Source of the DNA: Candidatus Bathyarchaeota archaeon
GTDB lineage: Archaea > Thermoproteota > Bathyarchaeia > Bathyarchaeales > Bathycorpusculaceae
DNA length: 64,000 nt
Assembly (NCBI GenBank): GCA_963806535.1
Contig: CAWDYC010000005.1
Location: 1 to 64,000, forward strand
Reading direction: 5' to 3'
A program made the position numbers and the translations under genes. Positions within the stretch are counted from its first letter, which is position 1; the number at the start of each line of letters is the position of its first letter. The notes beneath the pieces were generated by a model. The model had not been told where the DNA came from, searched no databases, and saw only the letters and a list, made by a program, of their open reading frames with translations. Positions 1 to 64,000 of this stretch are shown here, one piece after another.

Positions 1-63
1 CCTCAGGCAGCCATATTCTGTCCTAATTGTGGCGCAAGCGAAAAACATAAGAGGGCTTTTATA
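1..63 (+). CDS. 3' part of a zinc-ribbon-containing protein (partial; true end uncertain)
   Basis: Frame 1 reads PQAAIFCPNCGASEKH, a CPNCG zinc-ribbon knuckle. Confidence 0.4.
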
Positions 64-70
64 GTGTTTT

Positions 71-110
71 TGGGACTTTTTGGGACGAATCAAGACGAAT
101 TGGGACGAAT
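71..110. repeat. 10-bp-period degenerate tandem repeat (TGGGACGAAT-like x4)
   Basis: tgggactttt / tgggacgaat / caagacgaat / tgggacgaat. Confidence 0.6.
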
Positions 111-266
111 TTTAACGCAACCTGCAAACATTGCAAGCTTTAAACTAAAAAAGCAACTTAAAGGACAAAGAACAAAAACTGCACAAAAAACCGTCAGTAA
201 CCTGGTTTTAGGAACTTCGGATAAAATAGACAAAAAAATAAAGTGTTTAAAAAACAAAAATTGGGT

Positions 267-1072
267 TTAGTGGGAGTATACTTTCTCGTATGGTCTCTTT
301 GAGATGGGTAGGATTTTCTTGGAATTTATCCGTCATGATTTCTTTGGGGTCAGCGCCGAAGTGGCTACAGTATACGTTGACTAGGGCTTTCGATGGTTTT
401 TATGTCGCGTTTGCCGACGTTCCATGATTTTTGTTCCGTTCACGGGTTCGAGGATTTCTCCACGTTCGTAGATGACGCCGCCATGCATGCCTGTGCCGAC
501 GAAGCGTGCGATGCATTTTTCGCCTTCTTTGAGGTTTAAGCCAAGGATCACGCTGACTCCGCCTGCCATGTACTCCGCGAAGAAGTCGCCTGCTGTCTGG
601 CCGATGACGATTGTGGGATTTTGTTTTGGTATTCTTTCATGTGGATGCCGACTCGGTAGCCGACGTCGTCGCGGACGAAGATTTTGCCGCCTCTCATTGA
701 GTTGCCTGTTACGTCTCCTGCGTGGCCGTGGATTATTATTTGGCCTTCGTTCATTGTGTTGCCGCAGCCATCCTGTACGTTGCCGTGTACCATCACTCTT
801 GGTCCATTCATGAATGCGCCTAGATCGTTACCTGGGGTTCCGTAGATGTCGATCTGCATGGTTGTATCTAGGTCTGTGCCGATGTAACGTTGTCCGCAGA
901 CACCGTGAATCTCGATTTTTTCAAGATCCACTGAACAGATTGCCTGTCTAAGCAGAGTGTTTAGCTCTCTGTAGTAGAGTCCTTCTGCGTTGATTTTTAT
1001 GACTTTTTCATCTTTTTTTATGAGTGGAAGGTATTTTGCTTCAATTTCCAATATGGGTTTTTGTTGCAGCAT
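267..1072 (-). CDS. Glutamate synthase GXGXG (C-terminal, GltB3) domain protein; frameshifted in this sequence
   Basis: GTPGNDLGAFMNG, GNTMNEG, GIHMKEY, then MAGG..GTGMHGGVIY in another frame; ends ..PISKRPYEKVYSH*. Confidence 0.85.
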
Positions 1073-1074
1073 TT

Positions 1075-2591
1075 TTATTCTCCTGCCAATTTTACTCCTA
1101 AGATTCTTGATTTAGCTTTGATAAGCCGACGCCTCTGAGTGCTAATCTGTTGCCTCGTAAGCTTTCGATTGCGTTTATGCCCATGCCGCCCATCATGTCT
1201 TCGGATCTCGTTGCTCCAGCTGTTTAGCATGTTAACGAGTCGTTTGGATGCTATGTCGGGGTTGATGCGTTTACTAATCCACGGGTCACTTGTCGCGATT
1301 CCCCACGGGCATTTGCCGGTGTAGCACCGTTGGCAAACCGTGCAGCCTATAAGAAATCAAGGCTGCAGTTGCAATGTACACCGCGTCCGCGCCAAGTGCA
1401 ATCGCTTTAAACACGTCTGCGCTGCTTCTGATGCCGCCTGCTATAACTACGGAAGCGTTGTTGCGTATGCCTTCGTCTCTGAGCCGTTGGTCTACTTGTG
1501 CAAGGGCTAATTCGATAGGTATGCCTACGTTGTCTCTGATGACTTTGGGTGCTGCGCCAGTTGCACCTCGTACGCCGTCAAGAGCAATTATGTCTGCTCC
1601 AGCTGGCACCATTCCGCTGGCGATTGCTGCTGCATTGTGAACTGCAGCAATTTTCACTGAAATTGGTTTGGTGTAGTTTGTAGCTTCTTTTAATGCGTAA
1701 ATTAGTTGTCGCAGGTCTTCAATTGAATATATGTCGTGTTGGGGGTAAGGTGAAAGTGCATCAGTGCCTTCTGGAATCATGCGTGTTTTAGCTACGTGCT
1801 CTGTTACTTTTTCGCCTGGTAAGTGTCCGCCTATGCCTGGTTTTGCGCCTTGACCTATTTTTATTTCTACAGCCGCACCTGCATTCAAGTATTTAGGATG
1901 TACACCGAAGCGTCCAGAAGCAACTTGAACAATTGTGTGTTCGCCGTATTTGTAGAGGCTTTTGTCTAAGCCGCCTTCTCCAGTGTTAAAATATGTGCCG
2001 CACTCGGTTGCTGCCCGTGCCAAGGCTTCGTGCACGTTGAGGCTGATTGCGCCGTAGGACATGGCTGAAAACATTACTGGAATGTCAAGGCAAAGCTGCG
2101 GCGAAAGAGGTGTCTTTAGTATTGTTTCACGATTTTCCACTTTCAATATTTTCTAGCTTGTCTGGTTTAGCGCCCAGATAAGTTCTAATTTCCATCGGCT
2201 CACGCAGTGGGTCGATTGACGGGTTAGTGACTTCACTAGCGTTCAGCAGTAGTCGGTCCCAGTAAGTGTAGAACGGTTTGTCGCAGCCCATGCCTGTTAA
2301 GATGACTCCGCCGGTTTCAGCTTGTTTTTTTACGTCTCGGATGGCTTCCATTGTCCAGTTGGCGTTGTCTCTACTGGCATTAGTGTTCTTTTTTATCGTG
2401 ATCGCGTGCGTTGGGCAGAAGGTTACGCATCGTTGGCAGTCTACACAGTTCTCGTCTTTACTGCAAATTGTGTCTGTTTCTGCATCGTAGCTGTGGGTTT
2501 CGTATGTGCATTGGTTAACGCATACTTTGCAGCGTATGCAACGGTTTTGGTCGCGTTCAACTAAATATTCGGGAATTATGTAAGTTTTCAT
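1075..2591 (-). CDS. Glutamate synthase FMN-binding subunit (GltB2) with N-terminal 2x[4Fe-4S]; frameshifted
   Basis: CIRCKVCVNQC and CVDCQRCVTFCP; AMSYGAIS, QVASGRFGV, EIKIGQGAKPGIGGHLPGEKV; joins ORFs 2127-2591 and 1286-2146; ends ILGVKLAGE*. Confidence 0.9.
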
Positions 2592-3730
2592 TATCTTTGT
2601 CCTCCTGCTAAAACCTCAATGGCTTTAGGAGTGTAGTTTTTTAGTCTAGCCACTACTGGTTCTCCGCCTCTAGGGCACCAGAACTTGTCTATGATTGGTG
2701 AGACCAGACGCATCGCTGATTCTTCCGATGACAAGTAGGTGTACTCGCCATGAGTGCCAGCTACCATCGGTCGAAGCTTAATTCTGTCAGTTAAACCGAT
2801 CATTTCGCCGTGGTGAGCAACAATTATGCTGAATGGACCGTTCATTAGTAGGCTGCCGTAGGTTTGGCGTAGTGTTCTTAGGAGCTGTGCTCTTTTGGGT
2901 TCCATTTGATCTATTTCCTCCCAGAGAGGTGCTGCTAAGATTTGAGCTACTAAGTCGATTGATAGGTTTTCTCTGCGCATAAGCAAGTCAACTGCGTAAG
3001 CAAGTACTTCAGTGTCTGTTTGCATAGTGCATTTGTAACCGTACATTTCCAAGAAGCGACGGTTTATGCCATAAGATGAGAGTTCACCATTATGTACAAC
3101 TGTCCAATCAAGAATGTTGAATGGATGTGCTCCGCCCCACCAACCAGGAGTGTTTGTGGGGAATCTGCTGTGGCAAGACCAAAGGTACCCTTGATAATCT
3201 TCTAAGCAGAAGAAATCTGCGACGTCTTCGGGGAAGCCTACACCTTTGAAGACTCCCATGTCTTTGCCGCTTGAGAAAACAAAGGCCTTTCCAGTTTCAG
3301 TGTTAATTCGCATTATTGCTTCTATGACGTAGTCTTCTTCGGTTTGGTTTTCAGGTCGCTGTTTCTTAGGTGTCACAAAATACCGCCATACAAGTGGAGG
3401 ATTATGGACTTTGGCTGGTTTCGTCTGCATTTCTTCATCATACATTATATCAAATTTTGAGGCAAGAATGTGGTCGGTTTTGTCTTTAGCGTCTTGGCTT
3501 AGGTACATCACGTGAAAAGCATAATGGTCTTTGAAGTCTGGATATATGCCATAAACCGCAAAGCCGCCGCCTAAGCCATTGCCTCGGTCATGCATGTTTG
3601 TTATTGCGCGGACAGGATCTTTTGAGCTGAAGCGTTTGCCTTCGGTATTCATCATGCCGAAAAGGGCGCAGCCTGAGAAATCCTTGTCGTCCCCAAATGG
3701 ATTTATTATTTTTCTATCGTTTTGATTCAT
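2591..3730 (-). CDS. Glutamate synthase class II glutamine amidotransferase subunit (GltB1)
   Basis: DFSG/CALFG N-terminal nucleophile Cys, RGNGLGGGF, HSRFPTNT, GAHPF, HNGE, TDTE. Confidence 0.9.
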   Translation of the reverse strand: MNQNDRKIINPFGDDKDFSGCALFGMMNTEGKRFSSKDPVRAITNMHDRGNGLGGGFAVYGIYPDFKDHYAFHVMYLSQDAKDKTDHILASKFDIMYDEEMQTKPAKVHNPPLVWRYFVTPKKQRPENQTEEDYVIEAIMRINTETGKAFVFSSGKDMGVFKGVGFPEDVADFFCLEDYQGYLWSCHSRFPTNTPGWWGGAHPFNILDWTVVHNGELSSYGINRRFLEMYGYKCTMQTDTEVLAYAVDLLMRRENLSIDLVAQILAAPLWEEIDQMEPKRAQLLRTLRQTYGSLLMNGPFSIIVAHHGEMIGLTDRIKLRPMVAGTHGEYTYLSSEESAMRLVSPIIDKFWCPRGGEPVVARLKNYTPKAIEVLAGGQR

Positions 3731-5011
3731 TATTGTACCACACTCATTTTTTTCTGGAGACCAGTTGGTAATGTTGCCAAGTTGAAGTCGTCTGCGAGAA
3801 GTTGTTCTTTGAATTTTTTCACGTTTATTGTGTTCTTTATTAAATAGAACAAGATTCCTGCTCGTTCGATGCAGTTTACAAGTGTCATGCCTACGATAAC
3901 GTTGTTTCTGAGGACCAGCTTCTTGTAGATGTTGTTTTCCAGGTCTTGCTTAACAAGGATTTCCAGTGTTGGGTCCTCTTTGGGGTTAGCTAATCCAATA
4001 GACACGATGGGGACGCCAAAGTACTTGAGGCTACTCATGTTTGTACCGCCGCCATATGTGGTTTTCTTGCCTGCCATATTATAGCCTGCAACTCGTCCCT
4101 CCAGGACCCGCTAGAGGCCAAAGGGGCAAGGTGCGGTTCTGGTTAATTATAAAATCATAAGCCTCAGCAACGTCGCCGCTAGCGTAAACGTTAGGTACAT
4201 TTGTCTGCATTAGATTATCTACCACGATTCCTCTGTTGAGTTTTACGGCGCTTCCAAGGACTAATTCGGTGCGTGGAATAACGCCGATTGCCATGAGGAC
4301 AAGGTCGCAGGGCACTTGGTCGCCTTTGGTTAGGAGTACTCCGCCGACTGTTCCATCATTGTCTGGTTTACCTAAGATTTTCTGGACAGATTGGCCAGTG
4401 ACAATGTTAACGCCTGCTTTTCTAACAACAGCTTCCATAATATCGGAGCCTTTCGCGTCTAAAAGCAAGCTAAGAATTTTATCCTGCAGCTCAACCATCG
4501 TAACTTTCAACCCGCGCTTGAGAAGCGCTTCAGTGACACTTATGCCAATAAGTCCCCCGCCTATGACGATCGCTGCTTTAGCATTTATTGCGTCGATTTT
4601 TGCTGAAATGCGCTGGGCATCACTTATTGTCGTGAATGTGAACACGCCGTCTTTGTCTGAGCCTTCCGTTTTTGGAACAAACGGTTTGCCACCTGTTGCA
4701 AGTAGCAATTTTTCGTAAGAAACTTTTTCGCCGGTTTCAAGTTGAACAGTTTTTTCGGCTAAGTTTAGAGCTGTTGCTTTTTTGCCCGTGAGTGTTTCTA
4801 CATTATTGGTTTTCCAGAACTCTTCGTTTCGGCAATCCATTTTTTTTGCATCTGCTTTGCCGCTTACAAAGTCACTAATCATTGGTCGGCTATAGTGAGT
4901 GCATGTTTCGTCAGAAATTATTGCTATGCTCCCGGCTGGGTCTACTTCTCGAATGGCTTCAACCGCGCCTATGCCTGCTGCTGAAGCTCCAACAATAACA
5001 TACTTTGCCAT
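3730..5011 (-). CDS. FAD/NAD(P)-dependent oxidoreductase (pyridine nucleotide-disulfide family); frameshift near 4080
   Basis: VIVGASAAG, LLLATGG, IGGGLIG, TNVPNVYASGD; C-terminus in ORF 3730-4077. Confidence 0.85.
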
Positions 5012-5458
5012 TTACTGTTTCACCTCTTTGAATACCAACGCTTCATTTGGGCAGTTGGCAACACATGCTGGCTCATCAAAACCTTGACATAAGTCGCACT
5101 TTGCAACTACATGACCTTCTTTATCCATTTTTATTGCGCCGAATGGGCAAACCATTATACAAGTCCAGCAACCCATGCATTTCTCTTTGTCGTGTGTTAC
5201 TTGACCAGTTTTTTCATCTTTCTTCATTGCTCCCGACAAACATGCGACAACGCAGGGTGCATCTTCGCAGTGTCGACATTGGATGGCGAAGGAAACTGGT
5301 TTGTTCCGTTGGACAGTTACTCTACTAATTGGTTTTGGGCGTTCGCTGTTGTAGGCTTTGACTATGTCTTTTGATTTTGAATGTTGGACTGTACAGTATA
5401 CTTCACATAGTCCGCAGCCCATGCAGTTTTCTTGTTTTGCAATTATTCTTTTAACCAT
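5012..5458 (-). CDS. 4Fe-4S dicluster (CooF/HydN-like) ferredoxin
   Basis: CMGCGLCEVYC, CRHCEDAPC, CMGCWTCIMVCPFG, KCDLC..PACVANCP. Confidence 0.9.
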   Translation of the reverse strand: MVKRIIAKQENCMGCGLCEVYCTVQHSKSKDIVKAYNSERPKPISRVTVQRNKPVSFAIQCRHCEDAPCVVACLSGAMKKDEKTGQVTHDKEKCMGCWTCIMVCPFGAIKMDKEGHVVAKCDLCQGFDEPACVANCPNEALVFKEVKQ

Positions 5459-5487
5459 AGGTTAAACCTCGTTAACTTTCATGTTTA

Positions 5488-5575
5488 GCGTGGACAAGTG
5501 AGCATTAGAATGTGGAGTTCCACGTCGCTTGTGGATAGAACAGCTTTGGTTTCGGCTGATTGGCTACCACAAGTC
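5488..5575 (-). promoter_or_regulatory. Structured 5' leader of the glutamate synthase operon (two hairpins)
   Basis: CTTGTGG/CCACAAG stem enclosing CAGC/GCTG; CGTGGA/TCCACG stem; TAAATA box on minus at about 5604-5609. Confidence 0.4.
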
Positions 5576-5734
5576 ATGATAACTTTGCGTGTGTTTAATG
5601 CCATATTTACCACTTTCATGATGAGAGTTAGCCCACTAAAATAGCATTTATTCTATATAACTTTGTTGATAATCATTTATATGTAACTTCATGAAATATG
5701 TAAACTAAACGAAACATATATCAGGTGACTGATT

Positions 5735-6838
5735 TTGGCAGAAAAAGACCTAGGCTATAGACGAGTTCAATGCACAGGAAGAGGCTCGTACATAATATCA
5801 CTACCAAAAGAATGGGTTCAAGACCTAGAATTGAAACGAGGCAGCGAAATAGCCTTCAACATCCAACCGGATTCCACACTGACCTTAGTTCCTAGAAAAA
5901 TCCAGGAAAAAGAAGGCAGAGGCAACGAAGCCAAACCAAAAGAGTACTACATCAACATAGACCCCAAAGAAAACATACAATCCATACTTCGCATGATTCG
6001 AGCGTTATACGCTATAGGAGCCGACATAATAAGAGTCCACTTCAAAAACCCTCAAGACGCTGTGAAATACAAAAACGAAATAAAAAATCTCTCCAGAGAC
6101 AACTTTTTAGGTTCAGAAATAATCGATGAAACTGCAGACGAAATAACTCTGCAAATCCTCATAAAGCACTCAGAGTTTCCCATTGAAAAAGCCGTTAGAA
6201 GAATGGCAATCGTAGCATTGTCTGCAAACAGAGACGCCATAGCCGCCCTAAAAGACAAAAACACCGCACTCTTTGACAGCGTAATCCACTCCCACAACGA
6301 TGTAAACCGCTTGGGACTATACATTGTTCGCCAGCTAAAATATGGGATAGAACGAAACCTCTTTCGGGAACTCGGTTTTAAAACCCCAAAAGAATTCCTT
6401 CTCTACCGCATCGCCGTAAATGACATTGAAAGTATTGCCCAAAACGCAATGAACATAATCAATCACTTGGGCGCTCTCCAAAAACTAATCGATGATGAAA
6501 CCCTTTTCGTAAAAGATCCTATAGATGAAGAAATATATAATCAACTAGTCAATTTCAGCTCACAGGCACACCAACTATACGATGACTCGATAAAAGCCCT
6601 GTTCAAGAGAGAATACAAAGACGCTGAAAAATTAATTTCAAAACGAGAATCGTTGCATCCGCTCGAAAATGAATTAATCATGCTTATGTCAAGCAAAAAA
6701 CTTGATCCAAACATTGCTTCAGTACTTAGATTGATTTTTGACAGTTCGAGGCGCATAATGGATTACAGCGGAAACATGGCGGAGCTGACGCTTAACAGAA
6801 CAGTAGAAGAACTGTGCTCGACTTTAACTTACAAATAA
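5735..6838 (+). CDS. AbrB/PhoU-family transcriptional regulator
   Basis: RRVQCTGRGSYIISLPKEW AbrB-type N-terminus followed by PhoU helical repeats. Confidence 0.85.
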   Translation: MAEKDLGYRRVQCTGRGSYIISLPKEWVQDLELKRGSEIAFNIQPDSTLTLVPRKIQEKEGRGNEAKPKEYYINIDPKENIQSILRMIRALYAIGADIIRVHFKNPQDAVKYKNEIKNLSRDNFLGSEIIDETADEITLQILIKHSEFPIEKAVRRMAIVALSANRDAIAALKDKNTALFDSVIHSHNDVNRLGLYIVRQLKYGIERNLFRELGFKTPKEFLLYRIAVNDIESIAQNAMNIINHLGALQKLIDDETLFVKDPIDEEIYNQLVNFSSQAHQLYDDSIKALFKREYKDAEKLISKRESLHPLENELIMLMSSKKLDPNIASVLRLIFDSSRRIMDYSGNMAELTLNRTVEELCSTLTYK

Positions 6839-6999
6839 TCCAACATTTCATATTTATGGATTAAAAACCAAACCAGTTAGCAATCAAGCCAGTGAGGGCT
6901 TCAGTACTTGCCGTCAGTGGTTAATTACGGAATATCAAAAAAATAATTTTGCGAGGAAATTGTTGGTACTGATAGCTCTCCAACGGGTTGCAGAGTTAC

Positions 7000-8526
7000 T
7001 TAGCGTGATTTGTCCACCAGTTGCTTCGCAACCCTGTAGCCGCATATAACAGTGCCTGAATGCCCCTCACCAGGAAATGCCCAAGCAGAACTCAAATACA
7101 GGTTCTTAATAGGGCACTTTAATTCCCTATCCATCGGCGTAAACTGGTCTGTGGTGTTAGCCCAACCATACATTGCGCCGTTAGGGTTGCCCGAATATCG
7201 TTTGAGCGTTAAAGGCGTCGCAATCTCGATGGTTTCAACATGTTTGGATAACTCAGGGATGATTTTTTCTGCTCTCTTGATTAATGCCGCTGCCAGCCGG
7301 TCTTTTTCTTTGTTGTATTCAGCTTTGTTTCCCAATTTGTAGTCTGCTTCAAACTTCTTCCAATAACTAAACGGATGAATCTGAACCAGTCCCGCTACAA
7401 ATTTGCCGTCCTTAGCCAATGACCCGTCAATGTTTGAGAACAAAGTGATCATGAAGCAGGCTTTCTCAAAATTATTATTCAAAGAATCCGCGTAATCTTG
7501 GGTAAGGTCGTAAGTGTCGGAAACGATGATTTCGAAATCCTGCTTGTCAATTTTTTCCTTGAAAGTTTCGTCTAAGCCAAGAAACACTAAGAAGCCTGAG
7601 TCGGACAACTGTCTCTTTTCCAATTTGGCTAAAAATTTAGCGGGAACTTTGTCTCCGCCTATAAGGTTTTGGAAAGTCAACATTGGGTTAACGTTTGAGA
7701 TTATATTTTTTGCGAGGTATTTTTGACCCTTTGCAGTTTGAACGCCGACGGCTTTGCCGTTTTCAACGTTAATTGAAGTAACTTCTGACCCTAAAAGAAT
7801 ACTCCCGTTTTTGCGTTTGATGGCAGCAACAAAGGCATCCGTTAACACTTGATCGCCCCCCTTAGGATAGTATGCGCCTTCCAACCAGAAACCCATATTA
7901 GCAAACAACGGTAAAAGGTTCATTTTACTCGGCGGCAAAGCAAAATAGCCATAGTTGGCAAAAAGCAGCGCTTTCAGTTTTTCATCCTTAAGATGCTTAT
8001 CGAGAAGCTGTTTGACTGATTTTTTCATGTTTCGAAAGAGAGCGCCATACTTCAGCGGAAACGTTGGTAGTTGCTGCCACATAGGAGCCGTCTGGGGCAT
8101 AAATCTGTTAATGTCCTCGTAAATTTTGCCTGCTTCTCTAAAAAAGTTTTGAATTCCCTCTTTTTCTTCTGGAAAGTTAGCATCAAGAACACGGATAAAT
8201 TCATCTATGTTTCCGCATGGTAGCCGAAGGTCATGTCCAGGAAAAACCAACCTCATCCAATTCTTTAATTTAATGAACTCTAAGCCGTCAACGCCACAGG
8301 ATTCAAAAAGCTTACCCATGCTCTGTCCCTGAGCAGCAGCTTCAATCATGTGAAGCCCTGAATCAAAAGTGAAAGCGCCTCTTTTGAAACTTGTCGCATA
8401 TCCACCGGGCACATTATTTTTCTCTAAAACCAGTACTTTCCAATTGTTTTTAGCAAGGTAGGCAGCGCATGATAGCCCTCCAAGACCCGCACCTACTATT
8501 ATAGCATCATAATTATTAGCTGACAT
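7000..8526 (-). CDS. Phytoene desaturase / retinol saturase-like FAD-dependent oxidoreductase
   Basis: YDAIIVGAGLGGL, PGGYATSFKRG.F.FDSG, ATPLTLKRY..NPNGAMYGW. Confidence 0.85.
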   Translation of the reverse strand: MSANNYDAIIVGAGLGGLSCAAYLAKNNWKVLVLEKNNVPGGYATSFKRGAFTFDSGLHMIEAAAQGQSMGKLFESCGVDGLEFIKLKNWMRLVFPGHDLRLPCGNIDEFIRVLDANFPEEKEGIQNFFREAGKIYEDINRFMPQTAPMWQQLPTFPLKYGALFRNMKKSVKQLLDKHLKDEKLKALLFANYGYFALPPSKMNLLPLFANMGFWLEGAYYPKGGDQVLTDAFVAAIKRKNGSILLGSEVTSINVENGKAVGVQTAKGQKYLAKNIISNVNPMLTFQNLIGGDKVPAKFLAKLEKRQLSDSGFLVFLGLDETFKEKIDKQDFEIIVSDTYDLTQDYADSLNNNFEKACFMITLFSNIDGSLAKDGKFVAGLVQIHPFSYWKKFEADYKLGNKAEYNKEKDRLAAALIKRAEKIIPELSKHVETIEIATPLTLKRYSGNPNGAMYGWANTTDQFTPMDRELKCPIKNLYLSSAWAFPGEGHSGTVICGYRVAKQLVDKSR

Positions 8527-8633
8527 ATTACTTCACAATTATGCTGTTACTGAAAATCAGAGATAACTCCTTCTAAATAGAAACTATGAAATATAATAAT
8601 CAATTATAAAACACAAGGTATCCTGCATAGAAA

Positions 8634-9410
8634 GTGACTTGGCAATTGAAGGAACTCTGTAACCTCTTATTTGAGCTTTCGAACGAAGACCGTCTCAACA
8701 TACTGCAAGAACTTAAGAGGAATCCAATGAAGCTGTCTCGTATTTCTGAAAAATTCGACTTCACCGTCCCAGAAACCGCACGAAACGTGACGAGACTAAA
8801 CGAAGCAGCCCTCATCTCAAAAGATGCCAACGGATACTATCACATAACGCCCATAGGAGAAGCAACATTACAGTTCATTCCAAGCTTCGAATTCATCTCT
8901 AAGAATAAAAAATACTTCAAAACTCACACTATCTCGAACTTACCTCCAGAATACACTGCAAGCATAGGCGCGTTGCAAAAAAGCAACTTCGTAAACGAAG
9001 TCACAGTAACCATGTTTAACTTAGAAAATATGATACGAGACGCCAAAGAGTTCATTTGGATCAGCGTGGACCAAATTCTTGCAAGTGCACTGCCACTCTT
9101 CGCTGAAGCTACCGCACGAGAGGTAGAAATCAAAAAGTTAATGCCCAGAAACGCAGCCATTCCCCAAAGTATCTTGACGCTTGCTAACGACCCCGTTTTT
9201 GAACGTGCTGCCAGAGCGAAGTTGCTGGAAAGCCGATACTTGGACAAGCTTGACGTGGTCATTATGATTTCTGAGAAAGAAGTTGCTGCCATCAGTTTTC
9301 AAAACTTAGAGGGCACATTTGACTACGAATCGTTCAGAACCAGCAACGAGGCAGCGCTTAACTGGACAAAATCTTTATTTCTTCATTACTGGGAAAGAGC
9401 AAAACGATAA
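8634..9410 (+). CDS. ArsR-type wHTH regulator with DUF1724-like C-terminus
   Basis: LFELSNEDRLNIL wHTH; C-terminal W..LF.HYWE. Confidence 0.75.
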   Translation: MTWQLKELCNLLFELSNEDRLNILQELKRNPMKLSRISEKFDFTVPETARNVTRLNEAALISKDANGYYHITPIGEATLQFIPSFEFISKNKKYFKTHTISNLPPEYTASIGALQKSNFVNEVTVTMFNLENMIRDAKEFIWISVDQILASALPLFAEATAREVEIKKLMPRNAAIPQSILTLANDPVFERAARAKLLESRYLDKLDVVIMISEKEVAAISFQNLEGTFDYESFRTSNEAALNWTKSLFLHYWERAKR

Positions 9411-9441
9411 CTTCAAATATTTTTTAGAAATTGACAAGGTT

Positions 9442-10653
9442 TCAGTTTTTCTCATTAATAACCTGAGATATCAGGAGCGCCGCGTTTTTCGCCCCGTCAG
9501 TTGGGAATGGAGCATAATTAACCTGTTTGCCAAAGTTTGATAGCACAGCCGCTGCCAGCATTTCAGGGTTAGTTTTCGAAAAATCCATTCTGACTCCAGC
9601 TCTTTGGCGTTCGCACCTAAATGTCACGTTGACTTCTTGTTCCACATGCTGCTTAAGCGGAAAATACAGAAAAGGCCGACCCAGCGCCGTTAACTCCAAA
9701 GTAACTGTTCCACCTCCAGTAACGATACAGAGATCCGCTGCTGCCAAATGCTTATGCAACTCCGGCACATACCCTCTGACCTCGACGCCTTCAGGCGCCT
9801 GAATCGACTCTGGATTAACGTTGGGTCCGCAAACCAAGACCATTTTAAGGTTTGGAAGCTTTGTTTTAATGATTGGGTAAGCATGTTCGCATAAGGTTAA
9901 GAGGTCTTTTCCTGCGGAAGTGCCGCCGATAGTGCAGAAGATTAACGGCTGATTGCTGTAGCCTAGAAGTTGCCGAGCCCTGTTTTTTTCGCGGTATTCT
10001 TCAGGGTTAAAAGACAGCACATAACCCACGAAATCCACCTGCTCCATAGCGAGGTTTCGCATGTTTGGAAGCATGAACCCAAATTTTTGATCTGCAACAT
10101 CTTCAACTTCGCCTATGAATAAACTTCGGTCAGCTACTGGTTTCCCAGCTTGCAAACCTTTGGCCCAAAGCCGATTAATCATGTAAGTTCCGATAGCATC
10201 CATGAGGTTTTGGGTGACACGATCTATCCCGATGCAATCATAAATCATGACAAAGGGGAAATTTCGAAAGCCAGGGTTCATAGTTCTCTCTATTAGCACT
10301 TCGTAGGCCTCGTCTCCAACCACTAAGTCGAAATGTTCCTCTTCAACAAGTTTTGCCACGATTTGAGCGTTAGCCTTCCAGTCTTTCCTCATGCTCATTA
10401 TCCACTTTACCAAGTTAGCTTTGTAACCTTCTGCTGAGCTATTCATTTTTGCGTTGGCATGAGCCCAAACTTTGACTTCGGGAAGAAGTTTTTCTCCAGT
10501 CTGCTCAAGAATCATGCTGGCAGGATCATCCGCCAACCAGCTAACCTCTACGGTGGGCTCAATTTTACGTAGGGCTCTCACAATTTCGATGTCTCTTCCA
10601 ACATGCCCCAAGCCAATAGAACCGCTGATGAAAAGCACCTTTTTCCTATCCAT
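9442..10653 (-). CDS. GT-B glycosyltransferase (GT28/MurG-like)
   Basis: SGSIGLGHVGRD, TIGGTSAG, AADLCIVTGGGTVTLELTALGRP, HVEQ. Confidence 0.8.
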   Translation of the reverse strand: MDRKKVLFISGSIGLGHVGRDIEIVRALRKIEPTVEVSWLADDPASMILEQTGEKLLPEVKVWAHANAKMNSSAEGYKANLVKWIMSMRKDWKANAQIVAKLVEEEHFDLVVGDEAYEVLIERTMNPGFRNFPFVMIYDCIGIDRVTQNLMDAIGTYMINRLWAKGLQAGKPVADRSLFIGEVEDVADQKFGFMLPNMRNLAMEQVDFVGYVLSFNPEEYREKNRARQLLGYSNQPLIFCTIGGTSAGKDLLTLCEHAYPIIKTKLPNLKMVLVCGPNVNPESIQAPEGVEVRGYVPELHKHLAAADLCIVTGGGTVTLELTALGRPFLYFPLKQHVEQEVNVTFRCERQRAGVRMDFSKTNPEMLAAAVLSNFGKQVNYAPFPTDGAKNAALLISQVINEKN

Positions 10654-10770
10654 CTTTTGCCAGACTACTTTGATATGATGCGTGGTTTCCGTATATAACA
10701 CTGTTTCATGACCAACTTCTCAAGAAATGGAAAAAAGATTGTAAAAACACAGAATTAGCTTAATGAATTG

Positions 10771-10879
10771 TGGTGCTCCGGCCGGGATTTGGACCCGGGT
10801 CCGCGACTCGAGAGGCCGCTATACATAGTCCCTTAATAAGAAATCTTAGTAAGGTTTGACCGGACTATACTACCGGAGC
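10771..10879 (-). tRNA. tRNA-Glu(CTC) with 31-nt non-canonical D-loop intron (10825-10855)
   Basis: GCTCCGG acceptor, anticodon arm GCGGC-CTCTCGA-GTCGC, encoded CCA; removing 31 nt after GGTCAA restores the cloverleaf. Confidence 0.9.
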
Positions 10880-10956
10880 ATTCGCAAAAAGGTAAGTTCT
10901 AACGAATAAATATCTTTTTATGGATTTGGCTGTGCGTCTGTTTCTTTAAAGCTTCT

Positions 10957-11328
10957 TTACTCTTCGTCTTCCACGTCTGCATTTAAAAACCGCTTTATGG
11001 CCGCCATAATTTCCTCTAATCCATTCTGAGTTAGCGGTGGATCATACGGAATTCGAAGTACATCCCAGCCTTGAGCCTCTAAAAGCTCATCGATTTCACT
11101 GTCACGGTTTATTTGCTTGTCCTTTCGATGTACAGGGTTACCGTCAAGATAAACAATTTTTCGTTTTTCAGCCCAGCAAAAGTCTGGAACTGTAGATTTT
11201 AGGATAATTGGTTTTTGTGTTATCATGCCGCTGGTTAATCCAACCATGCTTAAAGTTTGAAAAACAGCCATTTCAGCATTGCTAACTCTAGGATGCATGC
11301 TTGCTTTGTAGCTCAATTTAGATTCCAC
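10957..11328 (-). CDS. DUF559/Vsr-like PD-(D/E)XK endonuclease domain protein
   Basis: VPDF..KIVYLDG.PVH..RD..L..QGWDVLRI. Confidence 0.75.
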   Translation of the reverse strand: MESKLSYKASMHPRVSNAEMAVFQTLSMVGLTSGMITQKPIILKSTVPDFCWAEKRKIVYLDGNPVHRKDKQINRDSEIDELLEAQGWDVLRIPYDPPLTQNGLEEIMAAIKRFLNADVEDEE

Positions 11329-11414
11329 TGCCTTTATGGCATGTTCCGACCCTTTTTAAAGAGTGGGTGAAACTACCTGCAAACAGTAACCAAAAGTAGG
11401 CTTGGAGGATCGCT

Positions 11415-11525
11415 CATGTTAACGCAAGGCCGAACCAAAAAGAGAATTATCAGGTTGGCGATTCGTGCCCGTTTAACGGCTGACCCGCCAAGCATGGGTG
11501 TACCTCTTGGATGGCTATTTCTCGC
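11415..11525 (-). ncRNA. Candidate structured ncRNA, unit A
   Basis: Own TTTATA box; GCGAG/CTTGC closing stem followed by GTTAACA; ends shared with unit B. Confidence 0.4.
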
Positions 11526-11587
11526 AAAATAACAAGACCTCGCCGAGTATAAATGGAATTGTGGTGTTGTTGTCAACAACAAGCGCT

Positions 11588-11742
11588 CCTGTTAACGCAA
11601 GTATCGGGTAAAGTGCAAATGATAGAGACCAGAAATTTGCTAGGCATTAGGCGTTATTTTTTCTTCTTGTTCTTCAACAACTATGGCAAAATGCTAAGTC
11701 ATTGGATGTCACATTCTCTTGGTTATCGGTCTATTCTCTCGC
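11588..11742 (-). ncRNA. Candidate structured ncRNA, unit B
   Basis: Same promoter block and same terminal motifs as unit A, different interior. Confidence 0.4.
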
Positions 11743-11972
11743 AAAAGCAGACAAGACCCTATGATAAGTATAAATGGAATATGGGGAATGTATAATGTTA
11801 ACAGATCTAGCTGCGTTTGCGTTTGGAAGTTGCCAATCTTGCACCGGGTTACTCTTCAGCAACTTGGCAAGATAAGCCTTGATAATTGAAAATATAGATT
11901 CAAAAACAGTAACTTAACCAAGTCGAAAGAATCTACAAAAAGAAGAAAAGTCTTTATTATTAGACTTTGAAT

Positions 11973-14391
11973 TTAGCTTTCAGTTTTTTTCTGAGATTCA
12001 AAGGTTGCAAATTGTTTAAGTTTATCAGCATTTTCCCTTAGTTGCTTATCAACCAAGTAGTTCACTGTGTTTTCTTCAAAGGTTCCATCAGAACGTTTCA
12101 TCCCAGCTTTTTTTCCTGTTAGAAACTCGATGCCTTCGTCGATTGTTTTGACTGCGTAAATATTGAATTTGCCAGCTTTTACTGCTTCTATAACTTCTTC
12201 TTTAAGCATTAGGTTTTGCACGTTGCTTTCCGGTATCATTACCCCTTGCTGTCCAGTCAATCCCTTCAGCTTGCATACTTCAAAGAAGCCCTCAATTTTT
12301 TCGTTGACTCCGCCTATGGCTTGAACTTCTCCTTTTTGGTTAACTGAACCAGTTACAGCTATATTCTGCTTAATTGGAAGTCCAGAAAGCGCTGATAAAA
12401 TGCAATATAGTTCTGTGCTTGAAGCGCTGTCTCCTTCGACGCCTTCGTAGTTTTGCTCGAAAACTAGTCTTGCAGAAAGGCTTAGTGGTTTGTCTTTGGC
12501 AAATTTGTCGTTTATGTAGCCGCTGAGAATTAAGACGCCTTTTGTATGTATTGGTCCACCCATTTTTGCTTCTCTTTCAATATCGATTACGCCTTCTCTG
12601 CCTAGGCCAATGCTCGCTGTGACGCGTGAAGGATTTCCGAAGGCAAAATCGCCAAGACCCATAACCGATAAGCCGTTTACTTGACCAACGCTTTGATCAA
12701 CGGTGTCAATTAGGAAGAAGCCGCGTTTTATCATTTCTTGGATTTTTTCTTGTATGAGTTTTGAGCGATAAACTTTTTCTTCTATCGCTTTCTTGACATG
12801 ATCTCCTGTAATGAACGCAGAGTTTTCTTGTGTTGAATAAAAGTTGGCTTCGCGAATTATGTCGGCGATGTGCGCAAATTGTATGGATAGTTTGTATTGG
12901 TCATCTGCAACTCTTGAGCTGTATTCAACCAGTTTTGCTACTCCTGTGCCATCAAGGTGCTTGAGGTTTTCTCTTTCGCAAAGTGCGCATACCCATGCGG
13001 CATATTGACTTACTTTTTCATCGGTTCTATCCATCACTGAGTCGAATTCTGCTTTAATTTTGAAGAGTTCTTTGAAATCGTGATCTAATTGGAACATCAT
13101 TTGGTAAAGATAGGGATCTCCAATGAGTATGACTTTGGCTGACAAAGGAATAGGCTGAGGTTTAAGGGTTTTAACGCTGAGAAATCCATAGCGTTCTTCA
13201 GGTTCTTCAATAACTATGTTTTCTTCTCTGATGTCCCGTTTCAAGCCGTCATATGAGAATGGGTTTCTTAGTAATTCTTCAACAGGAATAATTAGGTATC
13301 CGCCGTTAGCTTTGTGAATGGCACCCGCTCTAATCATCGAAAAGTCAGTCGTTAGAGCGCCGAACTGTGCTTCTTTTTCTGTTCTTCCCAGAAGGTTAGG
13401 GTAAGTAGGGTTAGTGTCCATAACTACCGGAGCACCTTTGGTTTCAGAATTGTCGATGACAACGTTTACCTCATATTTCTTGTATGGGTCCTCTTTCATC
13501 CACGGCATGGAAAACGGAAGAAAATCTTGAGGTTCGCCACGTCCTCCTCTCACAAATTGGTTGAGATTATCCAAAATGTCATTCTCAATGGCTCTCAAGT
13601 AAGCTGTTACTTCAGGGTTGTTTTTGTACTTTTCATTGAGAATTTCCATTTGGTTGCCGATTGCATAAAGAGCGACTTCTTTGTTTAGCTTTTTCAAGGC
13701 ATCATGAATTTTTCTTTCCATATCTAAAAGCTGGCGCATTGTATTTCTGAATTCTGTCTCCAAGCCTTCCCTTTTTTCATTAATTTTATCCTTCATTTTT
13801 TGAGGCAAGGCCAACATTTCTTCTTCACTGAGTGGTTTGCCATCTAAAACAGGAATAAGAAGCAATCCAATAGGTGTCGCTTGAATAACAAAGCCCTCTC
13901 GTTGAGCCTTGACGCTTAATTCTTCAATTAACTGTTTTCGCTGATTTTCTAATCCACGAATTGTAGCATCTCTTCTCGCAGCATAATCCTCGCTTTCAAA
14001 AGCTTTCGGCAACGCATTCTTAATGTTTTCAATGAAGTTTTTCATGTCTTCTTTGAATTCTTTTCCTTTTCCGGCGGGCAACTGAATCGCTTTCGGCTCA
14101 TACTGGTTAGCAAAATTATTGACGTAACACCAATCAGGCAGGAACAGACTGAATTTTAGCTTGTGCCTCAACAAAATTTTTCACCGCGGTTTTTCTTCCC
14201 GTTCCAGGGTAACCTGCAACATACATGTTGAAACCGTGGTTTTTTATGCCGAGACCGAATTTTAAGGCTCGAACGGCTCTTTCTTGCCCTATAATTTCGC
14301 CTAAAGGAACAAGGTCATGGGTTGATTCACACTGCATAAAACTCGGATCACATACTCTTCTAAGCTTCTCTACTGGTAAAGCGTTAACCAT
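11973..14391 (-). CDS. Lon-family (S16, LonC-like) protease; frameshift near 14140
   Basis: IGQERA, GYPGTGRKT, GAIHKANGGYL, VEGDSAS Ser and EKIEGF Lys catalytic dyad. Confidence 0.9.
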
Positions 14392-14504
14392 ATCAAAGTC
14401 ACTTCGTTTAAAATCTCTAAGTAACTTCTAATTTGCTGAGTAATTAAGTTTCTGTTGCCTAGATTTTCAAGTTTTATCTAACTGATGGTTGTCTCTATCT
14501 ACTT

Positions 14505-15043
14505 AGTTCAATAAAATGTTGTGATTATTTCTTGGTTTCTGACTTCAGGATGAAAAAGTGTGCCGTAAATTGGCTTTTTTTGTGTTTAATTACTTGAATA
14601 CATTTGGTTGATTTTGCCCAAATTTCGAATTCCTCAGAAGCCTCAACGCAGTAGCTGTGAAGCGAGTATGCCTTGAAGTCTGCGGAGAAAAACGGGTTAT
14701 TCTTTAGCGAAGTTATTGGTGTCATACCTATTTCCAAACACTTAATCAGGCGTGCCCCGAAAACCACTCCTATAGTTTCCATGCCTGCACAGATGCCCAG
14801 CACGGGTTTCACGGTTTCTTTTAGCCATTGGAATTTTTCGGGCTGACTTAAAGTTGCTGTGTCCTTGAGAGCTGTTCCTGAAAGAATTATGCTGTTGCAC
14901 TTGTTAAGATCTTGGTTGGTTACTTCAAGGTAATGTTTTGTTGTGCAATCGCTCATTTTTTCGGCAACTGCCAAGATAGGTAACACGAACTCGTAGTAAC
15001 CAAGCGAATCCTTCTTCCAATTCATGTCAACTATAAGAATCAT
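14505..15043 (-). CDS. Class I glutamine amidotransferase (GuaA-A-like); C-terminus frameshifted
   Basis: IILSG, PVLGICAG (Cys nucleophile), YGTLFHPE in a shifted frame. Confidence 0.75.
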
Positions 15044-15721
15044 TTTGGAACCAGCCTGGCTTGTCTTAATGTTCAAAACCCCTGAGTTCCCTTTCGCTTT
15101 AGTTGCGTAATCAAGAATTTCGATTTTCTTTTGAAACAGAGGCGAATCTAAAACGGTGGTTTCAATTTCACCACCTTCTCCTGAAGGACTTATCCCATAT
15201 TTTTGCTGAAGCTCAACTAACTTATCTATTATTTTTTTGTCTATTTGTTTTCCAAGCCATTTTTCGTCAAGCGGATAAGCAAAAATCCCTGAAATAATTA
15301 TTGTAAACTTTCTTTCAAGAAGTTCATCTAAAAGCGCTTTCTGATCATGCTTCCACAAAGGATTAAAACACCATAACTCTAGCCTATGACAGATTCGTTG
15401 AACACGTTCTGCTTGATAAACCGATTCAATTGCTCCAGTCACCACGCCTTCTATCTGGTATTTTTCGGCTGCTTGACCAATTGCATCTTCTAAATCTAGA
15501 AGTTCTTCTTCTTTTTTGCCTTTAGTTATCTTTGCTATTTGGGGCAATTCTAAGGCTTGTGCTTGAAGAGTTGTAATTTCAATGTTTGGAGTATGGAACA
15601 TGTAGCTTTCCTTATTTTCTGAGACAAGTGTGATAAGGCAAACTACCTCTTCTTTTTCGGCAGCATAATGAAGAGCAAGTGTTGAGTCTTTGCCGCCTGA
15701 GAACAGAACTCCAAGTCGCAT
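15040..15721 (-). CDS. dph6: Diphthine--ammonia ligase (Dph6 family PP-loop ATPase)
   Basis: LFSGGKDS, SYMFH, GAIESVYQ, PLW, GEGGEIET. Confidence 0.85.
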
Positions 15722-15777
15722 GGTTACCCTAAAAAAGAAAACTGGTTTATATGCCTGTTTGAAACAGGTCAGCCATC

Positions 15778-16971
15778 TTAAACTTTGACGTTGCAAACGT
15801 TTGGGATGGCTTTGAGCTTCTTTATTATTTCCACGGTGACCTTTTTGTGAAGCACATAAACTGATATGGCAAATCCGCTGTTTCCGATTTGCCGTGAATA
15901 GTTGGCTCTTATGTTTATGTCGTTGTCAGCTAACACTTTGTCAATGTTTGCGAAAACACCTGGAACATCTCGATGATGAATGAACAAGGTGTAAACGGGT
16001 TTTTCTTCCAACTCAATGTTTTCCCCTGCATTTACTGCGTTGACAAAATCTCCGCCTAAAAGATATCCTGAAACAACACGGGCAATTTCAGTTGACGTTT
16101 CTCTTTGAGCTTCGATGGTTGATGCACCAAGATGGCTGCTTAAAACAAGGTTATCTAGCTCTTTGAGTTTGCTTTTGAATTCGGCTCCTTCGGCTTTCGG
16201 CTCATCAACATATACGTCTATGGCTGCACCAGCGATTTTTCCCTCTTTTAATGCCTTGTACAATGCTTGTTCGTCAACGTTGCTGCCTCTTGAAGTATTA
16301 ACTAAGTAAGCTGTTTTTTTCATTAATCCGAGTTCTTTTTCGCCGATTACAACGTCTTTTCCACCAGTATGGAGGCTTATGTAATCAGCTTTTGAAATGA
16401 CTTCATCTTTTGTCATGAACTTTATGCCTGATTCGAGACATGGTTTGATGTCAAAACCAATGATTTCCATATCAAAACCTCGGCGTGCAATTTCTGCTAG
16501 TTTTTGCCCGATTCTTCCGCAGCCTAAAATTCCTAAAGTTTTGTATGAGAGCTCTTTGCCCTTTAGTTTTTCTTTTTTCCAGACCCCATTTTTTAATGAA
16601 TGATGTGCTTGAGGAGTGTTTCTTGAGATGGCCAGCATTAAACCGATGGTTAACTCTGCCACTGCATTTGTGCTTCCGTAAGGGGCAGATTTTACAACTA
16701 TGCCGTTTTCTGAGGCGGCTGCAACGTCAATGTTGTCGTAGCCGACTCCTGCTCGTCCAATAATTTTGAGTTTGCCGTTGGCTCCTGCTTCAATAATTTC
16801 TTTTGTGACTTTGGTTGCGCTTCGAACGATTAAGGCGTCAAACTCGGCTATGTCGGCGATAAGCTTAGTTTGGTCTCTTTTTTGTGTGTCTGTCTCTATG
16901 CCGGCGTCTTGGAGGAGTTTTAATCCTTCTTTTTCTAAACCATCGTTTAATAGTACCTTCACTTTAGCCAA
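15778..16971 (-). CDS. serA: D-3-phosphoglycerate dehydrogenase with C-terminal ACT domain
   Basis: VRSATKVT, GRAGVGYDNID, GCGRIG, SSHLGAST.EAQ, HRDVPGV ACT motif. Confidence 0.85.
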   Translation of the reverse strand: MAKVKVLLNDGLEKEGLKLLQDAGIETDTQKRDQTKLIADIAEFDALIVRSATKVTKEIIEAGANGKLKIIGRAGVGYDNIDVAAASENGIVVKSAPYGSTNAVAELTIGLMLAISRNTPQAHHSLKNGVWKKEKLKGKELSYKTLGILGCGRIGQKLAEIARRGFDMEIIGFDIKPCLESGIKFMTKDEVISKADYISLHTGGKDVVIGEKELGLMKKTAYLVNTSRGSNVDEQALYKALKEGKIAGAAIDVYVDEPKAEGAEFKSKLKELDNLVLSSHLGASTIEAQRETSTEIARVVSGYLLGGDFVNAVNAGENIELEEKPVYTLFIHHRDVPGVFANIDKVLADNDINIRANYSRQIGNSGFAISVYVLHKKVTVEIIKKLKAIPNVCNVKV

Positions 16972-17065
16972 CTCCTTTAAGTGGTTATCAAGCTTAGAAT
17001 TTAAAGTTGATTGGCAAAAGAATACTTAAATCTTTTAGAAACCGAAATTTTCGCGTTTTGAATGA

Positions 17066-17350
17066 TTAAGCTTTTGCTTTCAAAAGACGAACTTGCTCTT
17101 TAGTCAGTTTCGTCGATACCACGTCAAAGGTGGAAACTATTTTGCAGTAAGGGCATTTCAGCCGTCTATTTCGCCCGCGATATAGAGAAATGAAGCTGGC
17201 TCCAGGGACCCAATGGTAATTAAATTTTTTCTTGCATCTTGGACACGTGAGTCTTGAAATAGTGTGTGGACCATACCGTGGAAGTAACATAAAAATCACT
17301 ATGAAAACCGCGGCTGTTACTATAATGTAGAGTAATAGAAGGTCTGCCAT
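17066..17350 (-). CDS. Membrane-anchored zinc-ribbon hypothetical protein
   Basis: N-terminal TM helix; CPRC and CPYC. Confidence 0.65.
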   Translation of the reverse strand: MADLLLLYIIVTAAVFIVIFMLLPRYGPHTISRLTCPRCKKKFNYHWVPGASFISLYRGRNRRLKCPYCKIVSTFDVVSTKLTKEQVRLLKAKA

Positions 17351-17460
17351 TGACTTTCAGCTTTCAAAAAGGATTTTACTTATTAGGATTTAAGCTTAAT
17401 CTTGAATTTGGCAGGTTTTGCCCAAGCTTACTAGGTTTTTTAAAGAAGTATAAAAGAGGC

Positions 17461-18801
17461 TTAACTAAGCCCTTTGATGTAACCCAGTGCTTCTTCCACG
17501 TTTTGGAAGCCGTACTTCACTCCGCTAAACTCCTTTCGCAAAGACAACACGTCTTCTTTGACCTCTGCAGGTTTACGTTTACTCTTTATTACGTCAAGCA
17601 TAAGGTCGCATAGATGTTTTATGTCGCCTTCGCCAAAGCCTCGTCTGGTTACGTCTTGGAATCCAATTCGCAAGCCTGATGGGTCTTCTTTGCTGCTTTG
17701 GTTATCGTAGGGCAAGAGGTTCTTGTTTAAGATTATGTTTGCGTCTTCAAGATCTTGTGCTATCTTGTTGCCGCCGCCATAACTGCGAATATCAACAGCG
17801 ATTTGATGAGACTGGGTGAAGCCTTTTTTCTCTGCAAGAACTTTCACGCCGTTTTCGCATAGGTATTGTCCTGCTGTCTGCGCATTTCTCACTATTTGCC
17901 TGGCTAATTCTGCGCCGAAAACTTTCATCTCCAAAGCAGCGACGCCGAGTGCAGGAAGCCTGCCTAGATGTGTGCTTGAAGCGCTTAGTGGGAAAATGGC
18001 GAACTGGATTTTTTTAACAGCTTTTTCCAAGGATGGGCTGGTTGGGCTGCCCATGATGACTCCGCCTTGGGGTCCTGGGAAAGTTTTGTGAGTTGATGAG
18101 GTGATGAAGTCTGCGCCTTCTCGGAGGGGGTCTTGGAATTGTCCGCCTGCAATTAAGCCCAGAACGTGTGATGCGTCGTAGGCTATGTATGCGCCTACTT
18201 CTTCGCAGACTGCTCTTAATTCTTTAATTGGATGTGGAAACAAAAATAAGCTGCCGCCGAAGGTAACAATACCTGGTTTGGCGGCGCGTATGACGTAGGC
18301 TGATTTTTCTGGGTCAATATTGAATTCGTCTATGTCGTAAACATGATTAATATTATCTAAACCTAAAATGTTGCCTGCTAAACCCGTGTAATCATGCGAG
18401 ATGTGTGCGCCGCAGCTTAGGGGTGTGACAACCATTTTGTTGTTTTTTGAGGCTAATGATAAGCCTTTAAACGTGGCTAAGTTTGCGTGGGTGCCTGAAA
18501 CCAATCGGACGTCCGCCCAGGTTGATTTGAAAAGGCTTTTCATTATGTCTGTTGAGAAGTCTTCGATTTGCGTCATGTATTTTTGGCCTTGATAATACCG
18601 TTTTTTCACGTGTCCCTGCTGGTCATTTTCGCCTTCTGCATATCTGCATGCAAGGTCATGTGAAAAGTCAAGCATTTGGTTGACTGCTGGCGATTTGAGT
18701 CCTTCGCTTGCAATCATGTTTACGCATTCTTTGTCGCGGTACTGTTCATGTTTGCGGGATGCTTCGATTAAGTTTTGGAATAGGTCGGAGAATTTTTCCA
18801 T
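17461..18801 (-). CDS. glyA: Serine hydroxymethyltransferase
   Basis: MIASE, RYAEG, SGTHAN, YDASHVLGLIAG, STHKTFPGPQGG. Confidence 0.95.
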   Translation of the reverse strand: MEKFSDLFQNLIEASRKHEQYRDKECVNMIASEGLKSPAVNQMLDFSHDLACRYAEGENDQQGHVKKRYYQGQKYMTQIEDFSTDIMKSLFKSTWADVRLVSGTHANLATFKGLSLASKNNKMVVTPLSCGAHISHDYTGLAGNILGLDNINHVYDIDEFNIDPEKSAYVIRAAKPGIVTFGGSLFLFPHPIKELRAVCEEVGAYIAYDASHVLGLIAGGQFQDPLREGADFITSSTHKTFPGPQGGVIMGSPTSPSLEKAVKKIQFAIFPLSASSTHLGRLPALGVAALEMKVFGAELARQIVRNAQTAGQYLCENGVKVLAEKKGFTQSHQIAVDIRSYGGGNKIAQDLEDANIILNKNLLPYDNQSSKEDPSGLRIGFQDVTRRGFGEGDIKHLCDLMLDVIKSKRKPAEVKEDVLSLRKEFSGVKYGFQNVEEALGYIKGLS

Positions 18802-19080
18802 TTTTGTGTTTTCCCCACGCTTAAATCATCAACGGAATTAGGCTTAGCAGTATTTAGCCGTTACTGGAAGCAAGTTGGAGTTTATGGAAGGTCGAATATG
18901 TTTGCTGGACTGAACAAGTTTGCTTGAGAACATTCAATCCAAGTAGACCCCCCGGTTCATGAAACTATGTTCACCTATGTTGAAAAACAGTTGCACGAAA
19001 TGAACATGAAAGGTGTCACCACAAACTATTCGACTTTTTGTTTGCTGGTTACAGACAAAATCCCAAAAAGTCTGATTATG

Positions 19081-19506
19081 CTAAAGCATGTAGAGGGCTA
19101 TGTACACTATTTCTCCTGAGAGGAAAGCAAACCACCAGATGCCGAAGAGAATCTTGGTTAGTTTTGGATGCCACCTGTTAGGCGTCTTTTGCTTGAGCAT
19201 TGACAAGCCAATCGCAAGAACTGCCACTTCAAGAGCCATAACCAAAATTGCGACTGCACCGTGAATGCCAAAGTAAACATCTAACGTGGGAGTTAACTGC
19301 AAAGTTGAGCCGTCAACTGCTCCGCCGAAAGTTCGGTACAACATATAACCGATGGACAAGCTTAAATCCCATGAAATTGCAAGAACGGCTGAGACAGGAT
19401 GAAAACGTTTTTTCTTTCTGCCGCTTAAAAATGCGTGGCAAAACAGGAAAGCAACTGGAATTAAGCCGACAGCAACTATTGTGCTTGAAAGTGGAGCAAC
19501 AGTCAT
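19081..19506 (-). CDS. Four-TM membrane protein (DUF420-like)
   Basis: Four hydrophobic helices with spaced His residues. Confidence 0.6.
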   Translation of the reverse strand: MTVAPLSSTIVAVGLIPVAFLFCHAFLSGRKKKRFHPVSAVLAISWDLSLSIGYMLYRTFGGAVDGSTLQLTPTLDVYFGIHGAVAILVMALEVAVLAIGLSMLKQKTPNRWHPKLTKILFGIWWFAFLSGEIVYIALYML

Positions 19507-19539
19507 GGTTAACTACCAGTTTTAAAAGCCTTATCATGC

Positions 19540-20366
19540 GCTTGCTAATTAATACTGTGCTGGCTGGTTCTTTGGTTTCTGTTGGCATCTGCGTTATTTT
19601 TGCTATAACTACTGCGCCTGAAAGTATACTGTTGTTTAGAAATGTTATTTCTTTGCCAGAGTCCAATTGAATAACTGTGTTGTAAGGAGTTATTTCTTTG
19701 ATTATTCCCTGCTCGTTCATATATGATGATATTACTCGATCGCCTAGCTTGAAGTGAAGTCTGGTTTCTTTCAAGATTTCAGAGTCGCGAATGACAGTTA
19801 TTATTACTCCGCCTGAAGCGATTGCACTATTTGGAATGGTAATTTGGCCTACATCGGTTTGTATTCTCATAACGAGCGCTGTCATTTCTGTGACTTTTCC
19901 AGGAATATTGTTAATCATGACGTTGTCGCCAACTCTGTACTTGTAATTTGTGAAAACTAAGAAGCCTGACAAAATGCTGCCAACAAAGGTGGAAATGACT
20001 AAACCAGCAGTGATTGAGATTATTCCTGCGCCAGTTAAAAGTTCAGTTGCCGAAACATTGATGATGCTAAGAATGAAGAACATCAAAATCAAAGTTGCTA
20101 TTGCAAGCATGATGTACTGTACTATTGTTGAAGCTTGGTCCCCCATTCGCTGAGCAACGAGTGGTTTAAAACGTCGTATAATCAGTATTGCCGCTGACCA
20201 AGCCACAATGACCGATTATTACAATTACAGCCTGTTCAAAAAGCTGGGATAAGCTTATGGGTTGAGCAATGAACTGGTGAAAAACATAGAGGATACCTAT
20301 AGTCAAGATTAAAGTTATTATTAAGTAAAAAACGAGTCTTTGCAATGACGGAATAACGCGTGCCAT
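19540..20366 (-). CDS. MscS-family mechanosensitive channel; frameshifted, 3' end approximate
   Basis: TM segments, then YRVGDNVMI..GKV..ITIPNS; duplicated beta domain; N-terminus in ORF 20166-20366. Confidence 0.75.
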
Positions 20367-20454
20367 CTTGAATCCTTGCTAGCCATAGTTTACAAGCATA
20401 TTTCTATAGTTTTCCCAAAAAATTTTTACGGAACATGCATGATTTGCTATTGCT

Positions 20455-20568
20455 ATGTCTGCTCCTAATTGTCCCTGCCCAAAAAAAGATTGCCCACGCC
20501 ACAGCAACTGCCAAGAATGCGTAAATCACCATAAGGCAAAGGATGAATTGCCATTTTGCGCAAGATAA
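20455..20568 (+). CDS. 37-aa Cys/His-rich microprotein (DUF6485-like)
   Basis: MSAPNCPCPKKDCPRHSNCQECVNHHKAKDELPFCAR; below the ORF-track cutoff. Confidence 0.65.
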   Translation: MSAPNCPCPKKDCPRHSNCQECVNHHKAKDELPFCAR

Positions 20569-21086
20569 AAACTGTTTTTTATTGAGTAATCGATTTCTCA
20601 AACAGAAATTAGAAGTGCATATTTAAAAAAGAAAGCAGTGATATTACGGAATTCGAAATATTCCGTGTTTTTCAATTTCACTTTATATTCTCAGTCGTAG
20701 ATTTAGCTTTTTGAAGAGGGATACGGAAAATGAGTGAACGAGAAATAGATAGTTGTTGCGAGTTAGGCGTTAAAGATTCATGCATAACCTGCGAGTTCAG
20801 TCAATTGCTGCAATGGCAAATGGAGCCATACAACTCATCCAGGCGAAATCACTAGAAACTAGCTTGAACTGTTAAGCCGATTTAATAGCTCACGGTTTTT
20901 TCATATTGCTTGATAGAATAATTTTTTATTAATTACCAAAGGAAAGGGGCATATTGTTCGTCATGATCTTTTTCGGCAAAACCTACTCATAAGCTCGAAT
21001 ATTAACTGCTTTTTTTGGTTGAAGGTACCGCAAAATTGAAAAAGCCATCTGCACCATAAGAAACAGAAACATCATGAGGCAGTCCT

Positions 21087-21318
21087 ATGAAATTAAATAA
21101 GGTCGATGAAAAAGTCTACAACACTCCTAAAAACAGAAGGTAAAGAGTTAACTCTTCAAGAATTAGCTGACAAAACAGGGTGAACCATGCAAAAAAGTCT
21201 TCAAATCACTGAAGAAGTTTTTTGAGCATGAAATTATCGAGACAAAAGCCCGCAAATACTCCTTAACGGGCAAAGATCCACGGCAGCTAAAGAAGAAGCT
21301 GAGCCAGAAGTTAAGTAA
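21087..21318 (+). CDS. Small wHTH protein; frameshifted or pseudogene
   Basis: MKLNKVDEKVY..KELTLQELADKTG..KKVFKSLKKFFEHEII.TKARKYSL read across frames. Confidence 0.5.
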
Positions 21319-21326
21319 AATTTTTT

Positions 21327-21403
21327 TGGAGCCTCGAGCGGGCCTTGCTCCCGCGGCCTGCTGCTTACAAGGCAGCCGCTCTACTGGGCTGAGCTATCGA
21401 GGC
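21327..21403 (-). tRNA. tRNA-Thr(TGT) with non-canonical D and T loops
   Basis: GCCTCGA/TCGAGGC acceptor, GCTGC-CTTGTAA-GCAGC anticodon arm, T arm GCGGG-AGCAAGG-CCCGC, CCA. Confidence 0.85.
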
Positions 21404-21605
21404 ACCCAAACTTGCCCAGATTACACCAACACATAAAACACAACCCAAATAAAAGTTACTACTGGTCTATTGTGAAGTTACGGCCTGCTGCTTACAAGGC
21501 AGCCGCTCTACTGGGCTGAGCTATCGAGGCACCCAAAGTTGCCCAGATTACATCAACACATAAAACACAACCCAAATAAAAGTTACTACTCGTCTGTTCG
21601 AAGTT
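21354..21605. repeat. Tandem duplication (period 127 bp) of the 5' 50 nt of tRNA-Thr plus its upstream region
   Basis: 21354-21463 is nearly identical to 21481-21590. Confidence 0.9.
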
Positions 21606-21816
21606 TTGAACTTTGACAACTTAAACGATTATTGTAAACCTTAATTGGTAGTGGTTCAAAGCCAAACGTATCTCTAATGTCAAATCTGGAGATATGCTTG
21701 CTATTTAGCATCGAAATATTTATGATGTTTTTATACTAGATTTCAAGGATTCATAAAACGTATCAATTAAGACACAATAGGGTTTATGTCCCATATTTGC
21801 CGCCAAATTTATATGG

Positions 21817-22040
21817 CTTAAACTTGCTTTAGATTTACTTCCCGATGCAACTCGGCAATTAACCCATGCTGTGTAAGGACGTGAACTTTCATGAACAATA
21901 AAACCTCAAAAATAATACAATGACGCCAAAAACCATTTTTCAACAAACCTTATTACGTCTCAACATAATGCTTATATCAGTGAAAGTCGCTTCTAATGCA
22001 ATTCAGCAATATGGGTTATACCATCAAACTGATGCAACTC
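21817..22040 (+). promoter_or_regulatory. Tandem stable-RNA promoters of the 23S rRNA gene
   Basis: CTTAAA (21817) and CTTATA (21971), each about 25-28 nt before an ATGCAA(C/T)TC start motif; a third ATGCAACTC near 22032. Confidence 0.55.
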
Positions 22041-22109
22041 CCCATCCACATCGATGTGGAGTGAAGGGTGAAATGACTCCGCCAAGTCACGGCGAAGATC
22101 AAAATGACA

Positions 22110-25297
<3,188 letters not shown>

Positions 25298-25437
25298 CGT
25301 ATCTATATTGCATTTTAGAATTTCGACATTTTTTGTTAGATGATTCTGTCTGATTTTTGGAGTTCGAGATTTTTCTTTTGGTTTTTGGTGTTCGATAAAT
25401 TCAAATTGGTAGCTTGCTAATGGCTTCTTGATTGTTA

Positions 25438-26513
25438 ATGAGTGAGAAGCAGCGTTTCATCTTCCATTTAGATATGGATCATTTCTACACTGCTGTTGAG
25501 GAGCGGGAGACACCCAGAAATCCGGGGCAAACCTGTCATTGTCGGCGCTGACCCAAAAGGGGGCAAAGGCAGAGGCGTCGTCAGCACAAGCAATTACATA
25601 GCCAGAAAAGTTGGCGTTCGCTCAGGCATGCCCATTTCACAAGCTTGGCGGCTGTGTCCAGAAGCAGTTTATTTGCCGCCGAATTTTCCTCTCTACATTA
25701 AGGTTTCAGAAGAAATCATGGAAATCGCCCGCAAATATGCGGACAAGTTTGAGCAGTGGGGAATTGATGAAGCTTTTTTGGATGTAACAAGCAAAGTTAA
25801 GGATTATGTTGAAGCGGAGGCTTTAGCTCGGCAGATTAAGCAGGAGATTAAAGAGAAGGAAAATCTAACTTGCTCTATTGGTGTGGGTCCGAACAAGCTT
25901 GTGGCTAAGGTTGCCAGCGATTTTCAGAAACCTGACGGCTTAACAGTTGTCCGAGATGAGGAAGTGGAAGTGTTTCTTGCGCCTTTGCCTGTGCGGAAGC
26001 TGCTTGTGGGTTGGACGTAAAACTGAGGCTAAACTAAAAGAGTTAGGTGTAAACACCATCGGCGACTTGGCAAAGTATGATGCTTCAGCGTTGACTTCGA
26101 TGTTTGGCGTGATGGGTTGGCAGATGCATTTGATGGCAAGGGGCATTGACAGCAGCGAAGTTGAAGAGCGTGTTGGCGTTAAAAGTGTAAGCCACGAAAC
26201 CACCTTTGAAGAAGACACCGCTGATCCCTCTGTGATTTTGCAGGCGTTAAATGACCTTTGCGTTGACGTTCAAAAAGAAACTGAAAACCAAAACCTGCTC
26301 TTCAAAACTGTTACATTGAAAATTCGTTTTGAACATTTTGAAACCCACACCAAAGCCAAAACCTTGCCCTTCTTAACCAACCGTCTCTATGACCTGCAAA
26401 AAACCGCAAAAGAACTCCTTACTCCTTACTTGCATAAAAACCGAAAAGTCAGGCTTATCGGCGTTAGAGTTTCAAGTTTGGTTTCGATGGAAAAACAGAA
26501 GACGCTGCTTTAA
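25438..26513 (+). CDS. dinB: DNA polymerase IV (Y-family DinB/Dpo4); two frameshifts
   Basis: HLDMDHFYTAVE, GVRSGMP, GIDEAFLD, NKLVAKVASDFQKPDG, VRLIGVRVS. Confidence 0.9.
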
Positions 26514-27062
26514 GGCTCTTCGACTTTTTGTGGAACTAAAGGTTTGCCAAAGGTTTCTTCGCTGGCAACTTCGCTGAGAGTTTTTCTTGAACGCATAAGA
26601 TGCAGAACTTTGCTTGATAAATCCAGTTTTTCACGTGAATAGCCAACTGCTAAAAGTACCAGAACTTCAAAGTTTTCAGGAACCTTTAAGCACTTCTTTG
26701 ACTTCTTTCTCGTCGAAGCTTCCCACGCAGCAGGTTCCTAATCCTTCGCTTACGGCGGTTAAAATCATGTTTTCTACGGCTAAGGCAACGTCGATGGCGT
26801 ACCAGTCAGGAGAGGCTTTTTTGTCTCCACAAGCAACAATGACCAGTGGGGATTGAGCAAGAAACTTTGCGTATATGCCCTTTGAGAGGATTTTTCTTTT
26901 TTCTTCATCAGTTACTGCGATAAAATGCCATGGTTCAATGTTTTTTGCTGAAGGTGCAAGTCGTCCAGCTTCCAAAATCTTCTCCAGTTTTTCTCTTGGA
27001 ACAGGTTTATCTTGGTAGGCGCGGATTGATCTTCTTTCCTGTACAGCTTCAAAAACATCCAT
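26510..27062 (-). CDS. Nitroreductase family protein; frameshift near 26680
   Basis: RRSIRAY, APSAKNIEPWHF, LTAVSEGLGTC, LAVGY in a shifted frame. Confidence 0.85.
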
Positions 27063-27449
27063 AACTGTTTGCTCCTTAGATAGAATTGGATTTTTCGTGT
27101 ATATTAGCTTATCAGAGTTCGGAAATTTTTGAAATTCAAAAAACTCGTCCATTTTAGCTAAAACACTCTTCTGAATGTCTTATGCTTTTAGGAGTTTGCA
27201 AATTATAGCCTAACCTTGCAATTGCTGCCGATTTGTTTGAGGTTCACTCAGAAAAGAAGAACAACAACAGTTGGTGGTAGCACTGGGTGTTGTTTTTCTC
27301 TGATAGAAGAAGTAGGATGGCTGGAAATAGCACACATCCTACTTCTTCTCTGCTTCAAAAGAAGAAGAAAACCTGTGGGAGCACTCTTCTTCTTTGATGC
27401 GTGTTGGCAGGTGATACTGAATAGTCTTTTAAAAATAGGCAACGGAAAA

Positions 27450-28112
27450 TTATGCTTCGTATTTCGTTGGGTCTGGTATGCGTGCTTCTTGGAAGGCTTT
27501 TTTGCGGTTTACGCAGGATTCGCATTTGCCGCAGTGCTTCTGGGCGTCGCGATAGCATGACCAGGTAAACTCGAAGGGGACGCCAAGTTCAGCTCCTGTC
27601 TTGATGACTTCGGATTTGCGTTTGCCGCTGAACGGCGCTTGAATGCTGATGTGTTCGCCTGTGCCTAGCTGCGCTGCTTTCTCGAATGCCTCGTAGAATT
27701 CACGTCTGCAGTCGGGATAGAAGGGTTCGTCTGAGCCATGTGCGCCATAAAAAATCTTGTCAGCTCCAACCGAAACCGCGTAAGAAACTGCTACTGAGAG
27801 GAAAATTGCATTTCTGAATGGAACGATTATGGGTTGGCTGAACTCAGCGGTTAGGGGGATGTTGGTGTTGCAGAGCGAGGTTACGTCGCCGAAGACTTCT
27901 TTCAAGGCTGAGAGGTCAACGATTTTTGTTTTGGTGCCAAGGCTTTCTGCGATTTTTTGTGCTGACGCGGTTTCTTTTACGGCGATTTGTCCATAATTGA
28001 AAGTTATAGGGTACAGCTCATATCCTTCTTTTTTTGCCCAGTAAGCTACAACGGCTGAGTCGGGTCCTCCGCTTAGAACTACTACGCATTCCGGTTTTTG
28101 TTTTTGTGTCAT
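27450..28112 (-). CDS. queC: 7-cyano-7-deazaguanine (preQ0) synthase
   Basis: LSGGPDS, FNYGQ, VPFRN, YPDCR, TWSCY..HCGKCESC..R. Confidence 0.95.
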   Translation of the reverse strand: MTQKQKPECVVVLSGGPDSAVVAYWAKKEGYELYPITFNYGQIAVKETASAQKIAESLGTKTKIVDLSALKEVFGDVTSLCNTNIPLTAEFSQPIIVPFRNAIFLSVAVSYAVSVGADKIFYGAHGSDEPFYPDCRREFYEAFEKAAQLGTGEHISIQAPFSGKRKSEVIKTGAELGVPFEFTWSCYRDAQKHCGKCESCVNRKKAFQEARIPDPTKYEA

Positions 28113-28134
28113 TTTCCTTCACCTTTTCCCAATT

Positions 28135-28653
28135 TCAAATTCCTAACTTTTCTCTTAATTTGGAAACCATTTTTGGAACACAGCGTTTCTTTTCAGTAAT
28201 TTGAATAGTGGCCATCCGATGAGCACAGTTGCAACTAACATTTCCAATGATTACATAGGCTATGCTAAACGGTAGAGGTATATTGAAGGGGGCGGATAGC
28301 ATCCATCCGACAGTTATGCCTAAAACAACTGAGTAAGCGGCGCAACTTCCAATAACGGTATAGTCATTTTTGGTCCGTTTGTAAATGTAGTAGACTACAA
28401 AAGACATTGCAAAAGAAGGTATTGTGTTTAGTAAGTCGATTGGACCAAGCGGTGAATATAAATTGCCTACAAATACTCCAAGTGTGTGCCCCAAGACTCC
28501 AGGTAATCCCAGCAAAGGAACTGCAGCAACCATCGAATCTGCAATTCGGACTTGAACAGGCCCAAAAGAGATGCCTCCGAGGACAATAACAAGGGCTGCA
28601 TAAAGCGCAGCATACATGGCGATTAAAGCTAAATCTTTAGTTTTTAGTTTCAA
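28135..28653 (-). CDS. queT: QueT-family queuosine/preQ precursor transporter
   Basis: AALYAAL..ISFGPVQVRIAD..G.FVGN..SPLG; directly upstream of queC. Confidence 0.85.
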   Translation of the reverse strand: MKLKTKDLALIAMYAALYAALVIVLGGISFGPVQVRIADSMVAAVPLLGLPGVLGHTLGVFVGNLYSPLGPIDLLNTIPSFAMSFVVYYIYKRTKNDYTVIGSCAAYSVVLGITVGWMLSAPFNIPLPFSIAYVIIGNVSCNCAHRMATIQITEKKRCVPKMVSKLREKLGI

Positions 28654-28659
28654 AGTTTA

Positions 28660-28732
28660 ATTTGCCTCCCTATCCCGGGTTTTATTTACGTTGGCGGAAC
28701 GGGTAGGAGACCAAACTCACCCGCCAATTGCA
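28660..28732 (-). promoter_or_regulatory. Candidate preQ0/preQ1-sensing riboswitch in the queT-queC leader
   Basis: TTGGCGG/CCGCCAA stem, A-rich tail TAAATAAAAC, 3' CCGGGATAGGGAGG able to pair back into the loop and containing the SD. Confidence 0.55.
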
Positions 28733-28897
28733 GTTTTGAAACTTCAGAGTTGCCTAAATACATTTAGGAAAATTTTTTGGTTTTTAGTAACGTGGAGTTG
28801 GGATGCGAAATATTAATAAATCTCTTGGAAAGATTACATGTTGCTACTTCCTAGTGGATGGCATTCCGCGAAACGAAGTTTTAGGGAGCATAAAACT

Positions 28898-29543
28898 ATG
28901 TCACAAAATAATTCAGCTAGTCAACTAGTCCTTAAAGGAACAACTACAATTGGCGTCGTCTGTAAAGATGGCGTAATCTTGGCTTCTGATACCCGAGTAA
29001 CTATGGGTTACTATGTTGCTCATAAAGCGGGTAAAAAAGTGTACAAAATCGACGATCACATCGGCATGACAATTGCTGGAACAGTGGCAGATGCCCAAAG
29101 AGTCGTAGATATTCTTACAGCTAACGCAGCTCTCTACAAAATCAACATGAATCGACCAATGCCACTAAGTTCAGCGGCACGATTGGTTGCTAACTTGCTG
29201 TTTTCAGCACGCTACATACCATTGGCAACTCAAGTTCTTGTCGGCGGCGTAGATGACACTGGACCACACGTTTACAATTTAGATCCATATGGAAGCTTGA
29301 ATGAGGAAAAAATCGGTTTCAACCGGCTCTGGTTCACCAGTTGCCTATGGTATTCTTGAGGACAAATATCGTGAAGGCATGACGATTGCCGAATTGCTCC
29401 CAACTATAGCTAAAGCGGTTAACGCGGCTATGAAACGTGATGTTGCAAGCGGCAATAGCTACAATATAATTGTTATCGACAGCAATGGCTATCGCGAATT
29501 ATCAGCCGAAGAAAAAGACAAAGTCCTCAAAGCAGGAAGTTAA
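28898..29543 (+). CDS. psmB: Proteasome beta subunit; frameshift near 29310
   Basis: LKG/TTTIG propeptide cleavage site, AGTVADAQ, TGSGS, KRDVASG. Confidence 0.95.
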
Positions 29544-29548
29544 TTACA

Positions 29549-31474
29549 GTGGCTAGATCTCAAGACAAAGAAAAAGATAAGATAGAAATTAGTCAATTTA
29601 TTTTACAAAAAGTTCCAAGAGAAGCAGAGGTCACCAGAATTGAATATGAAGGACCAATGCTCGCAGTCTACACTAAAAAACCTGAAATTTTGGCTGAACA
29701 AAGCGGTATAGTCGCAGAAATCGTCGGGGTAATCCGAAAAAGAATCGTCATTCGTCCTGACCCATCAGTTAGGCTGCCTGAAGTTGAAGCCGAAAAAATC
29801 GCTCGCGAACTAATCCCAGCAGAAGCAGAAATTACTGACATAAATTTTGATCCAAGTCTTGGCGAAATAATAATTGAAACAAAAAAGCCAGGTTTAGTTA
29901 TTGGAAGAAACGGCGCAGTTTTGCAGGATATTATAAAAAATACTAAATGGCGCCCACATGTTTTGCGCAGCCCGCCTATCAAATCAAAGATTGTTACTCA
30001 CATGCGTCATTACTTACACTCTGAAAGCAAAGAGCGGGAAAGAATCCTTCGCACCGTAGGCGAACGCATCTTTAGACCAAAAACCTACGATGTAGGAGAC
30101 CTTCGAATGACCGTTCTCGGTGGAGCACAAGAAGTCGGTCGCTCAGCATTTCTAATCAAAACACGAGAAAGCAGTGTACTACTCGACTGCGGTATTAACC
30201 CTGGTTCAAATAGACCTTTTGAAGGATTTCCAAGATTCGATTCACCAGAATTCCAGATCGATTCATTAGACGCAGTGGTTATCAGCCACGCCCACCTTGA
30301 CCACTGCGGTTTAACACCATTTCTCTACAAATACGGTTATGATGGCCCAGTATACTGTACAGCCCCAACCTCAAATTTGATGACTATGCTACAGCTGGAC
30401 TATTTAGATGTAGCCGGCAAACAAGGTGTAACACCTTACTACGACCAAAAAGACGTGCGTGAATGCGTTCTGCATACCATCCCACTTAGATATGGCGTTG
30501 TTACGGACATAGCGCCTGATATTCGTCTAACTTTGCACAATTCTGGACACATTTTGGGCGGTGCCATGGTTCATTTACACATCGGCGAAGGCTTACACAA
30601 CATTGTTTACACCAGCGACTACAAGTTTGCCCGAACAATGCTTTTGGAAGCAGCAGCTACCGAGTTTCCCCGAATTGAAACAGTGATTACGGAGAGTACT
30701 TATGGCGGCGCAGATGATGTTATGCCTTCACGTATTGAAGCAGAAGAAGCAATGACCCGCACAATCAACCAAACATTAGAACGCAAAGGTAAAGTCCTGA
30801 TTCCAGTCCCAGCAGTCGGCAGAGCCCAAGAAATCATGCTCATCATCGATGGATACATGAAACGCGGCTTAATGAAAGAAGCACCAGTCTTCATCGAAGG
30901 CATGATCAGCGAAGCAACAGCCATCCACACAGCCTACCCAGAATACCTCGGCAGAGAAGTACGCCACAGCATCCTACACGAAGGCATCAACCCATTCCAA
31001 AGCGACTACTTCACTATAGTAGAGCACCCAAGCGTACGCCAAAGCATCATTGAAGGAGAACCATGCATAGTCTTGGCAACATCAGGCATGCTTGAAGGCG
31101 GACCAGTAATAGAATACTTCAAAAACTGGGCCAACGACGAGCGCAACACAATAATTTTCGTCAGCTACCAAATCGAAGGCACTATGGGAAGAAGAGTACA
31201 GAAAGGAGTAGGCGAAGTGACTATGATGGATAACGAAGGCAAAATGGCAGCGTTGCAGGTGAAAATGCATAATGAATCGATCGAAGGGTTCTCTGGTCAC
31301 TCAGACAGGCGACAATTAGTTAATTACTTAACTCATTTAACGCCCAAGCCCGAACGTATCTTTGTGGTTCACGGAGAAAAACAGAAAACAATGGCATTTG
31401 CTAACTTTATGGATAACAAAGCCGGCATAAACACTGTTGTTCCAGCAATACTGGAAACATATAGGCTGCTTTAA
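29549..31474 (+). CDS. fttA: KH-domain beta-CASP ribonuclease aCPSF1 / transcription termination factor FttA
   Basis: IEYEGP and KPGLVIGRNG KH domains, LGGAQEVGRS, SHAHLDH, GFSGHSD; syntenic with psmB. Confidence 0.95.
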   Translation: MARSQDKEKDKIEISQFILQKVPREAEVTRIEYEGPMLAVYTKKPEILAEQSGIVAEIVGVIRKRIVIRPDPSVRLPEVEAEKIARELIPAEAEITDINFDPSLGEIIIETKKPGLVIGRNGAVLQDIIKNTKWRPHVLRSPPIKSKIVTHMRHYLHSESKERERILRTVGERIFRPKTYDVGDLRMTVLGGAQEVGRSAFLIKTRESSVLLDCGINPGSNRPFEGFPRFDSPEFQIDSLDAVVISHAHLDHCGLTPFLYKYGYDGPVYCTAPTSNLMTMLQLDYLDVAGKQGVTPYYDQKDVRECVLHTIPLRYGVVTDIAPDIRLTLHNSGHILGGAMVHLHIGEGLHNIVYTSDYKFARTMLLEAAATEFPRIETVITESTYGGADDVMPSRIEAEEAMTRTINQTLERKGKVLIPVPAVGRAQEIMLIIDGYMKRGLMKEAPVFIEGMISEATAIHTAYPEYLGREVRHSILHEGINPFQSDYFTIVEHPSVRQSIIEGEPCIVLATSGMLEGGPVIEYFKNWANDERNTIIFVSYQIEGTMGRRVQKGVGEVTMMDNEGKMAALQVKMHNESIEGFSGHSDRRQLVNYLTHLTPKPERIFVVHGEKQKTMAFANFMDNKAGINTVVPAILETYRLL

Positions 31475-31501
31475 AATAAGAAAACAGAAATCTCGGAATT
31501 T

Positions 31502-32032
31502 TTAGGCTGTTGTAGGTAAAGGCTCGTTTGAAACTTTCGCTGGCGATTTTTCACGCCAAATTCTTATTGTTTTCGGGCAGATAACAACTCGTTCTTCACC
31601 TAAACGGGCAATGTCGCCGCCTATAGATTCAGAGAATTGGAATAATTCGTTAACGGCGTTTTTTACATCCTCAATACTCTTTGTGGCAAGAGGAGTAACA
31701 CGTAAAATTATGATATTTCCGTTTTTGACCTCGTTTTTTATGTTTTCAAGGTCAGATAATTCTCGGAGAGGCATAGCTTTAAGATAGGTTTTGTTTAGGG
31801 GCTCAAGGGGTTCCTGCTTTTGCTCTTGAGGCGGAGTAACTGTTTGATTAAGTTCTTCCACTGTCGGTGCAGTAGTTTCTTGTAAAGGCTCCTGGGTAGG
31901 TGCCGCTGGTTCTTGTTTGACCTCTTCTTGAGGCTGAACAGGCGTTTCTTCTTGTTTGGTTGCTTCTTGAGGAGGCATAGCTGGTGTTTCCTGTTCTGGT
32001 TGTTTCTTTTTGCGGAATAGATTAAACGGCAT
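31502..32032 (-). CDS. sepF: Archaeal cell division protein SepF with long P/Q/E-rich linker
   Basis: MPFNLF membrane-targeting start; GNIIILRV, IGGDIARLG..RVVICP. Confidence 0.85.
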   Translation of the reverse strand: MPFNLFRKKKQPEQETPAMPPQEATKQEETPVQPQEEVKQEPAAPTQEPLQETTAPTVEELNQTVTPPQEQKQEPLEPLNKTYLKAMPLRELSDLENIKNEVKNGNIIILRVTPLATKSIEDVKNAVNELFQFSESIGGDIARLGEERVVICPKTIRIWREKSPAKVSNEPLPTTA

Positions 32033-32198
32033 TTTCTCTCTCAATCCCTTATTATCTAGGCTTCAACAGTTAAGCGTTTCTTAACCGTTAGTTTTATGTG
32101 GAGTTATATTTTACATTTATTGGCACTTGCATATTTGATTTGTGTTTTAATAGTAAGTCCCTATCTCATTTCCGGCTTTCTTTTCACCGTTTCTTCGT

Positions 32199-32543
32199 TT
32201 ACCTGATTAAAATTAACAGGTTATTTGTTATTACAATAGCTAAAAAGACTAGAACACCGACGCTTGCGATTTTTATTAATTTTGATGAGTAAATAAAAGT
32301 TTTAGTTCCTTTATTTTGCGTCTTCATCAAAGTTTTGTTTGCAATGACAAATGAGAACGCCGCAATCATTGTTGCTGCAAGCTTAACAATTAAGAAGGCT
32401 CCAATGTTTGTGCTAACTATGCCTGTCATAAATGGGTTTAGTTCTGTGTCTCCCTGATATAGAATTCCTATAACTGTTGTTATGCAGTCGATAATACCCA
32501 TTATTACAAGAAGTACACTTGGAATTATCTGTGACTTAAGCAT
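32199..32543 (-). CDS. DUF5658-like membrane protein
   Basis: DCITT..G..ELNPFM, F..VKL. Confidence 0.7.
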   Translation of the reverse strand: MLKSQIIPSVLLVIMGIIDCITTVIGILYQGDTELNPFMTGIVSTNIGAFLIVKLAATMIAAFSFVIANKTLMKTQNKGTKTFIYSSKLIKIASVGVLVFLAIVITNNLLILIR

Positions 32544-32812
32544 GCTTGCCTTCTCCTTTCTCCTGAAACCATAGATTCACACTAATGACTTATGAATCAC
32601 GCTTCGTTTTTCGATATATTCCGATAAAAAAACGTTTCTTAAATTTCTAAAATCTTTATGTAACTTTATTATCTAATTTTAAATTCTTTTTTTAAAATAT
32701 TAAACTATCGTTTGGCTATTAAAAAAGAGAAGTTGTTAAACAAAAAGACACTATTCGCTTCACATAAGCCTTATATTTTTAATATTAAACTTCTTGCTGG
32801 AAGGCTTTAAGC

Positions 32813-33889
32813 ATGCATAAAAAACTCTTGATTCCTGGCCCAACTGAAGTCAGCCAAGAAATACTGAACGAGCAAACTCACCTACTTATCGGTCACAGAG
32901 ATAAAGAATTCTCAGACCTTTACGCTGGAATAACAGGCAAGCTAACTACGTACTTTGAATTGCCTGAAGATGTTAAGCCGACAATTACGACTTCATCGGG
33001 CACCCTGTGGTTTGACATCGTAGGCAGAAGTATCGTTAAACAAAAAGCGTTAGCATGTGTTAATGGCGCTTTTGCTAAACGATGCGCTGAAACTCTGCGT
33101 GCATGCGGCAAAACTACTGATTTCTTGGAGGTTGAATGGGGCAAAGCCGTCAAACCCGAAATGATAGCTGAAAAACTTGATAGCGGCGAATATGACACAT
33201 TAACAGTATGCCACAACGAATCTTCTACAGGTGTAAGAAATCCAATTAAAGAAATTGGTCAAATGATACGTAAGAAGTATCCAAATGTAATTTACGCGAT
33301 TGATGCTGTTTCCTCTATGGCTGGGGACAAAACCTTGCCAAGTGAAATTGGCTGCGATGTCATTTTTGCTTCAAGCCAAAAATGCTTCGCTCTACCTCCA
33401 GGATTAACAGTTGCCTTAGTTAACGACCGCGCAATCGAGAGAGCCAAAGAAGTGCCGAACAGAGGCACCTACACAGACATGGTTGAACTCTTCGAATTTG
33501 AAAAAAAACACCAAACCCCCTTCACTCCATGTGAGCCATTACTATTTGCCTTGAATAAACGCATGGACCTTCTGATTAAGGAAACATACAACCATGTTTA
33601 TCAACGCCACCTAGAAATGGCAAAATACACTCAGCAATGGGCTAAGAAACATTTTGAAATGTTCCCTGAACCAGGCTACGAATCCATAACGGTAAGTTGC
33701 ATAAAAAACACGTTAAACAAAAATTTTAAAGAACTCAACCAGAAACTCGGCGAGAAAGGCTATATGATATCTAATGGCTATGGCAAATTAGCTGACAAAA
33801 CCTTCCGTATCGGACATATGGGAGAATGGAATTTGGCTGGAATCAAAGAAGTCATTGGTTTAATTGATTCGATTTGGGGATTAAAGTGA
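32813..33889 (+). CDS. Class V PLP aminotransferase (serine-pyruvate / phosphoserine aminotransferase)
   Basis: LLIPGPT, HNESSTG, DAVSS, SSQKCFALPPGL, FRIGHMG. Confidence 0.9.
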   Translation: MHKKLLIPGPTEVSQEILNEQTHLLIGHRDKEFSDLYAGITGKLTTYFELPEDVKPTITTSSGTLWFDIVGRSIVKQKALACVNGAFAKRCAETLRACGKTTDFLEVEWGKAVKPEMIAEKLDSGEYDTLTVCHNESSTGVRNPIKEIGQMIRKKYPNVIYAIDAVSSMAGDKTLPSEIGCDVIFASSQKCFALPPGLTVALVNDRAIERAKEVPNRGTYTDMVELFEFEKKHQTPFTPCEPLLFALNKRMDLLIKETYNHVYQRHLEMAKYTQQWAKKHFEMFPEPGYESITVSCIKNTLNKNFKELNQKLGEKGYMISNGYGKLADKTFRIGHMGEWNLAGIKEVIGLIDSIWGLK

Positions 33890-34785
33890 CTTTCAAAATC
33901 CTAGTAAGTGACAAGATATTCGAAGAGGGCCTAAAGCTTCTTGAAGAGAAAAAATACCGTGTAACCCGTGCATGGGATATGCCGAAAAATGAGCTTCCCA
34001 AAATAATAGGTGACTATGACGCGTTAATTGTTAGGTCAGCAACGAAAGTTAAAGGCGAATTATTAGATAATGCGAAAAACCTCAAAGTAATCGGGCGTGC
34101 GGGGGAAGGCTTAGACAATGTTGACTATGAAAAAGCGAATTCACTTGGGATCGCTATAGTAAATACTCCGCATGTTTCTTACATGAGTGTTGCCGAATTA
34201 ACAATAGGTCACTTGCTTGCGCTTGCAAGAAGGATAGTGCAAGGTACTACTAGTTTGCGCGAAGGTAAGTGGGAAAAAGAAGAATTAATGGGTACAGAAG
34301 TAAACGGAAAAACCCTTGGTGTTATTGGTTGCGGTTATATTGGAAAAACAGTTGAGCGTTTAGCGATGTCGTTAGGCATGAAGGTATTGCCAGTTGAAGA
34401 ATGCGCTTACGACAGATTTGTTCCCCTTGGCGAAATGCTCCCGCAAGCGGACTTTATCACAATTCATGTACCCTTAACACAACATACTCGCCATATGATC
34501 TCGAAAAAGGAATTTGACTTGATGAAAGATGGCGTGATGGTTATTGATTGCTCCCGCGGTGGAGTCGTGGATCAAGAAGCTCTTTATAACGCGTTGGTTT
34601 CGGGAAAAGTTAAAAGTGCAGCCTTGGACGTTTTCGAAGAAGAACCTCCCAAAAACAGTAAACTCTTGACATTAGACAGTGTAATAGCCACGCCACATAT
34701 GGGAGCTCAAACATATGAAGCCCAGTTAAAGGCAAGTGTACAAATAGCTAAGGCCGTTATAGAAGCGCTGGAAAAAACATCTTGA
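33886..34785 (+). CDS. D-2-hydroxyacid / phosphoglycerate dehydrogenase (short SerA paralog)
   Basis: VRSATKV, GRAGEGLDNVD, GCGYIG, TPHMGAQT.EAQ; GTG start overlaps the upstream stop. Confidence 0.85.
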   Translation: MTFKILVSDKIFEEGLKLLEEKKYRVTRAWDMPKNELPKIIGDYDALIVRSATKVKGELLDNAKNLKVIGRAGEGLDNVDYEKANSLGIAIVNTPHVSYMSVAELTIGHLLALARRIVQGTTSLREGKWEKEELMGTEVNGKTLGVIGCGYIGKTVERLAMSLGMKVLPVEECAYDRFVPLGEMLPQADFITIHVPLTQHTRHMISKKEFDLMKDGVMVIDCSRGGVVDQEALYNALVSGKVKSAALDVFEEEPPKNSKLLTLDSVIATPHMGAQTYEAQLKASVQIAKAVIEALEKTS

Positions 34786-34795
34786 GCTGAAACCT

Positions 34796-36073
34796 TTGGT
34801 TGACATTCGGCCTTTCAAAGCAATTCGTTATACGCAGAAAGCAGGTGATTTAGAGAAGCTCATTAGTCAACCATACGATAAAATCGATAAAGAAATGCAG
34901 AAAGAATACTATCAGAAATCTCCCTACAATTATTGCCGAATAATTTTACCTATGGAAGAGAACAAGTACGAAATGGCAAAGCAACGTATTGAACAGTGGC
35001 TAAAAGAAGGTATATTAGCCAAGGAGAATGAACCTGTCATTTTTGTTTCACGCCAAGAATTTGCCTTAGAGGGAAAAAAATATGAGCGCATAGGATTAAT
35101 TGCCGCTTTGCGCCTCTACAATTATAATGGAAACATGGTATTTCCGCATGAATTTACCTACAAATCGCCAAAAGTTGACCGGCTAAACATGTTGCGAGCT
35201 GTACAAAAAGACCTTGAGCCGGTTTTTTTGATTTACTCTGATTCTGAAAAGAGAACTCTTAATTTTCTGCAAGAAGTCGAGAAGACAGAACCAATAATCC
35301 GAGTTACTGATCCGCTCCAGGTAAAGCATACTGTTTGGAAAGTTAATGATGTACAAAAAATAAAACAGTTGCAAGCCGATTTGAGCAGCAAAACCATGGT
35401 CATAACCGATGGGCATCACAGATACGAGAGTGCACTGGCCTATAGAGATGAAATGAGAAAGAACGGAAATTGGACTGAGGATTCAGCTTTTAATTTTCAC
35501 ATGAGTTATATGGTTTTGGTTCAAGAGGAAGGGCTGATTGTTTTACCCACGCACCGTCTTCTAAAGGACATTAAGTTAACTGATCAAGTTTTAGAAAGGT
35601 TCAAACACTTTTTTGTTGTTACAGAAATCAATCCGAAGGTAGATGCTTTGGAACAATTTTTGAAGAGCCATTTTAATGAGCATGCTTTCTGCGTCTACAG
35701 CGGCTTAAAAGCTTACGGTTTAACGCTGAAACATGAAAAAGAAGTTTATGATTTTGTTAACGCTAACGTTTCCAAAGAAACCAAAATCTTCGATGTTGTC
35801 ATACTTCGTGATATAGTTTTCAGACACATTTTGAAAACGGGGCAGTTAAAAATGGATGAAAACATCATCTATGCTCGCTGGACAAAGGAAGCAATGGAAA
35901 AAGTAGACTGCGGCGAAGCCACCATCGCATTTCTAGTCAACCCAATATCCGCAAAAACTGTGATGGAGATAGCGCAGCAACATGAATTGTTGCCTGAGAA
36001 AAGCACGGATTTTTACCCCAAAATGGCTTCAGGTTTCATGATGATGGATATTTCAGCCAACGAGAAACTTTAG
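34796..36073 (+). CDS. DUF1015 family protein (ParB/Srx-like fold)
   Basis: IRPFKAIRY, PYD, PHE.T, ITDGHHRYE, LPTHRL, KSTDFYPK. Confidence 0.9.
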   Translation: MVDIRPFKAIRYTQKAGDLEKLISQPYDKIDKEMQKEYYQKSPYNYCRIILPMEENKYEMAKQRIEQWLKEGILAKENEPVIFVSRQEFALEGKKYERIGLIAALRLYNYNGNMVFPHEFTYKSPKVDRLNMLRAVQKDLEPVFLIYSDSEKRTLNFLQEVEKTEPIIRVTDPLQVKHTVWKVNDVQKIKQLQADLSSKTMVITDGHHRYESALAYRDEMRKNGNWTEDSAFNFHMSYMVLVQEEGLIVLPTHRLLKDIKLTDQVLERFKHFFVVTEINPKVDALEQFLKSHFNEHAFCVYSGLKAYGLTLKHEKEVYDFVNANVSKETKIFDVVILRDIVFRHILKTGQLKMDENIIYARWTKEAMEKVDCGEATIAFLVNPISAKTVMEIAQQHELLPEKSTDFYPKMASGFMMMDISANEKL

Positions 36074-36155
36074 GCCAACCATCTTCAGGGAAAATATTAT
36101 AAGCGCTAACTTAGAGAACTGAAAGCCAATTAAAAAAGGAAAAGAGGGCGAAAAA

Positions 36156-36905
36156 ATGGAAAAAACATTAAACGAGATTCCAACTCCGCCACCAGCGGTA
36201 ACTGAAATTTCTCCAATGAAAAAATACGTTGCTGAGTTGATCGGAACTATGGTACTAGTACTGATGGGCTGCGGTAGTGCAGTTATTGCAGGTCAAATCT
36301 TCGGAGTGCAATATGCTTACTTAGCCATAGCGTTTGCTTTCGGTATTGCTGTGTTAGCAATGGTTTATGCAATAGGAGGCATTTCTGGTTGCCACATAAA
36401 TCCGGCAATTTCAATATCGATGTTTGTTGCCGGAAAACTAAGCGCAAAAGACACACTATTTTATGTTATTTTTCAATCTATTGGCGCTATAATTGGAGCA
36501 GGTATACTTTACACGATAGCACTTGGTAGCCCAATTTACAGATTAGCTAGTGGTCTGGGACAAAATGGATATGGTGCAGCTTCTATAGGTAATTACTCCT
36601 TAACTGCCGTATTGATCGCTGAAATAGTCTTGACCTTCATATTCGTACTTGTCGTTCACGGTTCAACTAGTGAAAAGGCACCAAAAGGATTCGCGGGAAT
36701 ATCGATTGGTTTAAGCTTAGTGCTCATTCATATTGTCGCAATACCTATTGATGGAACTTCGGTGAATCCTGCAAGAAGCCTTGGACCAGCACTCTTTGCC
36801 GGAAGTATAGCGCCGTATACAGCGTTAAGTCAACTTTGGGTCTTTTGGGTTGCTCCGATAATCGGCGGAATCATAGCTGCTGTAGTTTGGAAACTCTTAA
36901 AGTAA
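36156..36905 (+). CDS. aqpZ: Aquaporin (MIP family)
   Basis: SGCHINPA and SVNPARS NPA motifs. Confidence 0.92.
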   Translation: MEKTLNEIPTPPPAVTEISPMKKYVAELIGTMVLVLMGCGSAVIAGQIFGVQYAYLAIAFAFGIAVLAMVYAIGGISGCHINPAISISMFVAGKLSAKDTLFYVIFQSIGAIIGAGILYTIALGSPIYRLASGLGQNGYGAASIGNYSLTAVLIAEIVLTFIFVLVVHGSTSEKAPKGFAGISIGLSLVLIHIVAIPIDGTSVNPARSLGPALFAGSIAPYTALSQLWVFWVAPIIGGIIAAVVWKLLK

Positions 36906-37327
36906 ACCTAAAAAACAACCATTTTTTTCTTTTTTAGAAATTATTTTTCACTCTTGGTTTTTTTGTTATTTTTTGTTGATGCTTTTGTATACCGATTTCA
37001 GTTAATGGCTCTTTTTGGTTGTTAACATTCAGTTTGGGTTTTTCAATTTTTTTAATTTTTTTCCCGCTACCTAGCTATAGGTCAAAATATATACGTTTTG
37101 TCAGTACAATTGTATATACAGAACGCATTGTTTGCCGAAATCCCTTAAATCTTTCTAGTTAAACATCCAGATAGTCGATAAATATAGATTTATTATTTAA
37201 AAAAAAATTGATTGAAGCGTTTGAAAAATTTTGCGAACTGGCAGTTGAGTTTGAGCTTGTTTTCATTCAACTACTAAAATAAAAAACACAGATACAAGAG
37301 AACCGCGCCATGTTGGCTACCCAAAAA

Positions 37328-37474
37328 CTATTTAATGAATTTAGTCGCATGTCTCTTGAATTTCTTCTTGCACGCGAGACTGCAGAAATGTACAGTTTCA
37401 CCCTCATAGGTTATTTTGAATTTTGCAGTCTCCTCATTAAGGACCATGCCGCAAACTGGATCTCTAAACGACAT
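37328..37474 (-). CDS. YHS/TRASH-domain microprotein (48 aa)
   Basis: MSFRDPVCGM..YEGETVHFCSLACKKKF. Confidence 0.8.
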   Translation of the reverse strand: MSFRDPVCGMVLNEETAKFKITYEGETVHFCSLACKKKFKRHATKFIK

Positions 37475-37611
37475 TCTTTGTTTTTAAGCCTCAAGAATTC
37501 ATTCTACTTTCTGCCTTTTATGGTTAATGGTCGATTAAGTTATAATAGTCGTTAAATTTGCGGCTAAAACCGTTCTGTGAAGCTACTTCGCTGTTAATGC
37601 TTTAGTCGATG

Positions 37612-37887
37612 TTAGTCGTCTTCGGAATCTTCTTTAGCCAATTCCACAGAGATAGAGTCATCGTGGCTAATTGCGTTTTTGCGAGTTTCTTTCTTGCTTG
37701 GAGTCGCCTGTTCTCTTCCATTCATAAAACCTTCTTCAGCAGCAGTCACTTCATCGTCATCTAGCATTGTTTCTCTCTCTTCTGTATCGTAGATGTCGTC
37801 TGTTTCCTCTGACTTTTCTTCTTTGGTTAACGGGGGGCCCTCATAAAAGTGAGGCGCTGGTTTTTTTCTAGCTTTTGATTTACTCAT
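37612..37887 (-). CDS. Acidic hypothetical protein
   Basis: 91-aa ORF with SD GAGGAG; DIYD..RE..LDDDE..AEEGFM.G. Confidence 0.65.
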   Translation of the reverse strand: MSKSKARKKPAPHFYEGPPLTKEEKSEETDDIYDTEERETMLDDDEVTAAEEGFMNGREQATPSKKETRKNAISHDDSISVELAKEDSEDD

Positions 37888-38239
37888 TTTATTCTCCTCG
37901 ATTTCAACCGTTCAAGCACTATCTCTTATACAAAATACACTGCAATTACTTTTAATACTATGTGACTGAAGCCCTACAATCACAACCGAAGATGCTGCCA
38001 TAATATTTCTTTAGAAAAAGAAGAAACCTCAACTGAAAAGGGCTTTTTGAAGAAAAGAGTAATATCTTTGGCGAAAACGGTTCCTTCAGATGTACTTAAT
38101 TGCTTAGAATCATGCTAAAGCTTTTTATAAGCCCCGCCGCACTTTTGGGGTTGTCACATTAACTCATGTATCACACCAAAGCTCCTGAAGCTTTTAGAGA
38201 CATCATGAACAAGTTCTGTGGCAGGAGAAAAAATAGTAT

Positions 38240-39394
38240 ATGCAAATTCAAACATTTCAGGATTTACCATTAACTGGGGAAATCCTTAGAAGTATAAAAG
38301 AACTCGGGTTTGAAAGTCTTTTTCCAATTCAAGCCCAAGCAATAATGCCCTTGCTTGAAGGCAAGGACGTCATTGGGCAGGCTCAGACTGGAACAGGAAA
38401 AACAGCTGCTTTTGGCATTCCAATGGTTCAACGGTTAAACCGTGAAATTCGCGGCGTTCAAGGCCTAATTTTAGTGCCAACTCGCGAATTAGCCGTTCAA
38501 GTAGCCGAAAACATGGCTTCTTTTGCGAAATATGCAAGAGCCAAAGTTTTAGCTGTTTACGGTGGAGAATCAATCAATAAGCAAATACATGCTTTATCAA
38601 GCGGTGTCCAAATTGTTGTCGGTACACCCGGCAGATTAATCGACCTTATGGAAAGGCGTGTATTAAACCTCGGAACTGTTAAAATGGTGGTTCTTGATGA
38701 AGCCGACCGAATGTTAGACATGGGCTTCATACAAGACATAGAATTTATCCTATCAAAAACACCATACGAGAGACAAACAAGCCTATTTTCAGCAACAATT
38801 GAGCAATCAGTAATGCGCATCTGCAACAAATACATGAAAAACCCGCAGAAAATCCTTGTCAGCAAAGACGAAATCGCATTAACACAAATGAAACAATACT
38901 ACACTGTAGTTAATCAACATGGCAAATTTGATACTTTATGCGATATAATCCGCAGCGAAGGAGTCAACAAAGCTATAGTTTTCTGCAGAACACGTAGAGA
39001 AACAAGCAGACTTTCTGATCAACTATACAGGAAGGGATATCGAGTGCAAGCATTACACGCAGGCTTTACACAAGCACAAAGAGATCGAGCAATCAGCGAC
39101 TTCCGCTGTGATAGACTTAGCCTGCTAATAGCAACTGACGTTGCAGCAAGAGGCTTAGACATCGAAGGAATAACACACATAATCAACTATGACGTACCAA
39201 TGGACGCACCAGTATATTTCCACCGCATAGGAAGAACCGCTCGCAAAGGCGAAGAAGGAACCGCAATAACCTTAGTAAGCTACGGCGAAATGTCAGACTT
39301 CAACAACATCAAAGCCTTAACCAAAACCAAAATAGAAGAGATCAAATCAGGCGCCGTTGAGAAAGACGATTCGCCAATCAAGAGCTTCTATTAA
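38240..39394 (+). CDS. DEAD-box RNA helicase
   Basis: Q motif, AQTGTGKT, PTRELA, TPGR, DEAD, SAT, ARGLD, HRIGRTAR. Confidence 0.95.
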   Translation: MQIQTFQDLPLTGEILRSIKELGFESLFPIQAQAIMPLLEGKDVIGQAQTGTGKTAAFGIPMVQRLNREIRGVQGLILVPTRELAVQVAENMASFAKYARAKVLAVYGGESINKQIHALSSGVQIVVGTPGRLIDLMERRVLNLGTVKMVVLDEADRMLDMGFIQDIEFILSKTPYERQTSLFSATIEQSVMRICNKYMKNPQKILVSKDEIALTQMKQYYTVVNQHGKFDTLCDIIRSEGVNKAIVFCRTRRETSRLSDQLYRKGYRVQALHAGFTQAQRDRAISDFRCDRLSLLIATDVAARGLDIEGITHIINYDVPMDAPVYFHRIGRTARKGEEGTAITLVSYGEMSDFNNIKALTKTKIEEIKSGAVEKDDSPIKSFY

Positions 39395-39554
39395 ACAAGC
39401 TCTTCTAATTTCTTTCTCCCTTTCTCTTTTATCATCCGAAAGCGACAAAATAAATTTTGCTCTTTTCTTTTGGCACAAAACCAACCGGCTTGGTTTTTTC
39501 GACAACTTAGTGGTCAATTTTATTAACGAAAACAAATAATACAAAAGGACCGTA

Positions 39555-40451
39555 ATGAGCCAAATTAAGGACGAAGAATCATCGCAAACTCCTCTTATTC
39601 CATGGTACGTTGTTGGATTAACCTCGATTGTTTGTGTTGCAGCTTTAGTGTTAATTGCTGTTTTAGGTCCAGCAATTCTTAATGTAATTCATTATCGGAC
39701 TTCCCAGTCAGGTATTTGGCAAATGCAAGCGTTTGACTTAACAGACCTTATAGTTCTTGCGCCACTTCTGCTTGTTGGAGGAATTCTTGAACTGTTAAAG
39801 AGAAACGGCTCAAAGTTTTTCCTTATCCTGACGCCGATAACTTTGATGTATGTTGGTGTATCTTATGGATTAGGTCAAGAGTGGGGTAGCAGCGCCTACA
39901 CTGGAAATTCTGAAGCTTATTATTGGCTTTTTCTAATTCTCGTCATTGGTGGTCTAATCCTGCTTATGGGGAGCCTATCCAAGTTTACGGGTGAAGATGC
40001 ACCTAATTTTAAAAAGAAATGGCTTCGAATCTATGTAGGAGTTATGGTTATTTTTCTTGTTATGTTTATGGTAATGTGGGTTTCCCAAATTTCACAGGTT
40101 ATTTCTACCGGAAATACTTCCGCAGGCGACTATCTTACTGCACCCAACGGGTGGTGGGTTGTAAAGTTTCTTGACTTAGGCATATCAATTCCAATTGGAT
40201 TTATAGCCTTACTTCTGTTGCTCTCGAAACCAAAGAAAGCTTATCCGTTGGTGCTTCTTTTCTTTGGTTTTTTTATCACACTAGGCACAGCAGTTAATGC
40301 AAGCGCCATAGTAGAAGTGATCAACCATGACCCATCAATCGCCGGTTCAGGAGCAGGAGGACTTGTAATATTTCCAGTGCTTGGTGTGCTAGCTTATGCA
40401 GGGCTCTTCTATCTTGTAAAGGATAAATTGCACTTGACAATAAAACAATAA
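39555..40451 (+). CDS. Multi-pass membrane protein of unknown function
   Basis: About 8 hydrophobic segments. Confidence 0.7.
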   Translation: MSQIKDEESSQTPLIPWYVVGLTSIVCVAALVLIAVLGPAILNVIHYRTSQSGIWQMQAFDLTDLIVLAPLLLVGGILELLKRNGSKFFLILTPITLMYVGVSYGLGQEWGSSAYTGNSEAYYWLFLILVIGGLILLMGSLSKFTGEDAPNFKKKWLRIYVGVMVIFLVMFMVMWVSQISQVISTGNTSAGDYLTAPNGWWVVKFLDLGISIPIGFIALLLLLSKPKKAYPLVLLFFGFFITLGTAVNASAIVEVINHDPSIAGSGAGGLVIFPVLGVLAYAGLFYLVKDKLHLTIKQ

Positions 40452-40577
40452 GTGCCTAGCTGGCGATTTGGCTTCAGCTCATGAGTTAATTCCCAAACTT
40501 TTCGTAAAATTAATCTCGAGCAGAGCATCTTTATTAGCCAGTCTACCATAAAACAGTAACCTGATTGGGGAATATTT

Positions 40578-40847
40578 TTGACTCAAACAATTCATGGAAG
40601 AATAACTAATTATAGAACAGGTCCAAAATCACAAACATCACGAGAATGCTTAATCGAATTCGAAACAGTCAATTCAGAAGCTTTAGCCTGCAAACTTATC
40701 GGGCAAAAAGTCGCTTGGAAAAACGGAAGCAGCAAAATCTTTGGTAAAGTTAGGGGAGCCCACGGTAAAAACGGCATGGTTCGAGTAAGATTCTCACGCG
40801 GAGTACCAGGCCAAGCCATCGGAACAATAGTTGAATTAAAAAATTAA
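40578..40847 (+). CDS. rpl35ae: 50S ribosomal protein L35Ae
   Basis: NYRTG..Q...CLI, LIGQKV.W, GKV..HGKNGMVRVRF..GVPGQAIG. Confidence 0.9.
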   Translation: MTQTIHGRITNYRTGPKSQTSRECLIEFETVNSEALACKLIGQKVAWKNGSSKIFGKVRGAHGKNGMVRVRFSRGVPGQAIGTIVELKN

Positions 40848-40942
40848 TTTTTTCTTAAAAAATAATTTGCTTTTAACAAAAATAATTCTTCATTTAAAAA
40901 ATCTAAAATACTTATGAAAATTCAAAAACAATGAACTTTTTT

Positions 40943-41119
40943 TTAGAGTTCGCCTAAGTCTTTGGCTTCATAAACGTAATCTTCTAAACGAATCTTCCCA
41001 TCTTTAACCAAAACTGTATAGTCGGCTTCACAAATTGGACAAGCCACTATCTCGCCGTTTTTGAGGGTATCTTCGTCCTTTTTGAAGGTATTTCCACATT
41101 CACAACATTTTAAAATCAT
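40943..41119 (-). CDS. LysW-like zinc-ribbon protein (58 aa)
   Basis: [30 protein letters not shown]; SD GAGAGG. Confidence 0.7.
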
Positions 41120-41137
41120 TTTTTTTAAGCCTCTCCT

Positions 41138-41440
41138 CTACATTTTTAGGTAATTGTGTGCTCTAAGCCAATCTGACTGGTTTTTTCGGTAACGCCAAAA
41201 AATGTCTCCTCGAGTGTCTGCTTGAAAATCCCAAGGTGACACCAAAACGATGTCTCCCTCTCTAATCCAAACACGTTTTTTTAGTTTGCCTCTAACTCTA
41301 CATAATCGTTCTTTACCATCTTGGCATTTAACAGTGATTCGTTCGGCGCCAAGCATCTTGACAGCCATACCTAATATATCATTTGAGGAAGGTAAAACCA
41401 TACTGTCGTTGCCTTCGTTTGTAATTTTTCTTTTTCCCAT
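41138..41440 (-). CDS. eif1a: Translation initiation factor aIF-1A
   Basis: MLGA..V.C.DGKERLCRVRGKLKKRVWIREGDIVLVSPWDFQ..RGDI.WRY. Confidence 0.95.
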   Translation of the reverse strand: MGKRKITNEGNDSMVLPSSNDILGMAVKMLGAERITVKCQDGKERLCRVRGKLKKRVWIREGDIVLVSPWDFQADTRGDIFWRYRKNQSDWLRAHNYLKM

Positions 41441-41977
41441 ACTTTTCAACTTCTCATAATCAGAATAATTTGAGAAAAAGTTGAAAGCATTTAGTCGTTC
41501 TTACTCTTCCTCTAAGAATTCTAATAATTGAAATAATAAGGATGTGCCAACTATATTAATATGCTAATTAAAAAAACCTTTTTTCCCGTGCATTTTCGTC
41601 AATACGGCTGTTTCTGAAGCGCTAATTTCAAAATCTTAAAAATCCTATTTTCTTTTGGAAAAAAAGTCTTTTTCTCATCTATGTGTTTATAAGTGCGCAG
41701 GCTCCATCGGGTAACTGTTGAAGAGTCTCTTTTATCCTCTGGGACCTCCTATCTGTATAACAGATTCTTTTCAAAAAACAAGAGAGAGGTAAATAAATTT
41801 GTGTATATTGAGAGCAGGATTAGTAAAAAATTGTCGAAGATGCAAATCGTCTGTGCGACTAAATTGCGTTTATAGAAAGAAAGTAAGACAAAAAGTATTT
41901 TCGGATAATAAGAAAAAGGGAGAGAAAACTCCTTAGTTTTTCTTTATCAGGAAAAATAGTTTAATCGAGGTGAAAAA

Positions 41978-42169
41978 ATGTCTCAAAGAGCAACATATGA
42001 AGCGAAATGTTCAGTTTGTAATGAAGTAGCAGTTGTACCATTCAAGCCTACACCAGGCAAGCCAGTTTACTGCAAAGCCTGTTTTGCCAAACGCTTAACC
42101 AGTTCACCAGCAAGGACAGATGCAAACCACAATTTTGAACCCAAACAGGCCTGGGCGCGAAGAAGATAA
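41978..42169 (+). CDS. CxxC-x17-CxxC zinc-ribbon protein
   Basis: CSVC..VPFKP..GKPVYCKACF; SD GAGGTG. Confidence 0.85.
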   Translation: MSQRATYEAKCSVCNEVAVVPFKPTPGKPVYCKACFAKRLTSSPARTDANHNFEPKQAWARRR

Positions 42170-42217
42170 ACGTAAGTTCTTCTTCAAATAATATGCCTTA
42201 TTCAAAAGTGAGAGAAA

Positions 42218-42460
42218 ATGAAATTAATTAAAGGCTGGAAAAAAATAAGCAATGAAGGCGGCTTTGTAAATGAAACTACTGGCCAAACCTTGATTGTTTC
42301 AAAAAAAGAATTCAGTCAAAACTACCATGTGCTTCTCTTTATTGGCGAGCAGACCGAGAAAAAAGAGGGTAAAAAAATCTCACCTGATTTTCGCACAGAG
42401 ACTAAAGCTGAAACCTTCGCCATCGATTGGATGGGGAAGCACCCAGACGGAACAGCTTAG
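42218..42460 (+). CDS. Hypothetical protein
   Basis: 80-aa ORF with plausible start; ends FA..WM.KHP.G. Confidence 0.6.
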   Translation: MKLIKGWKKISNEGGFVNETTGQTLIVSKKEFSQNYHVLLFIGEQTEKKEGKKISPDFRTETKAETFAIDWMGKHPDGTA

Positions 42461-42591
42461 TCTGCTTCAAAATATAGGGTTTAATGCTTAAGGTTTTTTG
42501 AAAAGAAATTATTTGATTTATATTCTTCTTAATAATTAATATTATAAGTTGTAAAGGACAATTTTTTACAGCGACAAGAAGGGAGAAATTT

Positions 42592-42729
42592 ATGTATAAT
42601 AGTTACAAAAACGTATTTAGTGAAAGTTATAAATGTAGAATTTGTTCAGCTCATTTCAAAAATCCTGAAGAATTAAGAGTTCACAGAATGGTTAGCCACA
42701 AAGGCCATATGCTTGCAGTAAAACGTTAA
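42592..42729 (+). CDS. Single C2H2 zinc-finger microprotein (45 aa)
   Basis: YKCRICSAHFKNPEELRVHRMVSH; SD GGGAG. Confidence 0.7.
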   Translation: MYNSYKNVFSESYKCRICSAHFKNPEELRVHRMVSHKGHMLAVKR

Positions 42730-43127
42730 AAAAATCCTCAAAACCAATTCTACAACAGGATTATTGAATCAGTGCTGAACTATCATTTTCTAAGGCTATG
42801 AAACTTGCGAGTTTGGGTATTTCTTGCTTTGGTATTTGGCTATTAAAGACGAAGATCCAAGTTTTCGTAGGTACATTAGGCTTTGGAGATTTAGAAGTTA
42901 GTTTCTGCAGTTGAGGCAAAAAGTAAGTTTCTGCTTGTTCTTTGTCATATCTTATTTTCTGAAATTTGAGGATTGTTCGATTGAGACGTGAAAAAATAAC
43001 AAAGAATCAGAGAACAACAGACGGTAAATGTTAGTCAAGAAAGTTTGACTAAACCTTGGTCAAGAATCCTTGACGAAAACGCTTTTACATTAAAATTTTC
43101 TTCAAAGGTCTTTGGAGGAAAAGACGG

Positions 43128-43364
43128 ATGGGCGAATCAATTGATCTCGGTTTGGTCTTAACGATTCTCGCTGCTTTATTTGCTCTTGCCCCTAAACTCG
43201 CCTCACCAGAACAAATAGTGGTTGCATCTCTCTCAACTACTTTTATTGTGGGTGCATTCTGGAAAATAAGCCATTACTTAAGCACTAAACTATCAACGGC
43301 AAAAAAGTTTTGTGCCCAGCTCTCCTCCATTGTCAATTTCGGAATGTTTGCGTTTGAGGAATAA
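43128..43364 (+). CDS. Small two-TM hypothetical protein
   Basis: SD GGAGG; two hydrophobic segments; abuts the next gene. Confidence 0.5.
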   Translation: MGESIDLGLVLTILAALFALAPKLASPEQIVVASLSTTFIVGAFWKISHYLSTKLSTAKKFCAQLSSIVNFGMFAFEE

Positions 43365-43367
43365 ACT

Positions 43368-44348
43368 ATGAGCAAGGTCTTAACACTAACTCGGAAAACT
43401 AATAACAACCACGATTTATCTGAAACGCCAAGATCCCTTGAAGCACAGTGTAGAAACTGCACTCCAATAACCCCGATATATTGCATAACACGCTGCAAAG
43501 TGTACCGACTAAAAAATGAATTAAGAACTGTATACGCAGCAATGAATAATCCCAACTATGTAAATGAGCTTTTCAATGTCATAAAAAACGATGTAAGATT
43601 TCATATTCTTCAGACGATAGTAAACGGCAGATATTCAGCAAACAAGATACAAAAGGAACTTACAAGAACAGGTCATAGAATCAGTAAACACAATATCTGC
43701 GACGAATACTTGCATCCTTTGATGGCAATAGGTTTAGCCGCTGAAGAACGAAACGAATATTACCCAACTACTTTCGGCGGTCGAGTAGCCGAAACGTTAG
43801 GAGGTTTGCCCGACTTTGCTAAATTACTCCCTGCTCGTTCAGAAGGCTACGAGGAGATTCTTCTTCAATCCTTGCTTCCAGGACCTAAAACGTTTGAAGG
43901 CATAAAAGATCTTATTCTACCGAGAACTATTTCACGAACACTCAAACGTTTACGCACAGCTGGTTTGATAAAAACCAGAGCGAAGAGCGATTACATATTT
44001 TTCTTTAAATCAAGACGAAATCCAATCAAGGAAACTTTCACAACTGCGGAACAAAAGATTTACAATGCAATTGACTTAGATGGAATTTCCGCCGGAATGC
44101 TCGCAAAGAAAACAGGGTTTTCTTTGCGAAGAACCTACAAGACCTTAAGATGCTTGAAAGGCAAAAAACTTGTCTTCACAAGAAGAACGCCGAAGGTTTA
44201 TGGCTTAACCAGTAAAGGTGAAAAGTTGGCTTCAGTCCTGCAGGAAATCTATCAAATAGTCAACGAGACTTGGGGCTCTTCTGAAAAGGTTATGCAGGAA
44301 ACTCCTCTCACATTAGAAGGTGGCTTATCCAAAAATGCACTCCGCTAA
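43368..44348 (+). CDS. Multi-wHTH DNA-binding protein with N-terminal 4-Cys motif
   Basis: CRNC-x6-C-x3-C, then several wHTH-like repeats (Y.PT.FG, Y.LT.KG). Confidence 0.7.
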   Translation: MSKVLTLTRKTNNNHDLSETPRSLEAQCRNCTPITPIYCITRCKVYRLKNELRTVYAAMNNPNYVNELFNVIKNDVRFHILQTIVNGRYSANKIQKELTRTGHRISKHNICDEYLHPLMAIGLAAEERNEYYPTTFGGRVAETLGGLPDFAKLLPARSEGYEEILLQSLLPGPKTFEGIKDLILPRTISRTLKRLRTAGLIKTRAKSDYIFFFKSRRNPIKETFTTAEQKIYNAIDLDGISAGMLAKKTGFSLRRTYKTLRCLKGKKLVFTRRTPKVYGLTSKGEKLASVLQEIYQIVNETWGSSEKVMQETPLTLEGGLSKNALR

Positions 44349-45612
44349 ACCAATCGACATCATAAACGTGAGAATAACTCACAAGACGGCGCATGTTCCA
44401 CTTTTGGAAGCTGTGTCTTTTAAAAACAAAACAAACGCTTACTCCGAAATTAGCTTGCTTGATGGTGTGCAGGAATCGGTGCTTATCCAAACATGCAATC
44501 GCATTGAACTTTACCTTGTAAGCCAAGATGGGTACAAAACAGTCAAAGCAGCAGTGGCATATTTGGCGAACCGCGCGTCAACCCAAACAGGGGAAGCATG
44601 TGAAGCAATTGAATTTGCAGTTAACCATGATGCACTTGACCATTTGCTGAGGGTTGCTGCTGGGTTGGAATCCATGGTTATAGGCGAAGATCAGGTTACA
44701 AATCAAGTGTGGAATGCTTACCTTGAAGCTGAAAAAGCAAAAGCCGTAGGTCCTGTTCTTAGTCTTGTGTTTAATCGCGCAGTAAATGTGGGTAGACGTG
44801 TAAGGCGAGAGACGGGCATAAGCAAAGGGGCTGTTTCCGTCGGCTCGGCGGCGGTGGAATTGGCTGAAAGTTTGGTCGGAAGCCTTGATGAAAAGAAAAT
44901 TCTTGTTATGGGCGCTGGCGAAACTGGCACCCTCGTTGCCAAATCAATGGCCCGTCGATGCCTGAGCCCGATATTCATTGCAAACAGGACTTTTGAACGT
45001 GCGTTGAGATTAGCTGACGAGCTTGGTGGCAAAGCAGTAAAGTTTGACAAGTTGGGTGAAGTTCTTGTGGACGCCGATGTTGTATTTTGCTCCACCTCTG
45101 CCCCACATTATCTGTTGACAAAAGACTTAGTTTCTAACCTTGTAACAAAACGCCAAAATAATAATGACCTTCTAATAATCGATATTTCAAACCCGCGGAA
45201 CGTTGAGGAAATCATCAAAGAACTACCACATATGAAGCTATTCAACATTGATGACTTAACATCAATTGCAGACCAAAACAAAATGGAACGACAGAAAAGC
45301 ATGCAGGACGCCTTCAAAATAGTCAATGAAGAACTTGCAGTACTCGAAAATGCAATTAGAGAAGATTCCGTCCGAGAAATCGTTTCTGAATTGCTTTCGC
45401 AACTCGAAAAAAACCGCCAAAGAGAACTTACAAAAGCCCTTAACATGATGGATGAATTGGATGAGCGGCAGAGAAAGATCGTGAGTGATTTAACCAGTAT
45501 TCTTTTGAAGCACATGTTTTTACCACTTGTCGAAAACTTTCGCCGAGCCGCCGCAAATGATGAGACGGAACTTATCGAAGCTGGATCAAAGTTATTTGAA
45601 ATAAAGGCTTAG
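44335..45612 (+). CDS. hemA: Glutamyl-tRNA reductase
   Basis: QTCNRIE, GLESMVIGEDQ, GAGETG, ANRT, DISNPRNVE. Confidence 0.95.
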   Translation: MHSAKPIDIINVRITHKTAHVPLLEAVSFKNKTNAYSEISLLDGVQESVLIQTCNRIELYLVSQDGYKTVKAAVAYLANRASTQTGEACEAIEFAVNHDALDHLLRVAAGLESMVIGEDQVTNQVWNAYLEAEKAKAVGPVLSLVFNRAVNVGRRVRRETGISKGAVSVGSAAVELAESLVGSLDEKKILVMGAGETGTLVAKSMARRCLSPIFIANRTFERALRLADELGGKAVKFDKLGEVLVDADVVFCSTSAPHYLLTKDLVSNLVTKRQNNNDLLIIDISNPRNVEEIIKELPHMKLFNIDDLTSIADQNKMERQKSMQDAFKIVNEELAVLENAIREDSVREIVSELLSQLEKNRQRELTKALNMMDELDERQRKIVSDLTSILLKHMFLPLVENFRRAAANDETELIEAGSKLFEIKA

Positions 45613-45933
45613 TAAATCCTTCCGAAGGACAAAGAAACATCAACAGGATCTAGGGCGAATATTCAAAAATGAATAGACTGGATTATGGCTTGACTTATCC
45701 TATGGCACCCCATTCGTGAAAGGCCCTTGCCCAGTCAGTGTACGCTGTAAAGACTCTATCGAAAACTTTTTTGATTTTTGATCTATAGCATGCGAAAAAT
45801 TTTCTACGACAATCCTTTCTGGGTTCTATGAAGTCTTTTCTCTTTAACTCAAACTAAATGAACCTCAAAAGAAAAATACTGCTTGGTTAATTTCATTTCT
45901 ACAGAAAATAAATGGTGTTAGAGGAAACGAAAC

Positions 45934-46158
45934 ATGACAAAATGGGAGTATGTCTCAATTGCTCTGGTAAAAGGAGTAATAGATGCCGGTGTTAAAACAC
46001 AAGAAGATTTGTTGAATAAATATGGTTTAGATGGATGGGAATTGGTTTCTATTGTTGCGCTTCAAATTAATCAAAGTTTTGAAGTAGTTGCTTATCTAAA
46101 ACGAGAATTAAGAACCAATAGTATACTTAACGATAATCAAGAGAAAGGTAACAGCTAA
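45934..46158 (+). CDS. DUF4177-like small protein
   Basis: KWEY..LNKYG.DGWELVS..YLKR. Confidence 0.75.
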   Translation: MTKWEYVSIALVKGVIDAGVKTQEDLLNKYGLDGWELVSIVALQINQSFEVVAYLKRELRTNSILNDNQEKGNS

Positions 46159-46270
46159 AAGAGATTAATCAATCAACCGAATATGTAACCGACCATTTTT
46201 TTCTTTTATATTTCTATGTAAATCCAGCTTATCGCTCTCGTTTTGCAATAGGAATTCCCCGGACGGGTTC

Positions 46271-46507
46271 TCAGGTTTTGATTTTTTTGATTCTGTCATA
46301 GGATGCGAGGTAACCCTGTCCTTTCATTGTGGTGACATATTTGTCGTTGTTTTGCATAAGCATACTTTGATTTGTGAGAATTGTCAAATAGGATTCTGCT
46401 TGCGCATCATTCAAACCTAACTTGTTCATAATTCTGCCCTTATCTTTTGATGTTTTGCAGAAACGGATAATATGAGGCACAATTCCTAATATACCACTAA
46501 AAACCAT
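46271..46507 (-). CDS. Small wHTH protein (DUF4364-like)
   Basis: K.RIM..GLN..Q...YL..L..Y.TT.KG. Confidence 0.65.
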   Translation of the reverse strand: MVFSGILGIVPHIIRFCKTSKDKGRIMNKLGLNDAQAESYLTILTNQSMLMQNNDKYVTTMKGQGYLASYDRIKKIKT

Positions 46508-46802
46508 TCAGTTCACAAGACATTGTCGGTTGGGTAACAATTAAACATGTGCGACTGTTGACCAACTGTAACAAGCGACCGTATACTCGATTCTGACTAT
46601 ACCCTTACCATATTTTGACTTGATTTCTAATACTACTCTGTCTTTTCATTTTTATTCATAGCCTGTATGAACTTGGAACGACTATGGCAAAAAAAAACGC
46701 TAGATTGTCGGTGTCGATTAACAGTCACACGCGTTTAACTCTGCCAATGGCTCTTTATAATGTAGCTCAAATCTTGGGCGTAGAAACGAAGGTTAGATAA
46801 TT

Positions 46803-47093
46803 ATGAAAAGTAAAGAGTTTATTGATAAAGATGTGTTTGCGTTAGATGAAAAAATCGGCAAAATTAAAGAAGTGGAAGTAGATGCTGATGAGTGGAAAGT
46901 TACTCATCTTGAGGTCGAATTGGAAAAGGACGTTGCTGAGTCTGTGCTTGGCGCAAAGAAAGGCGGAGTACGAAACATGCTGGACATTTCAGCTTTAGAG
47001 AAAGGGACTGGCATGTGGATGGATAATGGATTGCACTTAAAAGTTGCAAAAGACAAGCTTCACATGTACCTAAGACCAGTAGTTAAAACTTAG
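46803..47093 (+). CDS. PRC-barrel domain protein
   Basis: FIDKDV..KIGKIKEVEVD..WKVTHL. Confidence 0.7.
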   Translation: MKSKEFIDKDVFALDEKIGKIKEVEVDADEWKVTHLEVELEKDVAESVLGAKKGGVRNMLDISALEKGTGMWMDNGLHLKVAKDKLHMYLRPVVKT

Positions 47094-47135
47094 GCCTGCG
47101 TAATTTTTAGCGTATTTTAGGAGGTGTAACAAATT

Positions 47136-47333
47136 ATGCCAGAACAACAAATAGACGTCAAGGAACAGATACAGAAGATGGGTGAAAAATGGAGTGAATT
47201 CCAGAAAACTTGGGTTTCACACTTCAAAGACATGGAGGTAGATGTATTAGAATGGAACTTTGGTGTTGGAAAAACCGGTGAAGACACTATCTTTGAAATG
47301 AAAGCTAAGGTCGCTGTAAGACAAAAGAAGTAG
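47136..47333 (+). CDS. Hypothetical protein (65 aa)
   Basis: Strong SD GGAGGTG; clean ORF. Confidence 0.6.
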   Translation: MPEQQIDVKEQIQKMGEKWSEFQKTWVSHFKDMEVDVLEWNFGVGKTGEDTIFEMKAKVAVRQKK

Positions 47334-47470
47334 TGATCCTTATCGGATGCCAGGTGGACGAGCATCCTTCTTTGTTAAGACCCAGACACATTTTTTACTG
47401 TTGGTTTAGCCTTCTTCTATGTAATTGGTTTAGGAATCTCAATAGGTAAAATCTCAGTGTTGGATATATA

Positions 47471-47974
47471 TTGATAACTAAAGAAATAAAAATAAAAAAA
47501 ACAAATGATGAAATAGACAAAATAGCACAGAGGATTTTGTTAGAGCTTGAATCTGCAAGTTCCACAGATTTATCAGACGCACGTTATGCTAAAATGATGT
47601 TACGTTTGTCAGACGCCCATTACGTAAAAGGGGTACTGCAAAAGATAGGTGATGATAAATCTGGGGCTGAAAATGAGTTGGAAAAGAGAGCGATGATCAA
47701 GGTTCTGTTGTTTTCTACGTGGTTGCAGCGACTTTATTTTATTATAAGATCTTTTCTAATGGGGCTCATAAGTGCTGGGGTTACTTATCTTATTATAGGG
47801 TATCTTGGTTCAATAAATGTCATTGGAAGTATAATAATCGGCACGTTTGTGTTTGTATTTTCTCTGGCGGTAACACGATTGCTTGATACTCAAATAACGC
47901 AAGCTACAAAAAAGATTGTTGAACTCATGACAAGTCATAGTGTCATTAGGGATTTTATTATGAAACACTTCTAA
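47471..47974 (+). CDS. Hypothetical membrane protein
   Basis: 167-aa ORF with two C-terminal TM helices. Confidence 0.6.
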   Translation: MITKEIKIKKTNDEIDKIAQRILLELESASSTDLSDARYAKMMLRLSDAHYVKGVLQKIGDDKSGAENELEKRAMIKVLLFSTWLQRLYFIIRSFLMGLISAGVTYLIIGYLGSINVIGSIIIGTFVFVFSLAVTRLLDTQITQATKKIVELMTSHSVIRDFIMKHF

Positions 47975-48184
47975 CTCAAGAGAGCGACAATCAAATCATA
48001 TTACCGCCCCTCTTGTTGCTATAGGTTAACAGTACCACCAGAGATTATGGGCAGAACCAAGGCCTTCCAAAATCTGGGGGGTATAGTGGGAATAAGGTTT
48101 TTCGGAAAATATCTTACCATCACAACATATAAAATACAACAAAATAATGAAATATCAAATTGACTATTTCTATGCCTCACTTGT

Positions 48185-48436
48185 CTATTTGGCGGGCGGG
48201 GAGGGATTTGAACCCTCGACCCCCAACTTAGGAGGCTGGTGCTCTATCCGTACTGAGCTACTCGCCCAATCCCTTTCTAAAATGGTGCTTGAATCTGGCT
48301 TTAGTTGGTCATCATCAATCTTTTGTTCAATGTGACCAATTTGACCTATAGCGATTGGATTATCTTCTTTAGGCATTTCATTAAGTTTTCTCTGAAAATG
48401 AGCTAAGGTTTGTTGTTAGTGTTGAGACTGGGGGTT
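48185..48436 (-). pseudogene. Degraded int(N)-like ORF reading through tRNA-Arg
   Basis: PQSQH*QQTLAHFQRKL resembles YYHQQSLEY..KL of ORF 60783-61085; the frame continues through the tRNA. Confidence 0.4.
48190..48267 (-). tRNA. tRNA-Arg(CCT)
   Basis: Anticodon arm CCAGC-CTCCTAA-GTTGG, GGTTCAAATCC T loop, CCA. Confidence 0.92.
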
Positions 48437-48462
48437 GAGCATAGATGTCGAATGAAAAATGA

Positions 48463-48792
48463 TTATCTTTGATGTTTTTTGATTTGTTCATTAATCTTTT
48501 TTGCCATGTATTCATGGTCAGATGCGTCAGCGAACCTGTACCAGATGTTCCAGTAGTGACTGTTTATTTGTAGCTGTGCCTCCCTTTTCGTTGCCGTCCT
48601 ATTATAAGTCAAAGGGTCTTTTATTGACCAGAATTTCATCTTGCGATATAACCGATAAATATCCAACCCAAAAATCGCAAAGAAAAAACTCGCCCCAAAA
48701 AGGCTCTTAGCAAAAACAAAAACAGCAAATAGTGAGAATTCAACACTAAGGAACATACCGCTGAGAAACAATGAAGTCTTCTTATGACGCAT
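48463..48792 (-). CDS. Hypothetical membrane protein
   Basis: 109-aa ORF with two N-terminal TM segments. Confidence 0.5.
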   Translation of the reverse strand: MRHKKTSLFLSGMFLSVEFSLFAVFVFAKSLFGASFFFAIFGLDIYRLYRKMKFWSIKDPLTYNRTATKREAQLQINSHYWNIWYRFADASDHEYMAKKINEQIKKHQR

Positions 48793-49018
48793 TAGTTAGC
48801 CTGATAAATAATGTACGATTTTAATGTTTTTGCTTTTTATTAATATTAGCCAAGCTTCTGAAGAGAAAACAACGTTTCAAAGAACATTACTAAATAGCAC
48901 TCTAAATTGTGTAGATATTAGTTCAATCACATTCGTTTTAGACAATAATTGCATGGAAGTCCACAAAGTTTTAAAGCGTTGTAATGGGAACTATGTGTTT
49001 AAGTTAACTGTGATTGCT

Positions 49019-50077
49019 TTGACTTTAAGCTACCATTACATGCAGCTTCCACGCGAAGTCACCGTTGGACAAGGAACTTTGCAGCGTGTTCCAGAAGTCG
49101 TAAAAAGACTAGGTCTTCATGGGAAAGCGTTAGTATTGTCAGACCGAATATGTTATGATTTAGCTGGAAAAAAAGTATCTGATTTACTTGTCGAGGCAGG
49201 TTTGTCTGTTGATTTTCTTTTCGTTAAGACAATGACCCCGAAAGATATTTCAGATATTCAAGTTCAAATTAAGAAGTTAAAGCCACAAGTTCTTTTCGGT
49301 GTAGGCGGCGGAACAATAATTGATTCTGCGAAAGTAAGTTCTGGAAGCCAAAATATCCCCTTTATCAGTATACCCACTAGTGTCGCCCACGACGGTATAG
49401 CAAGCCCTCTTGCTTCCATTAAAGGTTCAGATAAACCCTATTCTGTACTTGCGCAATCGCCGCTGGCAATAATAGCTGATACAAACGTTATTGCCCAAGC
49501 GCCCTGGCGATTCGTAATAAGCGGCTGCGGAGACGTCATCGCTAAGTTTACAGCCGTTAAAGATTGGAAACTAGCACACCTGGAAGCCAACGAGTACTAT
49601 GGTGAATACGCGGCAAGCTTAGCCCTAATGAGCGCCAAACTTGCAATTGAAAATGCAGAGTTAATTGTCTCCCATGAAGATGAAGGGTTACGAATACTTC
49701 TTGAAGCTTTAATTAGCTGCGGGGTTGCCATGAGTATCGCCGGAAGCAGTCGCCCCTGCAGTGGCTCAGAACATCTATTTAGCCATGCATTAGACATGAT
49801 TAATCACCATCACGCAATGCACGGCGAACAATGCGGCGTAGGCTCGATATTAATTGCTTATCTCTACAAATCAAATTGGCAAAAAATAAGAAATACCCTC
49901 AAACAGATAGGTGCACCAACAACGGCTGCCGAATTAGGCGTCGAAGACCATGAGATAGTCAAAGCGTTGGAGTTAGCAGCAAAAATAAGGCCCGAACGCT
50001 ACACTATTCTGAATAAGCTTAATCTGGATTTTGATGATTGCGAGAAAACAGCTAAGGCAACAGGAATAATCAGCTAA
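49019..50077 (+). CDS. egsA: sn-Glycerol-1-phosphate dehydrogenase
   Basis: HYMQLPR.V, GVGGG..ID, PTSVAHDGIASP, SSRPCSGSEH.FSH, HGEQCG, RPERYTIL. Confidence 0.95.
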   Translation: MTLSYHYMQLPREVTVGQGTLQRVPEVVKRLGLHGKALVLSDRICYDLAGKKVSDLLVEAGLSVDFLFVKTMTPKDISDIQVQIKKLKPQVLFGVGGGTIIDSAKVSSGSQNIPFISIPTSVAHDGIASPLASIKGSDKPYSVLAQSPLAIIADTNVIAQAPWRFVISGCGDVIAKFTAVKDWKLAHLEANEYYGEYAASLALMSAKLAIENAELIVSHEDEGLRILLEALISCGVAMSIAGSSRPCSGSEHLFSHALDMINHHHAMHGEQCGVGSILIAYLYKSNWQKIRNTLKQIGAPTTAAELGVEDHEIVKALELAAKIRPERYTILNKLNLDFDDCEKTAKATGIIS

Positions 50078-50095
50078 TTGTTTTGGAAATAAATG

Positions 50096-50364
50096 TTACA
50101 ATTGCTGAATTAATGCAAACTGGGTTCCTTCGGGGTCCTTTGCAACTGCTATCCACCCAACATTAGGGTGCTTTTTGAACATGCCACCATTTACACCAGG
50201 TCTTTGTGGTCTGCCGTTTTCGTCAACAGGAACGGTTTGGATAACCCAATAATCTAATGGCAAAGGATACTCAATAATTTTCCAATCGAAAACTTTTTAG
50301 TAAAACTGTATTAGTTTTTCAATTCTTGGGCTGGTTTTTCAAAATGAACTAATGTGTGATCCAT
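50096..50364 (-). pseudogene. VOC/glyoxalase family pseudogene
   Basis: MDHTLVHFE..FDWKI..PGVNGGMFKK..GWIAVAKDPEG; stops, frameshifts and an apparent internal deletion. Confidence 0.7.
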
Positions 50365-50516
50365 ACCGATTTTTCGCCTCCATATTGATTGGCCTGAAAA
50401 CAAATCGGAACTGCTTAGATTCACAACCAATTATGACATGAGGGTAAATTTAGTCTTTATGCTAAACAAAAAATGAGTTGAAGTTTACTAAGAAGGAAAA
50501 GAATTGTTGGTGGCGC

Positions 50517-51278
50517 TTATTGTGGAGCGCTGGGTTGAGCTTCCGGTTCTGTTGTCGTAGTCGGTGCTGGTACTGGGGCGGGTGCTGGTTTTGGTTCGGC
50601 TTTGAATGTTTCAACGAATTTAGTCTCACACAAGTCCGGAATGAATTTCTGAATATCCATTGCGATTCCACGTTTTGCGATTTGGATGCCTTCAACGTAG
50701 AAGGTGTCTTCTGGCATGTCAATAGTTAGATTTTTGTCTTGTATGCATAGTTTGAACTTGTCTTCTTCAACAACTGGTACGCGTCGATGGATAAGTGCGC
50801 TTATTTTTTCCTCGTTTTTCTCAAGCTTCTTGGTAACTATGGTTTCATAAATTAGGGTTCTTCCTGCAAGTGGCGGATTAAAGTCCAAAAGAACTCGTCC
50901 TGCCCCGATCGAGCGCACAGTTGCCATTTTTCCTTGAAACTCTATACGTGCTCCGATGACTGGATTAATTTCTTTTGCATAAAGTTGCTTGATTGATACG
51001 CGCTTTATCTTTTCTGGGTCCCTTGGTCCAAAGCCTTTTTCCGGTGAAATTTCTACCGTACAAGGTTTGCAAAGTTCCATCGTTGTTAAACTTTCATCTA
51101 AAGCCTTGAGAACCCAACTTTCGCCTATAACAACAAGTTTAGGATCGTAAATTTCGCCTTCTTTAAAGAGGTGCTCTTTTTTGGCGACATCTTCGTATGT
51201 TGTATCAAAAACTTCGTTTGTTTCTTTCACTTTCGAAGTATAATTGATTAGTATGAAATCTCCTTTTTGTAGGCTCAT
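50517..51278 (-). CDS. Long-type FKBP peptidyl-prolyl isomerase (SlyD-like)
   Basis: GDFILINY..VFDTT, PEKGFG.RDP, DFNPPLAG. Confidence 0.9.
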   Translation of the reverse strand: MSLQKGDFILINYTSKVKETNEVFDTTYEDVAKKEHLFKEGEIYDPKLVVIGESWVLKALDESLTTMELCKPCTVEISPEKGFGPRDPEKIKRVSIKQLYAKEINPVIGARIEFQGKMATVRSIGAGRVLLDFNPPLAGRTLIYETIVTKKLEKNEEKISALIHRRVPVVEEDKFKLCIQDKNLTIDMPEDTFYVEGIQIAKRGIAMDIQKFIPDLCETKFVETFKAEPKPAPAPVPAPTTTTEPEAQPSAPQ

Positions 51279-51609
51279 TTTGAATCATCCTTTATCTTAA
51301 CGGTCGATGTTTAAGTTTCAAACGCGAATAAAAACTTTGTCCAGACAAAAACTATTTACACTAGAATTACGGACATATTTAAAAATGTGCGACTAAAAAA
51401 AGTCTGATTTTTGATTTCAGCCTATTTTATTATCAAACAAAAAACTCCAAAAAGCCAATAAAAATGCTTAAAACCAAACCGGTCGTTTAATGGGAATTGC
51501 TTTAGTTCTTCCAAAATAATCTTCGGGCGCTGTTTACGATAAAGCTTTAAATTGCGCTTAAGTCAGAGAAAGGTGGCGAAGAACTCAGTATGTATTAGTT
51601 TGAATTTGT

Positions 51610-51719
51610 GCCGGGGTATCCTAGCCAGGCAGGGAGCAAGCCTGGAGATCCCTTTGCGGGGACCAATTAGCTTGTGGCCTCTCGGGGCCGCGGGGGTTCA
51701 AATCCCCCTCCCGGCGCCA
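51610..51719 (+). tRNA. tRNA-Ser(GGA) with 21-nt canonical 37/38 intron (51648-51668)
   Basis: CAAGC-CTGGAG[intron]A-GCTTG, long variable arm GGCC-TCTCGG-GGCC, CCA. Confidence 0.92.
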
Positions 51720-51944
51720 ATTTACCGGTTTGGGTTGTTTTTGAGTTTATTTTGTCTAAAATATACATAGTTGAAGTTCATTCAAATTAGTGATTTGCTA
51801 CATATGAAATCTTGCAAAAGCAGGAGGGCGATCAGTTCATCGATAATTAGAGGAATCCATAATTTACTGCAAGCGAATTACCTGCAAGGGGATGCACATC
51901 AATCAGCTTCTTCAGCAGAAATCCCCGTCTTTGGAGACTGAAGG

Positions 51945-52070
51945 CTATTTGCGTTTTCTGAAAAGCTTGAAATGATCCATTTCGCAAACGTATTCGTAGC
52001 CTGCTTCTATTAGTTCACAAACTTCTTGTTCCGAGTGAGCAACTTTTGCTGTATTGTTATCGCTAGCTCT
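51945..52070 (-). pseudogene. C-terminal remnant of a tyrosine integrase
   Basis: AKVAHSEQEVCELIEAGYEYVCEMDHFKLFRKRK*, recognised from memory as the tail of bathyarchaeal site-specific integrases. Confidence 0.65.
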
Positions 52071-52072
52071 TG

Positions 52073-54248
<2,176 letters not shown>

Positions 54249-54870
54249 TCAAAATAATACAACTCCCTTTCTGAATTTTTTCTTTGAGTTTGGACAGATT
54301 TAAAGGTTAAGCAAGTTTCACTAATTTGGATAAAATACACGATTGGGACAAAGCACGCGCCAAATAGAGATGCCGCGAAAAACAAAATCGAAGCGGCAGA
54401 AGGCCACGGTGGACGAGAGTAAGTCCGGTCCAACTTGCCCCGAAAGTTTTTACCGGTAAATTGAGGCTAGTATCCCCCTCCCGGCGCCAATTTTTAGGGC
54501 AGGTTTTAAGCCTATTTTGCCTAAATAGACTAAATTATAGCTTATTTGTCAATACTTCTGAATGAAGTCAAAAATTTTTGCTCGTAAAACAAAAAAGTGA
54601 AACTGCTAGGCTTGAACCCAATGGGACGAATATGTACTCTCCACCATTTTGCCATAACTTTTTCCAAGGGCGCACATACTGCTTGAACTGAAGGCCATGA
54701 TGTTGCCGACCACTTGGCATAGACGTTTGGGCTGCCGATTCCAATGGCAGTGCCAAATGTTGAGCACGACTACGTTCTTACTGATCGGAGAGGAGAAGGT
54801 GCCTTCCAGGTTTTGGCTTTCCCGATTATATTAGCTTACTGCTAAGGCTGGTCATGCTAAATATTCTGAT

Positions 54871-55518
54871 CTAACCTATGATTATTATGTAGATTCCGAC
54901 GGCGACAATAATGAAGCCTACTATTGAATCGTTGTATTTCTCAGGGACATGCTCAAATGTTTTGGCAAGTCCTTTGGCCCCAACTTGAACAAGAACCAAT
55001 TGAGTCAGAATTGAAGTTACTACGAAGATGATGAGAAGATACGATGCAAACAGTACACCAACTGTGATAGAACCAAGGAAGATGGGCGTGATACTTAAAT
55101 CGGGAGAAAGTGCCGCTCCTAAAACGGCAAAATAGCCAATCCCCTTAAGGCTTGGCGTATTCTTTTTTTCCCTCTCAAATAATTTCTCTTCCGGAGTAAT
55201 CTCCTCTTTCTTTTTGGACACAAGAGCCCTTACACCAATAAAAAGACCCACTGCAAGCATAATGAATCCGACAGCGTATGAAATGTAGGAAGAGATTAGT
55301 CTTGAAAACAATAGACCCACGACGGCGATTCCAAATCCCAACACCGCAGAAAGAAAAGAGTGACCCACCGCAGTTACAAGAGATATGCTAAACAATTTTC
55401 TGTTGTTCCAACCGGATGCGCGACTGAGAACGCAAAGCGTAACCCAGTGGTCTGGAGCAGACATATGTAAGACTCCGACAAGTGCCGCCCCAATCAACAA
55501 TGGAGCAAGGTCAGTCAT
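54871..55518 (-). CDS. NiCoT/UreH-like nickel-cobalt transporter
   Basis: H-x4-DH motif (LHMSAPDHW), second TM His (GHS), about 6 TMs. Confidence 0.65.
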   Translation of the reverse strand: MTDLAPLLIGAALVGVLHMSAPDHWVTLCVLSRASGWNNRKLFSISLVTAVGHSFLSAVLGFGIAVVGLLFSRLISSYISYAVGFIMLAVGLFIGVRALVSKKKEEITPEEKLFEREKKNTPSLKGIGYFAVLGAALSPDLSITPIFLGSITVGVLFASYLLIIFVVTSILTQLVLVQVGAKGLAKTFEHVPEKYNDSIVGFIIVAVGIYIIIIG

Positions 55519-55534
55519 GAAAATCAACCAAACG

Positions 55535-56320
55535 CTAAACGGTTTCAGTGCTCTTGTTTAGCATTAGTGGTTTCGGTTTTTCTAATAGGAAGTAAGCTCC
55601 TCCATTAATGTCGCCTTCTTCTAGCAACCTGAAATTAGTTCGCTTGAATAGAACTCTCCAACTCTCTTTTGTTCCCATCGCAACTAAACTGAGGAAACTT
55701 GCAATGGCGAAAGTCGCATAGTTTCGTACGATTACAACAAGTAGAAACTTGCCTCCTGGTTTTAGAACACGGTTGAGTTCTTGAAGAGCAGACATTTTTT
55801 TCTCGCCAAGATGATCCATCATGTAAGAGCTGACAAGCGTATCGAAGGTATCATCATCGAATTTGAGCCTTGTCACATCACCTTGAACAACTTGGACCCT
55901 GTCAGTGATATTAGCGGTTTTTAAGTTGGCTTCCAGCAGAGTCTTGCCACCGTTTTCGATATAAGACGCATCAAACCTATCGACTGCAACAATTCTGCCT
56001 TTTCTTGCTATTTTACTCAGCGCAATTGATGTTCGGCCATGACCGCAACCTGCATCAAGAATTAAGTCATGATCGGAAGCAAAGAGGTCTACAAAAGGCA
56101 GCACTAACTCTGACTCCATACGGTTTACGAATCTGAGAATTGCATCTCCAGCGAAAAGGTTGAGAGAAATCAGGAATGGCAGTAATGCAGCTATTTTTAA
56201 GGATGGGAGAAAAATGTAAATTGCTGTGGATATGGCAAGAAAGATTACTCCTCCAGCTAAGAAACCAAACGTCCAAGTTTTTCCCCAGCCGAAATTGAAC
56301 TTAACAGTTTTTGTTTGCAT
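55535..56320 (-). CDS. Membrane-anchored class I SAM methyltransferase
   Basis: ILDAGCGHG, GDV..L.F.DDTFD, RVLKPGG. Confidence 0.85.
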   Translation of the reverse strand: MQTKTVKFNFGWGKTWTFGFLAGGVIFLAISTAIYIFLPSLKIAALLPFLISLNLFAGDAILRFVNRMESELVLPFVDLFASDHDLILDAGCGHGRTSIALSKIARKGRIVAVDRFDASYIENGGKTLLEANLKTANITDRVQVVQGDVTRLKFDDDTFDTLVSSYMMDHLGEKKMSALQELNRVLKPGGKFLLVVIVRNYATFAIASFLSLVAMGTKESWRVLFKRTNFRLLEEGDINGGAYFLLEKPKPLMLNKSTETV

Positions 56321-56322
56321 GA

Positions 56323-56829
56323 CTATTTCAGTCCTTCTTGTTTTGATCTTTTATCTGATGAGTCGACAATTTCGTTTACGAATTTAGTCAATATATCGCG
56401 GTTTTTGGAGATCATCATTAAATGCTGTTTGATTGCTTGCAGAAAGTCGACCATGAAACGTTTTTCTTTTTCTGAGAATTGATTATAGAGTTGCTTTGTG
56501 GCTTCGCTGTGAAGAAACCGGATCGTGGTCAAAGCCTTTTCGCCCTCTGGCGTTAGGCAAAAGTTCCACGAACGTTTGTCTTTGGGATCAAGTGTTCTTT
56601 TGATGTACCCTTTTTCCTCAAGCAGTTTTGTTTTATGAGTAATGTTTGAGTAAGTTGTTTGCAGTTTTTGCGATAGGTCTTTGGTGGTTGAAATGTTTTC
56701 GCTTATGAACCCGAGTATTTCGTAACTTGTCATAGCTATTCCGTATCTAGAGAACAGCATATCGCCAGTTCTGTCTAGCATTCTAGCGGTTTCAAGTATG
56801 CTTTCGGTTATTTCGGTATTAACGCTCAT
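56323..56829 (-). CDS. MarR-family regulator
   Basis: LEEKGYIKR..DPKDKRS..LTPEG. Confidence 0.85.
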   Translation of the reverse strand: MSVNTEITESILETARMLDRTGDMLFSRYGIAMTSYEILGFISENISTTKDLSQKLQTTYSNITHKTKLLEEKGYIKRTLDPKDKRSWNFCLTPEGEKALTTIRFLHSEATKQLYNQFSEKEKRFMVDFLQAIKQHLMMISKNRDILTKFVNEIVDSSDKRSKQEGLK

Positions 56830-56953
56830 ACCAAGAAAGAATTGTTTACTTTAATAAATAGTTTACTTATATAAACCAAATATTATTGTGTAATCAAAAT
56901 ATTAAGAAAATTTCATCAACAGCCAGAATTTTCTGCAGAGAAAAGTAAGCTTT

Positions 56954-57550
56954 TCAAGAATTTGAAGTAGTGTTACTCTTTCTCGAGTTGTCTAGAGCAA
57001 CTTTAGTCTGCACAATCATTTTTCCTAAGTGCCTCGCAGAGTCTATACCTTCCTGATCTTTAGCAACTTCTCCCTTCTCTCGCGCAATCGAGAATGCTCG
57101 TCCGCCGCTTGGAATAGTCATCCCAACAGCAGTCATGAATGTAATCATCTGGTTACAGGTGTTCGAAACCCCTGACCGACGAGCAACAGCGATTACTCCG
57201 CCCACCTTCTCCGCAAAGTCTTTTCTTCTTCTGGCTAATGCGAGAAAACCTATCCTGTCAATGAAGGTCTTCATTTGAGCGGTGACCCCTTGAAAATAGG
57301 AAGGACTGCCTAATATGATTCCGTCAGCCTTCACCATCTCCTGGTAAAGGTTTTCGCCGTCATCGTCTGTAACGCATTTCTTAGTGCTAAAGCATGCCAT
57401 ACAACCGTTGCAGGGCTGAATTCGATAATCAGAAATTCGAATAAGTTTTACTTCTGCGCCATCTGCTTTTGCAGCTGCCAAAGCTTCCTGTAGAATCATG
57501 TCTGTGTTGCCGCCTACCCTGGGACTACCGCTTAGCCCAATTATAAGCAC
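56954..57550 (-). CDS. Iron-sulfur flavoprotein (Isf) / flavodoxin family
   Basis: GSPR.GGNT, CNGCMAC-x5-C..DD, GSPSYF, MKTFIDR. Confidence 0.85.
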   Translation of the reverse strand: MLIIGLSGSPRVGGNTDMILQEALAAAKADGAEVKLIRISDYRIQPCNGCMACFSTKKCVTDDDGENLYQEMVKADGIILGSPSYFQGVTAQMKTFIDRIGFLALARRRKDFAEKVGGVIAVARRSGVSNTCNQMITFMTAVGMTIPSGGRAFSIAREKGEVAKDQEGIDSARHLGKMIVQTKVALDNSRKSNTTSNS

Positions 57551-57912
57551 TTATATTACCTCAAAAGCTCACTCTTCAAACCTATTGATTAACTGTTTGG
57601 TCCAAGAACCTTGTCAGAGTTTTTCAAAATACCTTTTAGGGGGATAAACCTTAACTTTAGACAGGAGCTCTCAAAGTTAAAAACAACTGTGAAAAGATAA
57701 GAAGAAATAAAGCACGCGTTACCTAAAAAAGCAGGATTTGAGTGAAGAATATTTGGTCGAAATAAGCCCTATTTTCGGTACAATTTGAGGCGAGCTAGCT
57801 ATTAAATAATGAAAAAGATTAGAAGACTAGGCGGAAAATCCGTTGGGAGAAATATTGGAACGAGATAACGACTTGATTGTTAATTACTTTTTTAGCATTG
57901 TAATAGAACGGT

Positions 57913-59811
57913 TTGCGTCGGTTGGTATCTAAATTGCCACATGAATCATCTGCGGATGAGAAAACATCAGACAAGCAACAGAGCAAAGATATCAAACGGC
58001 AGCTCTCATTTAGCGATGTTTTCTTCCTCTCGTTTGGCGGACAATCTCCACTTCTTAGTCTTTTGACCTACGGTGCTGTGGCCCTGAGTTTAGGAGGATA
58101 TTTCGCCCCAATAATTATTCTAATAGGGACAGCCGTTGTCCTTGTAAATGGCTTGGTGGTCAATAGACTTTCGAAGCGCTTCACATCTTTTGGTGGATAT
58201 TACACGTACGCCATGAATTTGCTGTCAGAACGTTTCGGATTCCAAACTGGATGGATGTATCTCTACTTTTCAATCCTTTTTGGATCAGCATACGTTATAG
58301 GGACGGTCTACATCGTCAACTACGTTTTCGGAATATCACCCGTAGTGATTGCCTTAGCAATAACGATTCCGGCTTTTTTCTTGCTAATCTTCGGAGTAAA
58401 ACCAACAGCAAAATACGCCATATTTGCGGGGATAATTGAAATAGTTGTCTTGATAGCGTTCTTTTTATTCTCTATCTACTTTTCTCACAACACGTTTTAT
58501 TCCCCAATATCTTACCCCGGAGCCACTAACATCTCTGTGGGACAACTTGCTCTGGCCATCGTCTTTGTAATGGGTATTCCTTTGGGATACAGTGCGATAG
58601 CTCCAATCTCAGGTGAAATCATCGGTGCTGAGAAGGTTGTTGGGAAGACAATGATTTATGTAATTCTCATTGGCGGTTCTCTTGCAGCAGTTTTCATTTA
58701 CGGGCTCATAAATCTGCTTGTTTCAAACGGCGTTAGTATCACCAGTGTCTCATCTGGAAGCGGTCTTGTAGTTATCAATTTGGTAAACACATACTTCGGT
58801 AGTTTTGGAAAATATTTTGTCTTAATCCTTGCAGTAGCGGCAATAAACGATGGTGTACTGGCGGTCCTTTCCCTATCTTCTGCGGCTTCACGAACCATAT
58901 TCAAGATGAGCCTAGATCAAGCTCTCCCAGGCTTCTTTTCTAAACAACTTAGCGGACAGCCAATAGTGGCAAATGTGTCCGCGGGAATCGCATCTTTACT
59001 AATTTCAACGCTATTATTGATACCATTCCAGCCTTCCGTGGTTTTCATTGCTCTTGGAACCACTTCCATTTTTGGCGAATTGTTCATTCATCTAGCTGCG
59101 AACTTTTCTCTTTTGAGAGTCAGCCTGCGCAGAATGAGGAGAAAGCTATTTGGAGGTTTCAGTTCCCTACGCACGATATTTTATCCATTTGGAGAAATTG
59201 CCCTTGCTTTTTCTGCAGTCATTATAACCGCTCTTGTTCTGGTCTTCTCTATGCTTTCCGCTTCGCTGCTATATGTCGTTTTTTTCCTTGGGTGGATAGT
59301 TGTGGGTTATCTTCTTTCCGATGTTAAAGAGATTGCATTTCAGGTTCCAACACCCCGTGCAAGAGGCAACAAGTCTGCAAGCCCAGGGTGGCAGAGGATA
59401 AGTAGCTTGACTGCAGTTGAAATCAGCAGTGAATTGCCAGATGTAGTGGTTAATGTGGATGACCCGTTGAAGGTCGCGTTGAAAAAGTGTCTTGATCTAG
59501 ATTCTCCTGCTGCAATAGTTGTAGACAAAGAGGATAGACCAGTTGGGACGATACTTTTTCGCGACATCGTAACATTGATTGAGGACGAAATAAACACCTG
59601 CATCGTGAGTGATTATGCTTCAACTGAAGTTGTGACCGTAGCTGGTAACGCGTTAGCTTTGAATCTTGCAGAAGTTTTTGGTCAAACTTGCATGCCTATA
59701 CTTGCAATTGTTGACGATAACGGTAAACTCGTGGGCACTATCAGGGAAAGGGAAATTATAAAGAAAATAGCTTCAGTACAAGAGATCTATTTCCTTGAAA
59801 AGTCAAATTAG
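57913..59811 (+). CDS. APC-family amino acid permease fused to a CBS pair
   Basis: SFGGQSP, GGYYTYA, GW.Y, about 12 TMs; C-terminal VVD..GTI and IVDD.GKLVGTI. Confidence 0.85.
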   Translation: MRRLVSKLPHESSADEKTSDKQQSKDIKRQLSFSDVFFLSFGGQSPLLSLLTYGAVALSLGGYFAPIIILIGTAVVLVNGLVVNRLSKRFTSFGGYYTYAMNLLSERFGFQTGWMYLYFSILFGSAYVIGTVYIVNYVFGISPVVIALAITIPAFFLLIFGVKPTAKYAIFAGIIEIVVLIAFFLFSIYFSHNTFYSPISYPGATNISVGQLALAIVFVMGIPLGYSAIAPISGEIIGAEKVVGKTMIYVILIGGSLAAVFIYGLINLLVSNGVSITSVSSGSGLVVINLVNTYFGSFGKYFVLILAVAAINDGVLAVLSLSSAASRTIFKMSLDQALPGFFSKQLSGQPIVANVSAGIASLLISTLLLIPFQPSVVFIALGTTSIFGELFIHLAANFSLLRVSLRRMRRKLFGGFSSLRTIFYPFGEIALAFSAVIITALVLVFSMLSASLLYVVFFLGWIVVGYLLSDVKEIAFQVPTPRARGNKSASPGWQRISSLTAVEISSELPDVVVNVDDPLKVALKKCLDLDSPAAIVVDKEDRPVGTILFRDIVTLIEDEINTCIVSDYASTEVVTVAGNALALNLAEVFGQTCMPILAIVDDNGKLVGTIREREIIKKIASVQEIYFLEKSN

Positions 59812-59972
59812 GCAAAATCTCCAACGTTATGTGGCTTTTCAATTAGTGAATGCGCAGGTGTAAGCGTCTGTGCCGGAAATTTGCTTATTTCCCTGAATTT
59901 TTAATTTATTAAATGATTAATTTTTTATAGGGCATTATAACATTCGAATAACTTAATGAGAGAGGGAAAGGA

Positions 59973-60251
59973 TTGACCAGCATCAAAAAACGGTTAGACT
60001 ACGTCCTAAACGAGCTATCACACATGGACACCCAGCTTAACTTGGAAGCTTCCAATAGTGTTGCAGCTCAATTGTCAATTATAAAAGATGCCTTTAAAGA
60101 ATCCGACCAGTGTCCAGTATGTTGCTTTGATTACGACGCAAAAGCCCGTATCATTTGCGATGTTAACGGTCCGTTGCCAACTGAGGAATTCATGGGCAAA
60201 TGCAAACAATGTCAGGCTCAAATTAAGCAAGCACTTTCAATTTTATCCTAG
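59973..60251 (+). CDS. Hypothetical zinc-binding protein
   Basis: CPVC..C..CKQC; SD GAGGG. Confidence 0.55.
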   Translation: MTSIKKRLDYVLNELSHMDTQLNLEASNSVAAQLSIIKDAFKESDQCPVCCFDYDAKARIICDVNGPLPTEEFMGKCKQCQAQIKQALSILS

Positions 60252-60377
60252 TTGTTATTTGACTGTGTTAGCCTTAACTTGGTTAAATGTAGCCGTCTCG
60301 TCACAGTCACACATGTTTAAAGCATTCTTTCTATCTAAGCTCTTCAGGGATTTTGAATGGAAAGAAATTCTGAAAAC

Positions 60378-60656
60378 ATGATGCAGAAATACCTTGTTTT
60401 AATAAAAGTAGATACTAAACAAACCCTAGATTTCTTAAATTCAATATCTGCACTGTCAAACATGCCGGCAGAAGGTGTAAGACTTGACGCTACCTATAAT
60501 GTCTTTGGAAACTGGGATTTTGCCGTGTGGTTTGAAGCAAATACTAACGAAAACGCTGTTCATTTCGTAGGTGAACAAATTCGCTCAATAAAGGGCGTAA
60601 CTGAAACAGTTACAATGCCCGCGACAGCAGTCAAAGAATATCCTATGAATATGTAA
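60378..60656 (+). CDS. Stand-alone Lrp/AsnC ligand-binding (RAM) domain protein
   Basis: YNVFG.WDF.V..IRSIKGV.ET.T. Confidence 0.7.
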   Translation: MMQKYLVLIKVDTKQTLDFLNSISALSNMPAEGVRLDATYNVFGNWDFAVWFEANTNENAVHFVGEQIRSIKGVTETVTMPATAVKEYPMNM

Positions 60657-60782
60657 AACTAATTTCTCCATTTCTTTTTTATTTTAGAGAAAAAATGGTG
60701 ATGTGTTAACTCTATTTTTATTCTCCAGCAGGAGCTAAATTAAACATCTCATTTTAAACCCTATGCGCGGTGGCTAAGGTTT

Positions 60783-61085
60783 TTATGATGCATTAGAAAT
60801 TATCTTCTCTGCAACACTTTGGGGCTGTCGGCTAGCTTGGTCTAGGCTTGTAGACTTGGGCTCTATAGACTCCGGTTCAAATCCGGGCAGCCCCACCATT
60901 GTTCTCAATTTAGAACTTGTATATTCTAAGCTCTGTTGATGATAATAGAAGTTCTTATCTGCTCCAAAATGCCTTGCCCTAGCATAAGACACTTCTCCAT
61001 TCTTCCTAAAGAAAACTTGAATGCTTGAAACAACTTTGTTGTCTCCACAAACCTCACATGGGAATCTATAACCTTTGATTTTCAT
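60783..61085 (-). mobile_element. int(N) fragment of an SSV1-type split integrase overlapping tRNA-Pro
   Basis: CEVC..YARARH..YYHQQSLEY runs into MVGLPGFEP, the antisense reading of the tRNA 3' half; SD AAGGAAGTG. Confidence 0.55.
60821..60898 (+). tRNA. tRNA-Pro(TGG)
   Basis: GGGGCTG/CAGCCCC acceptor, GTAGA-CTTGGGC-TCTAT, GGTTCAAATCC, CCA. Confidence 0.92.
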
Positions 61086-61271
61086 TTTTACACTTCCTTA
61101 GTTTTTGGTCCCCAGACTGGTCAACTCTGCATTTAAGGTTCTTCTAACAATTGTTCTTTAGTGGTGTTGAATCATAAACTTAGCTATAAGAGAGTTTTGT
61201 TAAGAAATCTTGAATTGGATTAGTTAAGAAAGTTTTACTGGAAGCCTTTTATCATTTATGTTTTCATAATA

Positions 61272-62108
61272 ATGACTATGAATAGCAAGAGCCAGAGTTT
61301 CGCATTAATCCTGATTCTAATAATGGCTATCTCAAGTCTAAGTCTAATTATGGTTAAACCTTCAAATGCTCAGTCAATACCTATACCGTCTGTTCCTCAA
61401 TTTACTGTCAGGTTTGTAAATGCTTCCAGCACTATTGAAATCTCAATTGAGAGCCAACCTTTTGCTTACTCTAACAATGGTTCGCTATATCAAGAATACT
61501 TTAACATTAGGGTAAAACAGCACTTTGCGGAGTATTGGACTGAAGTCTATCCAATAGTAAATGGCACAAGTTTATTCAATGGAAAAGGACCGACACCATT
61601 AAGGACTGGGAATTTCTCTTACGCAGAATACATTTCTGCAGATTCTCCAATGCAATCGAACTCTGGAGTAAGAGCTAATTTCTATGTCATACCAGTTGAG
61701 TTTCACTTGGAAAATAACACCGTTTTTGAAGGCTATTCAATTCAGAAGATTTATGGAGTTTGGGGTGCAAATCCAATCGGGAATCGTACATTTCTGGATG
61801 AAATTCCAATCGATGCGCAACTTGATTTTCAAGTGCAGGCATTAGTTGGGCATAACTCTACTATGTGGTTTAATATTAGTGGCTTATGGGATGGAGTCGG
61901 TACCTATGTACCTGCTGTTGCTTATGACACAGAAGGCAATTGGAGTAACACACAAACTATAATCATTGGTCAAACTTCAACCTCTGCTCCTGCCTCACCA
62001 ACTCCAACTGTTCCAGAGTTTCCAATGATAGCAATTCCCTTGATTCTCTGTCTTTTATCAGTTGCCATACTTGGATTCAGAAAGTGCAAAGCAGAGAAAT
62101 TACCATAG
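61272..62108 (+). CDS. Secreted surface protein with PEF-CTERM-like sorting signal
   Basis: Signal peptide, PSVPQFTV, DFQVQALVG, WSNTQT, PTPTVPEFP plus TM and basic tail. Confidence 0.8.
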   Translation: MTMNSKSQSFALILILIMAISSLSLIMVKPSNAQSIPIPSVPQFTVRFVNASSTIEISIESQPFAYSNNGSLYQEYFNIRVKQHFAEYWTEVYPIVNGTSLFNGKGPTPLRTGNFSYAEYISADSPMQSNSGVRANFYVIPVEFHLENNTVFEGYSIQKIYGVWGANPIGNRTFLDEIPIDAQLDFQVQALVGHNSTMWFNISGLWDGVGTYVPAVAYDTEGNWSNTQTIIIGQTSTSAPASPTPTVPEFPMIAIPLILCLLSVAILGFRKCKAEKLP

Positions 62109-62469
62109 CTAATGTTTTAAAAATAAACTTAATCTTTTTTAGTTTAATATATTCTCAAAACAATTGCTCGAGACCTAACTGAAGGTTGATGAAAAGAGGC
62201 GTTTACAAAACTTGCAATTTTTGTTTTTTTTTAAATGGGAAGTTAATAGTGGTTTGAGGGATTTTGAAAGTTTGTATTATTTTGCGAAAAGTATTTCTAT
62301 TAATTTAGATGGCGAATTTAATTAATAAAAAGAGATTTAAAGTAAACTCATCCAAAATTATATATGCGAAACAATCACATTGTTTTGCTAGACGAAGTGC
62401 AATTTTATGCATTCCGTTCAATAAAATTATAGGAAAAAAGAAAAAATGAAAACATTAAAAATGATAAAA

Positions 62470-64000
62470 ATGAAAACACTGAAAAATAAAACCGCGACTA
62501 TATTGATTGCAACATTCCTTATGCTTTCAATGGCAGCTTCAATGGCACTATCACCAAATGCTCTAGCACAAGTCACTCCTGCACAAGGAACCTCAATTCC
62601 ATCATATGCTCACCTTAACGTGGGTCCCAATCCCGCAGGTGTCGGTCAGACAGTAACGCTCAACATGTTCCTTCTGATTCCAACACTTACAAGTGAACCC
62701 GCCGTAAACATGACCATCGTGGAAACAACACCCGGTGGAACAACAACGACACTTGGACCATTCAAATCAGATGCCACAGGTGGCACATATACCACAATTG
62801 TACCAGATACAGTTGGCAACTATACATTCCAATTCTTCTATGGTGGACAATTAATGACGGACAACGTTACCAACTTGCCTAGCCAAAGTGACAAAGTAAC
62901 ACTTATAGTGCAGCAAGAACCCATTTCTCGAAGTTCATATCCGATAACTCCACAGCCAACATCATGGTGGCAGACTCCAATTAGCGCAGAGAACGTACAA
63001 GAATGGTACAAAATAAGTGGACCATGGCTTGGATATGGTTCAGTTACTTTCGCAGCAACTGGCGGCTACAACAACACTGGCAACTATAATCCATACACTA
63101 CGTCGGTAATGTCTGGTCACGTCTTATGGACAAAGCCTTGGGCAGCAGGCGGAGTGGTTGGAGGAGATAATGGTGGAAACGAGCAGGGCAGCAGTTATTG
63201 GTCAACTTCGCAGTATTGGCCAAAATACGCACCAGTCATCATCAATGGCATAATGTACTCCACACATTTCGTGGAAACCACAGGCTACTCAGACGGCATT
63301 CTTGCAACAGACCTATTCACTGGAGCCAATCTGTGGACGATTAACACTACTAATGCGTTGCTATGCGGTATGGCTACTCAATGGCATACAGTTAACGCGT
63401 ACGGCACTATTGGTCCATACATATGGACAACAGGAACTCTTCCAGCAGCGGACACTGGCGGCAAAGTACCAGCCCTAGGAAGCGGACTCCAATCGTCGAT
63501 CTTTGGTCCAATGTTTGGGCCACTGACACAGTGGAACATGTATTCCGGTTTGACTGGACAATACGTACTTAGTGTTGTCAACGGTACCTCTCCAACACTT
63601 ACGACTGATGATCAAGGAGACATAATCGGCTACTACATCAACAGCACAGCTGGCACTATGACTACATATGGAAACGCACCAGCACAAGGAGTACCACCGA
63701 TAACAGGAAAAGTAACAATCACAGCCAATAATCCTGTACTAGTCGCTTGGAACATGTCACAATTACTAGCCAATACTTGGGGATGGAGTCCAAGCCTGAA
63801 CACCGTAATTGATTTCGGGCTAGGAGTTATGCGGGCTACGCCAATATTCAATAACACTGGTCCAGGCACGCCAACAATAGGTGTAGGCACGAATAATCCA
63901 GCTTTATCGATAAACGGAATAACCAACGGTGCAGTAATGATGACCACAGGATTCACTTTCGGACAAGGCTTCGGAGGCACAGTTAACGGCTTCCTCGTTG
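62470..64000 (+). CDS. Large secreted PQQ-like beta-propeller repeat protein (3' partial)
   Basis: MKTLKNKTAT signal peptide, PNPAGVGQTV, LGPFKSDATGG, HVLWTKP..GG, PVIING.MY, DLFTG..LW; frame open to the window end. Confidence 0.8.
   Translation, partial: MKTLKNKTATILIATFLMLSMAASMALSPNALAQVTPAQGTSIPSYAHLNVGPNPAGVGQTVTLNMFLLIPTLTSEPAVNMTIVETTPGGTTTTLGPFKSDATGGTYTTIVPDTVGNYTFQFFYGGQLMTDNVTNLPSQSDKVTLIVQQEPISRSSYPITPQPTSWWQTPISAENVQEWYKISGPWLGYGSVTFAATGGYNNTGNYNPYTTSVMSGHVLWTKPWAAGGVVGGDNGGNEQGSSYWSTSQYWPKYAPVIINGIMYSTHFVETTGYSDGILATDLFTGANLWTINTTNALLCGMATQWHTVNAYGTIGPYIWTTGTLPAADTGGKVPALGSGLQSSIFGPMFGPLTQWNMYSGLTGQYVLSVVNGTSPTLTTDDQGDIIGYYINSTAGTMTTYGNAPAQGVPPITGKVTITANNPVLVAWNMSQLLANTWGWSPSLNTVIDFGLGVMRATPIFNNTGPGTPTIGVGTNNPALSINGITNGAVMMTTGFTFGQGFGGTVNGFLV

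Follow-up and report, generated by a model that had tools for sequence, protein, structure and literature searches.

Among archaea, sRNA162 and sRNA154 of Methanosarcina mazei are trans-encoded by intergenic genes, each with a BRE/TATA promoter of its own and an oligo-U end, and among bacteria LhrC1-5, CcsR1-4 and RsaE form families of sibling sRNAs with C/U-rich loops. Of the RNA biology of the Bathyarchaeia, which are abundant but have not been cultured, essentially nothing has been described; in the portion of the literature open to full-text search, no paper on Bathyarchaeia ncRNAs was found.

The locus considered here (Table 1) lies in a 64,000-nucleotide stretch of Bathyarchaeia DNA, the whole of which is referred to as the window. 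It had been read as two tandem, separately promoted RNA units, A and B, with constant ends and variable interiors, and every string quoted in that initial annotation is present on the minus strand where it had been placed. Only one of the two held up as an RNA gene. Unit A forms a gene of its own, whose product is a stable, structured small RNA from a lineage-restricted, multi-paralog family outside Rfam, whereas unit B matches neither of the covariance models (R1 and R2) by which membership was judged. The explanation that we favour overall, with moderate confidence, is of unit A as an independent structured sRNA gene and of unit B as a broken partial copy.

Table 1. Features of the locus, in positions of the window.
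Feature	Position	Strand	Remarks
LonB protease gene	11973..14174	minus	Pfam LonB_AAA-LID and Lon_C; upstream neighbour
Truncated 43-codon small membrane-protein remnant	11731..11862	minus	patch 1 overwrites transmembrane-coding part; stop in GAATAG
Unit B	11780..11584	minus	very probable non-member; patch 1, interior, patch 2
Unit B patch 1	11716..11780	minus	copy of unit A TATA promoter, spacer GGTCTTGT, leader and 5'-domain start to CCAAGAG
Unit B interior	11602..11715	minus	for the most part what is left of the small membrane-protein gene's 3' half
Unit B patch 2, CTTGCGTTAACAGGAGCG	11584..11601	minus	17/18 copy of unit A 11411-11428
Upstream promoter element of unit A	11566..11585	minus	CTTGTTGTTG and ..CAACAAC arm
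TATA-box promoter of unit A, ATTCCATTTATACT	11546..11559	minus	conserved in orthologs; exact second copy at 11767-11780
Unit A gene	about 11525..11392	minus	conserved structured ncRNA; TATA promoter, upstream TTGTTG..CACAA element, oligo-U end
Leader GCGAGAAAUA	11516..11525	minus	presumably transcribed; absent from metatranscriptome RNA ends
Mature unit A RNA	11392..11515	minus	~124 nt
Unit A 5' domain	11515-11494	minus	
Unit A P1	11493-11482 with 11411-11400	minus	paired
Unit A P2	11477-11473 with 11422-11418	minus	paired
Unit A P3	11465-11460 with 11436-11431	minus	paired
Unit A apical part	11459-11437	minus	pyrimidine/U-rich
Unit A oligo-U tail	11399-11392	minus	
DUF559 gene (Vsr-like endonuclease fold)	10957..11328	minus	Pfam DUF559, E 4e-8; own TATA-like box; downstream of unit A

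Unit A: fold, promoter and transcript

Unit A very likely encodes a true structured RNA that represents a new family. It scores 129.8 bits against R1 and 104.8 bits against R2, and compensatory changes were found at 8 of the 31 predicted pairs among 20 orthologs. In the same orthologs the three-helix fold permits pairing in 96.3% of cells, as opposed to 20-46% when the partners are slid, and none of 500 shuffles did as well. Counts for the wider family come from model-fitted alignments, in which five reverse-strand rows were included at first and later removed. Here, changes on both sides occur at 24 of the 31 pairs (three of these, in the P1 core, being register shifts), and the tally after removal of the reverse-strand rows holds 150 G.U cells against 14 A.C cells, which shows selection on the minus strand as RNA.

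P1 has 12 bp and a core, UUGGCGG.UC / GA.CCGCCAA, that hardly varies, while P2 and P3 covary freely. Unit A carries the complete set of scaffold features, namely P1 (YUUGGCGRRUC / GRYYCGCCAAR), P2, P3, an oriented promoter and a U-tail, and it is this internal three-helix scaffold, rather than the ends, that is constant in the family. The helices originally proposed (GCGAG/CTTGC, TTGGCG/CGCCAA and CCG/CGG) did not bear comparison across the 20 orthologs: 75.7% of their cells pair against 74.7% when shuffled, and 87 of 500 shuffles were as good, with the caveat that an alignment shift in five rows lowers the GCGAG helix somewhat. For CCGTT/AACGG, whose full pairing would allow a loop of just 1 nt, the feasible core CCG/CGG was scored. 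The apical part is pyrimidine-rich (63%, versus 46% in the stems) among the paralogs, as in sibling sRNAs, and contains UUUU in 54 and a C-rich 4-mer in 52 of 68 members; two siblings within the source genome share an identical 20-nt apical loop on differing stems. In the window's own copy, P1 contains a C.U mismatch, P3 is shorter by one base than in the orthologs and the apical hairpin has no 3' arm; taken alone, this copy folds only slightly better than shuffles (z -1.08). Given the apical deletion and the P1 mismatch, this copy could be decaying.

The archaeal TATA promoter and the perfect palindrome, as initially described, are both real. The latter occupies 11566-11580 in the source genome, where it is formed by CTTGTTGTTG and the ..CAACAAC arm. 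In orthologs CTTGTTGTTG is kept and the second arm reads ACACAA(C/T)CACAA in relatives, and most other family members have, ahead of their TATA box, an element of like kind, TTGTTG..N..CAGTCACAA. Judging by the spacing from the TATA box, transcription would start near GCGAG. Contigs from four peat metatranscriptomes span 11378-11515, and of the 12 contig records of unit A RNA none reaches beyond 11515 and six end at 11514/11515; in X19, a sequencing adapter directly adjoins 11515. These ends fall at G11515, 10 nt inside the GCGAG of the initial annotation. The leader differs in genus g139, with conservation beginning at GCCAUC. Since the RNA evidence consists of relatives' contigs rather than raw reads of the source organism, the 5' end could also be a reverse-transcription stop. 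The adapter orientation is consistent with a minus-strand RNA whose 5' end lies at 11515 and, like the G.U/A.C tally, agrees with the strand first claimed. Shares of the metatranscriptome runs were all 0.12 or below, and no habitat claim is therefore drawn.

That unit A is an ncRNA gene and not a coding one is also borne out. The orthologs differ by indels whose lengths are not divisible by three, and three of them have lost the ATG; a peptide gene was rejected on these grounds.

Unit B and the neighbouring small-protein gene

Unit B is very probably not a member of the family but a partial copy laid over a dead ORF. Its resemblance to unit A is well beyond chance: over its full length the local score is 84, as compared to 25.1 +/- 4.5 (maximum 40) in 200 shuffles, and CTTGCGTTAACANGAGCG has exactly two sites in the window at up to three mismatches (11411-11428 and 11584-11601), where 0.14 were expected and none of 100 shuffles reached two. 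The promoter string ATTCCATTTATACT has two exact sites in the window and, genome-wide, occurs exactly only there; alone it is weak evidence, as two matches at a tolerance of two mismatches were reached in 12 of 100 shuffles as well. The extent copied is about 75 nt, within a range of 65-100 nt, comprising the promoter and 5' part, and a further 18 nt. Patch 1, recognised by identical blocks collinear with unit A, comes without the upstream promoter element, and its spacer is specific to this lineage's unit A. Two promoter motifs were found in one of the 44 type-I loci and in none of the 43 others. The ends shared by the two units, taken initially for a family feature, are accordingly a recent local copy specific to the source genome.

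What lies between the patches has another origin. Weak unit-A-like similarity continues at the 5' edge of the interior, which is collinear with the spacer separating LonB from the RNA in relatives (74% over 91 nt with locus L003, E 4e-9; local score 107). In 11 of the 12 relatives examined this spacer encodes an intact ORF, which is truncated in the source genome. Intact orthologs of the small membrane protein read ..MIIMLLPALIFIFLMGWCMYWIGDQKRPDKIQRKP..EETQEIINE, and conservation by codon position on the minus strand (p2 0.84 > p1 0.79 > p3 0.76) is that of the relatives' ORF; a Pfam search with it returned no family. An ORF on the opposite strand of the spacer was discarded, its frames being inconsistent and carrying stops, and the same-strand ORF is the real one. 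At the place of patch 2 the relatives read ..GAAGCTTGCACG, which suggests an insertion of some 11 nt separating CTTGC from CGCTTG. The supposed variable interior is what remains of a small protein gene. A decayed coding gene had been named at the outset as something that would refute the tandem reading, and for unit B this partly applies.

The relatives' spacers were also considered as ancient, decayed copies of the RNA, and this was rejected, with no model match above about 8 bits. Similarity between spacer and own RNA is at shuffle level in eight of ten relatives; it exceeds that level in L013 (z 3.2) and in L003 (z 5.1), where a promoter copy of separate origin accounts for it.

Could unit B nevertheless be functional, as a newborn sibling sRNA with the unit A promoter and 5' seed and a new body, restoring the tandem pair of the initial annotation? 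Its TATA box and initially transcribed region are intact, tandem pairs of intact siblings do exist in other genomes of the family (L036, L082, L122), and the 5' domain might be a seed. We nonetheless consider it unlikely, on several grounds. Firstly, unit B is without the scaffold: it has no match with R1 at E<=10 (filters off) or with R2 at E<=1, and its minimum-energy fold is worse than shuffles (z +1.02; 167 of 200 shuffles fold at least as well). Secondly, in place of the conserved GCCAUCC at the 5' start it has GACCGAUAACC, a disrupted form, it is without the upstream promoter element, and no oligo-U end precedes the promoter of unit A. Lastly, such a unit is present in just one of the 44 type-I loci, and its body is the decayed ORF described above. 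Across four metatranscriptome runs no contig covers unit B or the 3' end of LonB; as the runs yielded contigs of relatives, nothing follows from this.

The partial-copy reading would have two patches of unit A copied into the adjoining membrane-protein gene, destroying it, perhaps by short-tract gene conversion or by template switching at microhomologies. Unit B may still fire its promoter, into a transcript that would have neither scaffold nor terminator. There is a more general caution here: short local gene conversion can mimic a "constant scaffold, variable payload" arrangement where what has really happened is that a small gene next door was lost.

Distribution, gene neighbourhood and alternative identities

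Unit A was claimed to be part of a family, and this is supported by paralogs in its own genome, by members in other genera and by the homolog search that had been suggested, which yielded orthologs with compensatory changes. Of 36 genomes of the same genus, 28 have a match to the unit A half of the query at E<=1e-16, and none matches the unit B half bar one partially (G026). Loci from a pattern scan matched the model in 40 of 73 cases overall (39 of 44 archaeal-labelled, 1 of 29 bacterial-labelled). The source genome carries 3-5 paralogs of unit A, including those at C9:56696-56830, C8:54063-54190 and C7:91311-91443, and the number of copies per genome is 3-6. Within the taxonomic family as sampled, the RNA occurs in 4 of 70 genera, the genomes with it numbering 6 of 101; it was found in none of 136 genomes from 30 other families of the class. 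Rfam 15 covariance models did not match the locus at E<=10, nor did they match any of 20 loci from other subfamilies at E<=1. Unit A is not the RNase P or SRP RNA, both of which lie elsewhere (RF00373, a weak match at C9:153724, and RF01857 at C4:359408). A search for AmoA, as the sign of an ammonia oxidiser, had no match, but neither did its control, so that it carries no information. No earlier description exists of this structured RNA family, whose known range is a small number of genera of uncultured Bathyarchaeia.

The conserved surroundings of the type-I RNA raise the question of a functional tie to DUF559. LonB lies upstream in 18 relatives' loci, and the next gene downstream, correctly identified at the outset as DUF559/Vsr-like, follows on the same strand at 70-110 nt in 42 of the 43 other type-I loci and also in genus g139, where the RNA has diverged. 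Adjacency conserved in two genera leaves room for a role of type I in cis, as a leader or attenuator, as a type-III-like RNA antitoxin or as an RNA partner, and the succession of promoter, RNA, U-tract and small nuclease-like gene may be likened to type III toxin-antitoxin loci. All six RNA-positive genomes of the 101 sampled are among the 16 that are DUF559-positive, although the genomes are kin and the co-occurrence is thus not independent evidence. Against such a tie, a conserved TATA-like box (AAGTTATTAAGG) belonging to DUF559 itself is present in all loci, and the gene can be found where there is no RNA: of 13 DUF559 loci outside the window's genus, ten have no upstream RNA (E<=1), two have one and one has a relic, and a same-genus locus (G036) is likewise without. 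Other paralogs adjoin unrelated genes (ParB_N-like, NTPase_1, Trm1 and KARI), and no RNA contig bridges 11310-11378, though this is no proof. Pairing of the type-I RNA with the DUF559 5' region was tried in eight genomes and discarded, the energies being no better than those of shuffles. The tandem short-repeat array of type III antitoxin RNAs was not found, the units not being equivalent repeats and the relatives having a single RNA, and DUF559 is not known as a type III toxin family. On balance, we judge a functional link improbable.

It is very unlikely that the family is a palindromic DNA repeat, MITE- or REP-like, whose transcription is incidental. Such an element would account for several copies per genome, for units bounded by 11-12-bp inverted repeats of conserved sequence and for the weak scores that the model also gives to the reverse strand. 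It fits poorly with the excess of G.U over A.C cells, with an oriented promoter and U-tract at each copy, with orthologous, syntenic positions across species, with so low a copy number and with RNA contigs that have a defined end. The family pattern had no matches in viral contigs, which is a further point against a repeat and led to the rejection of a viral origin.

Most improbable of all is the H/ACA-like guide suggested initially, in which each unit would guide rRNA or tRNA modification as a hairpin with a 3' ACA box and a pocket for pseudouridylation: the long-hairpin shape, an ACA after CTTGCGTTA in both units and an A-N-A-like triplet that, by reading, often lies a few nucleotides 3' of P1 in family members are outweighed by a would-be pocket closed by the covarying P2 (UA to CG/GC, AU to UA/GC) between small P1/P2 and P2/P3 loops, by an ACA that is part of the P2 3' strand (UUAAC+A), reads AACG, AGCA or GACG in other members and stands at least 25 nt from the 3' end of an RNA running on into the P1 strand, by the absence, on inspection, of the conserved tandem G.A motif of a K-turn, by the lack of any match to Rfam H/ACA models and by a 5' domain with one ten-mer match to 16S and 23S rRNA with flanks, against a shuffle mean of 2.8. 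With no excess of complementarity in the 5' domain scanned, an rRNA guide role was rejected. As to box C/D RNAs, neither unit contains RUGAUGA, and CUGA lies next to P2 in one subfamily only.

A proposed mechanism and its relation to known systems

How might unit A act? We envisage transcription from the TATA promoter with its family-typical upstream element, after which the first ~10 nt would be removed (or reverse transcription stops there), leaving a 5' end at GCCAUCC. The RNA folds as a long irregular hairpin of P1, P2, P3 and a pyrimidine-rich apical part with UUUU, and ends in oligo-U. Near-invariant P1 may be read as a protein handle, with an Sm-like or other RNA-binding protein occupying P1 and the U tracts, and the subfamily-specific 5' domain and apical loop would confer specificity, probably through base pairing. 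A trans-acting, protein-bound sRNA of this kind is plausible, and we rate it at slightly under even chances.

Candidate targets were sought genome-wide and none was retained. The 5' domain has eight distinct complementary sites of at least 12 nt, the best (14 nt, C5:321929) lying 370 nt inside a 725-codon ORF, and the best site for the apical loop is inside a 305-codon ORF. In the source genome, the best complements of the 5' domain and the loops all fall inside coding regions; the 16S 3' end reads ..CACCUCCU.

The family may possibly, and we say so tentatively, represent a new modular class of archaeal RNP or regulatory RNA, built on a handle of P1 and U-tract with exchangeable 5' domains and apical loops, a TTGTTG..CAGTCACAA-TATA promoter and 5' maturation. 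If so, archaea would have, in a few large-genome genera of Bathyarchaeia alone, their own equivalent of the sibling sRNA families that depend on a chaperone; the handle protein would perhaps be Sm-like, and type I might also couple to the DUF559 nuclease-fold protein. A family with covariation, expression support, paralogs and a shared promoter element offers a handle on RNA-based regulation in the lineage, and is of use for genome annotation and for building a new Rfam entry.

Among described systems, archaeal H/ACA box sRNAs are likewise hairpin RNAs with internal loops, of similar single-hairpin size, but their pocket, ACA box and (for the 5' domain) rRNA complementarity were not found in the family, nor, on inspection, was a conserved K-turn motif. 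ToxIN-like type III toxin-antitoxin loci compare with type I only, through the order of RNA gene, terminator and small nuclease-like gene on one strand; unlike their tandem 36-nt repeat arrays, the Bathyarchaeia RNA is a single structured unit, and DUF559, with its own promoter, is also found without it.

The sRNA162/sRNA154 type of M. mazei is closer, with stand-alone genes between protein genes, a TATA promoter and U-tract end, a length of 100-150 nt and lineage-restricted conservation. There is no sequence or Rfam relation between the two, however, and the Bathyarchaeia RNAs differ in forming a multi-paralog family with one helical scaffold and promoter architecture, and in the apparently processed 5' end of unit A. 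From LhrC1-5, CcsR1-4 and RsaE the family is set apart by its archaeal host, by best loop complements that lie inside ORFs and by the apical part of the window's unit A, which is U-rich and not C-rich. It resembles them in having several paralogs per genome, sometimes in tandem and each with its own promoter and terminator, and in unpaired C/U-rich loops, of which the two Bathyarchaeia siblings with one loop on different stems are an example.

Unit A and its transcript

Unit A, the downstream member of two intergenic repeat units, encodes a structured RNA and is conserved. When 60 relatives were searched at the DNA level, 28 of 36 genomes from the same genus matched its half of the query (E 1e-16 to 1e-70), and none of 24 genomes from other families of the order did. 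Orthologs share a fixed order: a promoter (CACAATTCCATTTATAC), a variable stretch of ~22 nt, the invariant GCGAGAAAUAGCCAUCCAAGAGGUACACCCA, a body, and CCGCCAAGCCUACUUUU. Indel lengths within the body are not multiples of three; a coding gene would not show this overall pattern.

RNAalifold, applied to a MAFFT alignment of 20 orthologs, returned a 5' domain (11515-11494) followed by three nested helices enclosing an apical hairpin: P1 (GCUUGGCGGGUC / GAUCCGCCAAGC), P2 (GUUAA / UUAAC), and P3 (GCGAAUC / GAUUCGC). Compensatory changes were present in 8 of the 31 predicted pairs, and 96.3% of cells pair, compared to 20-46% when partners are slid; none of 500 shuffles pairs as well. The initial annotation had drawn a different anatomy, which proved wrong: on the same alignment its helices performed no better than chance (75.7% of cells paired versus 74.7% in shuffles, 87 of 500 being as good), while the three helices described here covary.

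The share of the window was at most 0.12 in every metatranscriptome run. Contigs across 11378-11515 were found in four peat runs; these derive from relatives and have a CCTG insertion, the apical hairpin arm absent from the window copy. None of the 12 RNA contig records on unit A extends beyond 11515, and six, drawn from four runs, stop at 11514 or 11515. In one record (X19), the read-through adapter directly adjoins 11515 and its counterpart adjoins 11410, in an orientation that fits first-strand cDNA from minus-strand RNA. The shared ends and this adapter place the 5' end at G11515 (GCCAUCC..), 10 nt inside the GCGAG of the initial annotation; resting on contigs, this placement gives no expression levels and allows for other ends. 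Processing could have produced this end, or reverse transcription could have stopped there. The placement is independently supported by another genus (g139), in which the leader differs (..CGAGGCA) and conservation begins exactly at GCCAUC.

Unit B and the decayed small gene

Every motif quoted in the initial annotation was located in the sequence. The 18-mer CTTGCGTTAACANGAGCG occurs twice against 0.14 expected (two were reached in 0 of 100 shuffles), the 14-mer ATTCCATTTATACT has two exact occurrences and no further exact copy across the 2.95-Mb genome, and the full-length alignment of units B and A scores 84 (200 shuffles: 25.1 +/- 4.5). The repeat is therefore real. The proposal that its units are sibling RNA genes holds for unit A and fails for unit B, which lacks a model match and a scaffold-type fold and overlies a decayed ORF. 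Unit B had no match at E<=10, with filters off, to R1, a covariance model of unit A, and none at E<=1 to R2, a broader family model. It folds worse than shuffles on both strands (z +1.02 and +1.68) and has neither an upstream promoter element nor a U-tract end ahead of unit A's promoter. Its half of the 60-relative search found one partial match, in G026. Among 44 loci of type I, the RNA subfamily containing unit A, only the window has a second promoter motif, although upstream sequence reaches just ~230 nt in 16 short loci.

Unit B is instead collinear with the spacer between the LonB protease gene and the RNA gene of relatives (74% over 91 nt, E 4e-9; score 107 against the G026 locus, L003). 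This spacer encodes, on the same strand, a small membrane protein (..MIIMLLPALIFIFLMGWCMYWIGDQKRPDKIQRKP.KKDNVTIMPI..EETQEIINE) with a core of ~57-62 codons (L003-L013) and no Pfam family; 11 of the 12 relatives examined retain an intact gene. Conservation by codon position (second 0.84, first 0.79, third 0.76) fits a coding gene. In the window a 43-codon stump is left, stopping in GAATAG, its start and transmembrane helix replaced by a unit-A-like promoter and leader. The copied spacer block GGTCTTGT is found specifically in this lineage's unit A, so the copying was recent, while the 18-nt 3' patch of unit B looks like an insertion of ~11 nt separating CTTGC from CGCTTG, both already present in relatives. 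Local copying of sequence, which destroyed the small gene, left unit B as a by-product; most simply, a tract of unit A would have entered its neighbour through short-tract gene conversion or template switching at microhomologies. Such copying recurs, since G026 carries a differing promoter copy, upstream element included, farther upstream (~400 nt from the RNA gene, at the LonB-proximal spacer end), which is an independent promoter duplication.

The wider family and the DUF559 neighbourhood

Searching with R1 recovered weaker relatives in the window's own genome (Table) and in other genera, one locus having two intact tandem copies. Scanning 185,579 species genomes for exact matches to a P1-arm pattern yielded 73 loci, 44 of them labelled Bathyarchaeota/Bathyarchaeia or archaeon (39 matching R1); viral contigs gave no matches to this pattern. 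Of 29 bacterial-labelled loci one matched R1, a 10.7-kb contig labelled Limnocylindrales (L101; type-I RNA at 135 bits, archaeal DUF559 neighbour) that is probably a misbinned Bathyarchaeia contig. R2 detected the family in 6 of 101 sampled genomes (4 of 70 genera) of the window's taxonomic family and in 0 of 136 genomes from 30 other families of the class, under strict filters that may miss weak relatives.

Features of the locus and of the window's genome (C4-C11, its contigs)
Feature	Position	Strand	Remark
LonB gene	14174..11973	minus	first in minus-strand order
Small membrane-protein gene	11602-11862	minus	between LonB and RNA gene
ORF stump	11731..11862	minus	43 codons
Unit B	11780..11584	minus	after LonB
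Palindrome	11580..11566		15 nt, between units B and A
Unit A	11559..about 11392	minus	R2 104.8 bits
DUF559 gene	11328..10957	minus	Vsr-like nuclease fold, after unit A
tRNA, insertion-bearing	10879..10774	minus	after DUF559 gene
23S rRNA gene	22193-25215	plus	
16S rRNA gene	C4:221732-223226		sole 16S found
Family member	C9:56696-56830	minus	R1; R2 54.9 bits
Family member	C8:54063-54190	minus	R2 34.7 bits
Family member	C7:91311-91443	plus	R2 24.7 bits
Member or relative	C7:91076-91187	minus	
Member or relative	C8:~149290-149400	minus	no canonical P1
Promoter architecture	C8:54228	minus	
Promoter architecture	C8:149416	minus	
Promoter architecture	C5:190116	minus	
Promoter architecture	C11:100162	plus	
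RNase P RNA candidate	C9:153724-153912	plus	22 bits, family cut-off 84

Differences in the 5' part define subfamilies (I, ..A|GCCAUCCAAGAGGUACACC; II, ..GAA|GCCAUCAAACGUUGCAUC; III and IV, others). Common to them are the scaffold and an oligo-U end, and most members also have a TTGTTG..N..CAGTCACAA-N3-5-TATA promoter. In the model-fitted family alignment, both-sided changes occur in 24 of 31 pairs and 94.9% of cells pair (95.6% without five reverse-strand rows). Three P1-core "compensations" are register shifts, which leaves the P1 core with essentially no variation, whereas covariation in P2 and P3 is rich. By our tally the cleaned alignment holds 150 G.U and 14 A.C cells, an RNA signature on this strand which opposes a DNA palindrome. 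Rfam 15 had no match to the locus (E<=10) or to 20 loci from other subfamilies (E<=1), and literature searches, at the level of listings and abstract openings, turned up nothing about ncRNAs of the Bathyarchaeia lineage; the family is real and apparently undescribed.

In the window's genome, the architecture TTGTTG..N12-14..ACA(A/G)TCACA(A/T)-N3-5-TATA recurs upstream of family members and some other loci, and is absent upstream of the tRNA, rRNA, SRP, and RNase P RNA genes examined. It may be a site for a dedicated transcription factor. Among other RNA genes, the tRNA beside DUF559 (Rfam 45 bits, anticodon loop CUC (Glu), missed by ARAGORN) has 36 extra nt inserted around its D-loop, probably a non-canonical intron. 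The 23S and sole 16S genes lie on different contigs and thus appear unlinked, and the only RNase P RNA candidate may be reduced or divergent.

The synteny of the RNA with DUF559 is real. Of the 43 other type-I loci, 42 (three of them duplicates) have a DUF559 ortholog 70-110 nt 3' of the RNA, the exception, L104, being a diverged second copy. Both g139 genomes keep the arrangement with a diverged RNA, and all six RNA-positive genomes of the 101 sampled fall within the 16 that are DUF559-positive. Several points count against a functional link: the compared genomes are kin, each DUF559 gene carries a TATA-like box of its own, and other RNA subfamilies adjoin unrelated genes. Furthermore, 10 of 13 DUF559 loci fetched from outside the genus lack the RNA (two have it, one has a relic of its 3' half), as does a same-genus locus (G036). 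The relic (L134, genome G362; 13.6 bits, a weak match) reads ..UUCGAUUCGCGUC..CCGCUAAGC..AAUUUU upstream of DUF559, its 5' half absent.

Proposed function

The established traits are an oriented gene, a covarying fold, a sequence-invariant P1, a U-tail, and several paralogs. The apical part is 63% pyrimidine (stems 46%), a UUUU tract is present in 54 of 68 members, and two RNAs on C8 share an identical 20-nt apical loop (UUCCCCCUCUCUCUUCCGAA) on differing stems. These RNAs might be protein-bound and trans-acting, with the 5' domain and apical loop conferring specificity; as we found no targets for either, we advance this mechanism tentatively, at somewhat under even chances. The H/ACA-like reading of the units was mistaken. 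P1 and the U-tracts would bind a protein, for which an Sm-like protein, as known from archaeal SmAPs, is a natural candidate.

Follow-up and report, generated by a model that had tools for sequence, protein, structure and literature searches.

The locus lies in a window of 64,000 nucleotides from a Candidatus Bathyarchaeota archaeon (the whole stretch of DNA that was analysed), in which two minus-strand genes stand one behind the other: queT (28135..28653, 172 aa, TTG start) and, 22 nt after it, queC (27450..28112, 220 aa). The first-pass annotation had assigned these names from the open reading frames, and the assignments are upheld by family-database matches. The queT product matches QueT (PF06177) with an E-value of 5.8e-20 and 72.5 bits (cut-off 33.7), and the queC product matches Pfam QueC at 9.6e-64 and NCBIfam TIGR00364 at 2.8e-58, with 196.8 bits against a cut-off of 150.3. 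Elsewhere the genome encodes QueD, a TGT of archaeal type and size, and, counting the gene described here, two QueC genes, and the preQ0/archaeosine pathway is therefore present. The second QueC gene (2.0e-38) and a second, distant QueT-like gene (E 7.8e-9) are about 2 kb apart on contig C3 (L309, G000:C3:186500-191500), and no structured leader of the kind described below was seen in the ~230 nt upstream of that QueT-like gene. Further genes in the window include a nitroreductase-family gene (26676-27152, minus strand; Pfam 7.7e-32) 297 nt downstream of queC on the same strand, and, on the opposite strand, a proteasome-subunit gene (28838-29543, plus strand) that is divided between the ORF 28838-29359 (Pfam Proteasome, 1e-41) and an ORF in another frame that overlaps it (29301-29543), a split that may reflect a frameshift or an assembly error. 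Another pair of overlapping plus-strand ORFs (25496-26020 and 25947-26513, together spanning 25496-26513) looks like what we take to be a single frameshift-split DinB/Y-family DNA polymerase.

On the minus strand from 28760 to 28651, the leader of queT reads TATTTA, about 28 nt, UUGGCGG, GUGAG, UUUG, GUCUCCUAC, CCG, UU and CCGCCAA, and continues with CGUAAAUAAAA, CCCGGG, AUA, GGGAGG, 11 nt and the UUG start. The letters are identical to those first reported for it, as is the gap of 11 nt between GGGAGG and the TTG codon at 28653-28651. The conserved RNA element as a whole occupies 28664..28728 (minus strand, as for all of its parts), where it is matched by a covariance model, R1, with 81.6 bits and an E-value of 1.7e-19. 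Its outer stem, P1, pairs UUGGCGG (28721..28727) with CCGCCAA (28691..28697). The loop closed by P1 contains, from 5' to 3', the conserved junction J1 (GUGAG, 28716..28720), which looks like a Shine-Dalgarno (SD) sequence; an anti-SD stretch with which J1 is able to pair (GUCUCCUAC, 28703..28711; CCUCC(C)AC in most relatives); the triplet CCG (28700..28702), proposed as the 5' strand of a short pseudoknot helix; and L2, the UU directly 5' of the P1 3' strand (28698..28699), as defined by a parse of 163 sequences. Beyond P1 follow L3 (CGUAAAUAAAA, 28680..28690), which accords with the A-rich segment originally noted after the stem and is an A-rich linker of variable length among relatives; CCCGG (28675..28679), consisting of an invariant C run and the CGG (28675-28677) proposed as the 3' strand of the pseudoknot helix; and the SD sequence GGGAGG (28665..28670), 11 nt before the start codon and complementary to the anti-SD stretch.

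The TATA-like box TATTTA, read from the sequence at 28755..28760 (minus strand), had been pointed out in the first-pass annotation, and comparison of 162 aligned upstream regions lends weight to it: hexamers resembling a TATA box are most frequent between 36 and 29 nt upstream of the first G of P1, where they follow an A-rich stretch. A box at so constant a distance would put the element at the 5' end of the mRNA. With the usual archaeal spacing between TATA box and start site, transcription would begin a few nucleotides before P1, probably about 4-7 nt upstream of it.

The same leader, behind a box of the TTTTTA type, was found at the QueT orthologues of 25 species of the same genus, and R1 was built from these 25 leader sequences. 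The search of its own 2.9-Mb genome with R1 gives a single match, at 28664-28728. Across the order, 113 of 151 genomes contain a match at E <= 1e-3 and 126 of 151 at E <= 1, with 12 of 12 families represented; in the class the element was detected in 84 of 151 genomes at E <= 0.01, and in an even draw from the phylum in 28 of 151 genomes, 15 of which lie outside the class. The matches outside the class come from three or four families (f44, 9/15; f56, 3/3; f60, 2/2; and f51, 1/7, a weak match). A single match in the genome, together with matches in most related genomes, thus makes the element more than a chance resemblance. A loose pattern scan of all species genomes produced mostly chance matches in GC-rich bacteria, and among the matches listed R1 confirms 2 of 80, both in Bathyarchaeia, so that the scan carries little weight for occurrence beyond the phylum. 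Within what was searched, the sequence matches indicate that the element is confirmed only in archaea of one phylum. A diverged version is present in another genome (L026 1897-1967, minus strand; G045), in which P1 is AGCGG/CCGCU, CUCCC and AUAAACCCC are retained, and AAAA takes the place of CGG directly before GGGAGG. R1 misses this version (the best E-value in the G045 genome is 0.468), and more remote variants therefore exist.

In total, 165 copies were collected (167 alignment rows minus two weak ones), comprising 163 distinct sequences. Element length varies from 55 to 75 nt because the P1 loop holds an inserted segment of 8-30 nt that includes the anti-SD stretch. QueT lies directly downstream of the element in 160 of the 165 copies. 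Pfam QueT was found in 123 of the 137 first downstream ORFs submitted, and most of the 14 Pfam-negative ones were wrong ORF picks; of the 21 loci left over (the 14 Pfam-negative loci and 7 without an ORF call), 15 have QueT immediately downstream by tblastn, as do 22 of 22 loci outside the Pfam submission. In 55 of 163 loci, some of them outside the class, queT is followed by a same-strand queC. The exceptions to QueT are one copy at a contig end and four copies before an unclassified membrane protein. This protein, which replaces QueT behind the element in four genomes, all of one family, is 229-234 aa long, hydrophobic and multi-pass (L247 1569-2270; L254 1569-2270; L257 808-1494, minus strand; L274 266-961). 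It matched no Pfam or NCBIfam family, and compared with QueT it gave a weak N-terminal profile match only (hhalign probability 79%); it is a candidate new 7-deazaguanine transporter. The distribution of R1 matches, the gene context and the covariation described below together sustain the original proposal of a conserved structured leader in front of queT and often queC.

The secondary structure was assessed in the 163 distinct sequences, which were parsed with a regular expression by their invariant blocks, independently of the fitted alignments. P1 is backed by compensatory changes. The claimed 7-bp stem UUGGCGG/CCGCCAA is present at the locus, and its five G/C pairs are the part conserved among relatives: from 4-37 to 8-33, each core pair forms in 156-163 of the 163 sequences, with G-C/C-G, A-U and U-A exchanges. 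Pair 8-33 is G-C in 143 sequences and C-G in the other 20, and is never unpaired; pair 4-37 is G-C in 128, A-U in 11, U-A in 9, G-U in 8 and unpaired in 7; and pairs 5-36 and 6-35 show one further standard variant each. Mapped onto a FastTree phylogeny of 141 QueT proteins, these changes correspond to at least 5 state switches at pair 8-33 and at least 23 at pair 4-37, so that the covariation anticipated for the outer stem is found repeatedly on the tree. In alignment A4, 94.6% of the cells of P1, the inner helix and CCG:CGG are paired and 6 pairs have changes on both sides, counts that use hand-set columns, the stored A4 structure being one column out of register at the P1 3' strand (50% pairing). 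The A4 covariation score is 0.139, compared with 0.076 +/- 0.004 for shuffles (none of 500 attains the A4 value) and 0.011-0.042 when partners are slid; because the model used to fit A3 and A4 already included P1 and the inner helix, both alignments favour those pairs. A result that counts against the fold is that RNAalifold applied to A4 did not recover P1 and returned a weak alternative (-2.07 kcal/mol), although the pairs of that alternative have no changes on both sides. A mutual-information screen of the sequences for further tertiary pairs gave nothing convincing. The folding energy of the single sequence from the locus is unremarkable (z = -0.62; 52 of 200 shuffles fold equally well), and in its minimum-energy fold the partner of the CUCC/CCCG region is the GGGAGG/CGGG region.

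Conservation outside the stem is concentrated in short blocks. J1 is GUGAG in 134 of the 163 sequences, GUAGG in 21, GUGGG in 5, GUGG in 2 and GUAAG in 1; L2 is UU in 159, AUU in 3 and CU in 1; and CCGUU is found in 158. The block AAACCC or AAUCCC occurs in all 163, preceded by an L3 part of 4 to 15 nt in the same parse. Two pairings put forward in the first-pass annotation do not survive this comparison. The inner CGGGU/ACCCG hairpin is rejected because it would set position 8, a C in 20 of the 163 sequences, against the leading C of the CCG triplet, and that C is invariant (163 of 163). The UUCCG:CGGGA pairing fails because it needs the P1 3' strand, whose C33 co-varies with G8 instead.

The remaining pairing of that proposal, CUCCUA with UAGGGAG, which would sequester the SD, is supported along two lines. 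CCUCC(C)AC inside the P1 loop is complementary to the SD region GU(N)GGGAGG, and predicted duplexes of the 12 nt upstream of CCG with the 22 nt downstream of CGG have a native mean of -13.1 kcal/mol; when tails were swapped among the 161 sequences, the mean was -11.4 +/- 0.16 kcal/mol and none of 200 permutations reached the native value, and shuffled tails gave a mean of -7.8 kcal/mol. The anti-SD stretch also co-varies with the SD downstream. Lineages with an unusual SD have a matched anti-SD, as in UCUCU/AGAGA (L040), GUCUC/GAGAC (L012), CCUUCC/GGAAGG (L271, L287, L295), CCCUC/GAGGG (L282, L285) and UCCGAC/GUCGGA (L300, L308). When the third C of the anti-SD was set against the third G of the SD over 14 phylogenetically independent branch pairs, the two changed together in 8.9, oppositely in 0.3 and remained unchanged in 4.8 (median p 0.004).

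The same anti-SD stretch has a second potential partner within the loop. The SD-like J1 (GUGAG/GUAGG) pairs with the CUC..AC stretch in 98% of A4 cells, in an alignment fitted to that pairing, and in 128 of 161 sequences the hairpin favoured by thermodynamic folding is a neighbouring one, GUGGG/CCCAC, with the anti-SD stretch spread over its predicted loop and 3' strand. Under either pairing, the local hairpin is predicted to compete with SD sequestration. The predicted means are far apart, at -17.3 kcal/mol for the SD-sequestering duplex including CCG:CGG versus -4.6 kcal/mol for the local hairpin, and this modelled gap in stability counts against a simple two-state picture; on these predictions the leader may be constitutively closed, or the switching polarity may be the opposite of the one preferred here. 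The great stability of the sequestering duplex is also what could be expected of a constitutive structured leader that senses nothing and acts through mRNA stability, fixed translational attenuation or a response to temperature. Such an attenuator, however, has no need of unpaired CCGUU, AAAnCCCGG and GU kept invariant across a phylum, nor would it be expected to be tied exclusively to one transporter family, which makes a leader without sensing very improbable.

The CCG triplet is able to pair with CGG (28675-28677) in 96.6% of A4 cells, and the pairing shows no covariation because both strands are almost invariant. CGG follows the C run in 161 of 163 sequences, and CCG:CGG is broken in L251 (CGA) and L277 (CGU). 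A fourth pair, between the base before CCG and the base after CGG, was considered and rejected as inconsistent: a C at this flanking position stands opposite A in 67 sequences, opposite G in 41 and opposite U in 24, although a U there is opposite A in 20 of 20. The proposed CCG:CGG helix would make an H-type pseudoknot with P1, and indirect support for it comes from a smaller element (described below) that has a different P1 and no insert and keeps the loop CCG, an A-run and CC(C)GG. If the pseudoknot forms, every conserved unpaired nucleotide (G9 and U10, U31 and U32, the end of the A-run and the C run) would meet at the helix junction. In preQ1-I riboswitches the ligand site is a junction of this type, according to a review (PMC11625349).

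Existing riboswitch models miss the leader, as had been suspected. A scan with Rfam 15 of a 451-nt region (window 28500-28950) and 9 related loci at E <= 10 matched no family, preQ1-I, -II and -III included. For preQ1-I (RF00522, gathering score 39 bits), a genome-wide search gave no match at the locus at E <= 1, and the sole genome match at that threshold, which scores 21.6 bits and lies on a different contig, was discarded because it falls on a tRNA 3' end. The models for preQ1-II (RF01054, gathering score 47 bits) and preQ1-III (RF02680, gathering score 63 bits) matched neither the locus nor the 9 related loci, and genome-wide searches with them gave nothing at the locus. RF00522 and RF01054 each scored over the cut-off in 1 of 14 control genomes; RF02680 did so in 0 of 14, so its negative result stands with no positive control.

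Comparison with the known classes was made from sequence and published descriptions. The element resembles preQ1-I, as described in the review, in standing before genes of the queT/queC type and in having a 5-bp P1, an A-rich linker and a tail able to pair into the loop (PMC11625349); the candidate P2 here would likewise give an H-type pseudoknot adjoining the ribosome-binding site. It differs in the 8-30 nt loop insert with its anti-SD, in the apparent sequestration of the whole SD by a separate long-range helix, and in its archaeal occurrence, the review listing bacterial phyla only and never using the word archaea (PMC11625349). In preQ1-I the 3' strand of P1 is by definition preceded by UC or AC, and this C pairs with the ligand (PMC11625349). 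That specificity cytosine is absent here: L2 is UU, and the next base, C33, is Watson-Crick paired with G8. For this reason, and with no match to RF00522, the sequences argue that the element is not simply a preQ1-I riboswitch with an enlarged loop, as the first-pass annotation had supposed.

A smaller second leader bears on the same question. It reads GGUAG UUUCCGUAUAUAAC CUACC UUAAAAAACC(C)GG and precedes a divergent QueT paralog (identity ~37%) in six species belonging to the genus and in a single species from a sister genus (L029 1454-1492; L030 1454-1492; L311-L314; and L318, G104:C58:15607-15647). It is rare, with 1 of 151 genomes in the class sample, and has the textbook preQ1-I layout, with no insert, UU following the 5' strand of P1 and AC preceding its 3' strand, although RF00522 scores no match on it and an Rfam scan of the L029 leader gave no relevant family. 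One genome, G030, has both the large element and the smaller leader, before two different QueT paralogs. It could be argued that the large element is itself a highly diverged preQ1-I homologue with a hairpin inserted in loop L1, and so a known class rather than a new one, since the order of parts is the same (a 5-bp P1, a short segment of the loop able to pair with the 3' tail, an A-rich L3 and the ribosome-binding site right behind it) and the smaller, insert-less element in the genus shares CCG, an A-run and CC(C)GG. Against such descent stand the failure of RF00522 to match either the locus or the smaller element, an L2 of UU lacking the specificity C, a C33 that is base-paired, and an element length of 55-75 nt, and it is very unlikely.

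The other two preQ1 classes offer functional rather than structural parallels. Like preQ1-III (RF02680), the element lies upstream of queT and has an anti-SD, in or near an internal hairpin loop, with which the SD downstream can pair (PMC11602147). This arrangement is by analogy similar in its working and does not amount to proof of membership; the element measures ~60 nt as opposed to ~100 nt, and, judged from the sequences against the published description, it lacks the U-rich strands required for the U-A-U triples of classes II and III (PMC11602147). The element shares with preQ1-II (RF01054) its position upstream of queT, and its proposed pseudoknot with an embedded hairpin and its predicted translational control through full sequestration of the SD would be further common ground (PMC11625349). 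The preQ1-II fold is an HLout pseudoknot with helices P1-P4, in which P3, formed by the SD, lies immediately beneath the pocket (PMC11625349); in the present element the SD pairs fully with a strand upstream of it. The order of helices is different, the hairpin here preceding the pseudoknot strand inside the P1 loop, and preQ1-II is reported there only from Bacillota (PMC11625349). Like the TPP and fluoride riboswitches of archaea, the element is a cis-acting leader in an archaeon, with metabolite sensing presumed in the present case; unlike those classes, which are shared with bacteria (PMC5473149), it is confirmed only in one archaeal phylum. A literature search of the main texts of openly available papers found no description of an archaeal preQ0/preQ1 riboswitch, and the main text of a 2026 preprint clustering intergenic sequences contains no mention of preQ, queuosine or deazaguanine.

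Taken together, the covarying stem, the covarying SD-sequestering helix and the tie to queT indicate, on comparative grounds, that the leader element is a real cis-regulatory RNA. The features by which riboswitches are generally recognized were found in it, namely a conserved structured leader, covariation, genes of one pathway and an expression platform. Conserved unpaired nucleotides, covarying stems and an occluded SD also occur in leaders to which a protein or some other macromolecule binds, and control of queT translation by, for example, a tRNA-guanine transglycosylase-like enzyme or another RNA-binding regulator would produce a similar pattern. Across families, however, the neighbours of the element are QueT only, joined by QueC at one locus in three; a compact pseudoknot whose linker is A-rich, before a component of a vitamin-type transporter, is a classic riboswitch setting; and in bacteria queT is already controlled by three riboswitch classes (PMC11625349). 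Regulation through a bound macromolecule is clearly unlikely in this light, and the element is probably a translational OFF riboswitch for preQ0 or a close 7-deazaguanine, belonging to a structural class not yet described. Both the ligand and the OFF direction are deduced entirely from gene context and architecture.

As a translational OFF riboswitch for preQ0, the RNA would occupy the first ~65-75 nt of the queT(-queC) mRNA. In the proposed fold, a 5-bp GC-rich P1 (GGCGG/CCGCC) would enclose the insert with the anti-SD CCUCC(C)AC, followed by CCG and UU, and 3' of P1 would come the A-rich linker, the invariant CCCGG and the SD within GU(N)GGGAGG. In the ON state, the anti-SD stretch would be held in a local hairpin with the 5' GUGAG/GUGGG segment, leaving the SD free. 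In the OFF state, the 3' tail would dock, with CCG pairing to CGG and CCUCC(C)AC to the SD region, and these helices together with P1 would form an H-type pseudoknot in which the A-rich linker runs alongside P1. The ligand, a 7-deazaguanine base and most probably preQ0 in an archaeosine-making archaeon, would be bound at the junction of P1 and the pseudoknot and would stabilize the OFF state, blocking translation of the transporter and of QueC. That U stands where preQ1-I has its ligand-pairing C counts against this scheme, which gives no account of how a guanine-like face would be recognized.

The composition of the operon also leaves some room for a genuine riboswitch with a different ligand, such as the substrate of QueC (7-carboxy-7-deazaguanine), archaeosine base, preQ1 or queuine supplied by neighbouring bacteria, or some purine that pairs through another face. 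A queT-queC operon is present in 55 of 163 loci, and importing preQ0 itself would make QueC needless, so the transported compound could be a precursor of preQ0. The U at the position of the preQ1-I specificity C, as that position is described in the review (PMC11625349), points the same way, and the presence of both elements at two QueT paralogs in G030 would fit two ligands. Yet sensing of the end product is the usual logic, preQ0 is the free end product in archaea (PMC5372724), and no data favour any alternative compound; a ligand other than preQ0 is fairly unlikely. With preQ0 as the preferred ligand, it is an even call whether the element represents the first archaea-only riboswitch class and a fourth structural way of sensing 7-deazaguanines, one that senses preQ0 without the preQ1-I cytosine and governs salvage in most Bathyarchaeia and some other Thermoproteota.

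To our knowledge, very few riboswitches are known in archaea, and an abundant element confirmed only in archaea would change this picture. The preQ1 family is a model for the recognition of one ligand by different RNA folds, to which a structurally distinct aptamer would be added if the proposal is true, and a compact switch from uncultivated archaea, in which translation would be under ligand control, could serve as a genetic tool. The element also flags the unclassified ~230-aa membrane protein as a candidate transporter of the same compounds. If the proposal holds, regulation of the supply of the archaeosine precursor becomes directly testable, and the strict link to QueT implies that 7-deazaguanine salvage matters ecologically to these sediment archaea.
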